Source: Rikenellaceae bacterium | GTDB taxonomy: Bacteria > Bacteroidota > Bacteroidia > Bacteroidales > Rikenellaceae | NCBI GenBank assembly: GCA_015060075.1 | Contig: SUZE01000007.1 | Location: forward strand, 9,119-73,118 | Direction of reading: 5' to 3' | Length of the DNA stretch: 64,000 bases | Part shown: in pieces, positions 1-64,000 of the stretch | Numbering within the stretch: the stretch's first letter is position 1 | How the letters are laid out: every line of letters starts with the position of its first letter | The notes under the pieces: generated by a model | Databases searched by the model: none | What the model was told of the DNA's origin: nothing | Seen by the model: the letters and a program-made list of their open reading frames with translations, nothing else | Translations under genes and position numbers: made by a program

Positions 1-1
1 G

Positions 2-634
2 CAGATGTCGGGCAAACAGTTGGTGCTTATCTCGGATAAACCGCCTGTGGAGTTAAAGGATATCGAGGAGCGACTTTTAACCCGTTTCAAGTGGGGATTG
101 TCGGCGGAAATTCGTGTTCCTGACTATGAAACAAAGGTTAAGATTATTCGTACAAAGGCTAATCAATTGAATGCCGATATTCCGGATGAAGTAGTTTGTT
201 ACTTGGCGGAGCATATTTCGGCTAATATCAGAGAGATAGAGGGTGCAATATCTTCGCTTATTGCTAATGCTACTTTTATGAATAAGCGCATCACTATTGC
301 TCTCGCAAAAGAGGTTTTGAAGGTCTATGTTTCGATGTATCAGAAGGAGATTACAATCGACCATATTATAGAGGTTGTATGTGCCGAAATGAATGTTGAT
401 AGAGAGCGCATGAACTCTTCGGAGCGTACCCGTGAGGTGGCTATTGCACGACAGTTGGCGATGTTCCTTGCGAAGAAGCATACAAAGCAGCCGCTTACAA
501 ATATCGGTGCAGCAATCGGAGGTCGTAACCATGCTACCGTATTGCACTCCTGCAAGACTATCTCCAACCTGATGGATACTGAAAAATTATTCCGTCAGCA
601 GGTCGAGCAGATAGAGAAACGACTATTGAGCTGA
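2..634 (+). CDS. dnaA: Chromosomal replication initiator DnaA, C-terminal part (5' end is outside the window)
   Basis: The frame is open to the left window edge. It carries DnaA-type motifs LISDKPP...LEERLLTRFKWGL and the domain IV DNA-binding segment REVAIARQLAMFLAKKHT..IGAAIGGRNHATVLHS. Confidence 0.93.
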   Translation, partial: QMSGKQLVLISDKPPVELKDIEERLLTRFKWGLSAEIRVPDYETKVKIIRTKANQLNADIPDEVVCYLAEHISANIREIEGAISSLIANATFMNKRITIALAKEVLKVYVSMYQKEITIDHIIEVVCAEMNVDRERMNSSERTREVAIARQLAMFLAKKHTKQPLTNIGAAIGGRNHATVLHSCKTISNLMDTEKLFRQQVEQIEKRLLS

Positions 635-660
635 TGAAAGTGTGGTGCTTAAAATTAAAA

Positions 661-690
661 TTGGAGTAGGAAACTACTCCAATTTTTTTT
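661..690 (+). terminator. Intrinsic terminator after dnaA
   Basis: A 9-bp stem ttggagtag/ctactccaa with a gaaa loop is followed by an 8-T run. Confidence 0.8.
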
Positions 691-692
691 CG

Positions 693-859
693 GAATTATA
701 TAGCTTAGTGTTGTAAACATAAACAAGAGTGTCATTGCGAGAGCCGATAGGCTCGTGGCAATCTCCACTATTTTTTTAATTACAAAGAGGGAGATTCCCA
801 CGCTCACGCTGTTCGCTCGGAATGACGATTTTTTTCTACAACACTAAACTATATAATTC
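693..859. repeat. Composite palindrome (MITE-like) made of two inverted GTCATTGCGAG..GGCAATCTCC units inside 23-bp inverted ends
   Basis: The left end gaattatatagcttagtgttgta matches the reverse complement of the right end tacaacactaaactatataattc at 22 of 23 positions. The inner units at 731-766 and 789-827 are inverted copies. A single unit recurs at 15936-15972. Confidence 0.75.
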
Positions 860-1049
860 AGATTTTTTTGCGTTAAATAGATGTTATCATTTTTTATAAA
901 AAATAAATCGCAAAATAGAGTTTGTTATTGAAAATTGTATTATCTTCGCACAGTAATTGCGGAAGTATAGAATTTACAATAAATATAAATTAATAATACT
1001 AAATATTTTAATAATTTTAACAATTTCAACCAATTAAATTAAAACTTTT

Positions 1050-3962
1050 ATGAAAGCAAGAAGATTTTTTGCATTTGTGGCCGGAGCAGCGATGCTTCTT
1101 GGCATTGGTGGTTGTACAGACCCTGATGAGGGTTTGAACGACTCGACCGAGGCGACTATCACAGTATCGCCTGAAACTATTGCAACTACATTGCAGGGAG
1201 AGGTAAAGGAGATTACCGTTACTTCGAACGCAGCTTGGGTTGTTACGTGCGACCAAGCAGATGTTACCATCGAGCCTATGGCAGGTGCTAAAAACGGTAC
1301 AGTTACCGTTACTATTCCCACTGTAACCACTGCTCGTAACTTCTCGATTAAGTTTGAGGCAAGCAAGCAGGCTTCAATGCAGGGTATTCCTTACACCTCG
1401 ACAGCCGAGGCCGCTGTTGCTGTATATCAGAACGAGGGTGGCGACACCAGCGTTGCAACCAATGTTAAGGAGGTGCGTGCGCTGTTGTCTGCATTGGAGG
1501 TTACTGAAACTAAAACAGACATCACCGATGAGCTCAAAGCGATGACTCTCACCGGTATCGTTGTGGCAGAGCCTAACGGAAATATGTCTAACGAGTACAC
1601 CATCAACGTTCAAGATGACTCAACAGAGGCTAATTCCGGACTTACCGTTTACAGCGTAGAGAACGCAAAGCAGTTGAAGAAGGGTGATGTTGTTAAGTTC
1701 TCGTTGGCAACTGCACAGTATCAATACTTCAAGGGTTTGTTGCAACTCGTTGCCGGTGCTTCGGTAGAGGTTGTAACAGAGGGCGTAGAGGTTAATCCTA
1801 TTGAGGTAGCAGTTGCAGACCTCAAGAACTACGAGGCGCAGTATGTGAAGGTTAGCGGTTTGACTCCTGCAAAGAGTGCAATCGGTAAGGCTTGGAACTC
1901 TACAACAGACGGTGTAAATGTTAATTTCACCACTGCAAATGGTGAGACTCTTATCGTTCGAGTAAACAAGGCTGCATCGTTTAAGAACGATATCGTTCCT
2001 GCAAAGAGTGGTGCACTTTGTGGTGTAATCAGCATCTACAACAACGATGTTCAGTTGATGCCGCAGTACGCAAGTGATATTCAACTTACCGAGGATGCTC
2101 CTGAATTGGAGGTTCAGGTTGTAACTATCGCCGAGATTACTAAGGCTGGTACATACAAGGTTGAAAACGCTTGGGTTGTAGGTTTCAATGGCAACGGTCC
2201 AATCTTCACCGATGCAAGCGGTGCTTACATCAACAGCTTTATTTACCAACACAACTACAAGACTATCGGTCAGAAGGTTACCATCGAGGGTGATGTAACA
2301 GTTCGTCAGGGTGGTTTCCAATTCGATGGTCCTACCGTTACACCATTGGAGGGTACTGAGGATGTTGTATATCCTGAAAATCCGACCGTATATGAGGGTG
2401 AGACAGTTGTTGCTCTTTGCGAGAAGTTCCTGAGTGGTGCTCACCTTGCAGAGTATGCTGCATTTAAGGGTGTTGCTGAGTATGATGGAACATACTACAA
2501 CCTCGTATTTGCAGGTCTTGATGGCAATAAGTATAAGGGCTCACTCTCTAAGACTCCGGATGCAAGTCTTGGTCTTGATAAGTTGAATGGCGTACCTGTT
2601 ACTTTGTACGGCTTCGTTGTAGATTATGGTGGTCAGTATTTGAGCATTGTTCCTACAAGCGTAGTAGAGGATAAGGACGCTGTTGTTCTTGCCGCTGATG
2701 CTATCACTAATGTTCCAAAGGACGGTGTAACTAATGCTACTCACGATATCACAGTTATTGGTATCGATGCTGTTACTACCGAGGTTGATGGTACTGTTGT
2801 AACTGCTGCTTCGGTTTCGGGCAATGTTTTGACCTACTCGGTATCGGCTAACACCGACAAGTCTCGCGAGGGTTGGATTAAGTTGAGCGCAGAGGGCGTA
2901 GAGACTGTAACCGTTGTTGTTAAGCAGTCGAGCGCACTCGCTTACAACTTTATGTCTGACGCTCCGTTTGTAGATTCTACCGGAAACTACAATGGCAACG
3001 CAAAGGTTAATGGCTCGATTGAGGTTAATGCAAGCGGTTTCAAGATTGGAACAGGTAAACTCTCTGGCTATTTCGCATCACAGCCGGTTGCAGTAGATGG
3101 CGACGTAACATTGGAGTTCTATGCAGTGGCATGGAAGGGCAAGAGCGCAACATTGTATGTTCGCAAGCAGGGCTCGACAGAGCTTCTTGGTCAGTTCATT
3201 TTGAAGGCAAATGATGGCGCAAACAATCAATCACCTTATACATTGACTCTTAATGACGACAACTACTACTCTGTAGCTGTTCCTGGCGTTGCTGCAAATA
3301 CCGTATTGGAGTTTGCAACAGATGCATCGTTTGGTAATGTTGATAACACTTCGAGTGGTCGTGCAATCGTTGTAGGCGTTCACCTCTTGGGTGGCACTCC
3401 ATCAACTCCTGATACTCCAGTTACTCCTGAGCCAGAGCCAGAACCAAATCCTGGTACACCGGAAGTAGATGGAAATGCATATCAGCTCACGCTTGCAGAT
3501 ATCAAATCAATCACTTATGCTACAGAGTGGGCGGCTTGGTCTACAACTGCCGGCGATGGCTCTGCTTGGAGTGGATTTGCATACAAGCAGACAAATTACT
3601 ATCAGTTTAGCTGGAAGAAGGATGTTGCTGCTACGGCAAATCAGAATCTTTCCCATATTCTTTGCCCTGAGGTTCCTGCTGGAAAGAAGATAACAAAGAT
3701 TACTATTACTCCGGACGCCACAACTACAAATGACCGTAAGTTTGTTGTATTGCCTGCAGATTTCGCTTACACAACAACTGTTGATGCTAACGCAACGGAG
3801 GCTGTTAATGCTGCTTATGCTGTTTCGGAGCCAACAGTAAAGAATTCGACTACACCAATCGTTATTGATTTGAGTGGCGTTGCAAACTTGCCACAGCAAG
3901 TGCAGATTCGTACTATACTTGGTGCTGCGTACGTTACAAATATTAAGGTTAGCTTCGAGTAA
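1050..3962 (+). CDS. Large surface lipoprotein with an N-terminal BACON-like domain and repeated OB-like (DUF5689-like) modules; function unknown, possibly nucleic-acid binding
   Basis: It has a lipoprotein signal (MKARRFFAFVAGAAMLLGIGGC). A BACON-like segment follows (ITVSPETIATTLQGEVKEITVTSNAAWVV). Repeated modules resemble the 9525-10958 product. A PEPEPEPNP linker is present. It is the first gene of a co-directional nuclease/TonB cluster. Confidence 0.6.
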   Translation: MKARRFFAFVAGAAMLLGIGGCTDPDEGLNDSTEATITVSPETIATTLQGEVKEITVTSNAAWVVTCDQADVTIEPMAGAKNGTVTVTIPTVTTARNFSIKFEASKQASMQGIPYTSTAEAAVAVYQNEGGDTSVATNVKEVRALLSALEVTETKTDITDELKAMTLTGIVVAEPNGNMSNEYTINVQDDSTEANSGLTVYSVENAKQLKKGDVVKFSLATAQYQYFKGLLQLVAGASVEVVTEGVEVNPIEVAVADLKNYEAQYVKVSGLTPAKSAIGKAWNSTTDGVNVNFTTANGETLIVRVNKAASFKNDIVPAKSGALCGVISIYNNDVQLMPQYASDIQLTEDAPELEVQVVTIAEITKAGTYKVENAWVVGFNGNGPIFTDASGAYINSFIYQHNYKTIGQKVTIEGDVTVRQGGFQFDGPTVTPLEGTEDVVYPENPTVYEGETVVALCEKFLSGAHLAEYAAFKGVAEYDGTYYNLVFAGLDGNKYKGSLSKTPDASLGLDKLNGVPVTLYGFVVDYGGQYLSIVPTSVVEDKDAVVLAADAITNVPKDGVTNATHDITVIGIDAVTTEVDGTVVTAASVSGNVLTYSVSANTDKSREGWIKLSAEGVETVTVVVKQSSALAYNFMSDAPFVDSTGNYNGNAKVNGSIEVNASGFKIGTGKLSGYFASQPVAVDGDVTLEFYAVAWKGKSATLYVRKQGSTELLGQFILKANDGANNQSPYTLTLNDDNYYSVAVPGVAANTVLEFATDASFGNVDNTSSGRAIVVGVHLLGGTPSTPDTPVTPEPEPEPNPGTPEVDGNAYQLTLADIKSITYATEWAAWSTTAGDGSAWSGFAYKQTNYYQFSWKKDVAATANQNLSHILCPEVPAGKKITKITITPDATTTNDRKFVVLPADFAYTTTVDANATEAVNAAYAVSEPTVKNSTTPIVIDLSGVANLPQQVQIRTILGAAYVTNIKVSFE

Positions 3963-3974
3963 CCATTTCATAAT

Positions 3975-4001
3975 CCAAGGCAGGCTGATTACCTGCCTTG
4001 G
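3975..4001 (+). terminator. Hairpin after the 970-aa lipoprotein gene (weak T tract)
   Basis: A 10-bp stem ccaaggcagg/cctgccttgg with a 7-nt loop lies 13 nt after the stop codon. Confidence 0.45.
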
Positions 4002-4034
4002 GTACAAAATTATTTACGCTGCAATAGAGAAATT

Positions 4035-4130
4035 AGGGAATATAAGGAATATAGCGATGTGCCAATCCTTAAATTCATTAAACTCCTTAAACTCACTAAA
4101 TTCATTAAAAAAGCCAATGGCTAATAGCCA
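4035..4130. repeat. Intergenic short-word tandem repeats (ggaatata x2; ccttaaa/tcattaaa words; gccaatggctaatagcc)
   Basis: Read directly from ccttaaattcattaaactccttaaactcactaaattcattaaaa. It belongs to a window-wide class of 6-10-bp word stutters. Confidence 0.6.
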
Positions 4131-4169
4131 AAAAATATTTTGAAGAACTTGAAAAACATACTCTCCGCT

Positions 4170-5402
4170 ATGCAGGGCATCAACCACAAGATTATGATTG
4201 TGTTGGTGCTTGTACTCGCTTTTACGGCTTGCGAGGAGGTTGATGACACTTGGTCGCCATATAAATCGAGTGCAACACTTCGAGATAGCCGTATCACATT
4301 CCGAGGTTACTCAATATCAGGCTACACATATGGTGACCCAGCGCTCACTTGGAGTTTACAAGTGGTAAAGGGTGCGGATTTCTGCAAGCCCGTTGCAAGT
4401 GCCGGCTTTGTAGGTAGTTCGTTCTCGTTGCATTTCTCTGAGAACAAAGGGGATTCGGACCGTATCGCAGAGGTGCGTATTACGTTTAGTGATGGTTACA
4501 CAAATAGTTTTGTAATACGCCAGCTCGTCATAACCGAACATCCGGATTATGACCTCGCTTGGGCAGAGCAACCCGAGTACAAAGAGGGTGGAGAGTTGGC
4601 ACACAAGACATATTTCACGACTACGATGAGTGGCGAGGTGGTACGAAACTACTCGGTATGCTACGACACCGACAATCTCGTGGCTCGTTGGGTGGCATAT
4701 CCCGTACACTCGATGTATATGCAGCGTGGTAGTTACAAGGCGAAGAATAGCAACGGTCGCACCGATGCGTGGGCGTTCGATGATGCGGTGTGCGAATATT
4801 CGGCGAATGGAGGGTATCGTGTTGTGCGTTACGACTATACCGACCCTGTAATTCCGCAGTCGCAGCAGTGGCAGGCGACATCAACATACGGTAGCGGTTA
4901 TGCACGAGGTCATATCCTACCTTCGGCATCGCGATACAACACCTTCAACACCAATGCGCAGACCTTCTATTCGACCAACATTATGCCGCAGGCGTACGAT
5001 TTCAATGGCGGCTCGTGGGTAACGATTGAGGGTAAGGTGCGTGGTTGGTCGTGTGCGGACACGCTATTTGTCGTTACAGGAACGCTGCTCGAAAGCACCA
5101 ATACACTGTCGAAGAGTGGTCGCACGGTAAGAGTGCCTTCGCACTGCTATAAACTTGTTTTGCGCACGAAGAGTGGCAACACCCGCAAACATATTAGCGA
5201 TATCACCTCGGCAGACGAGCTGAAATGTATCGGCTTCCTCTATGAGAACGATAACTCGGAGAAGAATACAACCCCTGCACAAGCTGCCGTATCGGTTGCA
5301 GAGATAGAACGCCGTTCGGGCTTTAAGTTCTTCCGCAACCTAAACCCTGCGATTGCCGATAAGGTGAAGGCACAGAAGAATTTGAAAGATTGGGGGTTAT
5401 AA
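4170..5402 (+). CDS. Secreted lipoprotein DNA/RNA non-specific endonuclease (Serratia NucA / Endonuclease_NS type) with an N-terminal BACON-like domain
   Basis: The ATG at 4170 gives MQGINHKIMIVLVLVLAFTAC. The active-site block is GYARGHILPSASR, followed by TNIMPQAYDFNGGSW. The 4140 start in the ORF track is a TTG. Confidence 0.85.
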   Translation: MQGINHKIMIVLVLVLAFTACEEVDDTWSPYKSSATLRDSRITFRGYSISGYTYGDPALTWSLQVVKGADFCKPVASAGFVGSSFSLHFSENKGDSDRIAEVRITFSDGYTNSFVIRQLVITEHPDYDLAWAEQPEYKEGGELAHKTYFTTTMSGEVVRNYSVCYDTDNLVARWVAYPVHSMYMQRGSYKAKNSNGRTDAWAFDDAVCEYSANGGYRVVRYDYTDPVIPQSQQWQATSTYGSGYARGHILPSASRYNTFNTNAQTFYSTNIMPQAYDFNGGSWVTIEGKVRGWSCADTLFVVTGTLLESTNTLSKSGRTVRVPSHCYKLVLRTKSGNTRKHISDITSADELKCIGFLYENDNSEKNTTPAQAAVSVAEIERRSGFKFFRNLNPAIADKVKAQKNLKDWGL

Positions 5403-5470
5403 AAACGGAAAACTAAAAAAATATAATAATCAGCTAATGGCTAATGGCTAAAAGCTAAAAGCAAAAAAAC

Positions 5471-6502
5471 ATGAAAAGAGCACTTTTATCTATTTTGTGC
5501 GTGTCGGCAATGCTGATTGCATTTGCGCAGAAACCTTACAAGGTGGTTTTCTACAACCTTGAAAACCTTTTCGACACCATCAATGACCCTAACAAAAATG
5601 ACGAGGAGTATCTCCCTAATGGTGAGCGTAAGTGGACAACTTATCGCTATAACCAAAAGTTGGCAAACATGTCGCGCGTATTGTTTGACATCGCTGCCGA
5701 AGACAAAAATTTCCCTGCCGTAATCGGTGTGTCGGAGATTGAGAACCGCCTCGTATTGGAGGATTTGTTGGCAACACCGAAGTTGGCAAAGGCGAACTAT
5801 CGTATTGTTCACTATGATTCGCCTGACCGCCGAGGAGTCGATTGTGCTTTCTTCTATCGCCCCGACAAATTCAAGTTGGAGGGCTCGGAGGCGCATCGTA
5901 TATCGTTCCCTGGTCAGCCAAACTTCCTCACCCGTGACCTCGTAGCAATGTGGGGCAAGATTGGGGGCGAGCCATTCTACTTTATCGTGTCGCACTGGCC
6001 ATCACGCCTCGGAGGTAAAGAGCGTTCACAGCACTCGCGCGACTTTGTTGCTGCAAAGTGTAAGCACATCTGCGACTCGGTACGCACTGCAAACCCTGCA
6101 ACCAAAGTTGTGATTATGGGCGACTTCAACGATGATGCTACCGACAAGAGCGTTACCGATGTGCTTGGTGCAAAGGGCTCAATGAAGAAGTTGCAGCCGA
6201 CAGATATGTACAACCCATTCTACGCAATGTACAAGGCGGGCTATGGTACTTTGGGCTATCGTGATGCTTGGAACTTGTTCGATAATATCGTAGTGTCGGA
6301 GAACTTGGCAACAGGCTCGACCGGTGCTTTGAAGATTCAGAAGAAGCAGGGTGCAAAGTTCCATGGAAATATCTTCAACCGTTCATATATGATACAGCAG
6401 GAGGGACAATACAAGAACTATCCGTTGCGTTCGTTCGTAGGCTCGAACTTCCAGAACGGATATAGCGACCACTTCCCTGTATATATCTATATCTCGAAAT
6501 AA
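5471..6502 (+). CDS. Secreted endonuclease/exonuclease/phosphatase (EEP) family protein
   Basis: A signal peptide is followed by the EEP hallmarks VVFYNLENLFD, GVSEIEN, VIMGDFND and the C-terminal SDHFPV. Confidence 0.85.
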   Translation: MKRALLSILCVSAMLIAFAQKPYKVVFYNLENLFDTINDPNKNDEEYLPNGERKWTTYRYNQKLANMSRVLFDIAAEDKNFPAVIGVSEIENRLVLEDLLATPKLAKANYRIVHYDSPDRRGVDCAFFYRPDKFKLEGSEAHRISFPGQPNFLTRDLVAMWGKIGGEPFYFIVSHWPSRLGGKERSQHSRDFVAAKCKHICDSVRTANPATKVVIMGDFNDDATDKSVTDVLGAKGSMKKLQPTDMYNPFYAMYKAGYGTLGYRDAWNLFDNIVVSENLATGSTGALKIQKKQGAKFHGNIFNRSYMIQQEGQYKNYPLRSFVGSNFQNGYSDHFPVYIYISK

Positions 6503-6523
6503 TACATATATTAAATAAAAGGT

Positions 6524-9496
6524 ATGAAACTGAAATTTTTACTTATTGCAACGATGACGCTGCTCGTTTCGACCGTCTTTGCACAAGAGAACGGTTTGAA
6601 GGGTAGGGTGTTGTCACGAAACGGCAGAGCAGCCGTTGGAAATGCTGCGGTAACGATTGCGGGAACCGACTTTAAGGCTACAACCAATGACGAAGGTTAC
6701 TTCGAGTTGAAAGGTGTGCCTGCCGGTGACTACAAAATCTCGTTTACTGCTCCCGAATTTGAAAACCTCGATATCGTGGTTAAGGTTGAGAATGGCGTGA
6801 AGGATATCAATGCCGTGATAGTTGTGCCAAAGGCCATTCAGGGCGAGGTACTTGACGATGCAATCTTTGCGGAGTTCGATAACGACTCTTCGGCATCGGA
6901 TACTCAGGCGTTGCCATCATCACTCTCGGCATCGAAGGACCTCTACAACAATATTGCATCGTACCGATTCAGCGAGATGCGTTTCAATGTGCGTGGATAC
7001 GACTCGAAATATACCGATGTATATCTCAACGGTATCCGTTTCAACGATGCTTTGACAGGCTATGGTCCTTGGTCCTTGTGGAGTGGTATGAACGATGCAA
7101 CCCGTAACCAGGAGAGCACCGCAGGTTTGACCGCTACCGAGTATGGTATTGGTGGTTTTGGCGGTACAACCAACATCAACGCTCGTGCATCGCAGATGCG
7201 TAAGGGCTTCCGTGCAAGTGTGTCGGGTGGTAATCAAATGTACAACTTCCGTGCGATTTTGTCGTATGCTTCGGGTATGCTCGATAGCGGTTGGTCGTAC
7301 GCCTTCTCGGTATCGACTCGTCAGGGAGGTAATGGCTATGTTGATGGTGTATATTACAACTCTTACGGCTACTTCGCAGCTGTTGAGAAGCAGTTTAACC
7401 CACAGCACCGACTCTCGTTGATGGTCTTGGGTACTCCGCAGCAGCGTGGTGCACAGCAGGCATCGACACAGGAGGCTTACGATATGTTCGGTAGCAACTA
7501 CTACAACCCGAATGTAGGTATTCAGGATGGAAAACTTCGCAATACCCGTGTTCGCCGTTCGCACGAGCCTATTGTGATGTTGAACTACTACTACGACATC
7601 AGCGAGAAGACTCGCTTAATCGCTGCTACATCGGTGCGTTTTGGTTTTAATGGCTACTCGGCAATGACTTGGAAAGATGGCGCAGACCCTCGTCCTGACT
7701 ACTATCGCTACTTGCCATCGAACTATACAACTCAAATCCTCACCGAGAATGGTTTCGCACAATGGCTTACCAAAGATGGTGGTGCAAATATGAGCGAGTT
7801 GAGCAACCTCGGACTTGTTGATGAGGCTCTAATTGCTTTGCGCAATGGTACTCCAAGCGTAGCAATTCCTGGTATCTTTAATCCTTCGAGTGATGACCAG
7901 ATTCTCTCCTATTTGCAGGGTGCAGCATCTGCTCGTTCGATTTGGAACGGTCGTATTGACTTCGATAATATGATTAACTCGAATAAGAACGGCACAACCT
8001 CGCCATACGCACAGGGACACCGTTCTAACTACATTATCGAGGAGCGTCACACTGACCAAATCGACTATAATTTTGTGGCGAATATCTCGCACGACTTTAA
8101 TGCAAACCACCATCTCCTCGGAGGAGTCAAGGCTCGTGTAAACCGTACCGAGTACTATGATAAAATCAAGGATTTGCTTGGTGGCGATTTCTGGGTAGAT
8201 GTCGATAAGTTTGCAGAGCGTGATATGGGTAGTGACCCTGTGAAGTATCAGAACGACCTCGACTACTACAATGAGCATGGTCACGCACGCATTGTTCGCG
8301 AGGGCGATAAATTCTCGTACGACTACTATGCACATGTGCGTCAGGCGCAGTTATGGGCTATGTACCAATATCGTACAGGCGGTTTCGAGATGAATGTAGG
8401 TGGAGAGGTCGGCTATGCAGGCATGTGGCGTCATGGTTTGTGGCGCAAGGGATTATTCGTAGATAACTCGAAGGGCGATTCCGAGCATTTGAACTTCTTG
8501 ACTTACAAGGCAAAGGCTACATTCTCGTACCGTTTCTCGCAGGCGCACCACTTGGCATTGAATGTTGGTGCTGTGCAAGATGCTCCGACCTTCAATTCGG
8601 CATTTGTTTCGCCTCGTACTCGTAATACCGTAACTCCTGGTTTGACACCTGAGCAGGCATATAGCGCAGAGTTGGTATATAACCTCAATTTGCCATACAT
8701 TCAGGCTCGTGTAGCGGGTTACTTTACCGAGATGACAAACGGCTCGAAGGTTATTTCGTTCTATGATGATACGCAGTCATCGTTCACCAACTTTGCGATG
8801 AGTAATATCGACAAGCGTTATATGGGTGTCGAGGTTGCAGTGCGTGTTCCAATCTGGAATGGCTTGGCATTGCAGGGTGCTTTGAACTATGGTGATTACC
8901 GCTATACATCGAATCCTAACTTTGTGCAGACCGTAGATAACAGCAACAAGATTAAGTTGATGGATAAGGTCTATTGGAAGGGCTACTATGTGGAGAGCAC
9001 ACCACAATTTGCTGTCAATGTAGGTCTTGACTTCCGTGGTCCGAAGAATTGGTTTGCTTCGATTAACTTCAACTACTATGATAAGTTGTACCTCTCGATG
9101 AACCCTGCATACCGTACCAACAATGCAGTAGAGCCTTATGTTAAGGTATTTACAAATACCAAAAACGCCATCGAACAACGCGCTTGGGCAGCAGGCGAGA
9201 TTTCGAAGATGCGTGCCGAGGAGGAGTTGGGTAGTGCCTACACTTTAGCTGCAAGTATCGGTAAGAACTGGTATATCAAACGCAAGTATACTCTCGGATT
9301 CTCGGCAGAGGTTAAGAATATCCTGAATAATCAGGGCTTCCGTACAGGCGGTTACGAGCAGATGCGTATGCGTAAGGTGCGTGGTATGTTGCCTGGACAG
9401 ACCAACCCATCAACAACTTACTATACACACTTCGATGCAAAGTACTTCTATCTGCTGGGTACAACATGCTTCGTAAATGTATATTTCCGTTTCTAA
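6524..9496 (+). CDS. TonB-dependent outer-membrane receptor with an N-terminal carboxypeptidase-regulatory-like domain
   Basis: A signal peptide is followed by a CarboxypepD_reg-like segment (GRVLSRNGRAAVGNAAVTIAGTDFKATTNDEGYFELKGVPAGDYKISF). The plug motif is RGYDSKYTDVYLNGIRFND. The roughly 990-aa barrel ends in the aromatic sequence YFRF. Confidence 0.88.
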   Translation: MKLKFLLIATMTLLVSTVFAQENGLKGRVLSRNGRAAVGNAAVTIAGTDFKATTNDEGYFELKGVPAGDYKISFTAPEFENLDIVVKVENGVKDINAVIVVPKAIQGEVLDDAIFAEFDNDSSASDTQALPSSLSASKDLYNNIASYRFSEMRFNVRGYDSKYTDVYLNGIRFNDALTGYGPWSLWSGMNDATRNQESTAGLTATEYGIGGFGGTTNINARASQMRKGFRASVSGGNQMYNFRAILSYASGMLDSGWSYAFSVSTRQGGNGYVDGVYYNSYGYFAAVEKQFNPQHRLSLMVLGTPQQRGAQQASTQEAYDMFGSNYYNPNVGIQDGKLRNTRVRRSHEPIVMLNYYYDISEKTRLIAATSVRFGFNGYSAMTWKDGADPRPDYYRYLPSNYTTQILTENGFAQWLTKDGGANMSELSNLGLVDEALIALRNGTPSVAIPGIFNPSSDDQILSYLQGAASARSIWNGRIDFDNMINSNKNGTTSPYAQGHRSNYIIEERHTDQIDYNFVANISHDFNANHHLLGGVKARVNRTEYYDKIKDLLGGDFWVDVDKFAERDMGSDPVKYQNDLDYYNEHGHARIVREGDKFSYDYYAHVRQAQLWAMYQYRTGGFEMNVGGEVGYAGMWRHGLWRKGLFVDNSKGDSEHLNFLTYKAKATFSYRFSQAHHLALNVGAVQDAPTFNSAFVSPRTRNTVTPGLTPEQAYSAELVYNLNLPYIQARVAGYFTEMTNGSKVISFYDDTQSSFTNFAMSNIDKRYMGVEVAVRVPIWNGLALQGALNYGDYRYTSNPNFVQTVDNSNKIKLMDKVYWKGYYVESTPQFAVNVGLDFRGPKNWFASINFNYYDKLYLSMNPAYRTNNAVEPYVKVFTNTKNAIEQRAWAAGEISKMRAEEELGSAYTLAASIGKNWYIKRKYTLGFSAEVKNILNNQGFRTGGYEQMRMRKVRGMLPGQTNPSTTYYTHFDAKYFYLLGTTCFVNVYFRF

Positions 9497-9524
9497 AAGT
9501 CAAACCGAAAAGAGAGAAAAGATT

Positions 9525-10958
9525 ATGAAACAGTATAAGATGATTTTGGTAGCACTGCTCGGTTTGGTATTGACCGCTTGCTACAATAAATTCGAAGAGC
9601 CGAAACCGACCATTATCTATAATGATGAGACTTTCGAGGCTTTGAATCCCGATTTGGAGCATATTACAATCAAGGCATTGAAGGATATGTATGGCGAAAT
9701 TGAGGATAATGGTAGTACAAACAGCTTTGAGGAGACACGATATATGCACTTTGTCGGAGACCCAAAGAAGGAGTGTACGCCTTGGGAGCTTAGCCACACC
9801 AATTGGTATAATACCGGAAACTACTATATCAAGGGTAAGGTTATCTCTAACGACGAGCAGGGTAATATCTACAAGTCACTCCATATCTTCGATGGAACGG
9901 CTGCTATCGAGTTGAAACTTACCAATGGATTATATCTCGACTATCCGTGCGACCTCTCTACGGGTGAAACAATGTGGGTATATGTCAAGTTGCGTGGTTT
10001 GTATCTCGGTAACTTCCGTATGATGTTGTCGTTGGGCGATATTCCTACATCGAGTTACAACTCGTGGGGTACACCTAAATTCTACTCTAACTCTAATATC
10101 GTTAGCGTTAATAAAGTTCGCCAACATGTATTCAAGGGCGAGAAGACTATGCTCACCGAAGGTACAGCGGATAATTCAGATATTCTTGTCGTAGATAAAT
10201 CTTCCTATTCAAAACTATTTAGGAAGAAGGAGTATCTTGGTCGTTTGATTCGCTTCAAGGGGCTCAAAGTCTGCTATGCAGGTGCTCCAAACGAGGCCGG
10301 ACCGACTACAGGAATTGGCGACAATGTATATCCACAATGGCTCTGTTCGGCAGGTATTCCAACCTCTATTGGCGGTACTCCTGAGCAGGTATCACAAAAA
10401 CCATGGTATAAGATGGCTTATAGTGTTGATGGTGTAGCGCAGTATGGTAGTGTTCTTGTGACATATAGTGATACCCACCCGACATCAACCAACGCATCAG
10501 GAGTATATACCGTTCGTACAAGCGGTTACTCTCGCTTTGCCGGCAAGTTTATCCCAAAAGACGGTGCTGTTGGTGATGTGTTGGCGATATACAGTATCTA
10601 TGCGCACGATTGGGAGTATCAATATGGAACTTATCAGTTGTCTATCAATCGTTATGAGGATTTCGTATTTGATGTTGAGCCAAAGGAAACTTATCCGGCA
10701 TGGAGTAGTTTTCTCGCCCAAGTTGAAAATACATTTCCTAAATATACGCTTGTGCCTCTTACCGATGACGCTGTACATGCTGAACAAGTTGATGCTTGGA
10801 AGGCATACTATATAGCAAATAAACCTGCTGATGATGGTACCGATGAGTGGGATAAATGGAATGAGTGGGGCGATTGGGTAGTATGGTGCCTCGAAAATAC
10901 CACAAAAGAGGCTTGGTTGCTTCCACAGTATCTCACCGAAGATGATGATGCCGAGTAG
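9525..10958 (+). CDS. Surface lipoprotein, OB-fold-like (DUF5689-like) partner of the TonB receptor
   Basis: The ATG at 9525 gives MKQYKMILVALLGLVLTAC. The segment ITIKALKDMYGEI...YYIKGKVISNDEQGNIYKSLHIFDGTAAIELKL resembles the repeated modules of the 1050-3962 product. It sits where a SusD-like gene would normally be. Confidence 0.6.
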   Translation: MKQYKMILVALLGLVLTACYNKFEEPKPTIIYNDETFEALNPDLEHITIKALKDMYGEIEDNGSTNSFEETRYMHFVGDPKKECTPWELSHTNWYNTGNYYIKGKVISNDEQGNIYKSLHIFDGTAAIELKLTNGLYLDYPCDLSTGETMWVYVKLRGLYLGNFRMMLSLGDIPTSSYNSWGTPKFYSNSNIVSVNKVRQHVFKGEKTMLTEGTADNSDILVVDKSSYSKLFRKKEYLGRLIRFKGLKVCYAGAPNEAGPTTGIGDNVYPQWLCSAGIPTSIGGTPEQVSQKPWYKMAYSVDGVAQYGSVLVTYSDTHPTSTNASGVYTVRTSGYSRFAGKFIPKDGAVGDVLAIYSIYAHDWEYQYGTYQLSINRYEDFVFDVEPKETYPAWSSFLAQVENTFPKYTLVPLTDDAVHAEQVDAWKAYYIANKPADDGTDEWDKWNEWGDWVVWCLENTTKEAWLLPQYLTEDDDAE

Positions 10959-10984
10959 TAATCCCACATTCTTTGTTTGATAAA

Positions 10985-11018
10985 ATCACCGCAGGGCAAA
11001 CCTTGCGGTGATTTTTTT
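10985..11018 (+). terminator. Intrinsic terminator ending the nuclease/TonB cluster
   Basis: The stem atcaccgcaggg/ccttgcggtgat has one mismatch and is followed by a 7-T run. Confidence 0.8.
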
Positions 11019-11217
11019 GTCGTTTTTTGAACGAAAAACCGAAAGAAATTACTATTTTTGTACGGAAATGTGCCTGTAAGTGTAGTTTTTTTAGGTGGCA
11101 AAGCGTCTTATTTAAGAGGGGCAAAACAATAAAAATCCATTTCGGGCGTTGTAGTTTACGATGAGCAGACAAATTGAGATAACAAAACAATAGTTAAAAA
11201 TCCAAATTTTTGGTACA

Positions 11218-14040
11218 ATGAAACACTTATTTACATCCGTCATTGCGTTGTTGGTTACTTTCGCAGTGGCTGCGCAGCCGGGAGCGCAACAGATTCCGGT
11301 AATCCCTGCGGACAAGGCCGTTCGTGTGGGACAGTTGCCGAATGGTATGAAATACTACCTTCGTCACAATGACAAACAGAAGAATCTCGCCGACTTCTAC
11401 ATCTCGCACGATGTAGGTGCTATTCAGGAGGAGGACGACCAGCAGGGCTTGGCTCACTTCTTGGAGCACATGGCGTTTAACGGTACAAAGAACTTACCGG
11501 GCAAGATGCTTATCGAGTACCTCGAAACCGTAGGCGTAAAGTTCGGAGTAAACCTCAATGCGGGTACTTCGTGGGACTACACTCAGTATCTCTTGAAAGA
11601 TGTTCCTACAATCCGTCCGGGAATTATCGATTCGGCGCTCCTTATCCTTCACGATTGGTCGCACTTTATCGCTTTGCAGCCAAAGGAGATTGATGCCGAG
11701 CGTGGCGTTATCATGGAGGAGTTGCGTATGCGTGATGGTGCATCGTGGCGTGGAACAATTCAGCTGTTGAAGGCGGTAGGTAAGGGTACTCGCTACGAGC
11801 ACCGCAACCTTATCGGTCACCTCGATGGCTTGAAGTCGTTCGACCACTCTTCGCTCGAAAACTTCTATCACAAGTGGTATCGCCCTGAGTATCAGGCAGT
11901 AGTTGTTGTTGGAGATATCAATGTTGATGAGGTAGAGACAAAATTGCAGAAGTTGATGGCAGATATCCCTGCTTCGCCTGCTGATGCACCGCAGAAGGAG
12001 GTTATCGTAGTACCTGACAACAAGGAGCCTATCATCTCAATCTTTGAGGACCCAGAGATGACTCAGTCGAGCGCATCGCTCTTTATCAAGCGTCAGGCTC
12101 TGCCTAAGCAGTTGAATAATACTGTTGTAGCTGAGCAGTTGGCTCTTATTGATGCCTTGGCTAGCGAGATGGCAAATGCTCGTTTGCAGGAGATTGCAAT
12201 GAAGCCAAATGCTCCATTTACAGGCGCTCGCTTTATGAACGGAGGTATCGGCATCTGCTCGACTTTGGAGTGCGCAGGCGTTGATGTCAATACGCAAGAT
12301 GGCAAACTCCTCGGAGGTTTCGAGGCTGCTTATACCGAGTTGGAGCGTATCCGCCGTCACGGCTTTACCGAGAGTGAGTTGGAGCGTGCAAAGCAGAGCG
12401 TGATGAAAGAACAAGAGTTGGCATACAACAACCGTAACGACCGCAAGAATGGTCAGTATGTACAGCGCTACTTGAACGCATTCCGCAAGAACGCTGCTAT
12501 GCCTGATGCAGAGACCGAGTGGAAGTTGGATAGTATGATTATCTCGCAGTTGCAGTTGCCTATGATTAATCAGGTTGTGGCGCAGTATATCACCGACCAC
12601 AATCAGGTATTGGTCGTACAGGCTCCAAAACGTGAGGGCTTGACTAATCCTACCGAGGCGCAGTTTGCAGAGGTTTTGGCAAAGGTTAAGGCTGCGACAA
12701 TCGCACCTTATGCTGATAATACCGTTAAAGAGCCTCTTATCCCTGCCGACAAGAAGTTGAAGGGCTCGAAAGTTAAGAAGGAGAGCAAGAACGAGGAGTT
12801 TGGTACTATCGAATGGACCTTGAAAAATGGCTTGAAGGTGGTTGTTAAACCTACCAAGTTTAAGGCTGACGAGGTGCAGGTTGCTATGGTTGCACACTCG
12901 GGACAATCTTCGTTGAGCGATGAGTTGTATTGGCCATCGGCACTTCTCCCAACATTTGTAGGTCGTATGGGTGTGTCGAAGTTCTCGGCTACCGACCTTC
13001 GCAAACAACTCTCGGGTAAGAATGCACAGGTATATGTATCGCCGGATGATTATGCGTCGCAGGTTGTGGGCGTAGGCTCGCCAAAGGACCTCGAAACAAT
13101 TATGCAGTTGCTCTACTTGCAGTTTACTGACCCTCGTTTCTCGAAGGAGGACTACGATGTTGCAATGGCGCAGTTGAAGCCTTATGTTGAGAATTTGCAG
13201 ACAAACCCTGACTATATCTCGGCTGTTGAGCGTCAAAAGACTCTTTACGGCAACCATTTCCGCCGTCAGCAGATTACCCCTGCATTGCTCGACAAGGTGA
13301 AGTTTGAGCAGTTGGAGCCTGCATATAAGGCATTATTCTCGAATGCGGCAAACTTTACCACCTATATCGTAGGTAATGTGGATGTCGAGGCGTTGAAGCC
13401 TCTCGTTGAGAAGTATCTCGGCTCACTTCCTGTATCGAAGAAACTTGCCAAGAAGGTTGATGATGGCGTGCGTGCCGTTAAGGGCGAGGTTGTAAATGAC
13501 TTCAAGGTTAAGATGCAGCAGCCAAAGGTTGGCGTAACACGCATCTATACAGGTCCTATCGACTATACAATGAAGAATCGCGTTACGATGAATGTCCTCT
13601 CGCAGGTGCTTCGTAGCCGCTACACAATCTCTATCCGTGAGGAGAAGGGTGGTACTTACAGCGTAGGCGTAGGTGGTCGTGTAATGGCAGAGTATGAGCC
13701 TTGGTATCAGCTTATCGTATTGTTCGACACCAACGAGCAGATGGCTGATGAGTTGAGTCAGATTGTAGTGAAGGAGATTCAGACTATCGCTAACGAAGGC
13801 CCTAACAAGGAGGATGTAGAGAAGACTCGCAAGTACCTCTTGAAGGAGTACGAAAATCAGATTCAGCAGAATGGCAACTGGGTAGATTGGCTCGACCAGC
13901 GTGACTATCGAGGTGTAAACTATCCTGCCGAGTACAAGAAGGCAGTCGAGGAGCTGACCTACGATGATTTGAAGGCTCTCGCAGCAAAGATTTTGAAGGA
14001 TAACAATATGACCTATGTCGTAATGCGACCTGAGAAATAG
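11218..14040 (+). CDS. Secreted M16 (pitrilysin/insulinase) family zinc peptidase, tandem M16 halves
   Basis: A signal peptide is followed by the inverted zinc motif HFLEHMAFNGT (HxxEH). The 940-aa length is typical of PqqL-like double-domain M16 proteins. Confidence 0.88.
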   Translation: MKHLFTSVIALLVTFAVAAQPGAQQIPVIPADKAVRVGQLPNGMKYYLRHNDKQKNLADFYISHDVGAIQEEDDQQGLAHFLEHMAFNGTKNLPGKMLIEYLETVGVKFGVNLNAGTSWDYTQYLLKDVPTIRPGIIDSALLILHDWSHFIALQPKEIDAERGVIMEELRMRDGASWRGTIQLLKAVGKGTRYEHRNLIGHLDGLKSFDHSSLENFYHKWYRPEYQAVVVVGDINVDEVETKLQKLMADIPASPADAPQKEVIVVPDNKEPIISIFEDPEMTQSSASLFIKRQALPKQLNNTVVAEQLALIDALASEMANARLQEIAMKPNAPFTGARFMNGGIGICSTLECAGVDVNTQDGKLLGGFEAAYTELERIRRHGFTESELERAKQSVMKEQELAYNNRNDRKNGQYVQRYLNAFRKNAAMPDAETEWKLDSMIISQLQLPMINQVVAQYITDHNQVLVVQAPKREGLTNPTEAQFAEVLAKVKAATIAPYADNTVKEPLIPADKKLKGSKVKKESKNEEFGTIEWTLKNGLKVVVKPTKFKADEVQVAMVAHSGQSSLSDELYWPSALLPTFVGRMGVSKFSATDLRKQLSGKNAQVYVSPDDYASQVVGVGSPKDLETIMQLLYLQFTDPRFSKEDYDVAMAQLKPYVENLQTNPDYISAVERQKTLYGNHFRRQQITPALLDKVKFEQLEPAYKALFSNAANFTTYIVGNVDVEALKPLVEKYLGSLPVSKKLAKKVDDGVRAVKGEVVNDFKVKMQQPKVGVTRIYTGPIDYTMKNRVTMNVLSQVLRSRYTISIREEKGGTYSVGVGGRVMAEYEPWYQLIVLFDTNEQMADELSQIVVKEIQTIANEGPNKEDVEKTRKYLLKEYENQIQQNGNWVDWLDQRDYRGVNYPAEYKKAVEELTYDDLKALAAKILKDNNMTYVVMRPEK

Positions 14041-14199
14041 TTAATTGACCAATTGAGAATTGACAATTATAGGTAAAGTGCCGAGCAAAATCGCTCGGCA
14101 CTTTTTAGTTATAGTATGAGCTTATATAAATAATATTGCCTTGCAGAATATGCAAGGCAATACCTTTAATTATCAATTATCAACTGTCAATTATCAATT
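14041..14199. repeat. Palindromic word-array module: aattgac-type words (forward), two hairpins, aattatcaatt-type words (reverse)
   Basis: The left words are ttaattgaccaattgagaattgacaatt. The hairpins lie at 14075-14104 and 14134-14162. The right words are aattatcaattatcaactgtcaattatcaatt. The module fills the whole gap between two convergent genes. Confidence 0.65.
14075..14106. terminator. Probable bidirectional terminator between convergent genes
   Basis: The 12-bp stem aaagtgccgagc/gctcggcacttt has A-rich sequence upstream and T-rich sequence downstream. Confidence 0.7.
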
Positions 14200-14930
14200 T
14201 ATCTCCACTCGATACAAGCGGTGCAGGCGACTGCGCCTTCGTCATTGCGAATCTCGAAGAGCGATACACTATCTCGCTGTTCGTAGCCGATGGTCAGCAC
14301 CTCACCCAAGCGGCACTCCTTCGCAAAGTGAATATCAAGGCGTAGTGGGCGTGGCTCGGTCAGATATTCTATCGGTAAAGTATTGAGCATCATACGAATA
14401 TAACGCATTGTATTGACATGGCGATTGAAGTCTATATCGCTATAACGCACCTCGTGTTTGCGAGTTACGCTCGGCTCGATACCTCGCACCTTGCGTGGTG
14501 CTTCGCAAGGCGAAGGAGCCTCGCAGAACTTATCGGTAAAGAGGTGTTCAACCTCCTCCAACGACACCGGCATACGCTTCTCGAAGTCGATGACGCACCA
14601 CTGCGACACGGCACGACCAAACTGCTTGCCATCGTTGTCGCTCAACTCGAAATTACGAGTCGAGATGAGGCGTGAGGTGTGCGGATTTACCCAAGTGAGA
14701 ATATTATACTCCTCGTACTGCTCAGGCTGGCGGTCGAGTTCAACCGACATACGCGAGAGTACCCACGAACGGTTGTGCTGCATCAACACATCGGCACTGA
14801 TGCCCTTGTTCTTCGCATCGACTCCGGCAACATTCAGAATGTCCGAACAGAGCGATTCGATGGTTGCGTGGAGCATAAAATCAACTTTTTCGGGCGCAAC
14901 TGAAAAATTATAGTTTGTCTTCTCTGCCAT
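14199..14930 (-). CDS. Acyl-[acyl-carrier-protein] thioesterase
   Basis: The ATG at 14930 gives MAEKTNYNF. The double-hotdog acyl-ACP thioesterase pattern is present (DVLMQHNRSWVLSRMSVEL...YSDIDFNRHVNTMRYIRMML). The longer start in the ORF track lacks support. Confidence 0.8.
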   Translation of the reverse strand: MAEKTNYNFSVAPEKVDFMLHATIESLCSDILNVAGVDAKNKGISADVLMQHNRSWVLSRMSVELDRQPEQYEEYNILTWVNPHTSRLISTRNFELSDNDGKQFGRAVSQWCVIDFEKRMPVSLEEVEHLFTDKFCEAPSPCEAPRKVRGIEPSVTRKHEVRYSDIDFNRHVNTMRYIRMMLNTLPIEYLTEPRPLRLDIHFAKECRLGEVLTIGYEQRDSVSLFEIRNDEGAVACTACIEWR

Positions 14931-15117
14931 AATTCCTATTTTAATTGTTAGGCAAAAGTAACTATTTTGACAATAATCCGCAATAGAAAAGCCTAAAAAA
15001 CGACTTTTGCGACACTTTGCAGCAGTAATAGGGTGGTCTGCAAAATTTGGAAGATAGCGCATTTTTGCCTATATTCGCACTTGGTTAGTTAGGTTAACGA
15101 GAAAAAATGTTACGAAA

Positions 15118-15324
15118 ATGGGTATCAAAGTGAAACTTGACGCAGTGATGGCTCGGCGAAATATTTCGCTGACAGAGTTGTCGGAAAGAGTGGGAATAAC
15201 ACCTGCCAACCTCTCGATTTTGAAGACGGGCAAGGGTAAGGCTGTGCGCTTCTCGACACTCGAAGCCATCTGTCACGAGTTGCACTGTCAGCCAGGTGAC
15301 ATCTTGGAATATGAGGAGGAGTAA
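15118..15324 (+). CDS. Small XRE/Cro-type helix-turn-helix regulator (YozG-like)
   Basis: The 68-aa product contains LDAVMARRNISLTELSERVGITPANLSILKTGKGKAVRFSTLEAICHELHCQPGDIL, typical of the short YozG-like HTH family. Confidence 0.8.
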   Translation: MGIKVKLDAVMARRNISLTELSERVGITPANLSILKTGKGKAVRFSTLEAICHELHCQPGDILEYEEE

Positions 15325-15379
15325 CCCTCCGATGGCACCATCTTTGCACAGTAGTCTGCTTCGTAAAAGTTTATATTTT

Positions 15380-15886
15380 ATGGAGCAGACTTCTAAATAT
15401 CAGCGTAGCATCGACCGACTGAACGATGCACTTGGCAAGGAGATTTCTTCAACCTTGCAGTATATCTATTTCCACACCATCTTCGAGGATGCGGGCTATG
15501 AACATTTGGCCCGACTGATGCGCCGTATCTCGATTGCCGAGATGGAGCATATCGAGCATATTGCCGAGCGAATTTTGTTCCTCAATGGCAAGGTTGATAT
15601 GAACCCTTCGGAGCGTGCACGACAGATTGACGAGCCGGTCGAGGCGTTGTATTTTGCCGTAAAGTTGGAGCAGAGTACTATCGACCACTACAACGAGTAT
15701 TCGCGCCTTTGTGCAGCGGAAGATGACTCTGTTACGCACAAGATATTTCAGGATATGGCGGCGGAAGAGGAGGAGCACCTCGATATTTTCCGTACCGAGT
15801 GGCAGAACTTGCTCGACTACGGCTCGCACTACCTCGCCCTGCAATCCATCGCCAACAGCAAACACAAGTCGAAAGGGGAGAAGTAG
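15380..15886 (+). CDS. bfr: Bacterioferritin-like ferritin-fold protein
   Basis: The ATG at 15380 gives MEQTSKYQ. Di-iron ligand blocks are EISSTLQYIYFH, IAEMEHIEHIAERILFLNG and AAEEEEHLDIF. Confidence 0.75.
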   Translation: MEQTSKYQRSIDRLNDALGKEISSTLQYIYFHTIFEDAGYEHLARLMRRISIAEMEHIEHIAERILFLNGKVDMNPSERARQIDEPVEALYFAVKLEQSTIDHYNEYSRLCAAEDDSVTHKIFQDMAAEEEEHLDIFRTEWQNLLDYGSHYLALQSIANSKHKSKGEK

Positions 15887-15935
15887 AAATGCAAAATTCA
15901 AAATTCAAAATGCAGAGTTAAAAGTTAAATACTCC

Positions 15936-15972
15936 GTCATTGCGAGGCTTGGCACAAGCCGTGGCAATCTCC
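15936..15972. repeat. Single copy of the GTCATTGCGAG-hairpin-GGCAATCTCC repeat unit
   Basis: The sequence gtcattgcgaggcttggcacaagccgtggcaatctcc matches the two units at 731-766 and 789-827. Confidence 0.7.
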
Positions 15973-16064
15973 CTTACATCGGCTTTTAGCCATTAGCCAT
16001 TGGCTTTTACGATTATCGCCTCGCAGATTATTCTGCGAGGCGATATTGCTATATTATTCAAGGT

Positions 16065-16688
16065 CTAATCATTTAAGTTTTTTAGATGGTATGCTATTGC
16101 ATCATTCATCATCTTGCTAACTTCGAGTACCTGATTTACAATAGTAACAAGATATGTTCTAACTGCTGGCATATTATGCATTATGGATTCAGCCGAAATC
16201 AATATTGCATCATCTGCATTGGAATATATCGCTTTGATGCACGATAAATTTTGGGAGATATGGTTACAAGCTTTGTATATAGCAAGCTCCTCTTTGGCTG
16301 TAAATGGTCTATCTTTGAGTGCATCCAAATTCTTTATATTGTATACAGGTGTTCTAACCAACAATATATTGCCTTGAAGTTCTAATCCAATACCCTTGCC
16401 TTCGCAGTTTAGCAAGATGAAAGTTCCGTTATCTCGGACTTCGTGAGGAAGATTTTCTGCTTGCAAGTATTCTTGTATAGCGCTCATACTAATTCCTGGC
16501 GTAAGAGCCTCTAAAACAGCCTTTGCCATACCATCGCCCTTTTCGGCTTGTCGTTGGAGTTTTGTCTTTTTTGCAGGCTGTTCTGTCTTCTGCTTTGGCG
16601 TTTTCTGTTTCTCCTGCTTCTCCGAAGCAACTCCCTGCTGCACACCCAATAATAAAAGGGAGAGGAGGATGGTTAATGTCTTTTTCAT
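16065..16688 (-). CDS. Secreted hypothetical protein, last gene of the AT-rich island
   Basis: It has a signal peptide (MKKTLTILLSLLLLGVQQGVAS), a Lys/Gln-rich linker and a globular domain of about 150 aa. A YbjN/chaperone-like fold is only a weak impression. The gap to the upstream gene is 11 nt. Confidence 0.6.
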   Translation of the reverse strand: MKKTLTILLSLLLLGVQQGVASEKQEKQKTPKQKTEQPAKKTKLQRQAEKGDGMAKAVLEALTPGISMSAIQEYLQAENLPHEVRDNGTFILLNCEGKGIGLELQGNILLVRTPVYNIKNLDALKDRPFTAKEELAIYKACNHISQNLSCIKAIYSNADDAILISAESIMHNMPAVRTYLVTIVNQVLEVSKMMNDAIAYHLKNLND

Positions 16689-16699
16689 AGAAATAAAGT

Positions 16700-17392
16700 T
16701 TAGTCGTTTTTGTCCTCTTGGAAAAGATTTAGTTGCGATTTTTTAGCCTCTTTTTGTCGTTTTCTGCGTTCAGAGGCAAGTTCTTTTTCTCGTTTTTTAC
16801 TCTCTTCTTTCGTCAAAGGAATAAATATATCATTGTTATTAGGATAGTTGCCTTCTATGTATAATTTTACTAATCCTGCATGAGATATAGGCTTTGTTAT
16901 ATCCCTAAATTCTGTATTGGTATTATAATCAAGGAGGACAATATCACTTTTATTTGATTGCTCTTTGATGCGAGATATAACATGTCTTACCTCTGGAATA
17001 TTATCTAATACCCATTTATATGTAGGTAGATAAATCTGCATACGAGCATCAAAATAATTTAGCAACTCTTTGCTCCTTGCTCCTTTTGCATGTCCTAGCA
17101 TTTTACCGTATTTACGAATAGTGCGTTTAACATCTTTTTGAGTATCATTTCTAAATGTTCGAAAATCGACTCCATGATGTTTGAATACTTTTAAGCCTTG
17201 CCATACCGACTCAACACAGGTTGCTGTTAAGCCATCTGTAAATGGAATGGGAATGTTTCCATGAGGATAAAATGGGCTTAATATCTGACCTGAATGTAAA
17301 GGGGAAGTTGATGTTATATCCAAAATAATGGCATTCGGAAATTCTGCCTTAATACTCTCTAATTTTCGTTTTTTATTTGCAATGTAAATCAT
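16700..17392 (-). CDS. Hypothetical protein with weak NADAR (YbiA/DUF1768)-like N-terminal motif and a Lys/Glu-rich tail; candidate antidote to the DarT-like protein
   Basis: Its start overlaps the upstream stop by 4 bp (ATGA at 17389-17392). The block SPFYPHGNIPIPFTDGLTATCVESVWQGLKVF resembles the NADAR block FSNF..DG...SxEHxFQxxKF. The C-terminal D..WG.G NADAR motif was not seen. Confidence 0.55.
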   Translation of the reverse strand: MIYIANKKRKLESIKAEFPNAIILDITSTSPLHSGQILSPFYPHGNIPIPFTDGLTATCVESVWQGLKVFKHHGVDFRTFRNDTQKDVKRTIRKYGKMLGHAKGARSKELLNYFDARMQIYLPTYKWVLDNIPEVRHVISRIKEQSNKSDIVLLDYNTNTEFRDITKPISHAGLVKLYIEGNYPNNNDIFIPLTKEESKKREKELASERRKRQKEAKKSQLNLFQEDKND

Positions 17393-18183
17393 CTTATATA
17401 TTCTGGGTTATCCAAATTTACAATAAATTCTTTTGGAATTACAGTTTTTACTAAAATTTCTGCTTGGTGATGCTTAAAATCGTTATCATCTCTACTTACA
17501 TAAGTTTTCTTGACCGCAACAAAATTAACTCTTTTTAAGTCATAAAGTGTTCCTCCAACATGATGGTTGCTATCTGTTGCATTTATATCGGAGAATAGAG
17601 TCCTTTCCCATAATGCTACATCTGTTTTGATTTTCAATAGTACCAATCTTTTGCCATCTTTTTTATGCCTATAAGCCATAGGATGATCCTCGCAAAAACT
17701 TAAACGAACATAATCTTGTAAATTATATTTCTTATCTAATTGTCGAGACTGCAAATCTCCTCCGGGTGATGGAATTTCTACGCCGTATGTATTGCACGAT
17801 TTCCACGATAATAGACCGCCATATTTTCTTATACTATCCAAGTTGCTTTCATCTGTAAAGTGGTAAAAATATCTTATGCCGTGCGATGCTAACAATTGTC
17901 TAATACTCTCACTATTCTCTTTTTTTGTAGGGAAAAGATTTTTCGTAATAGATAGTCGCAATGGTGAATCAATATTTGCGTTCTTTATCGGAGATGCTGG
18001 CTTAGAAACATCAGATGTTGTATTTATAGGTTTTCTTAACTCAGCTTCTTCATTAGACATTTTAATCAATAGGAATATGACTACTATAAGTGCAATAAGT
18101 CCTAAAATAGGGTGACACGCAAAACATCCTCCTACAATTATTATAGCCCACCAAGCACAGCCACAACCAAATCCCACATCCAT
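17389..18183 (-). CDS. Membrane-anchored DarT-like (DUF4433) ADP-ribosyltransferase
   Basis: The N-terminus has two hydrophobic helices (CAWWAIIIVGGCFAC, ILGLIALIVVIFLLI). The C-terminal domain carries DarT-type blocks YFYHFTDESNLDSIRKYGGLLS, DYVRLSFCEDHPMAY, LFSDINATDSN and HHQAEILVKTVIPKEFI, compared with DarT YH(I/F)T..NL.SI, DYVPFYF, FTD.NA and KQAE(F/V)LV. Confidence 0.7.
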   Translation of the reverse strand: MDVGFGCGCAWWAIIIVGGCFACHPILGLIALIVVIFLLIKMSNEEAELRKPINTTSDVSKPASPIKNANIDSPLRLSITKNLFPTKKENSESIRQLLASHGIRYFYHFTDESNLDSIRKYGGLLSWKSCNTYGVEIPSPGGDLQSRQLDKKYNLQDYVRLSFCEDHPMAYRHKKDGKRLVLLKIKTDVALWERTLFSDINATDSNHHVGGTLYDLKRVNFVAVKKTYVSRDDNDFKHHQAEILVKTVIPKEFIVNLDNPEYIR

Positions 18184-18226
18184 AATTTAAGTTTTTAAGA
18201 TTTAACAAATTTTATTATTATAGTAG

Positions 18227-19363
18227 TTAATAGTTTACAACTTTATCAAATGGTAGCCAACGACCATTTACATTTACTCCAATCCATCGCCATAAGCGGA
18301 TATCTTCTTGTTTGTATTTGGTGATAAACTTGAAATTTCTGTCATAAAAGTACCACTCATTTTCTCTAAGGAGGCAAATTATGTCATCTCTAAATTCAAC
18401 CTGTTCAAAGGAAGCATTTATAACTTGTTGTTCATTTGAATCTACAACGATAAAATACTTATCTCGTTTGGCACCAACGATATAAATATATTCACCTTCT
18501 TTCATGATTGGATATATCTCTTCGTAATTAAATGATATGATAACATTTCCTTCTATATCTGTAACACCCTTATAATAGGGACTTTCAAAGGCTATGCATA
18601 AATTATCGTCATACCTATAGCCTGGATATTTTAAGTTAAGCACAATTTCATTATCCAAGTTTATGTAACACATACCCTCATAATTATCGTTTATAGACAC
18701 CAAGCCATCATATTCTCTCCAACAATCTTCAAGCAATGATAAACTAGAAGCAAACGAAGCATTCCTTTTAAGAATAATTTCTCCTGATATTGAAAAAATA
18801 TAGATAGTATCTGGATGTCTATTTGTCGCCAAAATATATCCATCTAAAGTAAGTGAGATATCGTCATATTCAATAGGTATTATCATTCTACAATTCTTAT
18901 CTATTACTCCATATTTGTAGTCATTAAAGCCACCATGACCTCTTTTATACCTTACTTTTGCCAATCCAAATTCATTGAAATCGCCACAATATTCATATGG
19001 AGCATCTATACCATGACAAAGCGAAAAAGTTTTTGCGTCGTATATGAAACAATGCGGCTTGTTGTTTTCATCCATTTTTAGATGCCTATGCGTAGGATCA
19101 GTGTTATCTTTCAAACACGAAATATTCTCGTTGCTCCAATCTACTGATACAATATAAGCAGTACAAACTGAGTCAGGCGTTAAAGAGAGCATAAGAGTTT
19201 TTTCTATTACACCCTCTTTTTCGATAAAGAACTCTATCTTATAATTTTGGTTAACCTCTAAATCGAGGCAAACTATTTTGTTCGTTTTTAGAGCCTTTAC
19301 CTCTGATGAGCCAACAACCATTGTGCATGGTTTGTTACTGAAAATTCTTGCAATTGTCTTCAT
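18227..19363 (-). CDS. WG-repeat (KWG-like beta-propeller repeat) protein
   Basis: Repeated units of the form F.E.GLA.V......YG.ID..G..IIP..YD are present, for example FNEFGLAKVRYKRGHGGFNDYKYGVIDKNCRMIIPIEYDDI. No signal peptide is present. Confidence 0.7.
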   Translation of the reverse strand: MKTIARIFSNKPCTMVVGSSEVKALKTNKIVCLDLEVNQNYKIEFFIEKEGVIEKTLMLSLTPDSVCTAYIVSVDWSNENISCLKDNTDPTHRHLKMDENNKPHCFIYDAKTFSLCHGIDAPYEYCGDFNEFGLAKVRYKRGHGGFNDYKYGVIDKNCRMIIPIEYDDISLTLDGYILATNRHPDTIYIFSISGEIILKRNASFASSLSLLEDCWREYDGLVSINDNYEGMCYINLDNEIVLNLKYPGYRYDDNLCIAFESPYYKGVTDIEGNVIISFNYEEIYPIMKEGEYIYIVGAKRDKYFIVVDSNEQQVINASFEQVEFRDDIICLLRENEWYFYDRNFKFITKYKQEDIRLWRWIGVNVNGRWLPFDKVVNY

Positions 19364-19395
19364 ATCAGTACTATTTTCAGAGAGAGCTAAATTTA

Positions 19396-19581
19396 CTATT
19401 CATCGTCATAATCTTCATAATCACTACCGTCCCAATCAAAATCGTCATCTTCTTCATCGTTATAGCGACTATATCGATTTCGATTAACCATCTCCATGGC
19501 TTCCTCCATAGCTCTATCACATATATCATCCCAATCCTCCATTGACAACATGTCGTTGTCGTAATCATCAGTGTATCTCAT
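19396..19581 (-). CDS. Hyper-acidic 61-aa protein, first gene of the island
   Basis: The product is MRYTDDYDNDMLSMEDWDDICDRAMEEAMEMVNRNRYSRYNDEEDDDFDWDGSDYEDYDDE, with close to half of its residues Asp or Glu. It lies directly after the conserved leader and 32 nt before the WG-repeat gene. Confidence 0.55.
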   Translation of the reverse strand: MRYTDDYDNDMLSMEDWDDICDRAMEEAMEMVNRNRYSRYNDEEDDDFDWDGSDYEDYDDE

Positions 19582-19908
19582 AATATTTAAGTTGTTTTTT
19601 GCCCACCAACCCCGAATAAGGCGTTATTATAAATAAAGAAAGTGTGAGGTTGATTTTCGTTTATTTATAAGAAGGTTGTGGAATGACCTTGGAAGAATAA
19701 ACGCTACAATGCCTCACACCTGTATATAGCAACATATCGGTACAAGACATACCAACAGCATATATACAAGAAATGAGTGTTGCTCGTCTGCCCTCTTCCT
19801 TTGAAAACTTCCACATTTTCTTATAAGGACTTCGAAAAACACTTTCTATATGTCTGCAACCCAACGGACTGCACCACAAATATAGCAACTTATCTCGAAA
19901 AGTGCAAA
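19582..19908 (-). promoter_or_regulatory. Promoter plus a conserved 5' leader of about 290 nt (copy a of three)
   Basis: On the minus strand, -33 TTTG is at 19905-19908 and -7 TATATTTG is at 19877-19884, with 20-nt spacing. The leader aligns along its length with 35581-35913 and, more distantly, with 27162-27439. All three end in ccttattcggggttggtgggcaaa just before the ATG. Confidence 0.65.
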
Positions 19909-20090
19909 AAATAAGAGCTAACGGTAAAAAGAGAAGTAGTTTTCCGCTTTCCGTTTTAACCCTGCTACGCAGGCTTTTCTTCCTTGCGGCTCGGAAAAAT
20001 GTAAATAAATTTACTTTTTTCGCTCGCTCCGCATCGTCGGTTCCGTTTTGTTTTGTATCTTTGTAAAACAGATACAAAACAGAGATTGGT

Positions 20091-21212
20091 ATGAAGATTG
20101 TTATTCTTGGTCCTGCGCACCCATATCGTGGCGGTTTGGCATCGATTATGGAGACTATGGCACGCGAATATCAGAGTCGCGGAGATGAGGTTAAGGTCTA
20201 CACCTTCTCGCTGCAATACCCTTCGCTGTTGTTCCCCGGCAAGAGTCAATTAGTCGATAGCCCCGCACCGCACGATTTGCATATCGAGCGCATCGTCAAT
20301 ACCTGCAACCCTCTGAATTGGGTGGCGGTGGGCGAGCGTCTGCGCAAGGAGGCTCCCGATATGATTTTGATGAAGTATTGGACTCCGTTTATGGCGCCCT
20401 GCTTCGGTACTATCGCCCGTATTGCCCGCCGAAACGGCAAGACGAAGGTCATCTGCCAAATCGATAATGTCGAGCCACACGAACACCATTTGATTGATAA
20501 GCCATTCAACCGTTACTATCTCGGTGCGGTAGATGGCTTTGTCTATATGTCGGAGCAGGTGGGTGGCGAACTGCGAGCCTACACCTCCGCACCGGCGATT
20601 TTTTCGCCGCACCCGATGTTCGAGAACTTTGGCGAGAGGGTTGAGCGCAACGAGGCGTGCGAGCAACTTGGGCTTGACGCCGACAAGAGATATTTGCTCT
20701 TCTTCGGTCTTATCCGCAACTACAAGGGTTTGGATTTGCTTTTGGAGGCGTTTGAAGGGGTTGAGAATAGCGATTTGCGACTGCTTGTTGCAGGCGAGTT
20801 TTACAACGATAAAGAGCAGTATCGCCCTCTGCTCGACCGCCTTGGCGAGAGGGTAGTGATGCACGAAGGTTTTGTCAAGGATGATAATGTGCGCTACTAC
20901 TTTTCGGCGGCTGATGCGCTCATTTTGCCATATCGCACCGCTACGCAGAGTGGCGTGACGCAAATAGCATATAATTTCTCTGTGCCTATGATTGTTACGC
21001 GCGTGGGCGGTCTGCCGGAGATTGTGACTGATGGCAAGGTGGGCTTTGTTTGTGAGCCTACGGCAGAGAGTATTCGTGAGGCGATAGAACGCTTGTATAG
21101 TGGCGATGCACTTGCTTGCTTTGCCGAGAACTTCCCTGCCGAGCGCAAACGCTTTTCGTGGGCTACGATGTGCGACAAGTTGGTAGAAGTTATGAAAAAG
21201 AGTAAGGGCTGA
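20091..21212 (+). CDS. Glycosyltransferase, group 1 (GT4-like)
   Basis: The N-terminus is MKIVILGPAHPYRGGL. The C-terminal GT-B block is ADALILPYRTATQSGVTQIAYNFSVPMIVTRVGGLPEIV. Confidence 0.8.
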   Translation: MKIVILGPAHPYRGGLASIMETMAREYQSRGDEVKVYTFSLQYPSLLFPGKSQLVDSPAPHDLHIERIVNTCNPLNWVAVGERLRKEAPDMILMKYWTPFMAPCFGTIARIARRNGKTKVICQIDNVEPHEHHLIDKPFNRYYLGAVDGFVYMSEQVGGELRAYTSAPAIFSPHPMFENFGERVERNEACEQLGLDADKRYLLFFGLIRNYKGLDLLLEAFEGVENSDLRLLVAGEFYNDKEQYRPLLDRLGERVVMHEGFVKDDNVRYYFSAADALILPYRTATQSGVTQIAYNFSVPMIVTRVGGLPEIVTDGKVGFVCEPTAESIREAIERLYSGDALACFAENFPAERKRFSWATMCDKLVEVMKKSKG

Positions 21213-21256
21213 AAGCCCGAATGTCATTCAATGCCATACCCCCCCCTACAACAAAA

Positions 21257-21280
21257 AAGGCGACCTCACAGGGTCGCCTT
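21257..21280. terminator. Bidirectional terminator hairpin between convergent genes
   Basis: The stem aaggcgacc/ggtcgcctt has an A run upstream and T-rich sequence downstream. Confidence 0.65.
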
Positions 21281-21300
21281 AAAATTTGCTGTTTGTAAGA

Positions 21301-22470
21301 TTATTTTACGAAACGAGCAGCGGTAAACTTCTTAGTAACAAACTTCTGGTTAGCCATCTTGTGCATAATCTTGAAGTTCTTCTTTGCCGACAACTTAGCA
21401 GGAGCAGGTGTAGCACCGCCATTGTCCTCAGCAGGAACCTTAACAGCAGTCATAACATCGCCTGAGAAAGTGTATGCTGGCTCCTCATAATTCCAAACAT
21501 AGATATCCTCGCCGACAACAGGGAAAATATTGAAGTTAAGAACGTTGAAAATCATGCCATTTGTAAGCTCACCTACATATGCCTCGATTTGAACATTGCC
21601 GTCCTTATCCATTACAAAGGTGTATGGCGGATACTCGCCACCAACAGGTACATCAGAATCGTAACCCATCTCAGTAACAGCAGACATTGCAATCCACTGA
21701 TATATTGCACCCTGCTCAGGGTCCTCGTAAACAATCTCATTGTTAATAAGTTGAATAGTATTACCTACATACATACCAACTGCTGGAGCATCGTAAACGA
21801 AGAAACCGTCCCAACCATAAATTGCGCATTGACCTGCCAACGATGGATCGACTGTCTCACCATCTACAATCTCAACAGGACGAGTGAAACCACCCTCTAC
21901 CTCAGTAAATGCTTGCTGATACTTTCCTTCAACAGTTGTCTGAACGAAAACACTTGGAGAAGTTATATTCCAAACACCTGCCCAAACCGATGAGTCAAAT
22001 GTAGAAGGCAAGGTCTTGAACTCATAATAAGAGAGGTCGGAACTAGTGAGGTTACCATTTACATCTACACCGAAAGCATAAGCCAAATATGTGGTATCAG
22101 GGTCCAATGACTCGAAAGAGTAGCTATTGACACCTGTGAAAAGAAGGGACTTTTTACCTGCTTCCCATGTTCCCTTTTCATTCTCAACCGACTGTTTTAA
22201 ATACTCGTATACATATTGCATGTAAGCGGCGGTAGACTCAAAATTGCTGAACAAATTACTCTTTGCAGTTACCTGCCAATAATAGGTGCGAGCCTCGTCC
22301 TTAGGAGTAACAGTTACAGTAGCGCCCTGCTCACCAATATTAGTAACTTCAAATGTGAACTCGTTAGAGCCACCAGCTCCTCCATTACCGCCAGGACCAT
22401 CTTCTCCACCAGGAGTACAACTTGCAAAAGCAAGTCCAACCATTGCTAAAAGTAAAAACAACTTTTTCAT
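21301..22470 (-). CDS. Hypothetical surface lipoprotein
   Basis: It has a lipobox (MKKLFLLLAMVGLAFASC), a Gly-rich linker and beta-rich sequence. I recognise no family. Confidence 0.6.
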   Translation of the reverse strand: MKKLFLLLAMVGLAFASCTPGGEDGPGGNGGAGGSNEFTFEVTNIGEQGATVTVTPKDEARTYYWQVTAKSNLFSNFESTAAYMQYVYEYLKQSVENEKGTWEAGKKSLLFTGVNSYSFESLDPDTTYLAYAFGVDVNGNLTSSDLSYYEFKTLPSTFDSSVWAGVWNITSPSVFVQTTVEGKYQQAFTEVEGGFTRPVEIVDGETVDPSLAGQCAIYGWDGFFVYDAPAVGMYVGNTIQLINNEIVYEDPEQGAIYQWIAMSAVTEMGYDSDVPVGGEYPPYTFVMDKDGNVQIEAYVGELTNGMIFNVLNFNIFPVVGEDIYVWNYEEPAYTFSGDVMTAVKVPAEDNGGATPAPAKLSAKKNFKIMHKMANQKFVTKKFTAARFVK

Positions 22471-22712
22471 AATTGCATTTTTTTTAGTTAATAAATAAAA
22501 GTTAATAATAATTAATAATAAATTGTAAGTGTGTCTATCTTTTTTTGTTCGTTTTATCCTCCAATAAACTCAATTTTTGCCCGTCAAACGGCACTATCAG
22601 CGAGATAAAACGTTGAGCAAAGTTATATTAAAATTTTTTAATATCCAAATAAAATAGTGATTAAAATGTGCTTAAATTACGATTTTTATGTTTTTTGGTA
22701 ATAATACTAATG

Positions 22713-22741
22713 AACAAGCCTCCCAAATAGGAAGGCTTGTT
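22713..22741 (-). terminator. Hairpin after the MFS transporter gene
   Basis: The stem aacaagcct..aggcttgtt lies 23 nt downstream of the stop codon. Confidence 0.5.
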
Positions 22742-22763
22742 ACAATTTGTAAGTGGGGATAAT

Positions 22764-24167
22764 TTACTCCTTTATATTCGGCAACTCCAAGCCGTAGCCG
22801 TTGCGCTTATCCATAGCCTTCAACCAAAGGCTGAAAATAAGAGCCAAACCGCCCAATGATGCGAAAATCAACATCGGCAAAGTGTAGTTGTATACCACGT
22901 CTGCGCCGGCTGCTATCTGCTCGGCAACGCCCGGGTTACTCTTCTCCAATGCCCAGCCGATAAGTATAGGTGTGCCGCTCAAACCGAAGTTCTGCACCCA
23001 GAAAATCAATGAATAGGCACTACCCAAGAAGCGCTTGTCCATAATCTTCGGAATCGAAGGCCAAAGTGATGCCGGTACCAACGAGAACGAGATACCCAAA
23101 AGGATAATTGCTGCAAATGCAATAGCCTTGCTCGGATAAGCCGGCAAAACCAATGCAAATGTCAGGTGGCAGATAATCATCAGCAATGAGCCGAGGATAA
23201 GCATCGTTGCGCCCTTACCCTTCTTATCGAGGAACCAACCGAGGAGTGGGGTAATGCAGGCTGCACCGATAGGGAACCAACGGAAGATATCTGCCGCAGT
23301 AGTTGCCGACACGCCGAGGTTGCTCTGTAACATATTTGCTGCAAACTTCTGGAATGGGAAGATTGCCGAGTAGTACAACACGCACAACATCGCAACAATC
23401 CAGAATAGTTTACTTTTGAAGATATTTACAACATCTGCCAACTTGAACTCCTCCTCGCTATCGCCCTGGACAGCATCGGTGCCGAGTTGTTTGTCGAGTT
23501 TCTTATCCATCAGGCAGAAGATGGTGAAACAGATAAGTCCGATAAGCAGGAGGGCCGTGCAGAATGCCACAGGCTTAACTACGGTAGGGTTGATTTCACC
23601 CGCCAAGCGTGGCGAGATTGTGAATATAAAGAATACGCCCACGCGCGCAAGAGCCATCTCCAAGCCCATAGCCAAAGCCATCTCCTTGCCTTCAAACCAC
23701 TTTGCCAACGCCTTCGATGCGGTGATACCTGCCATCTCGCAGCCACAGCCGAAAATCATAAAGCCGAGCGATGCGAGTTTTGCGCTACCCGGCATTGCTA
23801 CCCACCAAGAGTTTAGCCAAGCCTCGAAAGCCGAGCCGGCGAACAAATCGCTGACAGCGTAGAATTTGATACATGCACCGAGGAACATTACGGTTGCCGA
23901 CAACTCGCCTGTAAAGCGAATGCCCATCTTGTCGAGGATAATACCTGCAACAATTAAGAATCCAAGTACATTGAGCAGATACTCCGAACCCATAAATGAG
24001 CCAAATACATCGGGTGTCCAGCCGTGTGTCTTCTGAATAATCTCCTGCAATGGGGAGATAGCATCAACGAACATATGCGCAAAGAGCATCATCAGCGCAA
24101 TCAGCACCATCGCTCCCCAACGGGCCCACGCATAGTCGTTCAATTTCTTTTGGATTGTTTGAGTCAT
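22764..24167 (-). CDS. MFS-type transporter
   Basis: The 467-aa product has about 12 hydrophobic segments and an MFS loop motif (DKMGIRFTG). Confidence 0.8.
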   Translation of the reverse strand: MTQTIQKKLNDYAWARWGAMVLIALMMLFAHMFVDAISPLQEIIQKTHGWTPDVFGSFMGSEYLLNVLGFLIVAGIILDKMGIRFTGELSATVMFLGACIKFYAVSDLFAGSAFEAWLNSWWVAMPGSAKLASLGFMIFGCGCEMAGITASKALAKWFEGKEMALAMGLEMALARVGVFFIFTISPRLAGEINPTVVKPVAFCTALLLIGLICFTIFCLMDKKLDKQLGTDAVQGDSEEEFKLADVVNIFKSKLFWIVAMLCVLYYSAIFPFQKFAANMLQSNLGVSATTAADIFRWFPIGAACITPLLGWFLDKKGKGATMLILGSLLMIICHLTFALVLPAYPSKAIAFAAIILLGISFSLVPASLWPSIPKIMDKRFLGSAYSLIFWVQNFGLSGTPILIGWALEKSNPGVAEQIAAGADVVYNYTLPMLIFASLGGLALIFSLWLKAMDKRNGYGLELPNIKE

Positions 24168-24199
24168 AATGTTTTATTTAAGTTTTTTATAAGTGTTAT

Positions 24200-26182
24200 T
24201 TACTGTTTGGCGTAGTTTTTTAGCACTTCATACGCCTCCTCAATGCCGAGTTCTCCCGCTTTCGAGATGTCAAGGCAACCCTTGCGGGTATCTTTCATAT
24301 AAATCTGTATCAAGCCACGATTGTAGTACGCCTCGGCAAAGTGAGGATTTAACTCGATAGCCTTCGAGTAGTCCTCGTATGCCTCCGGCAACTTGCCCGA
24401 CAGAGCATAGAGGTTTGCACGGTTGTAGTAGGCGTAAGCGAAGCCCGAATGGAGCTTTATCGCCTTTGTCAAGTCGGCAATCGCCTCGTCATAGTTGTAT
24501 GTGCGTGTAGGGCGATTGTGCAACTGACGAGCAGGGTCCGACTCAATCGAAATTCGCTGATAGGCGTTGTCAATCGAGGATATAAAGTCAATCATCTCCG
24601 CCTGTGTAGCGGCACGATTGAGGTAAACAAACGGATTAGTTGGCAAAGCCTGAATGGCTGCTGTATAGGTATTTACAGCGTTTGTATATTGCTTAACCAA
24701 CGACTCCGAAATGGCGAGTTGGAACAACTGCCCAAATGTTGCAGCATCGGCTGTTACACTATGTTTCAATCGGCGATTTATAGCCACAAGCGAGTCGGGC
24801 AGAATATTGCTCTCTCGGCACGAAATGGCAAGTAGAGGGTTGTCGAGTTGCTTGATAAAGTCTTCGGCTCGTTGCGAATGGAACTTGCGTGCCGTAGCGG
24901 TCTGTTCGGTCGAGTCCTGCGTAAATGTAAACTTGAAGAGTGGCAACAGAGCCATCTTCTCGTCATTTGTACGGCGTGAAGTGATGCGCTCGAACGATGA
25001 GCCTGCCAATTTGCTCTCGAACGACAACAACTTATCGAAACGGCGTGTTGTGTCGGCATAAATCGAATATGTCGTGTCGTTCAGACGCGATTTGTACTCC
25101 GCAATTTTGCGCTCGGCAATCTGTTTGTCGCTGCGAGAGCCTTTGTAGTCGCGCAACAGGTGTCGCAGATAACTACGACCAAGATAGGCATTTGCAAAGT
25201 CGGGGTAGAGCTCTATCGCCTTGGTGTAGTCGCTCTTTGCTCGCTCAATCTCGCCAAGTTGCTGATAGAGTAGTGCGCGATTATAATAGACCAGAACATT
25301 GTCGGGCGAATACTGCGCTACCTTGTTGTAATCTTCGAGCGCACGGTTATAATCGCCTATGCGACTGCGAATTATGGCTCGATTGAAGTAGGTTATCGAA
25401 CTTGTTGAGTCGAGCTGAATTACACGGTCGAGGTCCGCAAGCGACTGCATCGGGCGATTGGTTTCGTTATAGACCAAAGCACGATTGAAAAAGGACATCG
25501 CCAACATCGAATCGCACTTTACCGCCATATCGAAATCTTTTTCGGCTTCGGCAAAGCGATTTTGTTGCATCAGCAGCACGCCTCGGCGATTATACCCGAA
25601 TGGGCTCTCTCGGTTGGTGCGAATACCGAGGTCGAAATCGGCATACGCTCGCACGGTATCTTTGAGGTAGAGGTGGCAAACGCCTCGATTTATGTAGGCA
25701 TCGGCAACCTTCTTCTCATAGCGTATAAAGTTGTCAAAATCCTCGATAGCCTCTTTGAATTGCTGATTCAGCAGACGGGTAACACCTCGTGAATAGTATG
25801 GATTTGGGAGGTCGGGGCGCAACTCTATCGCCTCGCGGAAATCCGAAAGTGCATCGTCATAATTTCCTAAACGAGAACGAGTTATGGCACGGTATGTAAA
25901 GGCGGTTGTAAATACGGGATTTTTCTCTATTGCCTCCGTAAAGTCCGCCTCGGCACCGAGCAAATCGTCAAGGTTGTATTTGGCAATTCCTCGCAGAAAA
26001 TAGCCCTCGTAGGCATCTTCATCAAAGCGCAACAGCACATTTAGCGTGCGTATCGCCTCCTTGAAGTCGTTATCCATCATCTGACGGCGACCGATATAGA
26101 AGAAGTAGTCACGATTGTACTGCGCCACAACCGAAGTAGTGGCGAACAACACAAACAATATCGCAATTACTACTTTACGCAT
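24200..26182 (-). CDS. Secreted tetratricopeptide (TPR) repeat protein
   Basis: The ATG at 26182 gives MRKVVIAILFVLFATTSVVAQ. Many TPR units follow (A..DF..AI.L.P....AYYNRG). The longer start in the ORF track would overlap era. Confidence 0.8.
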   Translation of the reverse strand: MRKVVIAILFVLFATTSVVAQYNRDYFFYIGRRQMMDNDFKEAIRTLNVLLRFDEDAYEGYFLRGIAKYNLDDLLGAEADFTEAIEKNPVFTTAFTYRAITRSRLGNYDDALSDFREAIELRPDLPNPYYSRGVTRLLNQQFKEAIEDFDNFIRYEKKVADAYINRGVCHLYLKDTVRAYADFDLGIRTNRESPFGYNRRGVLLMQQNRFAEAEKDFDMAVKCDSMLAMSFFNRALVYNETNRPMQSLADLDRVIQLDSTSSITYFNRAIIRSRIGDYNRALEDYNKVAQYSPDNVLVYYNRALLYQQLGEIERAKSDYTKAIELYPDFANAYLGRSYLRHLLRDYKGSRSDKQIAERKIAEYKSRLNDTTYSIYADTTRRFDKLLSFESKLAGSSFERITSRRTNDEKMALLPLFKFTFTQDSTEQTATARKFHSQRAEDFIKQLDNPLLAISCRESNILPDSLVAINRRLKHSVTADAATFGQLFQLAISESLVKQYTNAVNTYTAAIQALPTNPFVYLNRAATQAEMIDFISSIDNAYQRISIESDPARQLHNRPTRTYNYDEAIADLTKAIKLHSGFAYAYYNRANLYALSGKLPEAYEDYSKAIELNPHFAEAYYNRGLIQIYMKDTRKGCLDISKAGELGIEEAYEVLKNYAKQ

Positions 26183-26198
26183 CAAAAAAGTTTTCAGT

Positions 26199-27083
26199 TT
26201 AGTTGTCGTTGTATCCGAAGCGTGTGAGTTGGCGGTCGTTGTTGCGCCAATCGTCATTCACCTTGACAAAGAGTTGCAGGAATACCTTTTTGCCGAGGAA
26301 CGCTTCGATATCGGCACGAGCCTGCTGTCCCACCTTTTTGAGTCGCTCGCCCTTATGACCGATAACGATGCCCTTCTGCGAGTTGCGTGCCACATATATC
26401 GTTGCCGAGATGCGGTCGATGGTCGGCTCTTCCTTGTAGGAGTCAATCTCAATTTCGCAGCAGTAGGGTATCTCCTTGTCGTAGTTTAATAAAATCTTCT
26501 CACGGATAATCTCCGATGCGAAGAAACGCAAAGTCTTGTCGGTTAGAGTATCCTTCGGATAGTAGGGCTCGCCCTCGGGCAGTCGCTCCAAAATTGCACC
26601 GAAGATAGCCTCGATATTGAACTGCTCCTTTGCCGATGCAGGAACAATCATTGCCTCGGGCAAACGCTCGTGCCACTCGGCAACGATTTTTTCGAGCTTC
26701 TCCTGCGTGGTAAGGTCTATTTTGTTGATAACCACGATTGTCGGAATTGCGCTTACGGCAATCTTCTCGATAATATCGGCGTTGCGCTCGCTCTGCTCCT
26801 CGACCGTATCGGTAACATAGAGAATCACATCGGCATCGCTCACTGCGCCACGCACAAAATTCATCATCGACTCCTGTAACTTGTATGCAGGCTTCAAGAT
26901 TCCGGGCGTATCGGAGTAGACGATTTGGAAATCATCGCCATTTACGATACCCATAATGCGATGGCGTGTGGTCTGTGCCTTCGATGTTATGATAGACAAC
27001 TTCTCGCCCACAAGGGCATTCATCAGTGTCGATTTGCCGACATTCGGATTACCGATAATATTTACAAAACCGCTTTTATGCAT
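26199..27083 (-). CDS. era: GTPase Era
   Basis: The G1 motif is GNPNVGKSTL, G3 is DTPG and G4 is NKID. The C-terminal KH domain contains VARNSQKGIVIGHKGERLK. Confidence 0.93.
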   Translation of the reverse strand: MHKSGFVNIIGNPNVGKSTLMNALVGEKLSIITSKAQTTRHRIMGIVNGDDFQIVYSDTPGILKPAYKLQESMMNFVRGAVSDADVILYVTDTVEEQSERNADIIEKIAVSAIPTIVVINKIDLTTQEKLEKIVAEWHERLPEAMIVPASAKEQFNIEAIFGAILERLPEGEPYYPKDTLTDKTLRFFASEIIREKILLNYDKEIPYCCEIEIDSYKEEPTIDRISATIYVARNSQKGIVIGHKGERLKKVGQQARADIEAFLGKKVFLQLFVKVNDDWRNNDRQLTRFGYNDN

Positions 27084-27161
27084 CTTCGTTCATATTTTTG
27101 CGTGCAAAAATACGAATTAAAATTGATAATTGACAATTGACAGTTGACAATTAAAGGTATT

Positions 27162-27439
27162 TTTGTGATTTTGAAAATAAATTTCTAAATTTGCGATACA
27201 TAATTACGCAGAAAGTGTAAGTTTATTCTCGGTTTGCGAATGTAGGAAGTTCGTTTTTACAATGAGGATAGGCTGCATCATCTTTCGTCATACCATCAGG
27301 TATGGCGTGGTGTTGTTGCTTATTTTAATTGTAAAGGTCTCCTACAACCTGCAAACCTAAAATAAGTCTTCAATCCCACGCTTTCTTTTTTATATTAACG
27401 CCTTATTCGGGGTTGGTGGGCAAACAAAAACTTACTAAA
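27162..27439 (+). promoter_or_regulatory. Promoter plus a conserved 5' leader (copy c, diverged)
   Basis: -33 TTTG is at 27162-27165 and -7 TAAATTTG is at 27186-27193, with 20-nt spacing. It shares the blocks cagaaagtgt, aatgt(a/g)ggaagtt, tcaggt.., aggtc..c.acaacc, and taacgccttattcggggttggtgggcaaa with copies a and b. Confidence 0.6.
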
Positions 27440-29641
27440 ATGAAGAAAATTCTTCTTTTTTCACTAATTGCATTACTTGTTAGCTGTGTTGATTATACAG
27501 ACGACATCAATGCGATTGATGAACGCCTCGATGCGTTAGAGCAATCTGTGCCTTCTATCGATGAGCAGATTGCAGCAATTCAGACCTCTATTAAGGCTCT
27601 CAAAGAGGTTGATGAGTCGTTAGACGAGAGTATCAAAGCCCTCGAAGCGAACGATGAAGCTACTGCCGAGGAGATTGCCGCATTGCAAGATGCAGACGCA
27701 GCTATCGAGGCTAAAATCGAGGAGTTGAAAAAGTATGTTGATGACGCCATCAAATCGACCAAAGATTGGGTATCCGCAACATTTGCCACTTTGGAGCAAC
27801 TCAACGCCTTGTCGAGCGAGGTCGCAGCCCTCAAATCGTTTGTTGATGCAAACAAAACTGAGGCTGCCGCAAATCTTGCAACCGCTATCACAAATCTCGA
27901 AACCTCGCTCAAAGCGTGGATAGGCGAGCAGTTGTCGAATTACTACACTATTGCCGAAATGGATGCAAAAATCGCAAATCTTGAAAAGGCAATTGCCGAT
28001 GGCGACAGCGCATTGCAACAGCAACTCAACGAGTTGAAATCGCAACTTGAATCTGCTAAGCAAGAAATAACCGAAGCGTACAAAACCGCCATTGCAGAGG
28101 CTATTACTAATAATAATGGCGTTATAGATGAAAAAATTGCAGCTGAAATTGCAATAGTAAACGAGCGAATAACAGCATTGGAAAATCGACTTAACACCCT
28201 CGAGGAGCGTATTTCAGCAGTGGAAGATGCTATTGAACAGATTAAAGCACTTGATATAACATTCGACAATGCCGACAATCTCGCTTGTAAAGCTGGCGCA
28301 AGCGTAGAGGTCTCTTACACCATTACGGGTGGCGACAGTCAAACAACTATTGAGGCTTGGGGCGATGGTGGTTGGAGCGCCGATGTCATTGCCGAAAGTA
28401 CCACAGCAGGCAAGGTTAAAGTTACCGCACCGAGTGAGATTTCTAAGAGGGGAAAAGTTGCTGTACTCGCAACATCAGGTGCTGGTGGTGTGGCTATGAA
28501 AACGCTCTACTTCGATAAGGGTATTTTGACTGATATTCTTGATACTTACGAGGTTGATTGGGAGGCTTGCACACTTAAAGTTACGCTTAAAACTAACCTT
28601 AACTACATTGTAAGTATCCCTACCGAAGCGCAAAGTTGGATAGCGGTTGCCGACACTCGTGCAACGCTACGCACCGAAACACTTACATTTACCATTGCCG
28701 AGAACCCCGAAGATATGCCCGTTCGTTCGGCTACTATAAATCTTATTAGTGAGTGTGGCGATGTGTTGCAGAGTTTCGAGATTATTCAAAACTACCAGCC
28801 TTCGAGTGCACCTATTGAGTTTGCTGATGCAAATGTTAAAAAGGTTTGTGTGGAGAAGTTTGACCTCAATGGCGATGGAGAACTATCGTATATGGAAGCA
28901 TCAAAAGTCAAAACTTTACCCTATCATTTTTTTGGCGACTATGCAACAGCTGTAACCTCTTTTGATGAGTTGCAATATTTTGTAAGACTTATTTCGATTG
29001 AAGGTTTTGCCTTTTATGATTGCAGTTCACTGATAAATATCAAGATTCCCAATAGTGTTACATCTATAGGTCAAGCATCTTTTTATGGTTGTGAAAACCT
29101 TGTAGATATAGTCATTCCAGAGAAAGTAAGCTCAATTGAAAGGGCAACATTTTTAGCTTGTAACAATCTTGTTAGTGTTACAATTCCCGATAGCGTCACT
29201 TCGATTGGTACAGAGGCATTTGGGTATTGTCATAAACTTAATGATATCAATATTCCCCACAGTATTATCTCTATTGGAAGTATCGCATTTCGAGGCTGTG
29301 CTATTGAGAATATTGCTATCCCGGAAGGGGTTACAGTTATTAGAAATTTAACATTTTATGAATGTAAGACTCTATTAAATGTGGTTATTCCAAAGAGTGT
29401 TATTTCTATTGAGAAACAAGCATTTTATGCTTGCTCAAACTTGACGACAGTTTGTTGTAAAGCAACAACGCCACCTCTCCTTGGAAAAGATGTATTTAAG
29501 CACAATGCTTATACGGGAAATGGTTATGAAAGTGTTAATGTTGGTTGTAAAATTTATGTGCCACGCAATTCGGTAGAGGCGTATAAGGCTGCCGATGGTT
29601 GGAGCGACTATGCTGCCTATATCGAAGGCGACGACTTCTAA
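27440..29641 (+). CDS. Surface lipoprotein: long coiled coil, BACON-like domains, dockerin/EF-hand-like loop and BspA-type leucine-rich repeats
   Basis: The ATG at 27440 gives MKKILLFSLIALLVSC. A heptad-rich region of about 260 aa follows, then DLNGDGELSYMEAS. The LRR units follow the pattern IPNSVTSIGQASFYGC.NL. The C-terminal block is CKATTPP...IYVP..S...YK.A.GW..YA.YI.G.DF. Confidence 0.8.
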   Translation: MKKILLFSLIALLVSCVDYTDDINAIDERLDALEQSVPSIDEQIAAIQTSIKALKEVDESLDESIKALEANDEATAEEIAALQDADAAIEAKIEELKKYVDDAIKSTKDWVSATFATLEQLNALSSEVAALKSFVDANKTEAAANLATAITNLETSLKAWIGEQLSNYYTIAEMDAKIANLEKAIADGDSALQQQLNELKSQLESAKQEITEAYKTAIAEAITNNNGVIDEKIAAEIAIVNERITALENRLNTLEERISAVEDAIEQIKALDITFDNADNLACKAGASVEVSYTITGGDSQTTIEAWGDGGWSADVIAESTTAGKVKVTAPSEISKRGKVAVLATSGAGGVAMKTLYFDKGILTDILDTYEVDWEACTLKVTLKTNLNYIVSIPTEAQSWIAVADTRATLRTETLTFTIAENPEDMPVRSATINLISECGDVLQSFEIIQNYQPSSAPIEFADANVKKVCVEKFDLNGDGELSYMEASKVKTLPYHFFGDYATAVTSFDELQYFVRLISIEGFAFYDCSSLINIKIPNSVTSIGQASFYGCENLVDIVIPEKVSSIERATFLACNNLVSVTIPDSVTSIGTEAFGYCHKLNDINIPHSIISIGSIAFRGCAIENIAIPEGVTVIRNLTFYECKTLLNVVIPKSVISIEKQAFYACSNLTTVCCKATTPPLLGKDVFKHNAYTGNGYESVNVGCKIYVPRNSVEAYKAADGWSDYAAYIEGDDF

Positions 29642-29667
29642 ACAGAAAGCAGTGCATTTTAATAACG

Positions 29668-29795
29668 GCAAGTAAGGGCTGTTATCGGCCAGTAAGGGCT
29701 AGTAAGGGTATGCGCTCCTCTTTACTAGCCGTTACTAGCCGTTAACTACCCTTAATCTGTTGCGCCGTGACAACGTTCGGAGTCTGCATAACGGA
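29668..29795. repeat. Solo palindromic word array (AGTAAGGG words) joined to a TGCGCCGTGAC..GGAGTCTGCATAAC scaffold
   Basis: Three forward agtaaggg words are followed by the centre tatgcgctcctc and then three reverse ttactag/cccttaa words. Next comes ttgcgccgtgacaacgttcggagtctgcataacgg, which resembles the segment tctgcgccttgacaaccctcggagtccgcataaccg in the arms of the ATPase element. Confidence 0.65.
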
Positions 29796-29799
29796 CAGC

Positions 29800-29842
29800 A
29801 CCCTCCGCAGAAAAAAACTCTGCGGAGGGTTTGTTTTTTTTT
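29800..29842 (+). terminator. Strong intrinsic terminator after the LRR lipoprotein gene
   Basis: The stem accctccgcag/ctgcggagggt is followed by tttgtttttttt. Confidence 0.85.
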
Positions 29843-30134
29843 GAGGGGGCGCAGGTTTTTGTGGCATTGAATGGCATTCGGGCTTTCAGCCCTTAATGGC
29901 ATAGAATGACACTCAATGACAGCGCAGTCTGCGACTGCTTAATGACAAAAAAATCGCTGAGCATAGAAAAATTGCTCAGCGATACCTTTAATTGTCACCG
30001 CTGCGATTAAGCCGAGCGCAGAGGCTGCTTGCAGACTTTGCCGAGGCGGAGCAGTGAAGACCGAAGGTCAATTCTCAATTATCAATTGTCAATTTGATAA
30101 GAAAAGCAACCCGAAGGCCGCTTTTCTTATCATC

Positions 30135-31466
30135 TTATCTTCTCATCATTCCCATCATATTGCGAGGAATCTTCATCTTGCCACTCGTTACCATCTTCAT
30201 CATCTTGCGCATATCCTCGAACTGCTTAATCAGGCGATTAACCTCCGCCATCGAAGTTCCCGAGCCCTTCGCAATACGCTCACGGCGGCGAGCATTCAGA
30301 ATTTCGGGTTTCTCACGCTCCAACGGTGTCATCGAGCCGATAATCGCCTCGGTATGCTTGAAGACATCATCGCCAATCTCCACATCACGCAACATCTTTC
30401 CCATACCCGGAATCATCGAGGCAACATCTTTGAGGTTACCCATCTTCTTCACCTGGTCAATCTGCGAGAGGAAGTCGTTGAAGTCGAACTTGTTGGTCAT
30501 CACCTTCTTGGTCAGACGGCGAGCAGCCTCCTCATCGTACTGCTGCTGCGCACGCTCTACGAGCGAAACGACATCGCCCATACCCAAAATACGGTCCGCC
30601 ATACGCTCGGGGTGGAAGACCTGCAAAGCGTCCATCTTCTCGCCACTCGAAATAAACTTCAACGGCTTATTTACCACCGAACGAATCGAAATCGCAGCAC
30701 CACCACGGGTATCGCCATCGAGCTTGGTCAAAACTACGCCATCGAAATCGAGGCGGTCGTTGAACTCACGAGCGGTATTTACAGCGTCTTGACCGGTCAT
30801 CGAATCGACCACAAAGAGCGTTTCGCAAGGGTTTACGGTCTGCTTAATCGTGGTAATCTCCTGCATCATCGCTTCATCGACTGCCAAACGACCTGCGGTA
30901 TCGACAATAACTACGTTGTAGCTGTTCTGACGAGCATATTTAATCGCATTCTCGGCAATCTCGACAGGGTCTTGGTTGCCCTCCTCGGTATATACCGGCA
31001 CGCCAGTCTGCTCGCCCAAAATTTTCAGCTGGTCGATAGCGGCAGGACGATAGACATCGCCCGCAACGAGCAATACCTGACGGCCTTTTTTGCTCTTTAT
31101 AAACGATGCAAGTTTTCCCGAGAAGGTTGTCTTACCCGAACCCTGCAAACCAGCAATAAGAATTACGGCAGGGGTGCCTTCGAGCTTGATATCGGTAGCC
31201 TCACCACCCATCAGCGCAGCCAACTCGTCACGCACAATCTTGGTCATCATCTGACCGGGCGATACCGCTGTGAGGACATTCTGACCGAGAGCCTTCTGCT
31301 TAACCTCATCAGTGAACTGCTTGGCAACCTTGTAGTTAACATCGGCATCAATCAGCGCACGGCGAATCTCTTTGAGCGACTCGGCAACATTTATCTCGGT
31401 AATGCGACCTTGACCTTTCAGGATTTTGAACGACCGTTCGAGGCGGTCAGTAAGTTTTTCAAACAT
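30135..31466 (-). CDS. ffh: Signal recognition particle protein Ffh
   Basis: The N-terminus is MFEKLTDRLERSFKILKGQGRITE. The GTPase P-loop is GLQGSGKTTF, with DTAGR also present, and the C-terminal M domain is Met-rich. Confidence 0.95.
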   Translation of the reverse strand: MFEKLTDRLERSFKILKGQGRITEINVAESLKEIRRALIDADVNYKVAKQFTDEVKQKALGQNVLTAVSPGQMMTKIVRDELAALMGGEATDIKLEGTPAVILIAGLQGSGKTTFSGKLASFIKSKKGRQVLLVAGDVYRPAAIDQLKILGEQTGVPVYTEEGNQDPVEIAENAIKYARQNSYNVVIVDTAGRLAVDEAMMQEITTIKQTVNPCETLFVVDSMTGQDAVNTAREFNDRLDFDGVVLTKLDGDTRGGAAISIRSVVNKPLKFISSGEKMDALQVFHPERMADRILGMGDVVSLVERAQQQYDEEAARRLTKKVMTNKFDFNDFLSQIDQVKKMGNLKDVASMIPGMGKMLRDVEIGDDVFKHTEAIIGSMTPLEREKPEILNARRRERIAKGSGTSMAEVNRLIKQFEDMRKMMKMVTSGKMKIPRNMMGMMRR

Positions 31467-31549
31467 ATATATTTTTGTTTATTTTCTATAATTGCATAAT
31501 TGCGCTGCGAAGGTACGAAAAATATCTATTTTACGCAAACCTCGCTCCG

Positions 31550-31921
31550 TTATCCCAATTTTGCCATGAATTTCTCGCGATTTACAATAAAGCGGGTGTG
31601 CGTTCCTTCGCCGATGATACTAACCTCGTCACGGGCTGCGATATTAAACTTTAATTCACGCCCGTTAATCTCTGTAAGTACGGCAGTTGCGGTGATTATC
31701 TCACCTACTTTTGTAGCTTTGGAATGTTCGATATTCAGAGCCGTTCCGACAGTTGTATTTCCCTCCTCCAAGTGGGGTGCTACTGCCATCATTGCGGCAT
31801 TCTCCATCAAGGCACACATTGCAGGCGTAGCCAATACTGCCAAGTCGCCCGAACCGATATATTCTGCCGTAACCTCCGGCGTTACACGCATTGTTGCGGT
31901 AAATGATAATCCCTCCTTCAT
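31550..31921 (-). CDS. Hotdog-fold thioesterase family protein
   Basis: The ATG at 31921 gives MKEGLSFTATMRVTPEV. The 123-aa single hotdog domain contains VLATPAMCALMENAAM. Confidence 0.65.
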   Translation of the reverse strand: MKEGLSFTATMRVTPEVTAEYIGSGDLAVLATPAMCALMENAAMMAVAPHLEEGNTTVGTALNIEHSKATKVGEIITATAVLTEINGRELKFNIAARDEVSIIGEGTHTRFIVNREKFMAKLG

Positions 31922-32028
31922 ATTATATTTAGCTTTTAGCCATTGGCTTGTTTCAAATTGACAATTGACGAATTGACAATTGACAATTAATTGTATTTTT
32001 TGTTTAGACCTACGGCGCAATTTTACAT

Positions 32029-32058
32029 CTCTCGTCTCTCGTCTTTCGTCTCTCGTCT
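32029..32058. repeat. CTCTCGT-word array, identical 30-mer also at 50518-50547
   Basis: The sequence ctctcgtctctcgtctttcgtctctcgtct occurs at both places, each upstream of a TAnnTTTG -7 box. Confidence 0.7.
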
Positions 32059-32122
32059 AATTTTTTTCTGCCACAAAAATAATGAAATTTTCCGCCAAAT
32101 CGTTATATTTGCGGAAAGAATT

Positions 32123-32701
32123 ATGAAAAACAGGATGGTCATATTGCTGTTGTTACTGTCGTTTGTTGCGCCGAGCGTGTCGGCACAACGGTGGGGACGT
32201 GGTTTCTATCGCCAAGAATGGGCGGTGGAGAATGGCGACTCGATACCTCATATCCATATTCTTCCAATTCGCAAATATGCCCGCAAACCCGATATGCGCC
32301 GTTATCAGCGACTTATACGCCAAGTGAAGAAGTGCTATCCGTTGGCAAAGCAGGCACGCGCAGAGATGGAGCGTATGGAGCGACAACTGCTTGCTGTAAA
32401 GGATAAGAAAGAGCAAGAAAAACTCGCAAAGCAGTTGCAAAAACAACTTATCAAGCAATATACGCCCGTGATTTTGAAGATGACAATTTCGGAGGGTAAG
32501 GTGTTGCTGAAACTTATCGATAGAGAAACAGAACAAACGGCATATCAGATAATTAAAGATTTTCGTGGAGGCTTTGTTGCGGGCTTTTGGCAGATGTTTG
32601 CCAAGATGTTTGGTAACAACCTCAAACTCGACTATCAACCCGAAAAGCGCGATAAACTCCTCGAACAGATTGTGACCTATTACGAAATGGGGTGGCTGTA
32701 A
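32123..32701 (+). CDS. DUF4294-like secreted protein
   Basis: The ATG at 32123 gives MKNRMVILLLLLSFVAPSVSAQ. The conserved block is MTISEGKVLLKLIDRETEQTAYQIIKDFRGGFVAGFWQMFAKMFGNNLK. Confidence 0.7.
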   Translation: MKNRMVILLLLLSFVAPSVSAQRWGRGFYRQEWAVENGDSIPHIHILPIRKYARKPDMRRYQRLIRQVKKCYPLAKQARAEMERMERQLLAVKDKKEQEKLAKQLQKQLIKQYTPVILKMTISEGKVLLKLIDRETEQTAYQIIKDFRGGFVAGFWQMFAKMFGNNLKLDYQPEKRDKLLEQIVTYYEMGWL

Positions 32702-32853
32702 AATCGTTCTGCTTGACTCTTTTTGCACGAGTCAGCGGATAGCAAAATGCTCACATAGGCTTACTATGCTCCGCTTTTGCTCCCTTGCCTCGCACAAAAA
32801 TAGTTCAAGCATATTCGATTTTCCTATCAACCAGAAAGCGGAGTCGTATATCG

Positions 32854-32900
32854 CTCAACACAACAAAAGGAGGACTAAATCCTCCTTTTGTTGTGTTGAG
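32854..32900 (-). terminator. Long hairpin downstream of tRNA-Gln that overlaps its 3' acceptor end
   Basis: A 21-bp stem ctcaacacaacaaaaggagga/tcctccttttgttgtgttgag has a ctaaa loop. Confidence 0.55.
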
Positions 32901-32966
32901 CTGCCGGGACTCGAACCCAGAACGACAGAACCAAAATCTGCTGTGTTACCATTACACCACAGCTCA
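32896..32966 (-). tRNA. tRNA-Gln (anticodon UUG), 71 nt, CCA not encoded
   Basis: A hand-folded cloverleaf has a 7-bp acceptor stem TGAGCTG/CAGCTCA with a U1:A72 pair. The D stem is GTGT/ACAC with a GG loop. The anticodon stem is GCAGA/TCTGT with loop TTTTGGT. The T arm is CTGGG-TTCGAGT-CCCGG. Confidence 0.88.
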
Positions 32967-33138
32967 ATCCGTTGCTCGTAAGCGGTGGCAAAGGTACAAC
33001 AAAAATTTAGAATTAAAAATTAAAAATTAAAAATTTGATAAAAAATATATATTATTCTTTTAATTGTCAATTATCAATTGTCACTTAAATTCCTTGTGCG
33101 CCACCTTACTTGCCGTTATAAATTGCACCGTTTTCCGT

Positions 33139-35580
33139 TTAGAAGTCGTAACAGACAATATAGTCCGCATACTCATTCCAGCCGTTAGCGGTTTTATATA
33201 CTTCAATCGAAGCTGTCGGCACATAAATCTGACGGTGCGAACTCGTACTATAAAACATATAACCACCGCCAGATGGGGGAGTTGTCGGTTTACAATATAC
33301 CTTTGTTAGCGAAGTGCAATTAGAAAATGCCCAATCTCCAATCGAAGTAATGCTATTAGGAATTGTAACAACCGTCAGCGACTCGCAAGTATTAAATGCG
33401 TAATTTCCAATACTAGCGACACTATTACCAATTGTTACACTTGAAAGCGATACACAGTTGTTAAATGCGTGATTTCCAATGCTAATAACACTATCAGAAA
33501 TTATTGCAGTTATCAGAGATGTACATTCAAAAAATACGGTATTTCCAATTGAGGTTACACCATTTCCCATTGTTATACTTTGTAGCGTATTGCAATTGTA
33601 GAACGCATAGTCCCCAATCGAAGTAACATCACCGTCAAACTTAATAACGCCTTTTCCATTCTCATAGGTATTCGACACGATATTCGCACCAAACGTAGCA
33701 AGTGCAGTTGCATAGTTATTTCCATCTCCATAGTATGGTGTTACAATTGCTCCATCTGATGAGGTGTACCAAATTTCATTATTTGCAGGTGATACAAGAG
33801 CCGCTTCGCCTTTTTCAAAATCGTATCCCGCAATATATGAAGCGTACTCTTTCCAATGCGTCTTTACCATATATGTACATATCGATGCCATAGGCACATA
33901 AATTTTAGGGCCCGAAGCATTAGCGTAAAACATACTGCGACCTCCTGTCGGTGGAGTAGTTGCCTTACAATACACCTCTTTTAGTGAGGTGCAGCAATCG
34001 AACGCACAGTCTTCAATCGAAGTAATACCGTTGCCAATAGTAACTCTTTTCAGCGACTTCAGATCATAAAATGCAGAATTTCCAATCCTAATAACTCCAT
34101 TACCAATTTTCACATCCTCTAAAGAATTACAACCTTCGAATGCACCATTGTCAACTGATGTGACACTATCAGGGATTGTAATGCTGGTAAGCGAGGAGCA
34201 ACTATCAAATGCTGCTGCTTCTATCGAAGTGACGCTGTCAGGAATCGTGATAGTTGTCAGCGAAGTACAACTAGAAAACGCATATCTTCCAATAGATGTT
34301 ACATCGTTAGGGATTGTGTAATGTGTTAGCCCACAGCCAATAGCAAATGATTCTAATACCCCATTATCTATTAGACAACAACCGTCAGATGATGCAAATT
34401 TTCCATAGAAAGCTTTTAACGAAGGACAACAATCGAGCGCATACTCATCAATTTCAATAACACCATTAGGTATTGTAATACTTGTCAGCGACATACATTC
34501 TTCAAATGCTCCATTGCAAATCTTTGTAACAACGCTATCAAACCTAATAATACCCTTGCCATTTTCATATGTATGGGACACGATAGTAGCACCAAATGCA
34601 TCTATTTGTTCATCTTCCTCTATACCAAGTTCTACAATCTGTCCATCTGTCGAGGTGTACCAAATTTCGTTATTAGCAGGCATTGGCGTACCTGGATTTA
34701 TTGTCGCAACGCCCTCGTAAACATTGTCATCGAGACTCCACTCTTTGATGCTGAAACTTGCAACTAATCCATTACTGGGCGCAGAGATTGTTACCTCAAT
34801 CTTATGTTGAGTTCCCGCCGTAAAGGTTATATCGGTGGCAAATGAATACTCTTTACCGTTAATTTTTACCGAAACGAGATTTGTGTCACTACTAACGGTC
34901 TGAGGAACTATCATTGCACGATAGTACGCTCCAGTGTTCCAAGGTGTAATCTCAGTTGCGCTACCCGTTGCCGTTGCAATACCGGTTGCAAGGTTGATGG
35001 TTGCAGAGTTCTTGATATTGCAAATTTTAACCTCGACATCTGCTGCTGCAAGTTCTGCTGCGGAGTAGCCATCGCCAGCCTTAATATATACCAAAGCATT
35101 GCTCAAAAGATGCTCTGTGGTAATTGTTACCGCACTCTTCGTAGGAGCAACGCCTGCGCATTTTCCCCACAAAAAGTCACTCGCCCAATAATCAGCCTCT
35201 GCGCTTTGGTCAGTATTAACGCTAAATGGGTATGCCGAAACATCGGTTGGGTTACCGTATGGATAGTAAGCATAAAAATCTGCTTTGGTAGATGCATCTT
35301 TCCAATACAACTCCTCATCTGCTCTCCAATCGGTTGAAAGAGTAAAACAAGCATTGTTTACATGGTTCTCGGTAGATGTTAAAGTTCCTGCCGTAGAGCC
35401 ATTGTAATTTACCACATAGAGCCCGACCTGATCGCTACTCTCGAAAGCTGTGTCATTGGCACGAGACTTCTCAAAGTTGATTTTAATTGGCAATCGGTCC
35501 ACAAGTTGCTCGTCTTGTGATGCATCATTCGTACAACCAATCAATAGAGCCACCAATGCAAATAGTGAAAATCTTTTCAT
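33139..35580 (-). CDS. Surface lipoprotein: fimbrillin-like N-terminal region plus two blocks of BspA-type leucine-rich repeats
   Basis: The ATG at 35580 gives MKRFSLFALVALLIGC. The LRR units follow the pattern IPDSVTSI...AF..C.SL. Two copies of the module CKATTPP..G...F....IYVP..S...Y....W.EYA.YI.GYDF are present. Confidence 0.8.
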   Translation of the reverse strand: MKRFSLFALVALLIGCTNDASQDEQLVDRLPIKINFEKSRANDTAFESSDQVGLYVVNYNGSTAGTLTSTENHVNNACFTLSTDWRADEELYWKDASTKADFYAYYPYGNPTDVSAYPFSVNTDQSAEADYWASDFLWGKCAGVAPTKSAVTITTEHLLSNALVYIKAGDGYSAAELAAADVEVKICNIKNSATINLATGIATATGSATEITPWNTGAYYRAMIVPQTVSSDTNLVSVKINGKEYSFATDITFTAGTQHKIEVTISAPSNGLVASFSIKEWSLDDNVYEGVATINPGTPMPANNEIWYTSTDGQIVELGIEEDEQIDAFGATIVSHTYENGKGIIRFDSVVTKICNGAFEECMSLTSITIPNGVIEIDEYALDCCPSLKAFYGKFASSDGCCLIDNGVLESFAIGCGLTHYTIPNDVTSIGRYAFSSCTSLTTITIPDSVTSIEAAAFDSCSSLTSITIPDSVTSVDNGAFEGCNSLEDVKIGNGVIRIGNSAFYDLKSLKRVTIGNGITSIEDCAFDCCTSLKEVYCKATTPPTGGRSMFYANASGPKIYVPMASICTYMVKTHWKEYASYIAGYDFEKGEAALVSPANNEIWYTSSDGAIVTPYYGDGNNYATALATFGANIVSNTYENGKGVIKFDGDVTSIGDYAFYNCNTLQSITMGNGVTSIGNTVFFECTSLITAIISDSVISIGNHAFNNCVSLSSVTIGNSVASIGNYAFNTCESLTVVTIPNSITSIGDWAFSNCTSLTKVYCKPTTPPSGGGYMFYSTSSHRQIYVPTASIEVYKTANGWNEYADYIVCYDF

Positions 35581-35913
35581 TGTTGAAATAAGTTTTTTGC
35601 CCACCAACCCCGAATAAGGCAGTTATATAAAATAAAGAAAGTGTGAGGTTGATTTTCGTCTATCTATGTGACGGTTGTGGAATGACCTAAACTGAAATAA
35701 ACGAAGCATTACCTCACACCTGAATAGTATGAGGTACGCAGAAAAGCGTATAGCCACATAACTATACAAGAAATGAGTGCTATTCGTCTGCCCATCAGTT
35801 TGCTGAAAACTTCCACATTTTCACATAAGGACAAAAGCGAAAAACACTTTCTATATGTCTGCAATCCAACGGACTGCGTTACAAAAGTAGAAACTTTTTC
35901 TGAAAAGTGCAAA
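35581..35913 (-). promoter_or_regulatory. Promoter plus a conserved 5' leader of about 290 nt (copy b)
   Basis: On the minus strand, -33 TTTG is at 35910-35913 and -7 TACTTTTG is at 35882-35889, with 20-nt spacing. It aligns with copy a over the whole length except a variable central block. Confidence 0.65.
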
Positions 35914-36094
35914 AAAATCAGCCAATGGCCAATGGTTAAAGGCTAATGGCTCACGAAAATCTGCAAGGTTGAAAAATTGTTAATAAGTGAAATGGTCGCT
36001 ATACCTCCTATTATTATAGGAAAGTGTAATTTTGTAAGCGTAAAAAAGTGAGAACTCACAAAATTGCATAGGAAGACTCAAAACATTATATAAA

Positions 36095-37360
36095 ATGAAA
36101 AAAGTAGATGTAATTCTCGGTCTCCAATGGGGTGACGAGGGTAAAGGCAAGGTTGTCGATGTATTGACTCCTAACTATCAGGCTGTTGCTCGTTTTCAGG
36201 GCGGTCCAAACGCAGGTCACTCGCTGAAATTTGAGGGCAAAAGTTTCGTTTTGCACACCGTTCCTTCGGGTATTTTCCGTGACGGCTCAATCAACATTAT
36301 CGGTAATGGTGTGGTGATTGACCCTGTAATTCTCGCAGAGGAGGTTGCCGACATCGAGAAGATGGGCGTAGATGTAACCGAGCGTATGGTTATCTCGAAG
36401 CGCGCACACCTTATTCTCCCAACCCACCGCATGCTCGATGCTGCGAGCGAGGCTGCAAAGGGTAAGACCAAAATCGGCTCGACATTGAAGGGTATTGGTC
36501 CTACTTATATGGATAAAACAGGTCGTAACGGCTTGCGTGTAGGCGATATTTTGATGCCTGACTTCGAGGAGCGTTACAACCGCTTGAAGGCAAAGCACGA
36601 GGAGATGCTTCGCCAATATGCTTACTCTTACGACATCACCGCATACGAGCAGGAGTGGTTCAAGGGTATCGAGGTTATCCGCAAATTTAACCTTGTAGAT
36701 AGTGAGCAGATGGTAAATGAGGCACTCAAAAACGATACCGCTGTTTTGGCGGAGGGCGCACAGGGCTCGTTGCTCGATATAGACTTCGGAACATACCCTT
36801 ATGTAACATCTTCCAACACGCTCTGCTCGGGCGTATGTAGCGGTTTGGGCGTTGCGCCAACCCGCATCGGTAACGTTTACGGTATCTTCAAGGCTTACTG
36901 CACACGCGTAGGTAGTGGTCCGTTCCCAACAGAGTTATTCGATACTACGGGCGAGACTTTGCGCCAGATTGGTAACGAGTTCGGTGCTACAACAGGTCGT
37001 CCTCGCCGTTGCGGTTGGTTGGACTTGGTAGCGTTGAAATATACCGTTATGATGAACGGTGTAACCGAGTTAATTATGATGAAGAGCGATGTTTTGAACG
37101 AGTTTGCTACTATCAAAGTCGCTGTTGGTTACGAATTAGACGGCAAGCAGTTGGACTACTTCCCATACGAGTGCACAGACGACATCGTACCTATCTACAA
37201 GGAGTTCAAGGGTTGGAACTGCGACATCTGCAATGTTCGCAATTACGAAGATTTCCCTGCTGAATTTAAGGAGTATGTAGAGTTTATTGAGAAGGAGACA
37301 GGTGTGCCTGTAAAGATTATCTCGGTAGGTCCTGACCGTGCAGAGACTATTGTACGATAA
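36095..37360 (+). CDS. purA: Adenylosuccinate synthase
   Basis: The N-terminus is MKKVDVILGLQWGDEGKGKVVD and the motif GIGPTY is present. The length is 421 aa. Confidence 0.95.
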   Translation: MKKVDVILGLQWGDEGKGKVVDVLTPNYQAVARFQGGPNAGHSLKFEGKSFVLHTVPSGIFRDGSINIIGNGVVIDPVILAEEVADIEKMGVDVTERMVISKRAHLILPTHRMLDAASEAAKGKTKIGSTLKGIGPTYMDKTGRNGLRVGDILMPDFEERYNRLKAKHEEMLRQYAYSYDITAYEQEWFKGIEVIRKFNLVDSEQMVNEALKNDTAVLAEGAQGSLLDIDFGTYPYVTSSNTLCSGVCSGLGVAPTRIGNVYGIFKAYCTRVGSGPFPTELFDTTGETLRQIGNEFGATTGRPRRCGWLDLVALKYTVMMNGVTELIMMKSDVLNEFATIKVAVGYELDGKQLDYFPYECTDDIVPIYKEFKGWNCDICNVRNYEDFPAEFKEYVEFIEKETGVPVKIISVGPDRAETIVR

Positions 37361-37390
37361 GTAGATAAAACCTTAAAATATTTCGACAAA

Positions 37391-38578
37391 ATGAAGATTG
37401 GAACTCCGCTTACGAAGGTGGCAAAAAAGGCTCTTCTTTGTGGCTCGGGAGAGTTGGGCAAAGAGGTTGCGCTCGAACTGCAACGATTTGGTGTAGAGGT
37501 TATTGCACTTGACCGCTACGAGAATGCTCCTGCTATGCAGGTGGCACATCGCAGTTATGTACTCTCAATGCTTGACGGAGAGCGTTTGCGCAAAATTATC
37601 GAAACGGAGAAGCCTGATATTATTATTCCGGAGGTGGAGGCTATTGCAACCCCGGTGCTTGTAGAACTCGAAAAAGAGGGCTACAAGGTTGCTCCGACAG
37701 CAAAGGCAGTGTGGCTTACCATGAATCGTGAAGGTATTCGCCGTTTGGCTGCCGAGGAGTGTGGTTTGAAAACCGCAAATTATCGTTTTGCCGACACTCG
37801 CGAGGAGTTCGAAAGTGCTGTGACAGAGATTGGTGTCCCTTGCGTTGTGAAGCCGATTATGAGTTCGTCAGGGCATGGTCAATCGACCATCAAATGCGAG
37901 ACTGATATCGATAAGGCGTGGAAAATTGCGCAGGAGGGTGGTCGTGCCGGAGCAGGTCGTGTAATTGTGGAGAGTTTTGTCAATTTCGACTACGAAATTA
38001 CACTTCTGACAGTGCGTCATATTGGCGGTACTACGCTGTTGGAGCCTATCGGTCATCATCAGGTTGATGGCGACTATCGTGAGTCGTGGCAACCACAGCC
38101 AATGAGTGAAAAGGCGAGAGAGAAAGCACATGAGGTAGCGCGTACAATTACCGATGCCTTAGGAGGTTACGGAATCTTTGGTGTCGAGATGTTTATCAAG
38201 GGTGACGAGGTTATTTTTAGTGAAGTTTCGCCTCGTCCGCACGATACCGGAATGGTAACAATGGCATCGCAGGATTTGTCGGAGTTTGCACTCCACGCTC
38301 GTGCGGTTCTCGGTTTACCAATTCCGGCTGTTCGTTTTATTGCGCCGAGTGCTTCGAAGGCGATTGTTGTGGAGGGCGATACCGACAAGGTCGAGTTCGA
38401 GAATATCGAAAAAGTCCTCGAAGAGGAGGGTGTGCAGATTAGACTCTTCGGCAAGCCTGAGGTCGTTGGACATCGCCGCTTCGGTGTAATTTTGGCTACG
38501 GGAGTGTCAGTTGAAGATGCCTTGTCAAAGGCTGAAAGGGCATACGCAAAACTCGGAGTGAAGATTTTGCCGAGATAA
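37391..38578 (+). CDS. purT: Formate-dependent phosphoribosylglycinamide formyltransferase
   Basis: It has the ATP-grasp architecture with N-terminal [12 protein letters not shown] and the motifs [14 protein letters not shown] and [11 protein letters not shown]. Confidence 0.9.
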
Positions 38579-38601
38579 TTGCAAGTTTTAGGATAATTTA
38601 C

Positions 38602-38632
38602 TTTGTAAATTGGTGCAAAAATATTATCTTTG
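38602..38632 (+). promoter_or_regulatory. Bacteroidota-type promoter of the pyr operon
   Basis: -33 TTTG is at 38602-38605 and -7 TATCTTTG is at 38625-38632, with 19-nt spacing. Confidence 0.6.
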
Positions 38633-38654
38633 CACCTAAATAAAGGATAGGGTA

Positions 38655-38783
38655 ATGAAACGATTTACTTTACTTAATGATAAGTCGTGCCCGACAACGG
38701 GCTATGAGAGCGCACAAGTCGCCCCACAGCCGTTGTTGTCAAATTGTCGTTACAACTATTCTATTACTATTTTGACACATTAA
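38655..38783 (+). promoter_or_regulatory. 42-codon leader ORF spanning alternative hairpins upstream of pyrC (candidate attenuator)
   Basis: The ORF runs from ATG 38655 to TAA 38781-38783 and encodes MKRFTLLNDKSCPTTGYESAQVAPQPLLSNCRYNYSITILTH. The segment cgacaacgg (38691-38699) can pair with ccgttgttg (38730-38738). The segment gtcgccc (38718-38724) can pair with gggcgac (38792-38798). Confidence 0.45.
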
Positions 38784-38791
38784 CTATTATC

Positions 38792-38818
38792 GGGCGACCT
38801 ATTTGGTCGCCTGTTTTG
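38792..38818 (+). terminator. Intrinsic terminator inside the pyr leader, 12 nt before the pyrC ATG
   Basis: The stem ggcgacc/ggtcgcc has a tattt loop and is followed by tgttttg. Confidence 0.6.
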
Positions 38819-38829
38819 TAAAAATTAGT

Positions 38830-40101
38830 ATGGCAAAGTTGCTTATAAAGGGTGGAACCGTAGTTGCCGAGGGGGTAAGTCGAAAGACCGATTTACTTGT
38901 TGCTGACGGAAAAATCGAAGCAATAGGGGAATCGCTTACGGCTGATGAAACGACCGAAGTATTTGATGCAGAGGGTTGTATCGTAACATACGGTTTGGCA
39001 GATGTTCACGTTCATCTGCGAGAGCCCGGCTACTCTGTTAAGGAGACCATCGCTACGGGAACTCGTGCTGCTGCTCGTGGCGGAGTAACAACAGTCTGCT
39101 CGATGCCTAACCTTCAACCTGCGCCCGATGCGCCTGAAACTATCGCAGTTCAGCAACAGATGATTGATGAGCAGTCGGTAATTGAGGTGCGACCTTTTGC
39201 GACCATCTCCAAGGGGCGTGAAAGACGAGAGCTGGCGGAGATTGAGGCTTTGCGACCATTGTCGGTGGGTTATTCCGATGACGGAAACGGTATTCAAACC
39301 GAGGAGTTGATGCGCCAAGCGATGCAACGAATTGCTGCGGTAGATGGCATTATCGCAGCGCATTGCGAAGATGACTCGCTTTTGCACGCAGGATATATTC
39401 ACGATGGTAAGTACGCCCGTCAGCACGGACACAAAGGTATCTGCTCGGAGAGCGAGTGGGGACCTATCCAGCGTGATGTAAAACTCGCCGAGGAGGAGGG
39501 TTGCCGCTACCATGTATGCCATATTTCGACAAAAGAGAGCGTTGAGATTATTCGTGAGGCAAAACAAAATTGTAGCCATATCTCTTGCGAAACTGCGCCA
39601 CACTACCTCGTTTTGTGCGATGCAGACCTAAAAGAGGAGGGTCGCTTCAAGATGAATCCCCCATTGCGTGCATCGGAGGATAGAGCCGCACTTATTGAGG
39701 GTATAAAAGATGGAACAATAGAGGTTATTGCCACCGACCATGCGCCGCATACTGCTGAGGAAAAATCACGAGGTTTGAAGGGTAGTGCGATGGGTATCGT
39801 TGGTATCGAAACCTCATTTGCAATATGCTACACACACCTTGTACGCAAGGGGGTAATTACGATTGAAAAACTTATTGCGCTGATGTCCGAAAATCCTCGC
39901 CGCATATTCCGCTTGGGCGGAGCATTAAAAGTTGGCGAGAGGGCAGATATTGCAGTTTTTGATATTACAAAGCCATATACGATTGACACTAACGAGTTTT
40001 TATCGATGGGTAAGGCTACGCCATTTGAAGGCGAGGAGGTTTACGGACGATGCGTGCTGACACTTTTCAATGGCGAAAAGGTTTGGAGTGAAAACAAATA
40101 A
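38830..40101 (+). CDS. pyrC: Dihydroorotase
   Basis: The ATG at 38830 gives MAKLLIKGGTVV. The metal ligand block is DVHVHLREPG and the motif ATDHAPH is present. The 38803 start in the ORF track lies inside the terminator hairpin. Confidence 0.9.
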   Translation: MAKLLIKGGTVVAEGVSRKTDLLVADGKIEAIGESLTADETTEVFDAEGCIVTYGLADVHVHLREPGYSVKETIATGTRAAARGGVTTVCSMPNLQPAPDAPETIAVQQQMIDEQSVIEVRPFATISKGRERRELAEIEALRPLSVGYSDDGNGIQTEELMRQAMQRIAAVDGIIAAHCEDDSLLHAGYIHDGKYARQHGHKGICSESEWGPIQRDVKLAEEEGCRYHVCHISTKESVEIIREAKQNCSHISCETAPHYLVLCDADLKEEGRFKMNPPLRASEDRAALIEGIKDGTIEVIATDHAPHTAEEKSRGLKGSAMGIVGIETSFAICYTHLVRKGVITIEKLIALMSENPRRIFRLGGALKVGERADIAVFDITKPYTIDTNEFLSMGKATPFEGEEVYGRCVLTLFNGEKVWSENK

Positions 40102-40118
40102 CAACAAAATATAGAACA

Positions 40119-41210
40119 ATGAAACAACCCGACAAAAAATTAGTTTTGGAGAGCGGTCATGAGTTCTTGGGTTACGGTTTCGGCGCAGACACAAATGCAG
40201 TGTGCGAAATCGTATTCAATACCTCGATGGCCGGCTATCAGGAGATTTTATCGAATCCTGCCTGTACTAATCAGATTGTTGTGATGACCTATCCGACAAT
40301 CGGCAACTATGGTATTACAGACGAGGATTTTGAGGCGAGAAACCTTACAATCGGAGGTTTGGTGGTGCGTGAGGAGTGCAAGACACCGAGCAACTTCCGC
40401 TATACAAAAACCATCTCGGAGTTGATGGAGGAGTACTCCATTCCGGGTATCAGCGGGGTAGATACCCGAATGCTTACCCGCATTATTCGTGATTCGAAGA
40501 GTTGCCGTGCAGCAATCGTCTCGGCAGATATGTCGAAGGAGGAGGCGTTGGCACTTATCGCTTCGACACCCGAGGACCACAACGCTGTGGAGCGAGTAAG
40601 TTGCAAGAAGCGTTGGTATTCCCGCACGCCTAATCACCGTTTCGATGTTGTGCTGGTTGATTGTGGCGCAAAATTAAACTTGGTGCGCATGCTCAATAAG
40701 CAGGGTTGCAATGTAGTTATCGTTCCGTTTAACACCTCGGCAGAGGAGATTTTGGCATTCAACCCTCACGGTATTCTCGTGTCGAATGGTCCGGGTGCAC
40801 CGACAGATGTTCCTGCGGTTGTAGAGTTGATTAAGAAGTTGAAGGGTAAGTTGCCAATCTTCGGAGTAGGACTTGGTCACCAACTCATCGCCTTGGCATA
40901 CGGTGCAGAGGTATCGCAGATTGAGGGCGTACATCGTGGCGGAGGTCACCCTGTTCGCAACTTGGCGAGTGGCAAAATCGAGATTACGGCACAAGGCTCA
41001 CTCTACTTTATAGATGAGAAGTCATTGGGCGCAACCCCACTTGAAGTTACCCATCGCAGCGTAATTAACAACACCATCGAAGGTGTTGAGTGCAAGAAGG
41101 ATAAGACCTTCTCGGTACAATACAATCCGGAGTCGGCTCCGGGAGCGCAAGACAGCGCATATCTTTTCGATAAATTCATTAAATTGATGGAGGAGAATCA
41201 CAATGCCTAA
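40119..41210 (+). CDS. carA: Carbamoyl-phosphate synthase small (glutaminase) subunit
   Basis: The N-terminal CPSase small-chain domain is followed by a GATase domain containing [11 protein letters not shown] and HRGGGHPV. Confidence 0.93.
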
Positions 41211-44200
41211 GAGAACAGATATAAAGAAGGTTATGGTTATCGGCTCTGGTCCAATCGTTATTGGTCAGGCAGCCGAGTTCGACTATGCAGGCACACAGGC
41301 TTGTCTTGCACTCAAAGAGGAGGGTTACGAGGTTATCCTCGTGAACTCAAACCCTGCAACCATTATGACCGACACATTCATTGCGGATAAGGTCTATATG
41401 GAGCCTTTGAAGTTGGAGTATGTCGCAAAGATTATTCGCTACGAGCGACCAGACGCTATCGTTCCGGGCTTGGGAGGTCAGACAGGTCTGAACCTCGCCG
41501 TACAACTCGCAAAGAAGGGTGTTTTGGAGGAGTGCGGTGTTGAAATTCTCGGAACATCGTTCGAGAGTATCGAGCAGGCAGAGGATAGAGAGTTGTTCAA
41601 AGAGTTGTGTATATCGCTCGGAGAGCCCGTATTGCCTTCGGAGGTTGTGAATACCATTGAGGAGGCTGTCGAGGTTGCCAAAGAGATTGGTTATCCGTTG
41701 GTACTTCGCCCTGCATTTACACTCGGAGGTACTGGTGGTGGCTTCGTGGATAACGAGGAGGAGTTGCGTGAGTTGATGCGTAACGCCTTGGCTCTCTCGC
41801 CGGTACATCAGGTTTTGGTAGAGAAGAGTATCAAGGGCTATAAGGAGATTGAGTACGAGGTGATGCGTGACAAGAACGACACGGCTATCACCATCTGTAA
41901 CATGGAGAATGTAGACCCTGTGGGTGTGCATACGGGCGACTCAATCGTAGTTGCTCCGTGTCAGACTTTGACCGACAAGGAGGCGCAGATGCTCCGTACC
42001 AGCGCATTGAAGATTATTCGTGCATTGAAGATTGAGGGTGGTTGTAATGTGCAGTTTGCATTGGACCCACTCTCGTTCAAATACTATATTATCGAGGTTA
42101 ATCCACGAGTTTCACGCTCTTCGGCATTGGCATCAAAGGCGAGTGGTTTCCCAATCGCCCGAGTTACGGCGAAGGTGGCTGTGGGAATGACGCTCGATGA
42201 GATTATGCTCTCGAATGGTCCTGCTTGCTCGGAGCCTGCATTGGACTACATCGTAACAAAGATTGCTCGTTTCCCATTCGACAAGTTCAGCGAGGCATCG
42301 AACGAACTCGGTACGCAGATGAAGGCAACGGGCGAGGTTATGAGCATTGGTCGTACCATCGAGGAGAGTTTGTTGAAGGCAGTTCGCTCGCTCGAAACGG
42401 GAGTTTGCCACATCTACCACAAGAAGTTTGATGATATGGCAACTGCTGATATGTTGCAATATATCACTCGTGCTACCGATGACCGTATCTACGCTATTGC
42501 AGAGTTGTTGCGCCGAGGTGTAGACCGTTCGTTGATTTACGACCGCACGAAGATTGATATGTTCTTCTTGAAGAAGATGGATAATATCGTAAACTTCGAG
42601 CGAGAGGTTAAGGCTCACAAGGGCGACCGTGAGGTACTCTACGAGGCAAAGCGTATCGGCTTTGGCGATAAGTTTATCGGACAGTTGTGGGGTATGACCG
42701 AGTCGGAGGTGTTCGAGTTGCGTCAGGAGTTGGATATTAAGCCGGTATATAAGACTATCGACACTTGTGCAGGCGAGTATTCGGGCTATGTGCCATACTT
42801 CTATTCGACCTACGAGCAGGAGAATGAGTCGGTGGTTAGCGACCGCAAAAAGATTGTCGTACTTGGCTCTGGTCCTATCCGAATTGGTCAGGGCGTGGAG
42901 TTCGACTATTCGACCGTACACTCGATTTGGGCTATCCGTGAGGCTGGTTACGAGGCTATTATTATCAACAATAACCCTGAAACCGTTTCAACCGACTTTA
43001 CCATTTCGGACAAGTTGTATTTTGAGCCACTTACAGTGGAGAATGTGATGAACATTATCCGTATGGAGCAGCCTGACGGCGTTATCGTGACACTTGGCGG
43101 TCAGACCGCTATCAACCTTGCGAAGCCGTTGTCGAAGATGGGCGTAAAGGTTGTTGGTACAGGCATTGAGGCTATTGACAACGCAGAGGATAGAAAACTC
43201 TTCGAGGCTATTATGCGCAAGGTCGGTATTCCGCAGCCAAAGGCAAAGGCTGTAACTGATATCGAGGATGGTGTTGCTGCGGCAAAGGAGATTGGCTACC
43301 CTGTATTGGTGCGCCCAAGTTTCGTGTTGGGTGGTCGTGCAATGCAGATTGTCGGCAACGAGCAGGCTTTGCGCCACTACTTGCACAATGCGGTAGAGGT
43401 GTCGGAGGATTCACCGGTATTGGTCGATAAGTACATTATGGGTAAGGAGGCAGAGGTTGATGCCATCTGCGATGCCGAGGGCAATGTCTTTATTCCGGGT
43501 ATTATGGAGCATGTCGAGCATACGGGAGTCCACTCGGGCGACTCGATTAGCGTCTATCCATCTTTCTCGTTGAGCGCAGCCGTTAAGGAGAAGATGATTG
43601 ACTACACCGTACGCCTTGGTCGTGCTATCGGCATTGTAGGTCTTTACAATATACAGTTTATTGTTGATTCGGAGGAGAAGGTTTATGTGATTGAGGTAAA
43701 CCCTCGTTCTTCGCGTACAGTGCCATTCCTCTCGAAGTCTACAAATGTACCAATGGCAAAGATTGCAACTCGCGTAATGTTGGGCGAGTCGTTGCCTTCG
43801 CAGGGCATAACAAAAGTTTATGGGGATGAGCGCAAGCGTCACTTTGTGAAGGCTCCTGCATTCTCGTTTGCAAAGATTAAGGGTGTAGATTCGTACCTCT
43901 CGCCTGAAATGAAATCTACGGGTGAGGCTATCGGCTACGATGATTCGCTTACTCGTGCATTGTACAAGTCGTTGCAGGCTTCGGGTATGACAATCGTGAA
44001 CTACGGTACTATCTTCGCAACTATTGCCGACAAGGACAAGGAGGCTGCATTGCCATTGATTCGCCGCTTCTACAACCTCGGTTTCAATATCGAGGCTACG
44101 GCAGGTACAGCATCGTTCCTTCGTGAGCATGGTATTCGCACACGATTGTTGCGCAAAATCAGCGATGGTAGCGATGATATTATAAAGAGTCTTGCGAAGG

Positions 44201-44400
44201 GACATGTAAGTTATGTAATCAACACTATTGATGTAAATCAGCATAATACACGCCTTGACGGCTACGATATTCGTAACGCTGCGGTAGAGAACAATGTGTC
44301 GATTATTACGGCACTCGAAACAGTTAGTGCATTGCTCGATGTATTGGAGGAGATTACTCTCGGAGTTTCGACTATCGATGCCGAGTATAGAGCAAAATAG
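41203..44400 (+). CDS. carB: Carbamoyl-phosphate synthase large subunit
   Basis: The 1065-aa product has duplicated ATP-grasp halves ([21 protein letters not shown] and [20 protein letters not shown]) and an MGS-like C-terminus. It overlaps carA by 8 nt. Confidence 0.96.
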
Positions 44401-44410
44401 ATTATAAACG

Positions 44411-45148
44411 ATGCAGAGAGTTATATTAACCGTAACAAAGAACGAGGCTCTGACACCTCTCATCTACAAGATGCAACTTGCAGGTGATGTGTCGGGCGTT
44501 ACTCGTGCCGGACAGTTTGTCGAGATTGCACTCGATGGCTTGTATCTGCGCCGACCAATCTCGGTTTGTAATTACGATGAGGGCGAATTGACTATCATAT
44601 ATAAAGTAGTAGGCAAGGGTACCGATTTGATGTCGCAGATGGCAGAGGGTACGCAGTTAGATGTACTTACAGGCTTGGGCAATGGCTTCGATACGGAGCA
44701 TGAGTGCAAAAAACCGCTGCTCGTAGGCGGTGGAGTAGGCGTTCCGCCATTGTATCGTTTGACACGTGATTTGATTGCACGAGGCAAGGAGGTGACCGTA
44801 GTGCTTGGCTTTAATACCGAGTCGGAGATTTTCTACGCCGAGGAGTTCGAGGCGTTGGGTGCAAAGGTTATTCTTGCTACGGCTGATGGCTCGGTGGGCG
44901 TAAAGGGCTTCGTTACAGATGCAATTCGAGAAAGCGGGGTAGAGGCAGACTACTTCTACTCGTGCGGTCCATTGCCGATGTTAAAGGCGTTGTGTAACTC
45001 GCTCGAAATCAGCGGTGAAGTATCGCTCGAAGAGCGTATGGGTTGCGGTTTTGGTATCTGCATGGGTTGTTCGATTCATACAACAAAGGGGGCAAAGCGC
45101 GTCTGCAAAGATGGTCCCGTATTTAGGAAGGAGGAGGTCGTATGGTAA
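44411..45148 (+). CDS. pyrK: Dihydroorotate dehydrogenase (class 1B) electron-transfer subunit
   Basis: It has an FAD/NAD-binding fold (RRPISV, GGGVGVPP) and a C-terminal 2Fe-2S cysteine cluster (CGFGICMGC....C). Confidence 0.9.
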   Translation: MQRVILTVTKNEALTPLIYKMQLAGDVSGVTRAGQFVEIALDGLYLRRPISVCNYDEGELTIIYKVVGKGTDLMSQMAEGTQLDVLTGLGNGFDTEHECKKPLLVGGGVGVPPLYRLTRDLIARGKEVTVVLGFNTESEIFYAEEFEALGAKVILATADGSVGVKGFVTDAIRESGVEADYFYSCGPLPMLKALCNSLEISGEVSLEERMGCGFGICMGCSIHTTKGAKRVCKDGPVFRKEEVVW

Positions 45149-46056
45149 GAGATTTATCTGTTGAATTGTGCGGTGTTGCACTCGACAACCCCGTAATTCC
45201 TGCCAGCGGAACATTCGGCTTCGGCAAGGAGATGGCTGAGGTGTACGATATCAACATTCTCGGTTCTATCTCGTTCAAGGGCACTACTCGTGATGCCCGT
45301 TTCGGAAATCCGACACCTCGTATTGCCGAGTGTCCAAGCGGACTTATCAACTCGGTAGGTCTGCAAAATCCTGGCGTAGATGCAGTTATTGCACACGAAC
45401 TGCCCGAACTCCGCAAGATTTTCCGCAAGCCTATTATCGCCAATATCAGCGGTTTTTCGATTGAGGAGTATGTGGAGTGCTGCTCGAAGTTGGACAAGGA
45501 GGAGCAGGTGGCAATTTTGGAGGTCAATATCTCCTGTCCGAATGTGCATAACGGAGGTATGGCGTTTGGTACATCGCCAGAGTCTGCGGCTGCGGTAACT
45601 CGTGCAGTTAAGGCGGTTACTACAAAGCCCGTATTTATCAAGTTGTCGCCAAATGTAACCGACATTGTCGCTATCGCAAAGGCGTGCGAAGAGGCTGGTG
45701 CTGATGGTATTACGCTGATTAACACCATGCTCGGTATGCGTATTGACATCGCCCGCAGAAAGCCCGTAATCGCCAACAAGATGGGAGGATTTTCGGGTGC
45801 TGCGATATTCCCGATAGCGGTACGAATGGTCTATCAGGTGGCTCACGCTGTTAAGATTCCTGTTATCGGTTGCGGTGGTGTGGCTACGGCGGAAGATGTT
45901 GTGGAGATGATGATGGCAGGTGCTACGGGCGTTCAGGTGGGTGCAGAAAACCTGCGTAACCCATACGCCTGCAAGGAGATTATCGAGGAGTTACCGTATG
46001 TTATGGAGCGCCTCGGCATCGAGAAATTAAGTGATATAATTGGAATAATTGAGTAA
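45142..46056 (+). CDS. pyrD: Dihydroorotate dehydrogenase class 1B catalytic subunit
   Basis: The motifs are NPVIPASGTFGFG, NISCPNV and GGFSGAAIFPIA. It overlaps pyrK by 7 nt. Confidence 0.93.
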   Translation: MVRDLSVELCGVALDNPVIPASGTFGFGKEMAEVYDINILGSISFKGTTRDARFGNPTPRIAECPSGLINSVGLQNPGVDAVIAHELPELRKIFRKPIIANISGFSIEEYVECCSKLDKEEQVAILEVNISCPNVHNGGMAFGTSPESAAAVTRAVKAVTTKPVFIKLSPNVTDIVAIAKACEEAGADGITLINTMLGMRIDIARRKPVIANKMGGFSGAAIFPIAVRMVYQVAHAVKIPVIGCGGVATAEDVVEMMMAGATGVQVGAENLRNPYACKEIIEELPYVMERLGIEKLSDIIGIIE

Positions 46057-46069
46057 AACATAATAAGTT

Positions 46070-46771
46070 ATGGCAAAAGATGTAATTATTGCGTGCGATT
46101 TCAGCAGCAAGGAGCAGACGCTCTCGTTCTTGGATAAGTTCACAGGTCGTAAACCTTTTGTAAAGATTGGTATGGAGTTGTTCTATGCCGAAGGACCTGC
46201 TATTGTGCGTGAGATTAAGGCTCGTGGACACAAAATTTTCCTCGACCTCAAATTGCACGATATTCCAAACACCGTACGTAAGGCAATGAACGTACTCTCA
46301 CGCCTTGATGTCGATATGTGCAATGTTCACGCTGCGGGAACGGTGGACATGATGCGTGCAGGCTTGGAGGGTTTGACACGTGAGGACGGTACTCGTCCAT
46401 TGTTGATTGCCGTAACACAACTCACCTCGACCAGCGAGGAGCGTATGCAGAAGGAGTTGCTTATTGATGCAACTATCAACGACTGCATCGCAAAGTATGC
46501 CGAGAATGCAAAGGAGGCAGGTCTTGACGGAGTAGTTTGCTCGCCACTCGAAGCATCGCTCGTGAAGGAGCGTTGTGGCAAGGAGTTCTTCACAATCACT
46601 CCGGGTGTGCGCTTTGCAGATAGTTCGAAAGACGACCAAGTGCGCATTATGACTCCTGCACAGGCTCGTGAGATTGGCTCGGACTACATTGTAGTAGGTC
46701 GCCCTATCACCGCTGCCGAAGACCCTGTGGCAGCATACGAGCGTTGCTGCAAAGAGTTCTTAAATGAGTAA
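46070..46771 (+). CDS. pyrF: Orotidine-5'-phosphate decarboxylase
   Basis: The motifs are [29 protein letters not shown] and IVVGRPIT. Confidence 0.93.
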
Positions 46772-46793
46772 TAACGAATAAAAATATAAGACT

Positions 46794-47423
46794 ATGGAGA
46801 AGAAGATTGCAAAAGAGTTACTTTCGATTAACGCAGTATTTTTGCGCCCAGAGCAACCATTTACTTGGGCAAGTGGCATCAAGAGCCCAATCTACTGCGA
46901 CAACCGCCTTATCTTGACTGCACCACGTGTTCGTGAGCAGGTGGAGGCTGGTTTGGCAGAGTTGGTAAAGAAGCATTTTCCTGAGTGCGAGGTGTTGATG
47001 GGAACTTCGACCGCAGGTATTGCTCACGCTGCTATTGTGGCTACAATTCTCGATTTGCCAATGGGATATGTTCGTAGTGGTGCGAAGGACCACGGTCGTA
47101 CAAACCGCATTGAGGGTAAGTTGGAGAAGGGACAGAAGGTTGTTGTTGTCGAGGATTTGATTTCGACAGGTGGCTCTTGTATCGAGGTTGTCGATGCCTT
47201 GCGTGAGGCAGGAGCAGATGTTTTGGGTATAGTGAGCATCTTTACCTACGGCATGAAGCGTGGTGTGGAGCGCATCGCCGAGGCTAATACCGTAAACTAC
47301 TCACTCTCAAATCTCGATGCACTCGTAGAGGTTGCTGCCGAGGAGGGATATATCGCTTCGGAGTGGAAGGAGCGTATCCTCACATTCCGCAATAACCCAA
47401 GCGATGAGAGTTGGATTAAATAA
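46794..47423 (+). CDS. pyrE: Orotate phosphoribosyltransferase
   Basis: The N-terminal block is [16 protein letters not shown] and the PRPP-binding loop is [13 protein letters not shown]. Confidence 0.93.
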
Positions 47424-47449
47424 ACGGAAAACATTTTATTCTTACAACT

Positions 47450-48532
47450 ATGAGACATTTAACTGACCCTACGGATTTAACCCGCAAAGAGACCGATGAT
47501 ATTGTCGCTCTGGCACTCGATATTATAGCAAACCGTCAGAAATATAGCGAGGTTTGCAAAGGCAAGAAGTTGGCTACGCTCTTCTACGAGCCTTCAACCC
47601 GTACCCGTTTGAGCTTTACCGCTGCAATGATGGAGTTGGGCGGTAATGTACTCGGCTTTTCCGATGCTAACTCTTCGTCTGTAAGCAAGGGCGAAACGGT
47701 GGAGGATACCGTTCGTGTAGTTGGTAACTTCGTGGATATTATCGCTATGCGCCACCATATTGAGGGTGCTCCACTCGATGCTTCGATGGTGTCGAAAGTG
47801 CCTATCATCAATGCTGGCGATGGTGCGCATGCTCACCCAACACAGACTCTGACCGACCTCTTGACGATGACTCGTGAGTTGGGACACTTGGATAACCTTA
47901 CAATCGGCTTCTGTGGCGATTTGCTCTATGGTCGTACCGTTCATTCGCTTATTAAGGCGATGTCACGCTACGAGGGGACCAAGTTTGTGCTTATCGCTCC
48001 CGATTCGCTCCGTTTGCCCGACTATATCAAGCACGATGTGTGCGAGAAGAATGGCATAGAGTATCGTGAGGTATCTTCGCTCGAAGAGGTTATCGGAGAG
48101 TTGGATATCCTCTATATGACACGTGTTCAGCAGGAGCGTTTCTCGGATAAGGCGGAGTATGAGCGTGTGAAAGATTGCTATATCCTCGATGCCGAGAAGA
48201 TGGCGTTGGCAAAGGAGAAGATGGCAGTTTTGCACCCACTCCCTCGTGTAAACGAGATTGCAAAGGAGGTTGATGCTGACCCTCGTGCAGCCTATTTCCG
48301 TCAGGTGGAGAATGGTAAGTTCGTGCGTATGGCACTGATGTACACACTGCTGAAGTGGAAAGAAGAGGGCGCAGAGCCGTTGCATAACCACGAAGGCGTG
48401 GAGGTTGAAGGCTTGACTTGCCCGAACAAGAAGTGCATCTGCAACAACGAGCCTGTGGATTATAAGTTCCAACTCTCGGAGGGTGGGGTATATCGTTGCC
48501 TCTACTGCTCGACAAAGGCAGAAGAGAGATAG
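47450..48532 (+). CDS. pyrB: Aspartate carbamoyltransferase catalytic chain fused to a PyrI-type zinc domain
   Basis: The ATCase motifs are [13 protein letters not shown] and HPLPR. The C-terminal roughly 45 aa, [37 protein letters not shown], have the Cx4C...Cx2C pattern of the PyrI zinc domain. No separate pyrI gene follows. Confidence 0.88.
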
Positions 48533-48556
48533 TGAAGAGGTCTCTTCCTCTTGCGG

Positions 48557-48599
48557 GTGAGGAGTGAGGAGATAGGAGATAGGAGATAGGAGTGAGGAG
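48557..48599. repeat. GGAG-word tandem array (gtgaggag / ataggag)
   Basis: The sequence is gtgaggagtgaggagataggagataggagataggagtgaggag. It lies immediately outside the left inverted repeat. Confidence 0.65.
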
Positions 48600-48601
48600 T
48601 T

Positions 48602-48809
48602 GAAAACTTTCAGCGCACCCCATAAAGCGAACGGAGTGAGCGCCCCCAGTAAGGGCGGAACGCCCGCCCCCAGTAACCCCCAGAAAGGTTGCGCCGTGAT
48701 GAGAGTAGGAGTCCGCACAACCGTAACACCGTAACAAGCGTAACATAACCGTAACAGCGTAACAAGGGGCGTGCCTATGTTACGGTGTTACGCTGTTACG
48801 CTGTTACGC
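48602..48809. repeat. Left inverted-repeat arm: GC-rich hairpin region plus a palindromic array of 5 forward and 4 reverse CGTAACA units
   Basis: The array reads ccgtaacaccgtaacaagcgtaacataaccgtaacagcgtaaca-aggggcgtgcct-atgttacggtgttacgctgttacgctgttacgc. Confidence 0.8.
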
Positions 48810-49948
48810 TACGGTAGATATAGAACACCTCCGTTCTCAACTACAAGCCTTTTGGCTATCGCCCTCGCCACCTTCACACGGGCGTGGGCACGATTTATAT
48901 TCTCACTCTCTACCAACTTGGTTATCATTATTTTGCGCTCAATACCATTCGGATAACCCTCTTGTATTATCCGCACGCAACTATTTACTTCGGTGGTCGC
49001 TTCACTCGACTCGTTAGGCATCTCACACTCTTCGGGTAAGCCACTCTCCGTAATATGGAATGCAAAGGGTGCAAACTCCTCGTTACGGCAGTATTGTGGC
49101 TCCACAACGGAACGCTCTCCAACCTTACGGACATATATCATTGTTTCGACCTTACGCTGCAAAGTCGAGCCTATATGTCCTCTCGCTTTGTCGCTATTGG
49201 GGTTGGTGTGTAGTACGCTCATTATATGGCAGCGATACTCCGTGGAGAGTGCCATAAATTCACCTACTACGGCATCACTCTCCTCGATGCAGTTGCTGTT
49301 ATACATCAAGTCGCTAATGCCATCTACAACCACCAATCGTGGGTGGTAGTAGGCTATTGCGGCACGCAGTATGTTGAAACGCTCCTTCGGCTCTACCTCA
49401 CGCAGAGTGAGCGTTTGCAACCTATCGAAGGGCGCAGTGTCATCTACGCCAGCCATACGATGTATGCGCTGAATAACTTTCAGCACATGGTTAGCCGACT
49501 GCTCGGTATCAACCCACAACACCGTAGTTTTGGGTGAGGGTGCAATACCGAAGCAGGCTGTACCGGGTGAGCGTAGGAGTGCGCCTACAAGAGCCGTACA
49601 GAGAAATGTTTTCTTGCTCTTGGCAGCACCTACGATAGCCGAGATATTGCCTTCGGAGGCTATGACCGAGCCGTAGTGCGAAATTATCGGTACGGGTTCG
49701 GGAATATTGGCTGACGCATCTATAAGGTGCGGTTTGATGGCGTTATAACGGCAGTTCTGCTCGATACGCTCACGCACCTCATCACTATTATACTTAGGTT
49801 TCAACTCCTCGTATAGTTCGCTTTTGGGCGATTGCGGTGAGGAGTCTGCGGGTGGCTTGCCCGAAGCGAATTCGAGCATCTCTTTGAGCGAAGTACCCAA
49901 TAAAGGTGTACGGGTAGTATTCTCACTACCCTTATCAGTAATTGACAT
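48809..49948 (-). CDS. RecA-fold P-loop ATPase (RepA/AAA_25-like) with a probable C-terminal winged-helix domain
   Basis: The Walker A-like motif is VGAAKSKKTF and the Walker B motif is PRLVVVDGISDL. A sensor block HIMSVLHTNPNSDKARGHIGSTLQRKVE follows. The basic helical C-terminus is ERKIMITKLVESENINRAHARVKVARAIAKRL. The stop codon abuts the left arm. Confidence 0.7.
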   Translation of the reverse strand: MSITDKGSENTTRTPLLGTSLKEMLEFASGKPPADSSPQSPKSELYEELKPKYNSDEVRERIEQNCRYNAIKPHLIDASANIPEPVPIISHYGSVIASEGNISAIVGAAKSKKTFLCTALVGALLRSPGTACFGIAPSPKTTVLWVDTEQSANHVLKVIQRIHRMAGVDDTAPFDRLQTLTLREVEPKERFNILRAAIAYYHPRLVVVDGISDLMYNSNCIEESDAVVGEFMALSTEYRCHIMSVLHTNPNSDKARGHIGSTLQRKVETMIYVRKVGERSVVEPQYCRNEEFAPFAFHITESGLPEECEMPNESSEATTEVNSCVRIIQEGYPNGIERKIMITKLVESENINRAHARVKVARAIAKRLVVENGGVLYLP

Positions 49949-50058
49949 ATTTTTAATAGATTAAAGGTTAATAAATAGGTCTTTGTGGCCAAAAGACAGT
50001 GCAAATATACAACACGAAAAAGCCCTTGTCAATATATATTTTTTAGAAAAAGTTACAA

Positions 50059-50280
50059 AGCGTAACAGCGTAACAGCGTAACATAGGCACGCCCCTTGTT
50101 ACGGTGTTACGGTTTTGTTACGCTTGTTACGGTGTTACGGTTTTGTTACGGGTGTTACGGTTATGCGGACTCCGAGGGTTGTCAAGGCGCAGACTTTTCT
50201 GGGGGTTACTGGGGGCGGGCGTTCCGCCCTTACTGGGGGCGCTCACTCCGTTCGCTTTATGGGGTGCGCTGAAAGTTTTC
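50059..50280. repeat. Right inverted-repeat arm: 3 forward and 7 reverse CGTAACA units plus the GC-rich region
   Basis: It is the reverse complement of the left arm but with different unit counts. The centre is ataggcacgcccctt. Confidence 0.8.
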
Positions 50281-50517
50281 TGCTACCCCGAACTCTGAGC
50301 GTGGTCACGGCGCAGACTTAAATGGCATGCGCTCGTTTCACTCGCTGAATGACAAGGAATGACATGCGCTCCCGTTGGTCGCTGAATGACAAGCGCTGGT
50401 TGCTGTTGTCAGTGCGCCCTGCTATTAAGCAGTCGTTAGACTGCGCTGTCATTCAATGCCATCTTATTGGCGCAACTCTCGTCTATCGTCTTGAATTATC
50501 GTTATTTTTTGAAATTT

Positions 50518-50547
50518 CTCTCGTCTCTCGTCTTTCGTCTCTCGTCT
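50518..50547. repeat. CTCTCGT-word array, identical to 32029-32058
   Basis: The sequence ctctcgtctctcgtctttcgtctctcgtct ends 5 nt before the rlmD -7 box TATCTTTG at 50553-50560. Confidence 0.7.
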
Positions 50548-50578
50548 TTTTATTATCTTTGTGCCAAAGTTTGAAAAG

Positions 50579-51988
50579 ATGGCAAGAAAGAAGGGACCTA
50601 TGCCCCTGATTGAGGGGTTGGAGATAACGACTTTGGCAGCCGAGGGTAAGGCGATGGGGCACCACGAGGGGGTGGTGATTTTCGTGCCTATGACCATACC
50701 TGGCGATATTGTCGATGTACAGATTACCAAGCGACACCGCCGCTTTATGGAGGGCAGGGTAGTACGCTTTGTGCATAAGTCGGAAAATCGTGTAGAGCCA
50801 ATCTGCAAGCACTTTGGTGTTTGCGGAGGTTGCAAGTGGCAAAATCTCCCATACCAAACACAACTCGACTACAAGACGCAGCAGGTGTGCGACCAACTTG
50901 TGCGTATCGGCAAACTCGATATTCCCGAAGTGCGCCCTTGTCTCGGCTCGGAGCAACAACTCTACTACCGCAATAAAATCGAGTACACCTTTGCCGATAA
51001 GCGTTGGCTCACCTACGAGGAGATTGCCGAGCAGGGCGATATTGCGCCAATGCCCGCACTCGGTTTCCATATTCCGAATATGTTTGACAAGATTCTCGAT
51101 ATCGAGGAGTGCCACTTGCAGGCTTCGCCATCGAACGAGATTCGCAACTTTATAAAGCAGTTCTGCATCGAAAACGGCTACTCGTTCCATAATGCTCGTG
51201 CGCATGAGGGTTTGATGCGTGGAATTATCCTCCGGACCGCCTCTACGGGCGATATTATGCTCACAATAATCTTCAACGAGAACGACAAGGAGCGCATCTC
51301 GGCGTTGTTTGATGCTGTTTTGAAGGAGTTTCCGCAGATTACATCGGCTGTATATTTCATCAACGAGAAGTGGAACGACTCTACGGGCGATTTAGTGCCT
51401 ATCTGCTACGCTGGCAAGGACCATATTATGGAGGAGATGGAGGGCTTACAGTTTAAGGTAGGACCAAAATCGTTCTACCAAACCAACTCGAAGCAGGCAT
51501 ACGAACTCTATAAGGTTACTCGTGAGTTTGCCGATTTGAAGGAGGGCGATACCCTCTACGACCTCTACACGGGTACGGGAACGATTGCCAACTTCTGCGC
51601 AAAGCGTTGTAAGAAGGTTGTCGGCATCGAGTATGTGCCCGAAGCAATTGAGGATGCAAAAATCAACTCGGCAATCAACAAAATCGAGAATACGGTATTC
51701 TACGCAGGCGATATGAAGAAGGTCTTAAACAACGACTTTATCGCCAAGAACGGTCGCCCTGATGTGATTATTTTGGACCCTCCACGTGCAGGAGTTGATG
51801 AGCCTGTTATTGAGGTTATTCTGAACGCTGCACCCGAGCGAATTGTCTATGTTAGTTGCAACCCTGCAACTCAGGCACGAGATTTGGCATTGATGAGCGA
51901 AAAGTATCGTGTTGTAGCGGTGCAGCCTGTGGATATGTTCCCACACACTCACCATGTCGAAAATGTCGTAAAACTCGAAAAACGATGA
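50579..51988 (+). CDS. rlmD: 23S rRNA (uracil-C5)-methyltransferase RlmD/RumA family
   Basis: A TRAM domain is followed by the Fe-S cysteines CKHFGVCGGCKWQ. The SAM motifs are DLYTGTGTI and ILDPPRAG. I prefer the ATG at 50579 over the GTG at 50561 because the -7 box ends at 50560. Confidence 0.88.
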   Translation: MARKKGPMPLIEGLEITTLAAEGKAMGHHEGVVIFVPMTIPGDIVDVQITKRHRRFMEGRVVRFVHKSENRVEPICKHFGVCGGCKWQNLPYQTQLDYKTQQVCDQLVRIGKLDIPEVRPCLGSEQQLYYRNKIEYTFADKRWLTYEEIAEQGDIAPMPALGFHIPNMFDKILDIEECHLQASPSNEIRNFIKQFCIENGYSFHNARAHEGLMRGIILRTASTGDIMLTIIFNENDKERISALFDAVLKEFPQITSAVYFINEKWNDSTGDLVPICYAGKDHIMEEMEGLQFKVGPKSFYQTNSKQAYELYKVTREFADLKEGDTLYDLYTGTGTIANFCAKRCKKVVGIEYVPEAIEDAKINSAINKIENTVFYAGDMKKVLNNDFIAKNGRPDVIILDPPRAGVDEPVIEVILNAAPERIVYVSCNPATQARDLALMSEKYRVVAVQPVDMFPHTHHVENVVKLEKR

Positions 51989-53094
51989 ACAGATTTATTC
52001 TATACTTGATAGGTCTATCCCTTGCCATAGTATCTTGTACAAAGGCAGAGCCAACTACACCCATTATATCTGTTACTCCCGAAGTGCTGAACTTCGAGGC
52101 AGAGGGTGGCTCGCAGAGGGTAACGGTTACCACAAATATCACATACGATATTTCGGAAAGTGCCGATTGGTTATCGTGCGAGAAGGGTAATGGTGAGATA
52201 AAGGTTGTTGTAGCCGCATCGACAGAGAAGAATCCTCGCCGTGCCAATATCTTGATATGGAATTTGGATTGCGACATAGCAAAGAGTATTCAGGTAATAC
52301 AAGCAGCATATACTCAACCCATCAATATCGAAGGTTGGGCAGAGATGCCGGCAAAGGCTGAGAATGTAAATTGGGAGTATGGCTACCACGATAAGTTGCC
52401 ATCGAACAACAAGTTGCGCAACTACTCATTCTGCTTTGACAAGGAGAAACATTGTGCTTTGTGGGTGGCGTATCCGTTGCACAAATGTTACATAGAGGGC
52501 GATGGTCATCGTACCGAAGATTGGGAGTACGACCCTTGCTGTATAGAGGATAAGTATGAGCCTAATTTAAAGTATTCGTACTACTCACAGGGTGGCGGAA
52601 CGAATACCCACTCAAAAGGGCATCACCTTCCATCGGCGGACCGTTTGGCTTCGGACGAGGACAATGCCACAACCTTCTACTTTACCAATATGACGCCACA
52701 ATTGCAGTCGCTCAATGGTAGCACTTGGGCTTCACTCGAAGGAAATATAACCAACAAGTGGATATGTTCCGATACGCTCTATGTAGTTACAGGAGCGCAC
52801 TTTGCAGAGGGTTATGGCTACGCATACGATAATAAAGGAATGGGCAAGGCGTGTGCCGTTCCGACTCACTACTACAAGGTTATTCTGCGTACCAAGTCAG
52901 GTAAGAGTGGCAAATGGGTAGGCGACTGCTCGGCAAGTGAGTTGCAGTGTGTAGGTTTTTGGTTTGAACATAAGGGTAATGCTCCTCGCCAAACAATGTC
53001 GGTAGCGGAGATTGAGGAGAAAACAGGCTTTACCTTCTTCCCGAATGTACCAAACGCCCCTAAATCGACCTATAACGCCTCCGATTGGCAATAA
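51985..53094 (+). CDS. Lipoprotein DNA/RNA non-specific endonuclease with an N-terminal BACON domain (paralog of 4170-5402)
   Basis: The ATG at 51985 overlaps the rlmD stop (ATGA) and gives MNRFILYLIGLSLAIVSC. The BACON segment is ISVTPEVLNFEAEGGSQRVTVTTNITYDI. The nuclease blocks are SKGHHLPSADR and TNMTPQLQSLNGSTW. Confidence 0.82.
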   Translation: MNRFILYLIGLSLAIVSCTKAEPTTPIISVTPEVLNFEAEGGSQRVTVTTNITYDISESADWLSCEKGNGEIKVVVAASTEKNPRRANILIWNLDCDIAKSIQVIQAAYTQPINIEGWAEMPAKAENVNWEYGYHDKLPSNNKLRNYSFCFDKEKHCALWVAYPLHKCYIEGDGHRTEDWEYDPCCIEDKYEPNLKYSYYSQGGGTNTHSKGHHLPSADRLASDEDNATTFYFTNMTPQLQSLNGSTWASLEGNITNKWICSDTLYVVTGAHFAEGYGYAYDNKGMGKACAVPTHYYKVILRTKSGKSGKWVGDCSASELQCVGFWFEHKGNAPRQTMSVAEIEEKTGFTFFPNVPNAPKSTYNASDWQ

Positions 53095-53118
53095 ACTGAC
53101 ACAAAGAATAACGGAATT

Positions 53119-53156
53119 ATAGATGGGTATCGTTTTCGATACCCATCTATTGTTTT
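53119..53156. terminator. Bidirectional intrinsic terminator
   Basis: The 14-bp stem atagatgggtatcg/cgatacccatctat has a tttt loop and is followed by tgtttt. Confidence 0.8.
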
Positions 53157-53174
53157 ACATCTCAACGACTTTGA

Positions 53175-54158
53175 CTATAAGTGGCTCGCAAGTATTTGAG
53201 CCTTACCTTTGACTAATACCTCGTTGGCAATAGCAGGTATAAGCATCACCTCGCCCGTACGGAGCGTTTCCCTCTCCTCTCCATCAAGCACTACTTCTAC
53301 ATCACCTTCGATACACATATAAATCGTAAACGAGTCACGCTTGCAATAGTCCAACTCTGCCTCTCCGTCTACGAGAAGTATATCGGTCTTAAAGTGGTCG
53401 CAATCAACGATATTGACCTCCTCGTTTGTCGCCATAGCGTATGTTCTGCGACACTCATCTACGCCCGACTCGAAATCTATCGCATCAACTGCCAATGCGG
53501 TGTGGAGTTCACGAGATTTACCCTCGCTATCAACTCTATTCCAATCAAAAATGCGATAAGTTATATCCGAAGTCTGCTGAATCTCTATCACATTCAGCCC
53601 CTTTGCCAAGGCATGTACCGTACCCGCAGGGATAAAGAATACATCACCCTTCTTTACGGGTACAGCCTGCAAAATATCAGCTACCGTACCCTCGGCAACT
53701 GCTCGGATATACTCCTCACGGGTAATTTTCTTATTCTTGAAACCAAGATAGATAACAGCCCCCTCCTCAGCATCGGCAATATACCACATCTCGGTCTTTC
53801 CGAATGAGTTGTGACGCTCGGCTGCCAACTCATCGTTAGGGTGTACCTGTACCGATAGGGTATCGTTGCAATCGAGGTTCTTAATCAGCAACGGAAAATC
53901 CAAGCCAAACTGCTCGAATACCTCCTCGCCAACCAATTCACCCATATAAACCTCTATAATCTCTTGCAGGTCATTGCCTTTGAGAAAACCGTTTGCGACC
54001 TTTGATATTGAGCCTTTTACGCCCGAAATATCCCAGCTCTCGCCATAGACTTTCGATTTGTCCACCGAACGAGAGTATAATCCCTTTTTGATTTCGAGAA
54101 GGCGTTTTCCTCCCCAAATATTCTCTTTAAGCTGTGGTTTGAATTTGATAGGATACAT
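53175..54158 (-). CDS. manA: Class I mannose-6-phosphate isomerase (short bacterial type)
   Basis: The N-terminus is MYPIKFKPQLKENIWGG. The cupin metal site contains LSVQVHPND, and FIPAGTVHAL is also present. Confidence 0.85.
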   Translation of the reverse strand: MYPIKFKPQLKENIWGGKRLLEIKKGLYSRSVDKSKVYGESWDISGVKGSISKVANGFLKGNDLQEIIEVYMGELVGEEVFEQFGLDFPLLIKNLDCNDTLSVQVHPNDELAAERHNSFGKTEMWYIADAEEGAVIYLGFKNKKITREEYIRAVAEGTVADILQAVPVKKGDVFFIPAGTVHALAKGLNVIEIQQTSDITYRIFDWNRVDSEGKSRELHTALAVDAIDFESGVDECRRTYAMATNEEVNIVDCDHFKTDILLVDGEAELDYCKRDSFTIYMCIEGDVEVVLDGEERETLRTGEVMLIPAIANEVLVKGKAQILASHL

Positions 54159-54170
54159 ATATATATCGTT

Positions 54171-55460
54171 TTATTTGAATAACTCTTCGCACTTGGCTAC
54201 AACATCGTCTGCATCGGGTGTGAGTGAGAATACATGGCTCGGTTTAAGATAGAAAATATCCTTGTTGGCTCTGTAACGAGCCTCTCCGCCACCTGTAACA
54301 TTCAGCATAATAGTCGCCTTACGGTCGATATTGCCGGCTTGCACCTCTTTGATAAGAGTTGCCAACGCTACGGCAGGCGCAGGGTGAATGTCTATACCCT
54401 CGGTTTCGAGGAATAGTCGTGCAGCCTTTTGTGCTTGCAGGTTTGTAGCCTGCAAAACATCTCCACCTGTCGCTTTCAGTGCATCATACAGACCGCCCAC
54501 AATGCCGTATGGAGGTTTGCGGTTGGACAAAACCTTTGCATTGATAATAGTAGCATCACGGCGTGCATGATTGTCATCGTATGGCAACATATCTCGTGAG
54601 CTGGCACGCCAAGCATCGTACATCGGTACAAATGGCGCATTCTGCGAAACCATCAGTCGCATAAGGTTTGTACCATAGCGACCATCTTCGATAAGACGCA
54701 TATTTGCTTCCCATGCAGCGATTGCTCCCGTACCACTACCAACTGCTTGGAAATAGTAGTCGGGGATACGACCAATTGTGGTTACAGCCGACAATACGGT
54801 TGTTCCCATACCGTCACGGCGTGCGATGTTTTTTGCACCACCTTCGGCGTAGAACATTGGTGATTTCAACACCAAGTTGCTCAAATGAATTGCATCGAAG
54901 TAGTCGCCACCCTTTGTGCATGCAATCAACTTTACGCAATCATTCAGCGGAGCATCAAACCACAAGGCATCGAGATTATCCTCCGGCACTGCCAAAAGAA
55001 GTTTTATGTTATTTTCGGAGCAAACCTTTGCGAATGCTCGTGCAGTATTTCCTGCCGAAGCAACAACCAAAACTTTCTCGTTGTCGGCATCGGTACGGGC
55101 GCAAACACTATACGCCTCGGTCTCCTTGAACGAACAAGTTGTCATTGTCGCCCCTTTTTCGGGGAAATAACCATTAAAGGTGATGTAGAGATTCTCCAAA
55201 CCGAGGGCTTTTGCCAAGCCCTCACTCTTGTATGTCGTATGTGTTGCCTCGCAGTGGAGCATGCGCTTCATCGGTAGCCAATCACGATATTTATAGAGCC
55301 CTTTGTCATCGTAAACGGTCAGTTGTTTTTTAGCATACTGCGCACGAATAAGCGAAGGCTTTTCGCAAGTAGGGCAGTCAAGCGACCAACCATTATCCTC
55401 GAACTCCTCGCCTGTTGCCACACAGAGGAGATTGTATTCGGTAGGGGTAAAACCTTTCAT
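54171..55460 (-). CDS. Threonine-synthase-fold PLP enzyme, cysteate-synthase-like
   Basis: The N-terminal block YNLLCVATGEEFEDNGWSLDCPTCEKPSLIRAQY and the PLP-lysine block TCSFKETEAY resemble cysteate synthases rather than canonical ThrC. This assignment is from memory only. Confidence 0.6.
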   Translation of the reverse strand: MKGFTPTEYNLLCVATGEEFEDNGWSLDCPTCEKPSLIRAQYAKKQLTVYDDKGLYKYRDWLPMKRMLHCEATHTTYKSEGLAKALGLENLYITFNGYFPEKGATMTTCSFKETEAYSVCARTDADNEKVLVVASAGNTARAFAKVCSENNIKLLLAVPEDNLDALWFDAPLNDCVKLIACTKGGDYFDAIHLSNLVLKSPMFYAEGGAKNIARRDGMGTTVLSAVTTIGRIPDYYFQAVGSGTGAIAAWEANMRLIEDGRYGTNLMRLMVSQNAPFVPMYDAWRASSRDMLPYDDNHARRDATIINAKVLSNRKPPYGIVGGLYDALKATGGDVLQATNLQAQKAARLFLETEGIDIHPAPAVALATLIKEVQAGNIDRKATIMLNVTGGGEARYRANKDIFYLKPSHVFSLTPDADDVVAKCEELFK

Positions 55461-55632
55461 ATAGTCTCTGTTATCTACTTTTTTGACACTATTTTATCCT
55501 TTCAAGGAAGGACCTCGCAAATATAGTAAAATAATCTGTAAAGATGAAATGGCTGTTCCAAATTGGGTATTTCTGCGGATAAAACAGACCTAATCACCAT
55601 AAAAACAAAACGACCACCTTCTTTGGTGGTCG

Positions 55633-55802
55633 TTTGCGTGAATCCGCCGGGGTTCGAACGGCGGAGCCGAAGCGAGGACTCAATTTATTTGAGCGAAGCG
55701 ACAAGTCCCCCTCACAGGAGGGGGATTTAGGGGGTGGGTAACACACTATTCACGCAAAAAGAGAAGGCTTTTGACCTTCTCTTTTGCGTGAATCCGCCGG
55801 GG
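55633..55802. repeat. 20-nt direct repeat TTTGCGTGAATCCGCCGGGG (55633-55652 and 55783-55802) flanking a hairpin-rich 130-bp unit
   Basis: Each copy directly follows a different terminator-like hairpin (cgaccacc..ggtggtcg and agagaagg..ccttctct). The inner unit is bounded by tgcgtgaat/attcacgca. Confidence 0.6.
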
Positions 55803-55864
55803 CTTTAATCTTGTTGTGTTGTTCTTGGATAATCAAAGAGTTGTGCAAATTTAGCGTTGTGCAC

Positions 55865-56101
55865 TCACATCATCCGGGTATAAATCTCCATAATAGCACG
55901 CTCGTCTACAACCGAGTTCGATATTCTACGCAAGAACTCGGTGTTATTGCAAACAAAGTGCTTCAAGCACGCCATTGTACCTGTGCCTTGCATACCGACA
56001 ACATAGTTCTCTACCATGCGAGCAGCCAAGTATGGATCCTCGCCCATATACTCGAAGTTACGACCGCACTGCGACAAACGAAAGAATCAGTTTCTTCATA
56101 G
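55865..56101 (-). pseudogene. Remnant of a glycoside hydrolase family 3 gene (internally deleted and 3'-truncated)
   Basis: The fragment CGRNFEYMGEDPYLAARMVENYVVGMQGTGTMACLKHFVCNNTEF...VVDERAIMEIY matches the GH3 catalytic-domain core. A signal-peptide start (MKKLILSFVA) is joined to it out of frame. A stop codon follows after about 70 aa. Confidence 0.7.
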
Positions 56102-56280
56102 CTTTATAGACTTCGATTACTCTTTGTTAAATCGTAAAGTAATATTTTATATGGAATGTTAATTCCAATTACCTTCACGCTCGGTTACACCACTGAGTTG
56201 TGAAGACTCCTTAACGATTGCAGGTTCGATGTAATCGCACGCCTGCTGGTAGATGTAATTTGCCATAACCTCAATTATTA

Positions 56281-59130
56281 TTACCACTCGACCTTTTCGG
56301 TATAGGTCTTGCCGAAGTTGTCGGTTACGCGAATTTCACCGTTGCGAACGCCCTCGCTCGGCTTGATGCGGAACATATATTGTGATTTGGCAGGCTGTGC
56401 ATACTTCTTTGCTGTACCTCGCAAGTGGGTAAGTTTTGTGGCGTGAATTTCCACATAATCAGGGTCGAACTCGGCAAAATGCTCGAAATTGCCGACCTTC
56501 TTGCCGTTCTCCCACCATTCAACATCGCCCCAATAGCCATCGGTGTAACCCCAAACATTCGCCTTTACATAGCCATCGCCCGTACGGGTAGGGGTGTAGA
56601 CACGCATTTGGTAGTTACGGTCGTGACCTACGGTCTTGTACCACCACTCGAAATTATCGCCATCGACCTCTACTACCATATAGCCGTTCGGAATACCGAG
56701 ATTATCCAACTCCATATTCGAACGCAAAGTTCCAATACAACGAGCTGCTGTGATAGCCGAGAAGTGTTGCATATCCTCGTAATTGGCCTTTCCTGCGTAG
56801 TCGAAGCCGTAGTTATTGTGGTAGTGTCCCGACCACGAGATAATACGCTTATAAGGCTGCAAAAGGGCTTTGTAACGCTCGTAATTGACGTTGTACTTGC
56901 CATACGAGCCTTTTGGCGATGTGCCCGGCTTCTTAAAGAGGTTAGCGTGGCCGCAGACATAGATTGTGTAGTCCTTCGGAACATACTTCAAATCCTCTTC
57001 CAGCCACTTGACTTGCTCGTCGTCCAAGCCCGAACCGTAGTGCTTTTTGTAGTCCTCACGACTATACTCGATGCTATTTACCATTATGTAGTGCACCTTA
57101 CCAATGGTAAATGAGTAGTAGGTTGGCGATATATACTCCTCGAAGAATGGAGTTCCCAACTTGCCATCGATAATGTTCTGCTGGTCGTAGTCGTGGTTGC
57201 CTATAACGTGGCACATAGGGTAGGTGGTGCTTGCGCTGATATCCATATAGTCGTCATAACCTGCCATCCAGTTATACACCAAGTCGCCGAGGTTGATAGC
57301 GAAGAACTCGCCCGTAGTTGTCTTTTTGTACTCTTCAATATCCGGCAATACAACATCGCGATAACGCTCGCCAGAGCCATCAATTCCAAGACCGCGCATT
57401 TGTGGGTCGCCAATCATTACGATGGTATATTTGTCGGTTGGCTCAGTGCGCTTTTCGAGTGTGAAGTTTGCAGTTGCGCCCTTCTGGTAGCGAGGAATGC
57501 GACAGAAATTCTGTATCACGCTCTTGCGGAACGGAATCTTGTAGCCATCAGGTATAGAGATAAATACAAAACGAGTAGAACTCATATCACTCTTCAACGT
57601 GTATTGTCCGTTGTTGTTGGTCGCAACGCACTGCTTACCGTCCGAAACCACACAGCCTACAACAGGCTCACCTTGTGGCGTGGTTACACGACCATAGATT
57701 GTCGAGCCATCAACCATAGGCTCCACGGGCTCGGCATAGTTGTTAAACTCCTCGCCCTTGACATCTACGCTTGTGATATATCCAGCAATATTGCCACGAC
57801 GGCCCGAAACAGCCTTAACCTCGCCCTTGTTGGCACAGTCGAGTAGGCGCACAAGGTTATTCGGTGTACCAGCTGCATAGCCGAGAATTCCGCCCGTATG
57901 AATTGCGTTGTTGTGGTTTTCGTAGTTGTTACCACCCGAAAGACTCTCGACCTTGCCGTAGTTTACGCAACGGCGCAAATAGGCGTTGAACTTCGCCTTG
58001 CGAGTGGTGTAGATATTGCCCACGATGCCACCGATATACGATGCTCTTGTTGGGCTGGCACCCGCAAAAAGCACCTCGCCACGATTGGCGCAATTCACAA
58101 GATGCACTTCACGACCAATTGTTGCCGCAATACCTCCAACGTGCGAAGGAACATCGTTTGCGCACTCGACCTTGCCGTAGTTTGTGCAGTCGGCAATAAC
58201 AAGTTTGTTGTGTGGCATAGAGCATATACCTGCTGTGTGAGCCATATTTACGCCCGACGACGACACCTTACCGAAGTTGTCGCAGCAGATAATATCGAAT
58301 TTGGTGTAGCCTGCAATGCCGGCAGCCCAAGTCTCGCCCGGAGTACCCGACTCGGAAGCAGTCGAGGTGCTTGTAACATCACCTCGGTTTACACACAATT
58401 TGACCGATGAACGGAACGCCTCGCCAATGATTCCGCCCACCTTATCGTATCGTGCATCGTTCAACGATTTAACCGCTCCATAATTCTCGCAGCGAGCCGT
58501 AGTGGCACTCGGAAGGGACTTTGCGTAGGCTGCACCTGCAATACCTCCGACATATACGGCAATATCCTTTGCGCAGGCAATACTTGCCGAGGAGACCTCG
58601 CCATAGTTGCGACAACGATATACGACATAGCGGTTCGAACCTACCAAACCTCCCACATAGATATTGCCATCCGTATAGTTCGATTTGTGGGTAAGAATAC
58701 CGTGATTCTCGCAGTTCTCGATGGTACCATTGTTGATGTGGGCAATCCAACCGAGGAAATACTCGCCACCTTTGCTCTGTGCCTTCATTACGCACGAAGC
58801 ATCGATGCGGAGATTACAGACCTTACCGCCTTCGAGTAGTTCGTGAATAAGACCACTCTGCGCCTTCCAATTCTTCAAAGCGAAGCCTTGACCGTTGAAT
58901 ACGCCGCCAAAGGTCTTTATAGCAACCATTTTCTTCGCCTTTGCCATATCGATATCGGCTTCGAGGCACACTTCACCCTTGTCATTCTTGTAGGCGGAGT
59001 AGTCCTGACCGCTGTTTATGGCACTGACAAATGCCATCATCTCTTGTGCGTTTTTGATTCCACCTGCATATACCGAAATAATCGATAGCAGGAGAACAAA
59101 AAGCAAGGAAAATCTCTTGATGTAGTTCAT
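56281..59130 (-). CDS. Secreted GLUG-repeat + carboxypeptidase-regulatory-like + calcineurin-like metallophosphoesterase protein
   Basis: A signal peptide is followed by about 450 aa of GLUG-type repeats (VGGLVG, VGGIAG, VGGIIGEA, GGIVGN). A CarboxypepD_reg segment follows (YGRVTTPQGEPVVGCVVSDGKQCVATNNNGQYTL). The phosphoesterase motifs are IGDPQ, GDLVYN, GNHDYD and SGHYHNNY. Confidence 0.8.
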   Translation of the reverse strand: MNYIKRFSLLFVLLLSIISVYAGGIKNAQEMMAFVSAINSGQDYSAYKNDKGEVCLEADIDMAKAKKMVAIKTFGGVFNGQGFALKNWKAQSGLIHELLEGGKVCNLRIDASCVMKAQSKGGEYFLGWIAHINNGTIENCENHGILTHKSNYTDGNIYVGGLVGSNRYVVYRCRNYGEVSSASIACAKDIAVYVGGIAGAAYAKSLPSATTARCENYGAVKSLNDARYDKVGGIIGEAFRSSVKLCVNRGDVTSTSTASESGTPGETWAAGIAGYTKFDIICCDNFGKVSSSGVNMAHTAGICSMPHNKLVIADCTNYGKVECANDVPSHVGGIAATIGREVHLVNCANRGEVLFAGASPTRASYIGGIVGNIYTTRKAKFNAYLRRCVNYGKVESLSGGNNYENHNNAIHTGGILGYAAGTPNNLVRLLDCANKGEVKAVSGRRGNIAGYITSVDVKGEEFNNYAEPVEPMVDGSTIYGRVTTPQGEPVVGCVVSDGKQCVATNNNGQYTLKSDMSSTRFVFISIPDGYKIPFRKSVIQNFCRIPRYQKGATANFTLEKRTEPTDKYTIVMIGDPQMRGLGIDGSGERYRDVVLPDIEEYKKTTTGEFFAINLGDLVYNWMAGYDDYMDISASTTYPMCHVIGNHDYDQQNIIDGKLGTPFFEEYISPTYYSFTIGKVHYIMVNSIEYSREDYKKHYGSGLDDEQVKWLEEDLKYVPKDYTIYVCGHANLFKKPGTSPKGSYGKYNVNYERYKALLQPYKRIISWSGHYHNNYGFDYAGKANYEDMQHFSAITAARCIGTLRSNMELDNLGIPNGYMVVEVDGDNFEWWYKTVGHDRNYQMRVYTPTRTGDGYVKANVWGYTDGYWGDVEWWENGKKVGNFEHFAEFDPDYVEIHATKLTHLRGTAKKYAQPAKSQYMFRIKPSEGVRNGEIRVTDNFGKTYTEKVEW

Positions 59131-59157
59131 ATTGTATAGATGTTATAGTTAGTTATT

Positions 59158-61617
59158 CTACCACGAAACGGTCGATGAATAGGTGTTGCCGAAGCGGTCA
59201 GTTACGGTAACCGTTCCCGAACCACTTGCGCGACTCTCTACTGCGCGGAAGATGGTATGGATGTTGTTGTCCTCAGGTCCATATCCACTGTCGGTTTTCA
59301 GCGTGTAGCCGTATGTCTTGAAGTGGTTGCGAATCTCGTATGTAGCCAAGCAGTAAGCATCTTGATAGCCCACAGCCTCCATCTCTACGCCGTTGTACTT
59401 CGGCTTTTCCCATTTGTTGTCCCAAAGGAATACATTTACATAGACATAGTTGTTTGTCGGATTACCGGCAATCATATCGGCATAGGTGTTGTGATACTGG
59501 CCAGGCTTGTAGACCTTCATCTGATACGACTCCGATAGGGTAGAGCCGTCCGACTTCATCTTTGCTACGCCATTGATGTAGTTCCAATCACGATAGAGGT
59601 AGCTAGGCTTCTTTGAGGTGTATTTGATGGTCGAAACAAACGAGCCCGTCTGGTAGATTGTAGGCTTGAAGTGCCACTCTATGTTGTCGCCATCAACCTC
59701 TACAACGGTATAACCACGCGGAGTACCATCTGCGAGGTACTCGTTGGTCCACAACTCACCGGTCGAGCGAGCTACGGTGTGCTCCTCGATAGGTGCCCAC
59801 TTGTTCGATGCGGCGTAGTTGTAGTTGTAGGTGTTGTGGGTGTGACCTGTCCATACGTGCACCTTCTTGAACTCGGCAAACAGATCGCCATACTCCTCGC
59901 GATATTGAGCGGTACGGTTGTGAGTGTTTATAAGCTTGAACATTGGCGAGTGAGCTGCCACCATAAGGGTTGTCGAGCGGTCCACATACGAGAGGTCGTT
60001 CTGCAACCACTGCCAAATCTCGTCGGTAAGACCCTGAACATCATAACCCTTCAACTCGCCATTATCGTTGAGATTCATAATGAGGTTGTCCAACACCACG
60101 AAGTGCAACTTGCCGATGTTGAACGAGTAGTAGGTCGGGCCTAACTTCTCCTCGAATACGCGGCGACCTTCGACGTCGGTCTTTGCAGTCTTGTCGTTGT
60201 CGTGGTTACCCAAAACATTAAACATCGGGAAACCGAGAGTCGAAAGACCGGCGAGATAGTTGTCGTACAACGACATATTCTCGTGAACAATATCACCCAA
60301 CATCAGACCATAGACATTGTGCCCACTGATTGTCGCAGCCTTCTCTCGCATATCACGGTAGAGGTCCTCACAACAATCGAGCGAGTGGTAGGCATTGTAG
60401 TCATAACTTGCAGTGCGTGCACGTGGCTGAGGGTCGGCACCTACGAGCAACGTAAAACGGTCCGAGTTATTCGTAATCTTATTGAATGAGAAGTCGGCTA
60501 CGCAGATGTTTTCACTCTTTTCGCTATCGGTTATGCGGTGATAGAAAATCGGCAGTCCATTCTCATTAGTTGGCGCTGAATAGCCCGAAGGTATGCTTGC
60601 CATCACAAACTTTGCATTGGCGAGGTCGCTCTTCAACGAGTAGAAGCCATTGACATTGGTTGTAGTACACAACAATCCGTCAGATACGACAACACCCTCC
60701 AAGCCCTTACCATTGCTCTTTACATAGCCTTTGACCGTTACGCCAGGTTCGGTTCCCCACTCATCAACGATATTTTCCCTCATATTTTCGAGCATAACAC
60801 TATATTTAGTCTCGCGGAAAGCGATACTCTTGAACTCGCGTACGATACCTGGGTTTACCGATGAACCGTTCCATTGAGCCTTCATCGTTATACCCTCCGA
60901 ATCTTTAAATACGAGGTTACAAAGACCTAAGTTACCGTGAGGAACTGCAATATAGATATATCTATCCGCATCTGCCGAAAGAGAGAAGTTTTCGGGGAGA
61001 GAGTATGTGATACTTTTGTTGCTATTCTCCGTTGGAGAGATTGTGCCATCTTGACAATTTACCGCAAATTCTCCCGACAAGGCATTAGGAGAGGTAATAG
61101 TTACACTTTTCAACACCGTTTGTGCCCCCACCTCGCTACGAAGTGCAAAGCGCAAGATACCTGCCAGATGTCTAAGTGCAATCGTATTGCTTTTCATTTC
61201 AACATATCCACACATAGGGGCACTTCCATTGTCAAATGAGCCTTCGGTGTAGTGCTGTTCGGTAGCAAATACCACTTTCGGGCTCTCCTTTGTACTGGAC
61301 GCAGTGTGTGGATAGGTGATTGCATAAGGATACGCCAAGACACCATCTACTTCAAAAGTTGCACGAGAAGCGTTCTCTGCATCAATCAATACGGCGTTCG
61401 ACTTGATTCCATTTACCGAGATGCAATCTCCCGTTGTCCAATAGGTAGGATAGACGTCCCCACTCTTTTCGCCCAACGATGTCCTACTCTCCGCCAGCGA
61501 TATTGAAATGGTTGTTTTACCGGGATAGTGAATATCCTCAGTTGCCATATCGTTTTGGCAACCGATAAGCACCATAATAGGTATTAATGCCGCAATCGTA
61601 AAGAGGTTTAGTTTCAT
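59158..61617 (-). CDS. Lipoprotein: fimbrillin-like N-terminal region + carboxypeptidase-regulatory-like + calcineurin-like metallophosphoesterase
   Basis: The ATG at 61617 gives MKLNLFTIAALIPIMVLIGC. The phosphoesterase motifs are GADPQPR, LGDIVHEN, GNHDND, AAHSPMF and TGHTHNTYNY. Confidence 0.8.
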   Translation of the reverse strand: MKLNLFTIAALIPIMVLIGCQNDMATEDIHYPGKTTISISLAESRTSLGEKSGDVYPTYWTTGDCISVNGIKSNAVLIDAENASRATFEVDGVLAYPYAITYPHTASSTKESPKVVFATEQHYTEGSFDNGSAPMCGYVEMKSNTIALRHLAGILRFALRSEVGAQTVLKSVTITSPNALSGEFAVNCQDGTISPTENSNKSITYSLPENFSLSADADRYIYIAVPHGNLGLCNLVFKDSEGITMKAQWNGSSVNPGIVREFKSIAFRETKYSVMLENMRENIVDEWGTEPGVTVKGYVKSNGKGLEGVVVSDGLLCTTTNVNGFYSLKSDLANAKFVMASIPSGYSAPTNENGLPIFYHRITDSEKSENICVADFSFNKITNNSDRFTLLVGADPQPRARTASYDYNAYHSLDCCEDLYRDMREKAATISGHNVYGLMLGDIVHENMSLYDNYLAGLSTLGFPMFNVLGNHDNDKTAKTDVEGRRVFEEKLGPTYYSFNIGKLHFVVLDNLIMNLNDNGELKGYDVQGLTDEIWQWLQNDLSYVDRSTTLMVAAHSPMFKLINTHNRTAQYREEYGDLFAEFKKVHVWTGHTHNTYNYNYAASNKWAPIEEHTVARSTGELWTNEYLADGTPRGYTVVEVDGDNIEWHFKPTIYQTGSFVSTIKYTSKKPSYLYRDWNYINGVAKMKSDGSTLSESYQMKVYKPGQYHNTYADMIAGNPTNNYVYVNVFLWDNKWEKPKYNGVEMEAVGYQDAYCLATYEIRNHFKTYGYTLKTDSGYGPEDNNIHTIFRAVESRASGSGTVTVTDRFGNTYSSTVSW

Positions 61618-61646
61618 TTTATTATGTTTTTTTTGTTGTTTTATCT

Positions 61647-63365
61647 CTACCACTGTATTGTAGATGAGTATTCGTTTCCGAAACGGTCTTTTACCGTAAC
61701 CGTTCCCTTGCCTGTCGATTTAGGCTCGTAGGCACGGAATATGGTGTGAATGTTATTGTCGGCAGGACCGTAATCATCAGAGTCCTTCAACTTGTAGCCT
61801 ACGCTACTATAATGACTCTTAATATCGTAGTCCGTCAAGCAGTAGGCATCCTTGTAGCCCACCTGCGACATTGTTGTACCGTTGTATTTAGGCTTTTCCC
61901 ACTTGCTATCCCAAAGGAACACATTTACGTAGATATAATTCTTGTCGGCAGCCTTATCCTCCACCAAGTTGGTGTAGGTCTTGTGGTACTCGCCGGGCTT
62001 ATAGACCTTCATCTGGTAACGTTCCGTTAGGGTAGAGCCATCGCTACGCATCTTCGCCACACCAGCCTCATCGTAGTCCCAATCGCGGTACTTGTACTCC
62101 ATAAGTGGCGATTTGCCCGTAGGTTGTGTGCGCTGATAGATTGTCGGCTTGAAATACCACGATATGTTGTCGCCATCAACCTCCACTACGGTATATCCGC
62201 GCGGTGTGCCATTTGCCCAATACTCGTTAGTCCAGAGTTCGCCCGTAGAGCGTGCTACGGTGTGTACTTCGAGGTTTCGGAGGTTTGACGACTCGGGATA
62301 TACATAGTTGAATGTCGTGTGCGAGTGTCCTGCCCAAGCGTGTACCTTCGCATACTTCGAGAAGAGGTTTGCATAATCGCTGCGATGTCCCTGTGTAGCG
62401 TTAGAACGCTCGCCCATAGTGTCGCCCATAAACATCGGCGAGTGCGCTGCCACCATAATCGTGGTCGAGAAATCCACATACGAGAGGTCGTTCTGCAACC
62501 ACTGCCAAACTTCGTCAGTAAGACCTTGGTCGTAATCTCGCAACGAGCCGTCGCTTGCTCGAAGTTTCATAATGAGGTTATCCAACACTACATAGTGCTG
62601 CTTGCCGATGTTGAACGAGTAGTAGGTCGGACCTAACCACTGCTCATAGATGCGGCGACCATCGGTGTCGTTCTTTGCAGCGGGGTCGTTGTCGTGGTTA
62701 CCGAGAATGTTGAACATAGGGAAACCGAGCGACTTTAAGCCTGCAACATACTCGTCAAAGAGATTCATATTCTCGTGAATCAAATCGCCCAGCATCAAAC
62801 CATAGACATTGCGACCGCTGATAGTTGCCGCCTTCTCCTTCATATCGAGGTAGAAGTCGTCACAGATATCGAGCGAGTGGTAAGCTATGTTGTCGTAGCC
62901 GGCAGTGCGTGCTCGTGGCTGAGGGTCAGCACCCACAATAAGGGTGTAACGCTCAGGATTATTTGTTATGGGATAGAACTCGAAGGTGTGTTGTACCATA
63001 TTCTTCGTTCTCTCCTCGTCAGTTACTTTGTGATAGAAGATTGGCAGACCATTTGCGTCCACCGGAGCAACATATCCCGAAGGAATACTTGCCGTAATAA
63101 ACTTCGTGCGCGAGAGGTCACTGTCAATCTCGAAGTAACCCGTTTCATCGGTCTGCACGCACAGCAAACCGTCCGATATTACCACTCCGGCGAGTTTATT
63201 GTTGCCACCGCCATAGACAAGACCTTTGACAGTTATCTTGCCCGTAGGCTTGTAACCACCTACACCATTGCCGTTATTGGCGTTGTTATTGTCGTCACTA
63301 CCATTATCGGGCGTGCAAGCCAACGCAAATATGAGAGTTAAAATTGGAATGAAAAGTCGTTTCAT
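61647..63365 (-). CDS. Lipoprotein: carboxypeptidase-regulatory-like + calcineurin-like metallophosphoesterase (close paralog of 59158-61617)
   Basis: The ATG at 63365 gives MKRLFIPILTLIFALAC, followed by an Asn/Gly-rich linker. The motifs are GADPQPR, LGDLIHEN, GNHDND, AAHSPMF and AGHSHTTFNY. Confidence 0.8.
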   Translation of the reverse strand: MKRLFIPILTLIFALACTPDNGSDDNNNANNGNGVGGYKPTGKITVKGLVYGGGNNKLAGVVISDGLLCVQTDETGYFEIDSDLSRTKFITASIPSGYVAPVDANGLPIFYHKVTDEERTKNMVQHTFEFYPITNNPERYTLIVGADPQPRARTAGYDNIAYHSLDICDDFYLDMKEKAATISGRNVYGLMLGDLIHENMNLFDEYVAGLKSLGFPMFNILGNHDNDPAAKNDTDGRRIYEQWLGPTYYSFNIGKQHYVVLDNLIMKLRASDGSLRDYDQGLTDEVWQWLQNDLSYVDFSTTIMVAAHSPMFMGDTMGERSNATQGHRSDYANLFSKYAKVHAWAGHSHTTFNYVYPESSNLRNLEVHTVARSTGELWTNEYWANGTPRGYTVVEVDGDNISWYFKPTIYQRTQPTGKSPLMEYKYRDWDYDEAGVAKMRSDGSTLTERYQMKVYKPGEYHKTYTNLVEDKAADKNYIYVNVFLWDSKWEKPKYNGTTMSQVGYKDAYCLTDYDIKSHYSSVGYKLKDSDDYGPADNNIHTIFRAYEPKSTGKGTVTVKDRFGNEYSSTIQW

Positions 63366-63376
63366 CGTCTGATTTT

Positions 63377-63500
63377 TTATAGGGTCATAGGGGCTATGGG
63401 GGTTATAGGGGTTATGTTTTTTCAACTTACTGCGCATCCTATTGCCCCTAGAATCCCTAGTACCCATAGGAAACACTGCGCCGTGACTACTTTTGTAGTT
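63377..63500. repeat. Solo palindromic word array (ATAGGGG words) joined to a CTGCGCCGTGAC scaffold
   Basis: The forward words are tagggtcataggggctatgggggttatagggg. The centre is ttatgttttttcaacttactgcgcatc. The reverse words are ctattgcccctagaatccctagtacccatagg. These are followed by aaacactgcgccgtgactac. Confidence 0.65.
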
Positions 63501-63601
63501 CCCACAACCTTATTAATAGTTTTCCGTTTTCCGCTTTCCGTTCTTAAAAAACCTTTGCCGAGTGGCTGCAAGAGCCACCCGACAAAGAGATTGAAAGAGT
63601 A

Positions 63602-64000
63602 CTACTCGGTGAGGAAATAGCAACCTGTTGGGGTTGTGTTAGCATCACCAACGATATGGTCTGCAAAGTTCTCTGCAGTCAATGCTGTACCAAGTACGCT
63701 ACCTGCAACACCGCAGTTCTCGATTACAGCACCAGCCTTTGTGAATGACGCAACGGCCTTGCAAGTGAGAATAGTGCCCTCAGCTGCAATAGTACCGTTG
63801 AATGTAGAGTTCTTGATTGAAGAGCCTGCATTTACACCCGAAGCAATACCACCGATGTAGGTGTTGTTATAAGAATACAACCTTGGACTGGTAACGCTAC
63901 AGCCTGTGATATGAGAATTGTCGAGGTAGGCTGCAATACCACCCAAACGAACACTTGTGTTGATACCAGCCATAGTAGCAGTGCTGCTACAAGCGGTGAT
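63602..64000 (-). CDS. C-terminal part of another GLUG-repeat surface protein (5' end is outside the window)
   Basis: The frame stays open to the right window edge. The repeats include LGGIAAYLDNSHITGC and YIGGIASGVNAGSSIKNSTFNG. Confidence 0.7.
   Translation of the reverse strand: MTACSSTATMAGINTSVRLGGIAAYLDNSHITGCSVTSPRLYSYNNTYIGGIASGVNAGSSIKNSTFNGTIAAEGTILTCKAVASFTKAGAVIENCGVAGSVLGTALTAENFADHIVGDANTTPTGCYFLTE

Follow-up and report, generated by a model that had tools for sequence, protein, structure and literature searches.

Three operons in the DNA analysed here, a stretch of 64,000 nucleotides from a Rikenellaceae bacterium (the window), begin with homologous sequences that run from a promoter to just before a start codon, and the genes behind them share no function. 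The question raised by this locus is what such a sequence is, whether a regulatory RNA, a small RNA in its own right or a DNA repeat, and how it comes to stand in front of unrelated genes.

Three homologous promoter-leader modules in the window

An initial annotation, made from the sequence alone, had proposed that three regions of the window are homologous, and this was confirmed by sequence comparison, nhmmer and a covariance model: copy a lies at 19579-19908 (minus strand), copy b at 35578-35913 (minus) and copy c at 27162-27442 (plus). Copies a and b are 78% identical across about 340 nt, and the blastn match of copy c is limited to the 3′ 105-180 nt. By nhmmer, copy c is a full family member (E 9e-33), and a covariance model built without any window sequence found it with an E value of 7.5e-15; the same independent model recovered copy a with E 8.5e-28 and the core of copy b with E 2e-27. 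Neither this model nor nhmmer found any copy in the window beyond these three.

The promoter geometry claimed for the three regions, TTTG, 20 nt and TAnnTTTG, is exact in a, b and c and corresponds to the −33 and −7 elements of a Bacteroidota sigma-A promoter. The claim of a common 3′ end 15-20 nt before the ATG also held: the 25-mer GCCTTATTCGGGGTTGGTGGGCAAA occurs exactly three times in the window, with none expected by chance, and is separated from the ATG by 16 nt in copy a and by 15 nt in copies b and c. Homology among the copies ends before the ATG, except for a likeness among the signal peptides, which excludes a segmental duplication taking in coding sequence, the event that the initial annotation had named as refuting its reading. 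When the flanks of the three copies in the window were inspected, no terminal repeat or duplication common to them was seen.

The downstream genes are as had been described, an ART island and two BspA-type LRR lipoprotein genes: by Pfam, copy a stands ahead of a DarT/NADAR-type operon, and b and c each ahead of a BspA-LRR lipoprotein gene. Also confirmed was that a reading frame with a stop after MWKFSAN in copy b reads through in copy a. The AUG of MWKFS lies within the S4 stem-loop region and is AUC or AUU in most copies, and no ORF in the leader is conserved, so that the preference for a non-coding RNA over a peptide held; a cis-regulatory role of that RNA is inference only. The features of the three copies are listed in Table 1. 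Copy c is a divergent subtype which lacks P0 and has T1 altered on both sides; it retains P1, P4, the pairing of X with H4 (X:H4), the U tract and H4.

Table 1. Positions of leader and cargo features in the three copies
Feature	Position	Strand	Remarks
Copy a, −33 element TTTG	19905-19908	−	20 nt upstream of −7 box
Copy a, −7 box TATATTTG	19877-19884	−	Bacteroidota-type promoter; TAnnTTTG at fixed distance in family
Copy a, P0, GCAGUCC-GUU-GGGUUGC	19856-19872	−	5′-terminal hairpin; 6/6 pairs covary, 88% of cells paired
Copy a, linker ACAUAU	19848-19853	−	Conserved, single-stranded; ACAUA nearly invariant in 99 copies
Copy a, H1, apical loop GUGGAA	19769-19847	−	5′ half of core; local fold
Copy a, AGAAAGUGU	19839-19847	−	Start of H1; 5′ arm of P1 (rod fold) and of S1 (hairpin fold)
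Copy a, S3 in H1, GUCCU/AGGGC	19826-19830, 19790-19794	−	95% paired, 5/5 pairs covary
Copy a, H2	19721-19768	−	Variable apical hairpin, rod tip; base helix (helix 13) covaries
Copy a, H3, loop CAUUCCACA	19642-19720	−	3′ half of core; inverted repeat I1
Copy a, T1 of H3, GUGUGAGG/CCUCACAC	19712-19719, 19642-19649	−	
Copy a, T2 of H3, CGUUUAUU/AAUAAACG		−	
Copy a, T3 of H3, AAGGU/ACCUU		−	
Copy a, 5′ arms of P3 and P4	19818-19826, 19809-19815	−	P4 arm UGUGGAA; span 19809-19826
Copy a, 3′ arms of P3 and P4	19665-19673, 19677-19683	−	P4 arm UUCCACA; span 19665-19683
Copy a, X, CAACCUC	19646-19652	−	Pairs with H4 loop; overlaps top of T1
Copy a, 3′ arm of P1	19637-19641, 19642-19645	−	First U-tract bases, then ACAC
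Copy a, U-rich tract UUUCUUUAUUUAU	19629-19641	−	Directly 3′ of T1; CACACUUUCUU conserved in the family; forms 13-nt inverted repeat I4 with 19839-19851
Copy a, H4, stem GCC(U)/(G)GGC	19598-19622	−	Invariant 25-mer, exact match; loop with GGGGUUG 19607-19613
Copy a, cargo	16065-19581	−	61-aa acidic ORF (ATG 19579-19581), WG-repeat protein, DarT, DUF6939/NADAR-like protein, lipoprotein (Pfam)
Copy b, promoter, −33 TTTG and −7 TACTTTTG	35910-35913, 35882-35889	−	Span 35882-35913
Copy b, P0	35861-35877	−	5′-terminal hairpin
Copy b, core	35641-35852	−	H1 35769-35852, H2, H3 35641-35720 (−29.2 kcal/mol)
Copy b, P4 arms	35811-35817, 35676-35682	−	
Copy b, X	35645-35651	−	
Copy b, U-rich tract	35627-35640	−	
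Copy b, H4	35596-35620	−	25-mer, exact match; loop GGGGUUG 35605-35611
Copy b, cargo	33139-35580	−	Mfa-like + BspA-LRR lipoprotein, ATG 35578-35580 (Pfam)
Copy c, promoter, −33 TTTG and −7 TAAATTTG	27162-27165, 27186-27193	+	Span 27162-27193
Copy c, linker ACAUAA	27198-27203	+	
Copy c, 5′ arm of P1, AGAAAGUGU	27210-27218	+	
Copy c, leader body	27198-27381	+	Divergent subtype
Copy c, P4 arms GUAGGA/UCCUAC	27242-27247, 27340-27345	+	
Copy c, H3	27304-27381	+	T1 GGCGUGG/CCCACGC; −28.6 kcal/mol; helices changed on both sides relative to a and b
Copy c, X, CAAUCCC	27371-27377	+	
Copy c, U-rich tract	27382-27393	+	
Copy c, H4	27400-27424	+	25-mer, exact match; loop GGGGUUG 27409-27415
Copy c, cargo	27440-29641	+	Coiled-coil + BACON + BspA-LRR lipoprotein (Pfam)

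A large family found so far only in Rikenellaceae

A genome scan yielded 26 loci with 28 complete copies, all 26 from Rikenellaceae or Alistipes MAGs, and a metagenome scan with a pattern that did not include the 25-mer added at least 120 loci. All 146 loci match a profile of the 28 first copies (E ≤ 1e-5). More than 130 non-identical copies were gathered, of which 99 non-redundant ones make up the covariation alignment; that T1 and CACACUUUCUU do not vary in this large alignment partly reflects the metagenome search pattern. Wherever a neighbouring protein carries an organism name, the name is Alistipes or Rikenellaceae. This is a large family, known so far, among the loci collected, from Rikenellaceae only. 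Genomes carry many copies, with conserved ends and variable interiors.

Members are defined by TAnnTTTG, the series GAAAGUGU ... CACUC ... GUGUGGGG ... CNNCYYCACACUUUCUU, covarying P3 and P4, an H4 loop complementary to X and an ORF within about 130 nt. Copies a and b meet all of these, and copy c, with the losses given above, is still a member. In all 28 complete genome-scan copies TAnnTTTG stands at a constant distance, and in a further 116 non-identical copies it precedes the GUGUGGGG arm of H3 by 140-200 nt. The exact −33 TTTG is present in about 19% of family copies, the others being T/G-rich there, and a conserved RAAAnnnTTTC lies immediately 5′ of the −7 box. The boxes meet the criteria of a Bacteroidota sigma-A promoter; promoter activity itself is inferred. 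P0, all 6 pairs of which covary and whose tetraloops are GNRA or YNCG in 33 of 61 cases, begins 2-5 nt past the −7 box, which places the putative transcription start where the initial annotation had predicted it.

The leader is oriented towards a gene. An ORF of at least 60 aa on the same strand starts 20-130 nt downstream in 88% of 132 copies, compared with 36% of random positions. Across the family, anything from 4 to about 90 nt separates the GGAG of H4 from the ATG.

No named riboswitch or leader had been recognised initially, and this held as far as it was tested. With Rfam 15 at the gathering score a tRNA was the sole match in the window, only tRNAs and cobalamin and TPP riboswitches, located elsewhere, were found on 20 related loci, and a scan of copy a at permissive E values gave only chance-level miRNA and snoRNA matches. 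In the literature searched on the motif sequence, Alistipes RNA motifs and Alistipes transcriptomes, no description was found. The catalogue of Fremin and Bhatt contains an Alistipes-dominated 63-bp candidate, HMP2_1016, the sequence of which is not given there, so that its overlap with the leader cannot be judged. BLAST of copy a against plasmid and phage collections gave no match, and only 11 matches were found among 2.9 million viral contigs, so the element was judged not to be phage-borne. Beyond the claims already considered, the initial annotation had not seen the large Rikenellaceae-only family, the two folds of the core, the pairing of the 25-mer hairpin back into the core or the position of the module at the edge of cargo.

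Covariation supports a rod, an alternative hairpin fold and a pseudoknot

About 90 base pairs of the leader are backed by compensatory changes. In the 99-copy alignment P3 and P4 were 94.9% paired versus 70.2% in shuffled controls, with a covariation score of 0.657 versus 0.201; the corresponding values were 95.9% versus 88.8% and 0.387 versus 0.236 for X:H4, and 95.2% versus 88.7% and 0.370 versus 0.249 for S3. For all three, none of 500 shuffles matched the observed percentage paired or covariation score. Five of the seven X:H4 pairs covary and all seven are formed in 83 of 99 copies; Watson-Crick pairs number 615 of 693, compared with 527 ± 7 when X was permuted among the sequences. In S3, 51 cells were altered on both sides against 17 ± 6 in shuffles, and its support comes mostly from one strongly covarying pair. 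The whole rod scored 0.303, and no more than 0.109 with partners slid. P5, strong in the 28-copy alignment, was just 52% paired in the broad 99-copy alignment and for that reason is not relied upon. These data establish that the 5′ hairpin, the rod core, the alternative hairpin fold and X:H4 are supported by covariation, and the structure as a whole is well supported.

In 95% of 97 copies the minimum-energy fold is the rod, whose mean advantage over the H3 state is 11 kcal/mol; single-copy z-scores are −4 to −6 (−4.0 for copy b and −6.2 for copy c). All 28 copies form H3, with energies from −18 to −29 kcal/mol, and UUUCUUU(U/A)U comes immediately after it. The terminator criterion of a G+C-rich stem with an immediate U tract is met, T1 (GUGUGGGG/CYYCACAC) having 8-10 bp in all copies; H3 was not called by a simple terminator scan, its 'loop' being a structured insert of 60-70 nt.

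G.U pairs occupy 1050 cells and A.C mismatches 208, a ratio of about 5:1, showing that the structure is strand-specific and that selection acts on one strand. In other clades H4 has different sequences, with covarying stems and X-complementary loops, and the 25-mer variants at two loci (L011b and L008b) preserve pairing with X. Few conserved bases are left unpaired by the rod and X:H4.

Two further pairings were set aside. The first pairing proposed by RNAalifold, between the −7 box and the tail of H4, was dropped because the box is promoter DNA, and an 11-nt inverted repeat (I5) between the −33 region and the A-rich spacer was judged a by-product of T-rich and A-rich signals, not an invertase site.

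The leader is retained while the cargo differs

The cargo of the family is heterogeneous and includes DUF4988/BACON/LRR lipoproteins, DUF2158 proteins, the DarT operon, small peptides and many proteins without an assigned family. At the purA-side site of copy b, three related loci (L021, L001 and L002) retain the leader with other genes downstream, and their alignments to the window stop at about 35586-35596. Between the flanks of copy a, L006 carries a different cargo of 3 kb. L017 has an orthologue of the copy c cargo that is 97% identical, with an upstream flank of 89% identity. The leader stays in place while the downstream cargo differs in related genomes. The leaders of L006 and L017 are mosaic, with middle or 5′ parts swapped, and these breakpoints and mosaics may have arisen by ordinary homologous recombination, with which they are compatible.

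Among 20 ORFs scanned around the three window copies there was no recombinase or transposase, and those with Pfam matches are ordinary cellular genes. The neighbours of the loci are of housekeeping type, e.g. ffh, purA, era and purT, and no transfer genes were found among the scanned neighbouring ORFs. A terminator hairpin at 16017-16042 was considered and found to be locus-specific, so it is no shared cassette end.

A proposed conformational gate

The analysis demonstrates the homology, the promoter motifs, the helices of the RNA and its strand specificity, the constant orientation ahead of ORFs and the replacement of cargo. On balance we favour, as somewhat more likely than not, the reading that the leader is a new cis-acting structured RNA that heads replaceable accessory genes and acts as a conformational gate on read-through or mRNA fate; the gate and its termination/read-through step are inferred.

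According to this model, the promoter would start an RNA made up of P0 (absent in c), the ACAUA linker, a core of about 200 nt, the U tract, H4, an A-rich spacer and the start codon. The core contains four conserved strands that can pair in two ways: 1, GAAAGUGU; 2, CACUCAU; 3, GUGUGGGG; and 4, CYYCACACUUUC. With strands paired 1:2 and 3:4, H1 and H3 flank H2, and H3 with the U tract (GUGUGGGG/CCUCACAC) is terminator-like. With strands paired 2:3 and 1:4, the core is one long rod zipped by P3-P6, in which P4 joins the H1 and H3 apical loops; this fold exposes the 7-nt X in an internal loop, where it pairs with the loop of H4. Should 3:4 form during transcription, polymerase would halt at the U tract, releasing a short leader RNA; should strand 2 capture strand 3 by extending H2, the outcome would be the rod, and transcription would enter the gene. 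P1 and X:H4 would then lock the read-through RNA in a stable, 5′-protected state. Equipped with its own promoter and stopping just short of the start codon, the leader may serve as a portable expression platform at the edge of slots in which cargo varies between related genomes.

Several points weigh against the gate. There are no transcript data, and the start site, 3′ ends at the U tract and regulation are purely inferred. No signal or ligand is apparent, and with nearly every conserved base paired in the rod there is no obvious binding pocket. A sensor would not usually head genes as functionally unrelated as these. P1, with an A-rich 5′ arm and a U-rich 3′ arm, could itself terminate transcription, so the two folds need not differ in read-through. 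Finally, strand displacement during transcription could produce the rod without the H3 terminator ever having formed, in which case S3 may be just a folding intermediate.

Alternative explanations

The strongest alternative, and one that remains possible, is an mRNA stability or processing element. Here the rod would be the only functional fold: P0 and the rod would shield the mRNA from decay dependent on a free 5′ end, or a cut by a double-strand-specific RNase of the RNase III type would leave an mRNA headed by H4, with the local hairpins mere intermediates and nothing sensed. In its favour, the rod is the minimum-energy fold of nearly all copies and has the strongest covariation, P0 with its stable RNA tetraloops lies at the extreme 5′ end, and functionally unrelated cargo is what a generic expression enhancer would predict. 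An irregular duplex of about 90 bp is a plausible RNase III substrate. Against it, S3 covaries yet is incompatible with P3 and P4 within one nested fold, and a stabiliser has no need for four invariant strands with two registers or for a covarying H4 pseudoknot. To our knowledge there are no 5′ stabilisers of this size, the known ones being much smaller.

It is unlikely that the element is a free-standing small RNA of about 240 nt, ending at the H3/P1 hairpin and U tract and acting in trans or binding a protein, with downstream expression an incidental read-through. The layout of promoter, structured body, hairpin and U tract would suit such an RNA, as would the many copies per genome with conserved ends and variable interiors. 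Against this stand the fixed orientation with an ORF start within about 130 nt in 88% of copies, and the stretch from the U tract to the ATG, which offers neither the space nor a motif for a second promoter. X in the body covaries with H4, located past the U tract, so the functional RNA extends beyond the putative terminator. The association of leader and gene also persists across Alistipes loci, DUF2158 genes lying behind the leader at L033, L062, L075 and L145.

A DNA-level element, either a promoter-carrying MITE in the manner of Correia or ERIC repeats or an integron-like recombination site with the 25-mer as recombinase core, is very unlikely. The leader is multi-copy and palindromic, it has mosaic copies (L006 and L017), homology ends just after H4 with different cargo beyond, and the 25-mer is invariant in this clade. 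Against this, the excess of G.U over A.C and the RNA-type tetraloops of P0 point to RNA, the 25-mer variants keep their pairing with X, there is no plasmid or phage match and hardly any viral one, and no terminal repeat, duplication or recombinase was seen around the three window copies. The criteria for a MITE or Correia-type repeat are not met, given the fixed orientation and distance relative to the start codon, the same site being occupied in related genomes and the one-strand selection; nor are those for integron-like cassettes, as no recombinase was among the 20 ORFs scanned, although cargo replacement occurs. The rAID-1 arrays, which are linked to a recombinase, run in one orientation and have short intergenic repeats, were likewise set aside.

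A Frpo-type single-strand DNA promoter hairpin, active on conjugatively transferred DNA, is all but ruled out: it would account for a strand-specific hairpin of about 200-300 nt upstream of accessory or defence-type genes such as DarT, but the hairpin does not include the promoter boxes, which are in normal duplex DNA, the neighbours are of housekeeping type without transfer genes among the scanned ORFs, there is no plasmid match, and the window loci are not in leading regions of conjugative elements.

The leader does not fit the criteria of a riboswitch, for want of an invariant unpaired pocket and given the heterogeneous downstream genes. Two narrower roles were also rejected: a leader-peptide attenuator, for want of a conserved short ORF in the leader; and a Shine-Dalgarno role of the H4 GGAG, the purine of which covaries with X instead of staying fixed and the distance of which to the ATG varies.

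Significance

Gene regulation is almost undescribed in Alistipes and its relatives, bacteria that are common in the gut. A leader of 250-300 nt with several copies per genome assembly and unusually strong covariation would considerably extend the set of large RNA structures known from bacteria, and it seems to lack metabolite-sensing logic. Its cargo includes genes for cell-surface proteins (BspA-type LRR and BACON lipoproteins), for DarT in defence and for secreted small peptides, so traits relevant to host and phages may be under its control. Fixed leaders with changing cargo offer a testable case of how acquired genes obtain ready-made expression signals, and the module is a natural portable expression part for those Bacteroidota in which engineering is difficult.

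A bolder reading can be entertained as a possibility only: that the leader is both a two-state RNA device, exchanging two hairpins for a rod by a strand exchange like that of a migrating four-way junction and locked by a loop-to-internal-loop pseudoknot, and the docking point of a plug-and-play cargo system. If this were true, platforms would be fixed at many Rikenellaceae sites, with recombination inside the leader or at its end exchanging the surface, defence and peptide genes behind it, and any docked cargo would come under a common, perhaps stochastic or growth-rate-dependent, control. This would represent a new class of large cis-regulatory RNA and a new mode of organising accessory genes.

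Comparison with known systems

Like the Correia repeats of Neisseria and the ERIC repeats of enterobacteria, the leader is a multi-copy imperfect palindrome near gene starts; those repeats, of about 150-300 bp, are transcribed as hairpins and can supply promoters. It differs from them in its fixed orientation and spacing relative to the ATG, stable orthologous positions, one-strand selection and extensive compensatory change, as well as in the lack of shared terminal inverted repeats or target duplications on inspection of the three window copies. With the integron platform (Pc-attI) and the rAID-1 arrays of Bacteroidales (bioRxiv 10.1101/471110) it shares a conserved element bordering replaceable cargo, including defence-type genes and orphan small proteins. 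Unlike these, it has no adjacent tyrosine recombinase or same-orientation array, and every cargo has its own promoter and leader of about 300 nt.

An extreme 5′ hairpin and a long duplex before the translation start are also found in 5′ UTR stabilisers of the ompA leader type and in RNase III-processed leaders. The leader is far larger than either, its alternative pairings are conserved, it contains a pseudoknot, and its copies make up a multi-copy family specific to one lineage. The folding pathway of hok-family mRNAs reportedly sets metastable local hairpins against long-range 5′-3′ pairing (Gultyaev, Franch and Gerdes 1997). As in those mRNAs, covariation supports both local and mutually exclusive long-range structure, and the long-range form is the stable one; here the structure is a 5′ leader of many unrelated genes and not a toxin mRNA, without an antisense partner or sequence similarity.

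Terminator/antiterminator leaders (trp- and pyr-type attenuators, and riboswitch and T-box platforms) have in common with this family a promoter-proximal leader, mutually exclusive helices drawn from common strands and a G+C-rich stem with a U tract just upstream of an ORF. The family has no aptamer-like pocket, leader peptide, coherent regulon or Rfam match. It differs further from attenuators in exchanging two whole hairpins for one rod (1:2 and 3:4 versus 2:3 and 1:4), and in a covarying loop-to-internal-loop pairing that reaches past the U tract.

Three copies of the module

Three copies (a, b and c) of a promoter-leader module head different genes (the cargo), each with, in order, a promoter, the hairpin P0 (absent in c), a linker, a core of ~200 nt, a U tract, the hairpin H4 and the start codon. 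Copies a and b are 78% identical across ~340 nt; copy c is far more diverged, and its blastn alignment was limited to its 3′ 105-180 nt. In each copy the promoter reads TTTG, a 20-nt spacer and TAnnTTTG. There are exactly three occurrences of the 25-mer GCCTTATTCGGGGTTGGTGGGCAAA (chance expectation none), each with an ATG 15-16 nt 3′ of it. The initial annotation's claim of three homologous promoter-leader regions was thus upheld by sequence reading and alignment. Its statements that the frame MWKFS... is open in copy a and closed in copy b, and that reading frames are not conserved, also held; no ORF inside the leader was conserved in an alignment of 99 copies. The downstream genes, described there as otherwise unrelated, proved by Pfam to be of three different kinds. 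All three copies lie in divergent intergenic regions, and their neighbours by Pfam are of housekeeping type (glycosyltransferase, Era, Ffh, PurA and PurT).

Features of the window and of related loci (L-numbers, loci carrying the leader in other genomes or metagenomes)
Feature	Position	Strand	Description
Copy a	19579-19908	minus	sequence reading and alignment
Copy b	35578-35913	minus	sequence reading and alignment
Copy c	27162-27442	plus	sequence reading and alignment
Copy a cargo	16065-19581	minus	operon: 61-aa acidic ORF, WG-repeat protein, DarT, DUF6939/NADAR-like protein, lipoprotein (Pfam)
Copy b cargo			Mfa-like and BspA-LRR lipoprotein (Pfam)
Copy c cargo			coiled-coil, BACON and BspA-LRR lipoprotein (Pfam)
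97%-identical block	L017:3048-5584 vs window 27370-29911		BspA-LRR gene and 3′ part of leader
Palindromic hairpin	16017-16042		CGCCTCGCAGATTATTCTGCGAGGCG
Heptamer repeats	27124-27158, 29660-29760, 29865-29935, 30065-30100, 33005-33090, 15895-15935, 15985-16005, 35920-35955
tRNA-Gln (anticodon UUG)	32895-32966	minus	~170 nt past stop codon of copy b cargo gene
38-52-aa peptides	L001:1043-1156, L005:3747-3884, L025:916-1044, L061:2126-2251	minus
38-52-aa peptides	L013:1154-1279	plus
38-52-aa peptides	L067, L071, L123

The copy a cargo resembles a defence or toxin island: its 61-aa ORF is extremely acidic, DarT is an ssDNA ADP-ribosyltransferase, and the DUF6939 protein is weakly NADAR-antitoxin-like. 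Between this operon and a convergent ferritin-like gene lies a perfect palindromic, terminator-like hairpin, which L006 shares, at the same site, and every other fetched locus lacks. Many intergenic regions are full of short tandem heptamer repeats (AATTGAC/AATTGAT, TTACTAGCCG, AATGGCA, AAAATTC, GCCATTG), often just 5′ of leader promoters and just 3′ of cargo genes; related (GAGAATT/AAGAATT)n runs lie 5′ of the leaders in L007, L014, L016 and L017. The tRNA-Gln gene is the only Rfam match of the window.

Distribution of the leader family

When one genome for each species was scanned for 20 nt of the 25-mer, 26 loci came up; every one was in a metagenome-assembled genome of Rikenellaceae or Alistipes, and a single assembly held as many as six. 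TAnnTTTG was located 257-323 nt upstream of the ATG in 28/28 complete copies, and this ATG follows the 25-mer by 4-21 nt; invariance of the 20-mer in these loci (L001-L026) is partly a product of the search pattern. Searching them with nhmmer gave three extra copies without the exact motif. Since hits selected by the 25-mer cannot judge the 25-mer, metagenomes were scanned with a pattern taken from elsewhere in the element (GTGTGGGG, 50-80 nt, CYYCACACTTTCTT), and at least 120 loci were obtained, the source-named contigs being mostly from human gut. The 25-mer was present in none of the 120; the promoter box and GAAAGTG were at the expected distances in nearly all, and the family profile matched every one. 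Organism-named neighbouring proteins belonged to A. finegoldii, A. shahii, other Alistipes and Rikenellaceae. This range is limited to databases open to scanning.

No family in Rfam 15 matches the leader and no paper describing it was found in the literature searched, so that the initial annotation, which did not recognise it as any named riboswitch or leader, held to that extent. A catalogue of candidate structured RNAs (PMC8040213, Table S1) lists HMP2_1016, of 63 bp, with 144 of 146 instances in Rikenellaceae; as its sequence is not given there, it may be a fragment of the leader or unrelated.

Structure of the leader

The module encodes a structured leader that is tied to a promoter and specific to one strand. 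Two pairing registers are supported, one alternative resembles a terminator, and a pseudoknot extends beyond the U tract. Pairs were counted in 99 aligned non-redundant copies for specified structures. Because these structures were derived from copy a, covariation counts and slid-partner controls, not percentage paired alone, are the relevant evidence; the invariance of helix T1 and CACACUUUCUU in the alignment is partly a product of the search pattern.

P0 begins 2-5 nt 3′ of the -7 box and is 88% paired, with 6/6 pairs covarying; 33 of 61 tetraloops are GNRA or YNCG (~6% expected from base combinatorics), a bias that is an RNA signature. Its position places the putative transcription start just upstream of P0, in agreement with the promoter prediction, without transcript data. 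G.U cells outnumbered A.C cells (1050 versus 208), indicating that the structure is under selection on the sense strand only and not as a DNA palindrome.

In one register, single copies each fold as one long irregular hairpin, the rod (helices P1 and P3-P6, with H2 at the tip; z-scores -4 to -6). In its long-range helices, P3 and P4, 94.9% of cells pair across the family versus 70% when shuffled, with a covariation score of 0.657 (shuffled 0.201, slid partners at most 0.13); one column pair is AU in 28 copies, UA in 28, CG in 22 and GC in 10. P4 links the apical loops of the 5′ and 3′ halves of the core, and its variants include UGUGGAA/UUCCACA, UCUGGAA/UUCCAGA, UUUGGCG/CGCCAAA and UCUGACA/UGUCAGA. 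The halves can also fold separately, as H1 (5′) and H3 (3′). Helix S3 of H1 cannot be nested with P3 and P4, yet is 95% paired, with both-side changes at 5/5 pairs (51 such cells versus 17 ± 6 shuffled). H3 consists of T1 (GUGUGGGG/CCUCACAC), T2 and T3, reaches -18 to -29 kcal/mol in 28/28 copies and is directly followed by UUUCUUU(U/A)U. Four invariant strands (GAAAGUGU, CACUC, GUGUGGGG and CACACUUUC) permit both registers; in 95% of copies the minimum-energy fold is the rod, by a mean 11 kcal/mol. A covariance model of the 3′ domain only, built without window sequences, matched copies a, b and c (E = 8.5e-28, 2e-27 and 7.5e-15; values rough) and no other sense-strand site.

H4, whose stem varies by clade (3-6 bp), follows the U tract, and its loop (GGRGNNG) complements X (CNNCYYC), a 7-nt core element immediately 5′ of CACAC. 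The window has CAACCUC/GGGGUUG; elsewhere the sets include CAACUCC/GGAGUUG, CAGCUCC/GGAGCUG and CGGCUCC/GGAGCCG. This pairing is 95.9% formed, with 5/7 pairs covarying and all seven present in 83/99 copies; permuting X among sequences lowered Watson-Crick pairs from 615 to 527 ± 7. The invariant 25-mer is thus the form that H4 takes in this window, and two variant 25-mers found by nhmmer change while preserving the X pairing. In L081, L113 and L142 a run of 9-10 G lies directly 3′ of H4, possibly a slippage-prone tract altering the hairpin or downstream gene start.

Cargo genes and their replacement

A same-strand ORF of ≥60 aa starts 20-130 nt downstream in 88% of 132 copies (36% at random positions), and many remaining copies head 30-50-aa peptides. 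The proteins encoded downstream share no function; among them are DUF4988/BACON/LRR surface lipoproteins, outer-membrane barrels, DUF2158 proteins and many without a Pfam family. Directly behind leaders in several genomes we observed a family of 38-52-aa peptides, with a core of about xPKIEVxxxxVExGF and an acidic tail usually ending in W; without a Pfam or NCBIfam match, they are possibly precursors of secreted or modified peptides.

The genes behind the leader are replaceable, and the leader marks their edge. At the purA-side site (copy b), L021, L001 and L002 align with the window across purA and the leader as far as ~35586-35596, in or just past H4, where the LRR gene is replaced by a 163-aa lipoprotein, a 38-aa peptide and a 121-aa lipoprotein; the LRR gene is retained in L003 and L008. 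At the copy a site, L006 is 99.6% identical on the glycosyltransferase side, keeps the promoter and 3′ block of the leader with a different interior, and carries a different 3-kb cargo before homology resumes at the ferritin-like gene (95%). At the copy c site, L017 is 97% identical in the LRR gene versus 89% in the upstream flank, and its leader has a 5′ half of another type; the contrast in identity suggests recent transfer or conversion of cargo plus part of the leader. Together these comparisons show that the leaders are mosaic and recombining.

Putative mechanism and comparison with known systems

We infer a gate on expression that acts in cis. If H1 persisted during H3 synthesis, T1 and the U tract should halt RNA polymerase; alternatively, strand 2 (CACUC) would capture strand 3 (GUGUGGGG), continuing the H2 helix, so that T1 would not form and transcription would go on. 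P1 and X:H4 would then lock the full-length RNA as the rod. In general form, a structural gate acting in cis on read-through or on the fate of the mRNA is the reading we favour by a modest margin; termination control specifically is more doubtful, and we would not assume it. Transcript data are absent, no sensor pocket is visible and the regulon is not coherent; P1 might itself terminate, and co-transcriptional rod formation might leave H3 irrelevant.

Among the rivals to this gate, a pure stability or processing element is unlikely. A free-standing small RNA is very improbable, and marginally more so is an element mobile or recombining at the DNA level; no recombinase was found among 20 neighbouring ORFs scanned, nor any match to the leader in plasmid and phage collections. 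A single-strand promoter of the Frpo type is all but excluded.

The leader failed the defining tests of a riboswitch, a leader-peptide attenuator, a MITE and an integron. We judge these large structured leaders to form a new family, outside every Rfam family. In the presumed working of the module, terminator/antiterminator leaders are closest. Like the hok mRNA folding pathway, this leader has local and long-range folds that exclude each other and are both backed by covariation.

Follow-up and report, generated by a model that had tools for sequence, protein, structure and literature searches.

The window—the whole 64-kb stretch of Rikenellaceae DNA that was analyzed—contains, at positions 48602-50280, a single gene placed between two inverted arrays of a 7-bp unit, CGTAACA. 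The element lies between pyrB, which carries a PyrI_C domain, and a TRAM/U5 methyltransferase gene of the rlmD type, both directly beside it. A first-pass annotation made from the letters alone had described it as an iteron-flanked, Rep-like ATPase gene embedded in housekeeping DNA, without recognizing the element type. The features of the locus and its immediate context are the following.

48557-48600, no strand: heptamer tandem array GGAGATA/GGAGTGA, lying between pyrB stop and left arm (context)
48602-48689, no strand: left outer module, non-palindromic, with AAAACTTTCAGCGC and CCCCCAGTAA repeats; 88 nt, 99% complementary to 50193-50280
48716-48811, no strand: downstream array, 5 CGTAACA (48722-48764) and 4 inverted units (48778-48808) around AGGGGCGTGCCTA (48765-48777)
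48809-49948, minus strand: ATPase gene, 379 aa, the sole long ORF between the arms
49949-50056, minus strand: AT-rich spacer with the gene promoter, GC 17-37%
49979-49997, minus strand: 5'UTR palindrome within the AT-rich spacer
50032-50002, minus strand: promoter TTGACA-17-TATATT(TG), with TTGACA at 50032-50027 and TATATTTG at 50009-50002
50057-50162, no strand: upstream array, 3 CGTAACA (50061-50083) and 7 inverted units (50097-50159) around TAGGCACGCCCCT (50084-50096)
50166-50280, no strand: outer part of the right arm, a 25-nt module GGACTCCGAGGGTTGTCAAGGCGCA at 50167-50191 and the 88-nt outer module at 50193-50280
50281-50475, no strand: repeat-rich stretch beyond the inverted repeat, about 200 nt long, ahead of the rlmD promoter
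50517-50547, no strand: tandem array of the heptamer TCTCGTC, immediately before the rlmD promoter, the same as the array at 32028-32058 (context)

The two arms (48602-48811 and 50057-50280) are reverse complements that align over 222 columns with 86% identity and 10 gap openings, in agreement with the inverted repeats of roughly 210 bp first described. The arms hold all 19 units that had been counted—five forward and four reverse on the left, three forward and seven reverse on the right—out of 30 exact CGTAACA in the window; the other 11 are isolated singles in the remaining 62 kb. Shuffling the window as a whole yields 9.3 ± 3.0 copies and at most 18, and no further unit clusters occur elsewhere in the 64 kb. 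Units within an array are spaced 8-11 bp apart and change orientation around a central sequence, the upstream centre being the reverse complement of the downstream one; the arrays are indeed the local palindromes that had been described. As single-stranded DNA the downstream array is predicted to form a strong hairpin (-30.8 kcal/mol, z -7.7); the left outer module folds no better than shuffles (z -0.7). A search of Rfam at a permissive threshold returned nothing but sub-threshold matches to miRNA hairpins, which arise because the array is palindromic. The gene stop codon (48809-48811) touches the last unit of the downstream array (48802-48808), again as annotated, and the array begins there; at its other end the gene has the promoter of its own that had been claimed for it. 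The AT-rich spacer that holds this promoter is a candidate DNA-melting region.

On the right, repeats continue beyond the end of the inverted repeat: a second copy of the 25-nt arm module lies at 50290-50314, within a 31-nt repeat (50289-50319), followed by two 36-nt direct repeats at 50321-50393, and the same stretch contains an inverted GAATGACA/TGTCATTC pair. The stretch 50281-50475 is probably part of the insert, and these roughly 200 nt of extra repeats beyond 50280 make the right boundary blurrier than the inverted repeat implies. The flanking heptamer arrays were considered as parts of the element and rejected; similar arrays recur in many intergenic stretches elsewhere in the window. 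Neither junction (GAGTT/GAAAAC on the left, GTTTTC/TGCTA on the right) has a target-site duplication, and the gene content of the window includes no integrase, transposase, or recombinase gene near the unit, as the first-pass annotation had also observed. No DnaA-box cluster was found, and in the window neither GC skew nor gene strand switches at the unit.

The encoded protein consists of an N-terminal region, an AAA_25 RecA-fold ATPase (residues ~96-300), and a predicted C-terminal winged helix (~322-379). Pfam AAA_25 matches residues 96-249 with 47.9 bits against a gathering cut-off of 27, which confirms the RepA/AAA_25-like assignment made at the outset. Walker A reads GAAKSKKT and Walker B VVVDG; 26 homologues show no variation in either motif, K110-T114 and D209 included, nor in the DTEQ glutamate or the KARGH loop. 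An AF2 model matches Dmc1, KaiC, RadA, and Twinkle (E about 1e-9 to 1e-10), and on this model the ATPase core has a RecA/DnaB-type fold, not an AAA+ fold. The last 64 residues are modelled with a pLDDT of 91.7 in a helix-helix-helix-strand-strand topology, and their best fold matches are all winged helices (MCM-C, Rpa2, IclR, MarR) with probabilities of 0.9-0.98; the small size of the domain limits the E-values of these matches to 0.1-0.6. The winged helix that had been called probable is thus well supported by the model.

Sequence searches of the PDB, with the whole protein and with a C-terminal profile, gave no significant match; Pfam and NCBIfam contained no match at E <= 1 to a WH1-WH2 Rep family of the Rep_3/RepE/pi/TrfA type, the NCBIfam search giving noise only; and PADLOC defence models gave no family match at E <= 0.1. 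There was no match to a DDE, HUH, serine, or tyrosine transposase; the single ORF is wholly explained by ATPase and winged helix, and beyond AAA_25 it matches no family in Pfam, NCBIfam, or PHROGs. The weak matches that PHROGs did return were to UvsX and to primase/helicase, relatives in IMG/VR are only ~30% identical and lie inside ordinary phage contigs, and identity to phage and plasmid primase/helicases is likewise ~30%. The ATPase of Bacteroidales integrase/toprim/relaxase elements, encoded beside a toprim primase, is 40% identical; the suspected likeness to an origin module of iterons and Rep holds. The protein does not belong to a known chromosomal housekeeping family, an outcome that the first-pass annotation had named as a refutation.

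The ATPase, which we call Rep, has about 2000 homologues, and all members assigned to an organism come from Alistipes or Rikenellaceae. Proteins related to it form more than 250 diverged clusters, and all 120 homologues listed carry PF13481. The family is large, so far found only in Alistipes/Rikenellaceae, and unnamed; we found no description of it in the literature. As first noted, the element is of no recognizable type. The gene lies between inverted repeats at 68 of 80 species-level genomic loci, and several copies can be present per genome. In 34 typed elements, neighboring units of the same orientation are spaced 8-9 bp apart in 309 of 375 intervals, with about four units per half. Array centres could be read 42 times, in 24 of the 34 elements; they average 8 nt (range 2-21 nt) with a GC content of 83%. 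Where both centres of an element were readable, they were in most cases reverse complements of each other. The downstream array begins 0-14 nt past the stop codon or within the 3' end of the ORF, and the second array is located upstream of the AT-rich promoter spacer, which averages 34% GC where the locus as a whole averages 51%. What the family conserves is the gene together with its two palindromic unit arrays, set in inverted orientation; the 210-bp inverted repeat is peculiar to the window locus.

Within the family the ATPase gene is under purifying selection, with dN/dS values of 0.08-0.34. Some members carry an addition at the C-terminus: an acidic tail ending in PF, similar to the SSB-Ct sequence DDDIPF, is found in 26 of 81, and in a sister clade it reads DDIPF or DEDCPF, again acidic and SSB-like. 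The protein of the window has no such tail. By analogy with the SSB-Ct tail (PMC5872125), the tail of the sister clade suggests that these proteins may recruit host replisome proteins directly. Housekeeping genes make up the nearest neighbors inspected at the 80 loci, pyrB, rlmD, yebC, murG, valS, purE, and prfC among them, and integrase, relaxase/Mob, and primase genes are absent both beside the window unit and among those neighbors.

The 7-mer unit differs in sequence from element to element, and seven of the eight genomes that hold two cassettes have unrelated units in them. When core identity is regressed out, winged-helix identity drops with unit distance (rho -0.25, 0 of 2000 permutations); judged by these comparisons, unit sequence and winged helix co-vary across the family. 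A simple code linking helix residues to unit bases was looked for and is not evident; L031 (the L numbers denote individual loci), for example, has CGTAACA with a different helix. Co-variation also bears on the idea that the cassettes are decayed, functionless remnants of an integrated mobilizable element or plasmid. Such an origin would fit the closest homologues, which sit in elements with integrase, primase, and relaxase, and the lack of all these partner genes in the cassette; however, the ORFs are intact and under purifying selection, the same compact architecture recurs in the 68 loci mentioned above, the catalytic motifs are invariant, and the arrays change together with the DNA-binding domain. 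This reading is already unlikely, and we grant it only the slimmest chance.

The unit is not conserved in place among relatives, which would have refuted the first-pass view; not one of the 80 loci has its cassette between pyrB and rlmD. At sites that are shared between species the cassette is found in both orientations, and several occupants of the same site belong to non-orthologous lineages. The orthologous cassettes L060 and L066 are mutually inverted between flanks of 88-92% identity, with breakpoints inside the arms, and L023/L025 and L047/L038 are likewise inverted relative to their flanks. Orientation variation, which had been proposed as a check, was found between species and not within the species of the window, where all retrieved contigs spanning the site agree: the unit is fixed, 100% identical over the whole pyrB-rlmD gap, with no variation in copy, position, or orientation, although minority orientations could easily escape notice in assemblies. 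Four contigs of another species also show a single orientation. Nothing points to current activity of the window unit in its species. The search for other copies, also proposed, was amply rewarded, as the homologues at other loci show, while that for an empty site was not: none of the closest pyrB relatives has a clean one between pyrB and rlmD, because they hold GH97-like or Sel1-like genes, or a rearrangement, in that gap. A Rep-less yebC upstream region was seen in L202, but in a different context.

The inversions raise the possibility of an invertible segment, a phase switch or recombination module in which crossover would take place at the arrays and the gene would be flipped, by the RecA-fold protein or by host recombination, so that transcription is redirected into either neighbor. 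The three inverted pairs would suit it, as would the mutually inverted arrays of most typed elements with both centres read. Against this, the spanning contigs of both species just described have one orientation each, the promoter lies inside the segment and flipping would leave the gene itself unswitched, a site-specific recombinase is absent nearby, and any long inverted repeat is expected to invert between species; we regard a switch of this kind as very unlikely.

Long inverted repeats also recall a non-autonomous transposon, mobilized in trans by an unlinked transposase, with the ATPase as cargo or as an accessory of the TnsC/IstB/MuB type. The nearly identical outer ends in the window, the varied genomic contexts, the non-orthologous cassettes at one site, and the several copies per genome can all be accommodated by such a transposon. 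The ends themselves, however, do not behave as transposon termini: there is no target-site duplication, the outermost ends of the inverted repeat differ between family members, strains with Rep proteins of 95-97% identity have entirely different outer arms, and in many elements (L001, for example) the inverted repeat is the unit array alone. Known transposition ATPases have an AAA+ fold, in contrast to the RecA fold modelled here, and no near-identical cassette copies were found in different contexts. A transposon is thus quite improbable, if somewhat less so than a phase switch.

A further reading sees in the protein a DNA-binding ATPase that has been domesticated as a local regulator, an insulator, or an organizer of the chromosome, and that by binding its arrays governs its own gene and the promoters next to it, with no part in replication. 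The position of the cassettes speaks for it. Their upstream side faces a divergently transcribed neighbor in 52 of 61 loci, and flanking genes are oriented (-,+) in 26 loci and (-,-) in 15, compared with three convergent and three co-directional cases; in L060, L064, and L066 the inverted repeat even extends into the TAnnTTTG promoters of both neighbors. Fixation within the species and the lack of a skew or strand switch at the unit agree with it as well. A regulator would have no need, however, for a conserved helicase-type ATPase with full catalytic motifs or for an SSB-like tail, the neighbors are unrelated housekeeping genes, non-orthologous lineages replace one another's cassettes at one site, and the closest homologues belong to replication and mobilization modules. 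We consider regulation without replication unlikely.

The closest analogue of the cassette is the self-loading Rep helicase of staphylococcal pathogenicity islands (SaPIs) with its origin, and its closest homologues are the ATPases of Bacteroidales mobilizable elements. In Rep1 and PriRep5 of SaPIs from Staphylococcus aureus a single protein serves as initiator and as helicase and reads short repeats of 5-7 bp through a winged helix at its C-terminus; 6-12 iterons follow the rep ORF immediately, divided into two halves of opposite direction, and specificity differs between elements (PMC9371898). The cassette resembles this arrangement in its predicted C-terminal winged helix, in its short repeats placed in two opposed groups directly downstream of the ORF (5+4 in the window), and in unit sequences that are specific to the element. 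It differs in several respects: SaPI Reps are AAA+ proteins of SF3 or SF6, whereas the cassette protein is of RecA fold (AAA_25, SF4-like); the SaPI origin has an AT-rich centre, whereas here the short centre is rich in G/C and AT-rich DNA is found next to the upstream array; and the cassette has a second, inverted array across the gene and no primase, integrase, packaging genes, or island.

Bacteroidales integrative mobilizable elements encode an integrase, an HTH protein, the ATPase, a toprim primase, MobC, and a relaxase (WP_007656440.1 in B. finegoldii 'plasmid 57' is an example of the ATPase). Their ATPase is the closest sequence relative outside the family, similar in length and 36-42% identical over residues ~40-310, and one such element, L173, has a second ATPase that ends in an HTH and whose gene contains a 3+3 palindromic array within its 3' end. 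These NBU/Tn4555-like elements are multi-gene units with their own integrase, primase, and relaxase, whereas the Alistipes cassettes lack these genes and have arrays on both sides.

Plasmid replicons offer partial parallels. RSF1010/IncQ RepA and DnaB-type helicase domains are grouped in Pfam AAA_25, and the cassette protein resembles IncQ RepA as a P-loop ATPase of RecA fold that has the motifs of hexameric replicative helicases; however, IncQ plasmids use a separate RepC to read their iterons and encode a separate primase, whereas the cassette ATPase carries a fused winged helix. In P1 (incC-repA-incA) and F (ori2-repE-incC) the rep gene lies between iteron sets and is subject to handcuffing control. 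The cassette is similar as a compact array-rep-array unit of ~1.5-2 kb with its promoter putatively under repeat control, and its second array is a plausible control locus; the P1 and F Reps are WH1-WH2 initiators without an ATPase, with iterons of 19-22 bp, and theirs are plasmid replicons whereas the cassettes are chromosomal single-gene inserts. Archaeal orc1/cdc6 or whiP genes adjoin origins with inverted ORB repeats and are thought to be captured extrachromosomal replicons—there, too, several initiator genes are found per chromosome, each beside its own inverted sites and with its own specificity. Orc1/Cdc6 proteins are AAA+ initiators and not helicases, and their origin function has been shown in archaea, whereas that of the cassette is putative; we know of no bacterium in which several such origins are in use. 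A REP/RAYT-like system was also considered, given the single gene flanked by short inverted repeats between housekeeping genes. RAYT transposases are HUH nucleases and REPs are scattered genome-wide; this candidate was rejected, as the 64 kb contain no dispersed unit clusters and the protein has no nuclease domain.

The RecA-fold ATPase with its winged helix, the opposed inverted arrays, the co-variation of unit and helix, and the purifying selection together lead us to read the unit as a self-standing cassette that combines an initiator helicase with the origin-like sites it would recognize, a reading in which our confidence is about evenly balanced with our doubt. The winged helices of an oligomer would read the units spaced 8-9 bp apart, and the opposed half-arrays would seat two oligomers, probably hexamers, head to head, as modelled for the SaPI self-loading Rep helicases. 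The AT-rich spacer beside the upstream array would then melt; since this spacer also carries the gene promoter, binding would autoregulate the gene. The array at the stop codon may pair with the upstream array through bound protein, and looping or handcuffing of this kind would keep the cassette quiet in the chromosome. Recombination between the arrays would, owing to their inverted arrangement, flip the gene instead of deleting it, which would explain both the persistence of the cassette and its two orientations. Several observations weigh against an origin: array centres are rich in G/C where SaPI origins are AT-rich, the cassette has neither a primase nor any other replication gene, a DnaA-box cluster and a switch of skew or strand are absent, the window protein lacks the SSB-like tail, and the unit is fixed within its species. 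An origin that fires within the chromosome should also be harmful, and the model therefore needs tight repression.

A bolder version of the initiator-helicase reading would have several mutually orthogonal, plasmid-like origin-initiator cassettes in Alistipes chromosomes, with a self-loading helicase as the sole gene, firing in place as extra origins or to amplify neighboring genes, and spreading or swapping between promoter-containing intergenic sites along a route coupled to replication or recombination, without a transposase or integrase. We think this rather unlikely, but if in-place firing and transposase-free spread were true, the cassettes would form a new class of selfish or mobile element and give a bacterial chromosome a natural potential for multiple origins.

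Should the initiator-helicase reading be true, these would be the smallest self-contained units of initiator and origin seen embedded in bacterial chromosomes, and their persistence, flipping, and change of site without a recombinase gene would raise the questions of how an extra origin is tolerated and what moves the cassettes. In each cassette examined the winged helix has a 7-bp site of its own, which would make the family a natural set for a recognition code and a source of orthogonal DNA-binding or replication parts for Bacteroidota, a phylum poor in genetic tools; the SSB-like tails of one clade would be a concrete link to the host replisome that is open to test. If the protein is a regulator instead, it would be of an unusual, ATP-driven type that is repeated at many housekeeping promoters. 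Either way, a defined genomic signature would become available for some 2000 proteins that now go by 'AAA family ATPase' or 'hypothetical'.

Parts of the outer arms in the window recur elsewhere in the family. The AAAACTTTCAGCGC and CCCCCAGTAA motifs of the left outer module are found again near the Rep genes of L005 and L009, and the 25-mer GGACTCCGAGGGTTGTCAAGGCGCA is kept in the arms of L005, L011, L014, L017, and L024, whose Reps are 52-73% identical to that of the window.

The cassette between pyrB and rlmD is best read as a stand-alone initiator helicase together with its origin—a reading to which we give about an even chance. The first-pass annotation had likened it to an iteron and Rep origin module, and by analogy that likeness remains the best-supported reading; it draws on family architecture, on covariation between the repeat units and the winged helix, and on the resemblance to the Rep system of Staphylococcus aureus pathogenicity islands (SaPI).

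Parts of the cassette (window positions)
48602-48811, left inverted arm
48765-48777, AGGGGCGTGCCTA, where the units of the left arm switch orientation
48809-49948, minus strand, the only ORF, encoding Rep (379 aa)
108-nt AT-rich spacer ahead of the ORF, GC 17-37%
50057-50280, right inverted arm
50084-50096, reverse complement of AGGGGCGTGCCTA
50281-50475, extra repeats (~200 nt) outside the inverted repeat, ahead of the rlmD promoter

The structure described from sequence stands. The arms are reverse complements with 86% identity across 222 aligned columns, the outer 88 nt being 99% complementary, and they carry 19 copies of CGTAACA (left, 5 forward and 4 reverse; right, 3 forward and 7 reverse). 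The 64-kb window holds 30 copies in total, against 9.3 +/- 3.0 in shuffled sequence (maximum 18); the remaining 11 are isolated. The left array starts exactly at the end of the ORF, which has its own promoter (TTGACA-17-TATATTTG) within the AT-rich spacer. The gene pyrB and an rlmD-type methyltransferase gene flank the cassette, and a recombinase gene and a target duplication are both absent; there is evidence against a TIR element mobilised in trans. A palindrome or hairpin lies directly past the predicted Rep transcription start (49979-49997, GTCTTTGTGGCCAAAAGAC), with counterparts in the related loci L001 (about 3933-3947, GTCTTTCGCGAAGAC) and L005 (about 3943-3965); it is retained with differing loop and stem bases, and could represent an operator or some structure of the 5'UTR. 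In the neighbouring pyrB (47450-48532, 360-aa product) a single ORF encodes the catalytic domains of aspartate carbamoyltransferase and, at the C-terminus, a PyrI_C zinc domain (PF02748); the catalytic chain thus carries a fused piece of the regulatory one.

Both domains proposed for Rep are borne out, the second as a prediction. Residues 96-249 match Pfam AAA_25 at 47.9 bits (cut-off 27), and Walker A (GAAKSKKT), DTEQ, Walker B (VVVDG) and LHTNPNSDKARGH are invariant across 26 homologues; the AF2 model (pLDDT 71) matches RecA-fold ATPases generally, including Dmc1, KaiC, RadA/Sms and Twinkle. The last 64 residues, modelled alone (pLDDT 91.7), are predicted to form a winged helix with helix-helix-helix-hairpin topology, and their top fold matches are all winged helices (MCM C-terminus, Rpa2, IclR/MarR regulators; probability 0.9-0.98), with E-values that are weak because the domain is so small. 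Sequence searches found no solved structure of any relative. The closest relatives outside the family (36-42% identity) are "AAA family ATPases" of Bacteroides, Parabacteroides and Phocaeicola, encoded in modules that combine integrase, HTH, ATPase, toprim primase, MobC and relaxase; remoter ones (about 30%) carry annotations as plasmid or Flavobacterium phage primase/helicases. Across nine close pairs dN/dS is 0.08-0.34, so the Rep gene is kept by selection, and there is likewise evidence against a decaying remnant.

The family is large: a word-indexed search returned 1999 homologues, and an exhaustive HMMER scan, counted in clusters of 50% identity, gave 254 at E <= 1e-30 and 2917 at E <= 1e-10. 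All members with a source-assigned organism come from Alistipes or Rikenellaceae, and existing labels read "AAA family ATPase" or "hypothetical". Inverted repeats flank the gene on both sides in 68 of 80 loci from GTDB species representatives, and nine of the other 12 are truncated at a contig end. In typed elements an array holds, on average, about 8 units, some 4 in each half, with same-orientation neighbours spaced 8 or 9 bp apart in 309 of 375 intervals (34 elements); the downstream array begins 0-14 nt past the stop codon. The centre that the units face averages 8 nt and 83% GC, and the spacer from upstream array to start codon has 34% GC, compared with 51% for the locus on average (24 elements each). 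In most elements with both centres read, the upstream and downstream centres are reverse complements of each other, which makes the two arrays true inverted copies. The 210-bp arms of the window are a local elaboration: L001, which at 85% identity is the closest relative from another species, has unit arrays only. Six elements, with proteins sharing 52-73% identity with the window's, carry a conserved 25-nt module in their arms, GGACTCYGAnGGTGGTCAAGGCGCA or G[GA]ACTCYGAnGGTGGTCAAGGCGCA, of which 21-25 positions are kept (window 50167-50191 and 50290-50314; family loci L005 3654 and 5356, L011 5194, L014 97, L017 3480 and 5024, L024 54 and 159). The cassettes sharing it have different units; the module looks to act in cis in some role apart from unit binding, possibly as a site for a host factor.

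Unit sequence varies by element (CGTAACA, CGTATCA, TGTAACA, AGTTACA, AATTACA, CATTACA, TGTCACA, AGTAACA, GGTAACA and TTTATCA, for example), and the ATPase core evolves more slowly than the winged helix. With core identity regressed out, winged-helix identity drops as unit Hamming distance rises (rho -0.25, reached by 0 of 2000 label permutations), in a test that controls only roughly for shared ancestry. Two cassettes occur together in eight of the sampled genomes, with unrelated units in seven; in the exception, AGTAACA is partly common to loci L053 and L064.

Functionally, the SaPI Rep system is the closest analogue. Its Rep helicase loads itself and reads iterons of 5-6 bp through a C-terminal winged helix; 6-12 of these immediately follow the rep ORF on its downstream side, arranged as two opposed halves, on which two hexamers are thought to load (PMC9371898). 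The cassette differs in having a RecA rather than an AAA+ core, a G/C-rich array centre, a second, inverted array upstream, and no partner genes. Its layout of gene plus array at the 3' end is shared with a Bacteroides mobilizable element, Bacteroides finegoldii "plasmid 57" (NZ_OY725959.1; positions here are those of locus L173). There a further AAA ATPase, ending in an HTH (1420-2517) and with no similarity to the window protein detectable by BLASTP, contains a 3+3 palindromic array (GTGTCCCA / TGGGACA, 2426-2488) inside its own 3' end and is directly followed by a primase-like zinc-finger ORF; such placement may be general in Bacteroidales mobile elements. If the cassette is an initiator with its origin, the AT-rich promoter spacer would serve as melting region and autoregulation site, and bound protein could pair the two arrays (handcuffing); the inverted arrangement would persist because recombination between arrays flips the gene instead of deleting it. 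We found no description of this element type in the searchable literature. The kind to which it belongs, iteron and initiator modules, is already known, and we think it unlikely that the cassette represents a mobile or replicative element of a new class.

The possibility that the region is conserved in place in all relatives did not survive comparison: the cassette occupies the pyrB-rlmD gap in 0 of 80 loci, and the closest pyrB relatives (82-91% identity) hold a GH97-like gene, a Sel1-like gene or a rearrangement there. The junction is a variable spot among close relatives.

Contents of the pyrB-rlmD junction in close relatives
L093 1747-3927, GH97-like glycosidase
L096 1704-3734, 676-aa alanine/glutamate-rich Sel1-like protein
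L095 1682-3975, inversion of the rlmD-nuclease pair

Neighbour clustering gives recurrent cassette sites at yebC/murG, valS/OPT transporter, yicC, plsC, purE, M20 peptidase and prfC, all housekeeping. At the yebC site flanking proteins are 87-98% identical but Rep proteins merely 56-76%, and five of the seven cassettes have their best relative elsewhere (for example L068-L053, 81%; L073-L072, 82%); these cassettes have thus been replaced or relocated. Flank homology ends ~70-100 nt outside the neighbour genes, just beyond their promoters, and in 52 of 61 loci the promoter side of the cassette is opposite a neighbour transcribed divergently from it. There is evidence, too, against the rival reading as a local regulator or insulator. 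In some cassettes the inverted repeat reaches the outward-facing TAnnTTTG promoter boxes of both neighbours (…TTTTTTTTACTATCTTTG; L060 3370-3400 and 5400-5430, L064 133 and 2154, L066 3277 and 5341); either the cassette supplies its neighbours with promoters, or formation of the repeat duplicated promoter sequence.

Across the family, either orientation of the cassette is found at a given site; within species we saw no variation. Loci L060 and L066 have flanks 88-92% identical and cassettes 85.7% identical in opposite orientation, with breakpoints within the arm regions, and similar inversions occur in L023/L025 and L047/L038. Among retrieved contigs spanning the window's site, place and orientation are constant and the pyrB-rlmD gap is 100% identical; there is also evidence against an inverton. 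In four strains of another species (L195-L198, 330 nt upstream of yebC) the Rep gene is kept at 95-97% identity and the outer repeat modules are completely different—palindromic GAGACGC/GCGTCTC heptamers in one strain, CCCTTTAGCGCC...GGCGCGAACTAC repeats in another. The outer arms are hypervariable and uncoupled from the Rep protein.

In 26 of 81 family members the ORF runs through the downstream array, which is translated as low-complexity linkers of VTPVT-, VTDVT- or VSDVS-type. These proteins form a sister clade (seen in L039, L041-L043, L045-L048, L053-L057, L059, L061, L062, L066, L067, L069, L073-L075 and L078; also in L195-L198) and end in ...HYDEDCPF, ...WDDDDAPF or ...LFEDDIPF, acidic tails that match and mimic the conserved C-terminal SSB tip DDDIPF, which binds DnaG and many further DNA-metabolism proteins (PMC5872125). 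The SSB-like tail is absent from the window's clade. Another clade (L008, L009, L015 and the homologous proteins P0106 and P0112) has a different conserved tail, PPP.DEGSITE(G/R)RCS(E/V)V.

Tandem arrays of 7-nt period number 18 in the window against 0-3 in 20 shuffles; 16 are intergenic, as a rule adjoining a stop codon or lying shortly ahead of a TAnnTTTG promoter.

Heptamer arrays (window positions)
5432-5467
14043-14068
14168-14199
15887-15911
27121-27152
30068-30094
31956-31988
32028-32058
33001-33087
35924-35951
48557-48600
50517-50547
63519-63542

Several sites share heptamers (AATTGAC at three, AATTATC at two, and TCTCGTC at two as an identical 29-nt array), and some heptamers resemble cassette units (ATTGACA, TTATCA).
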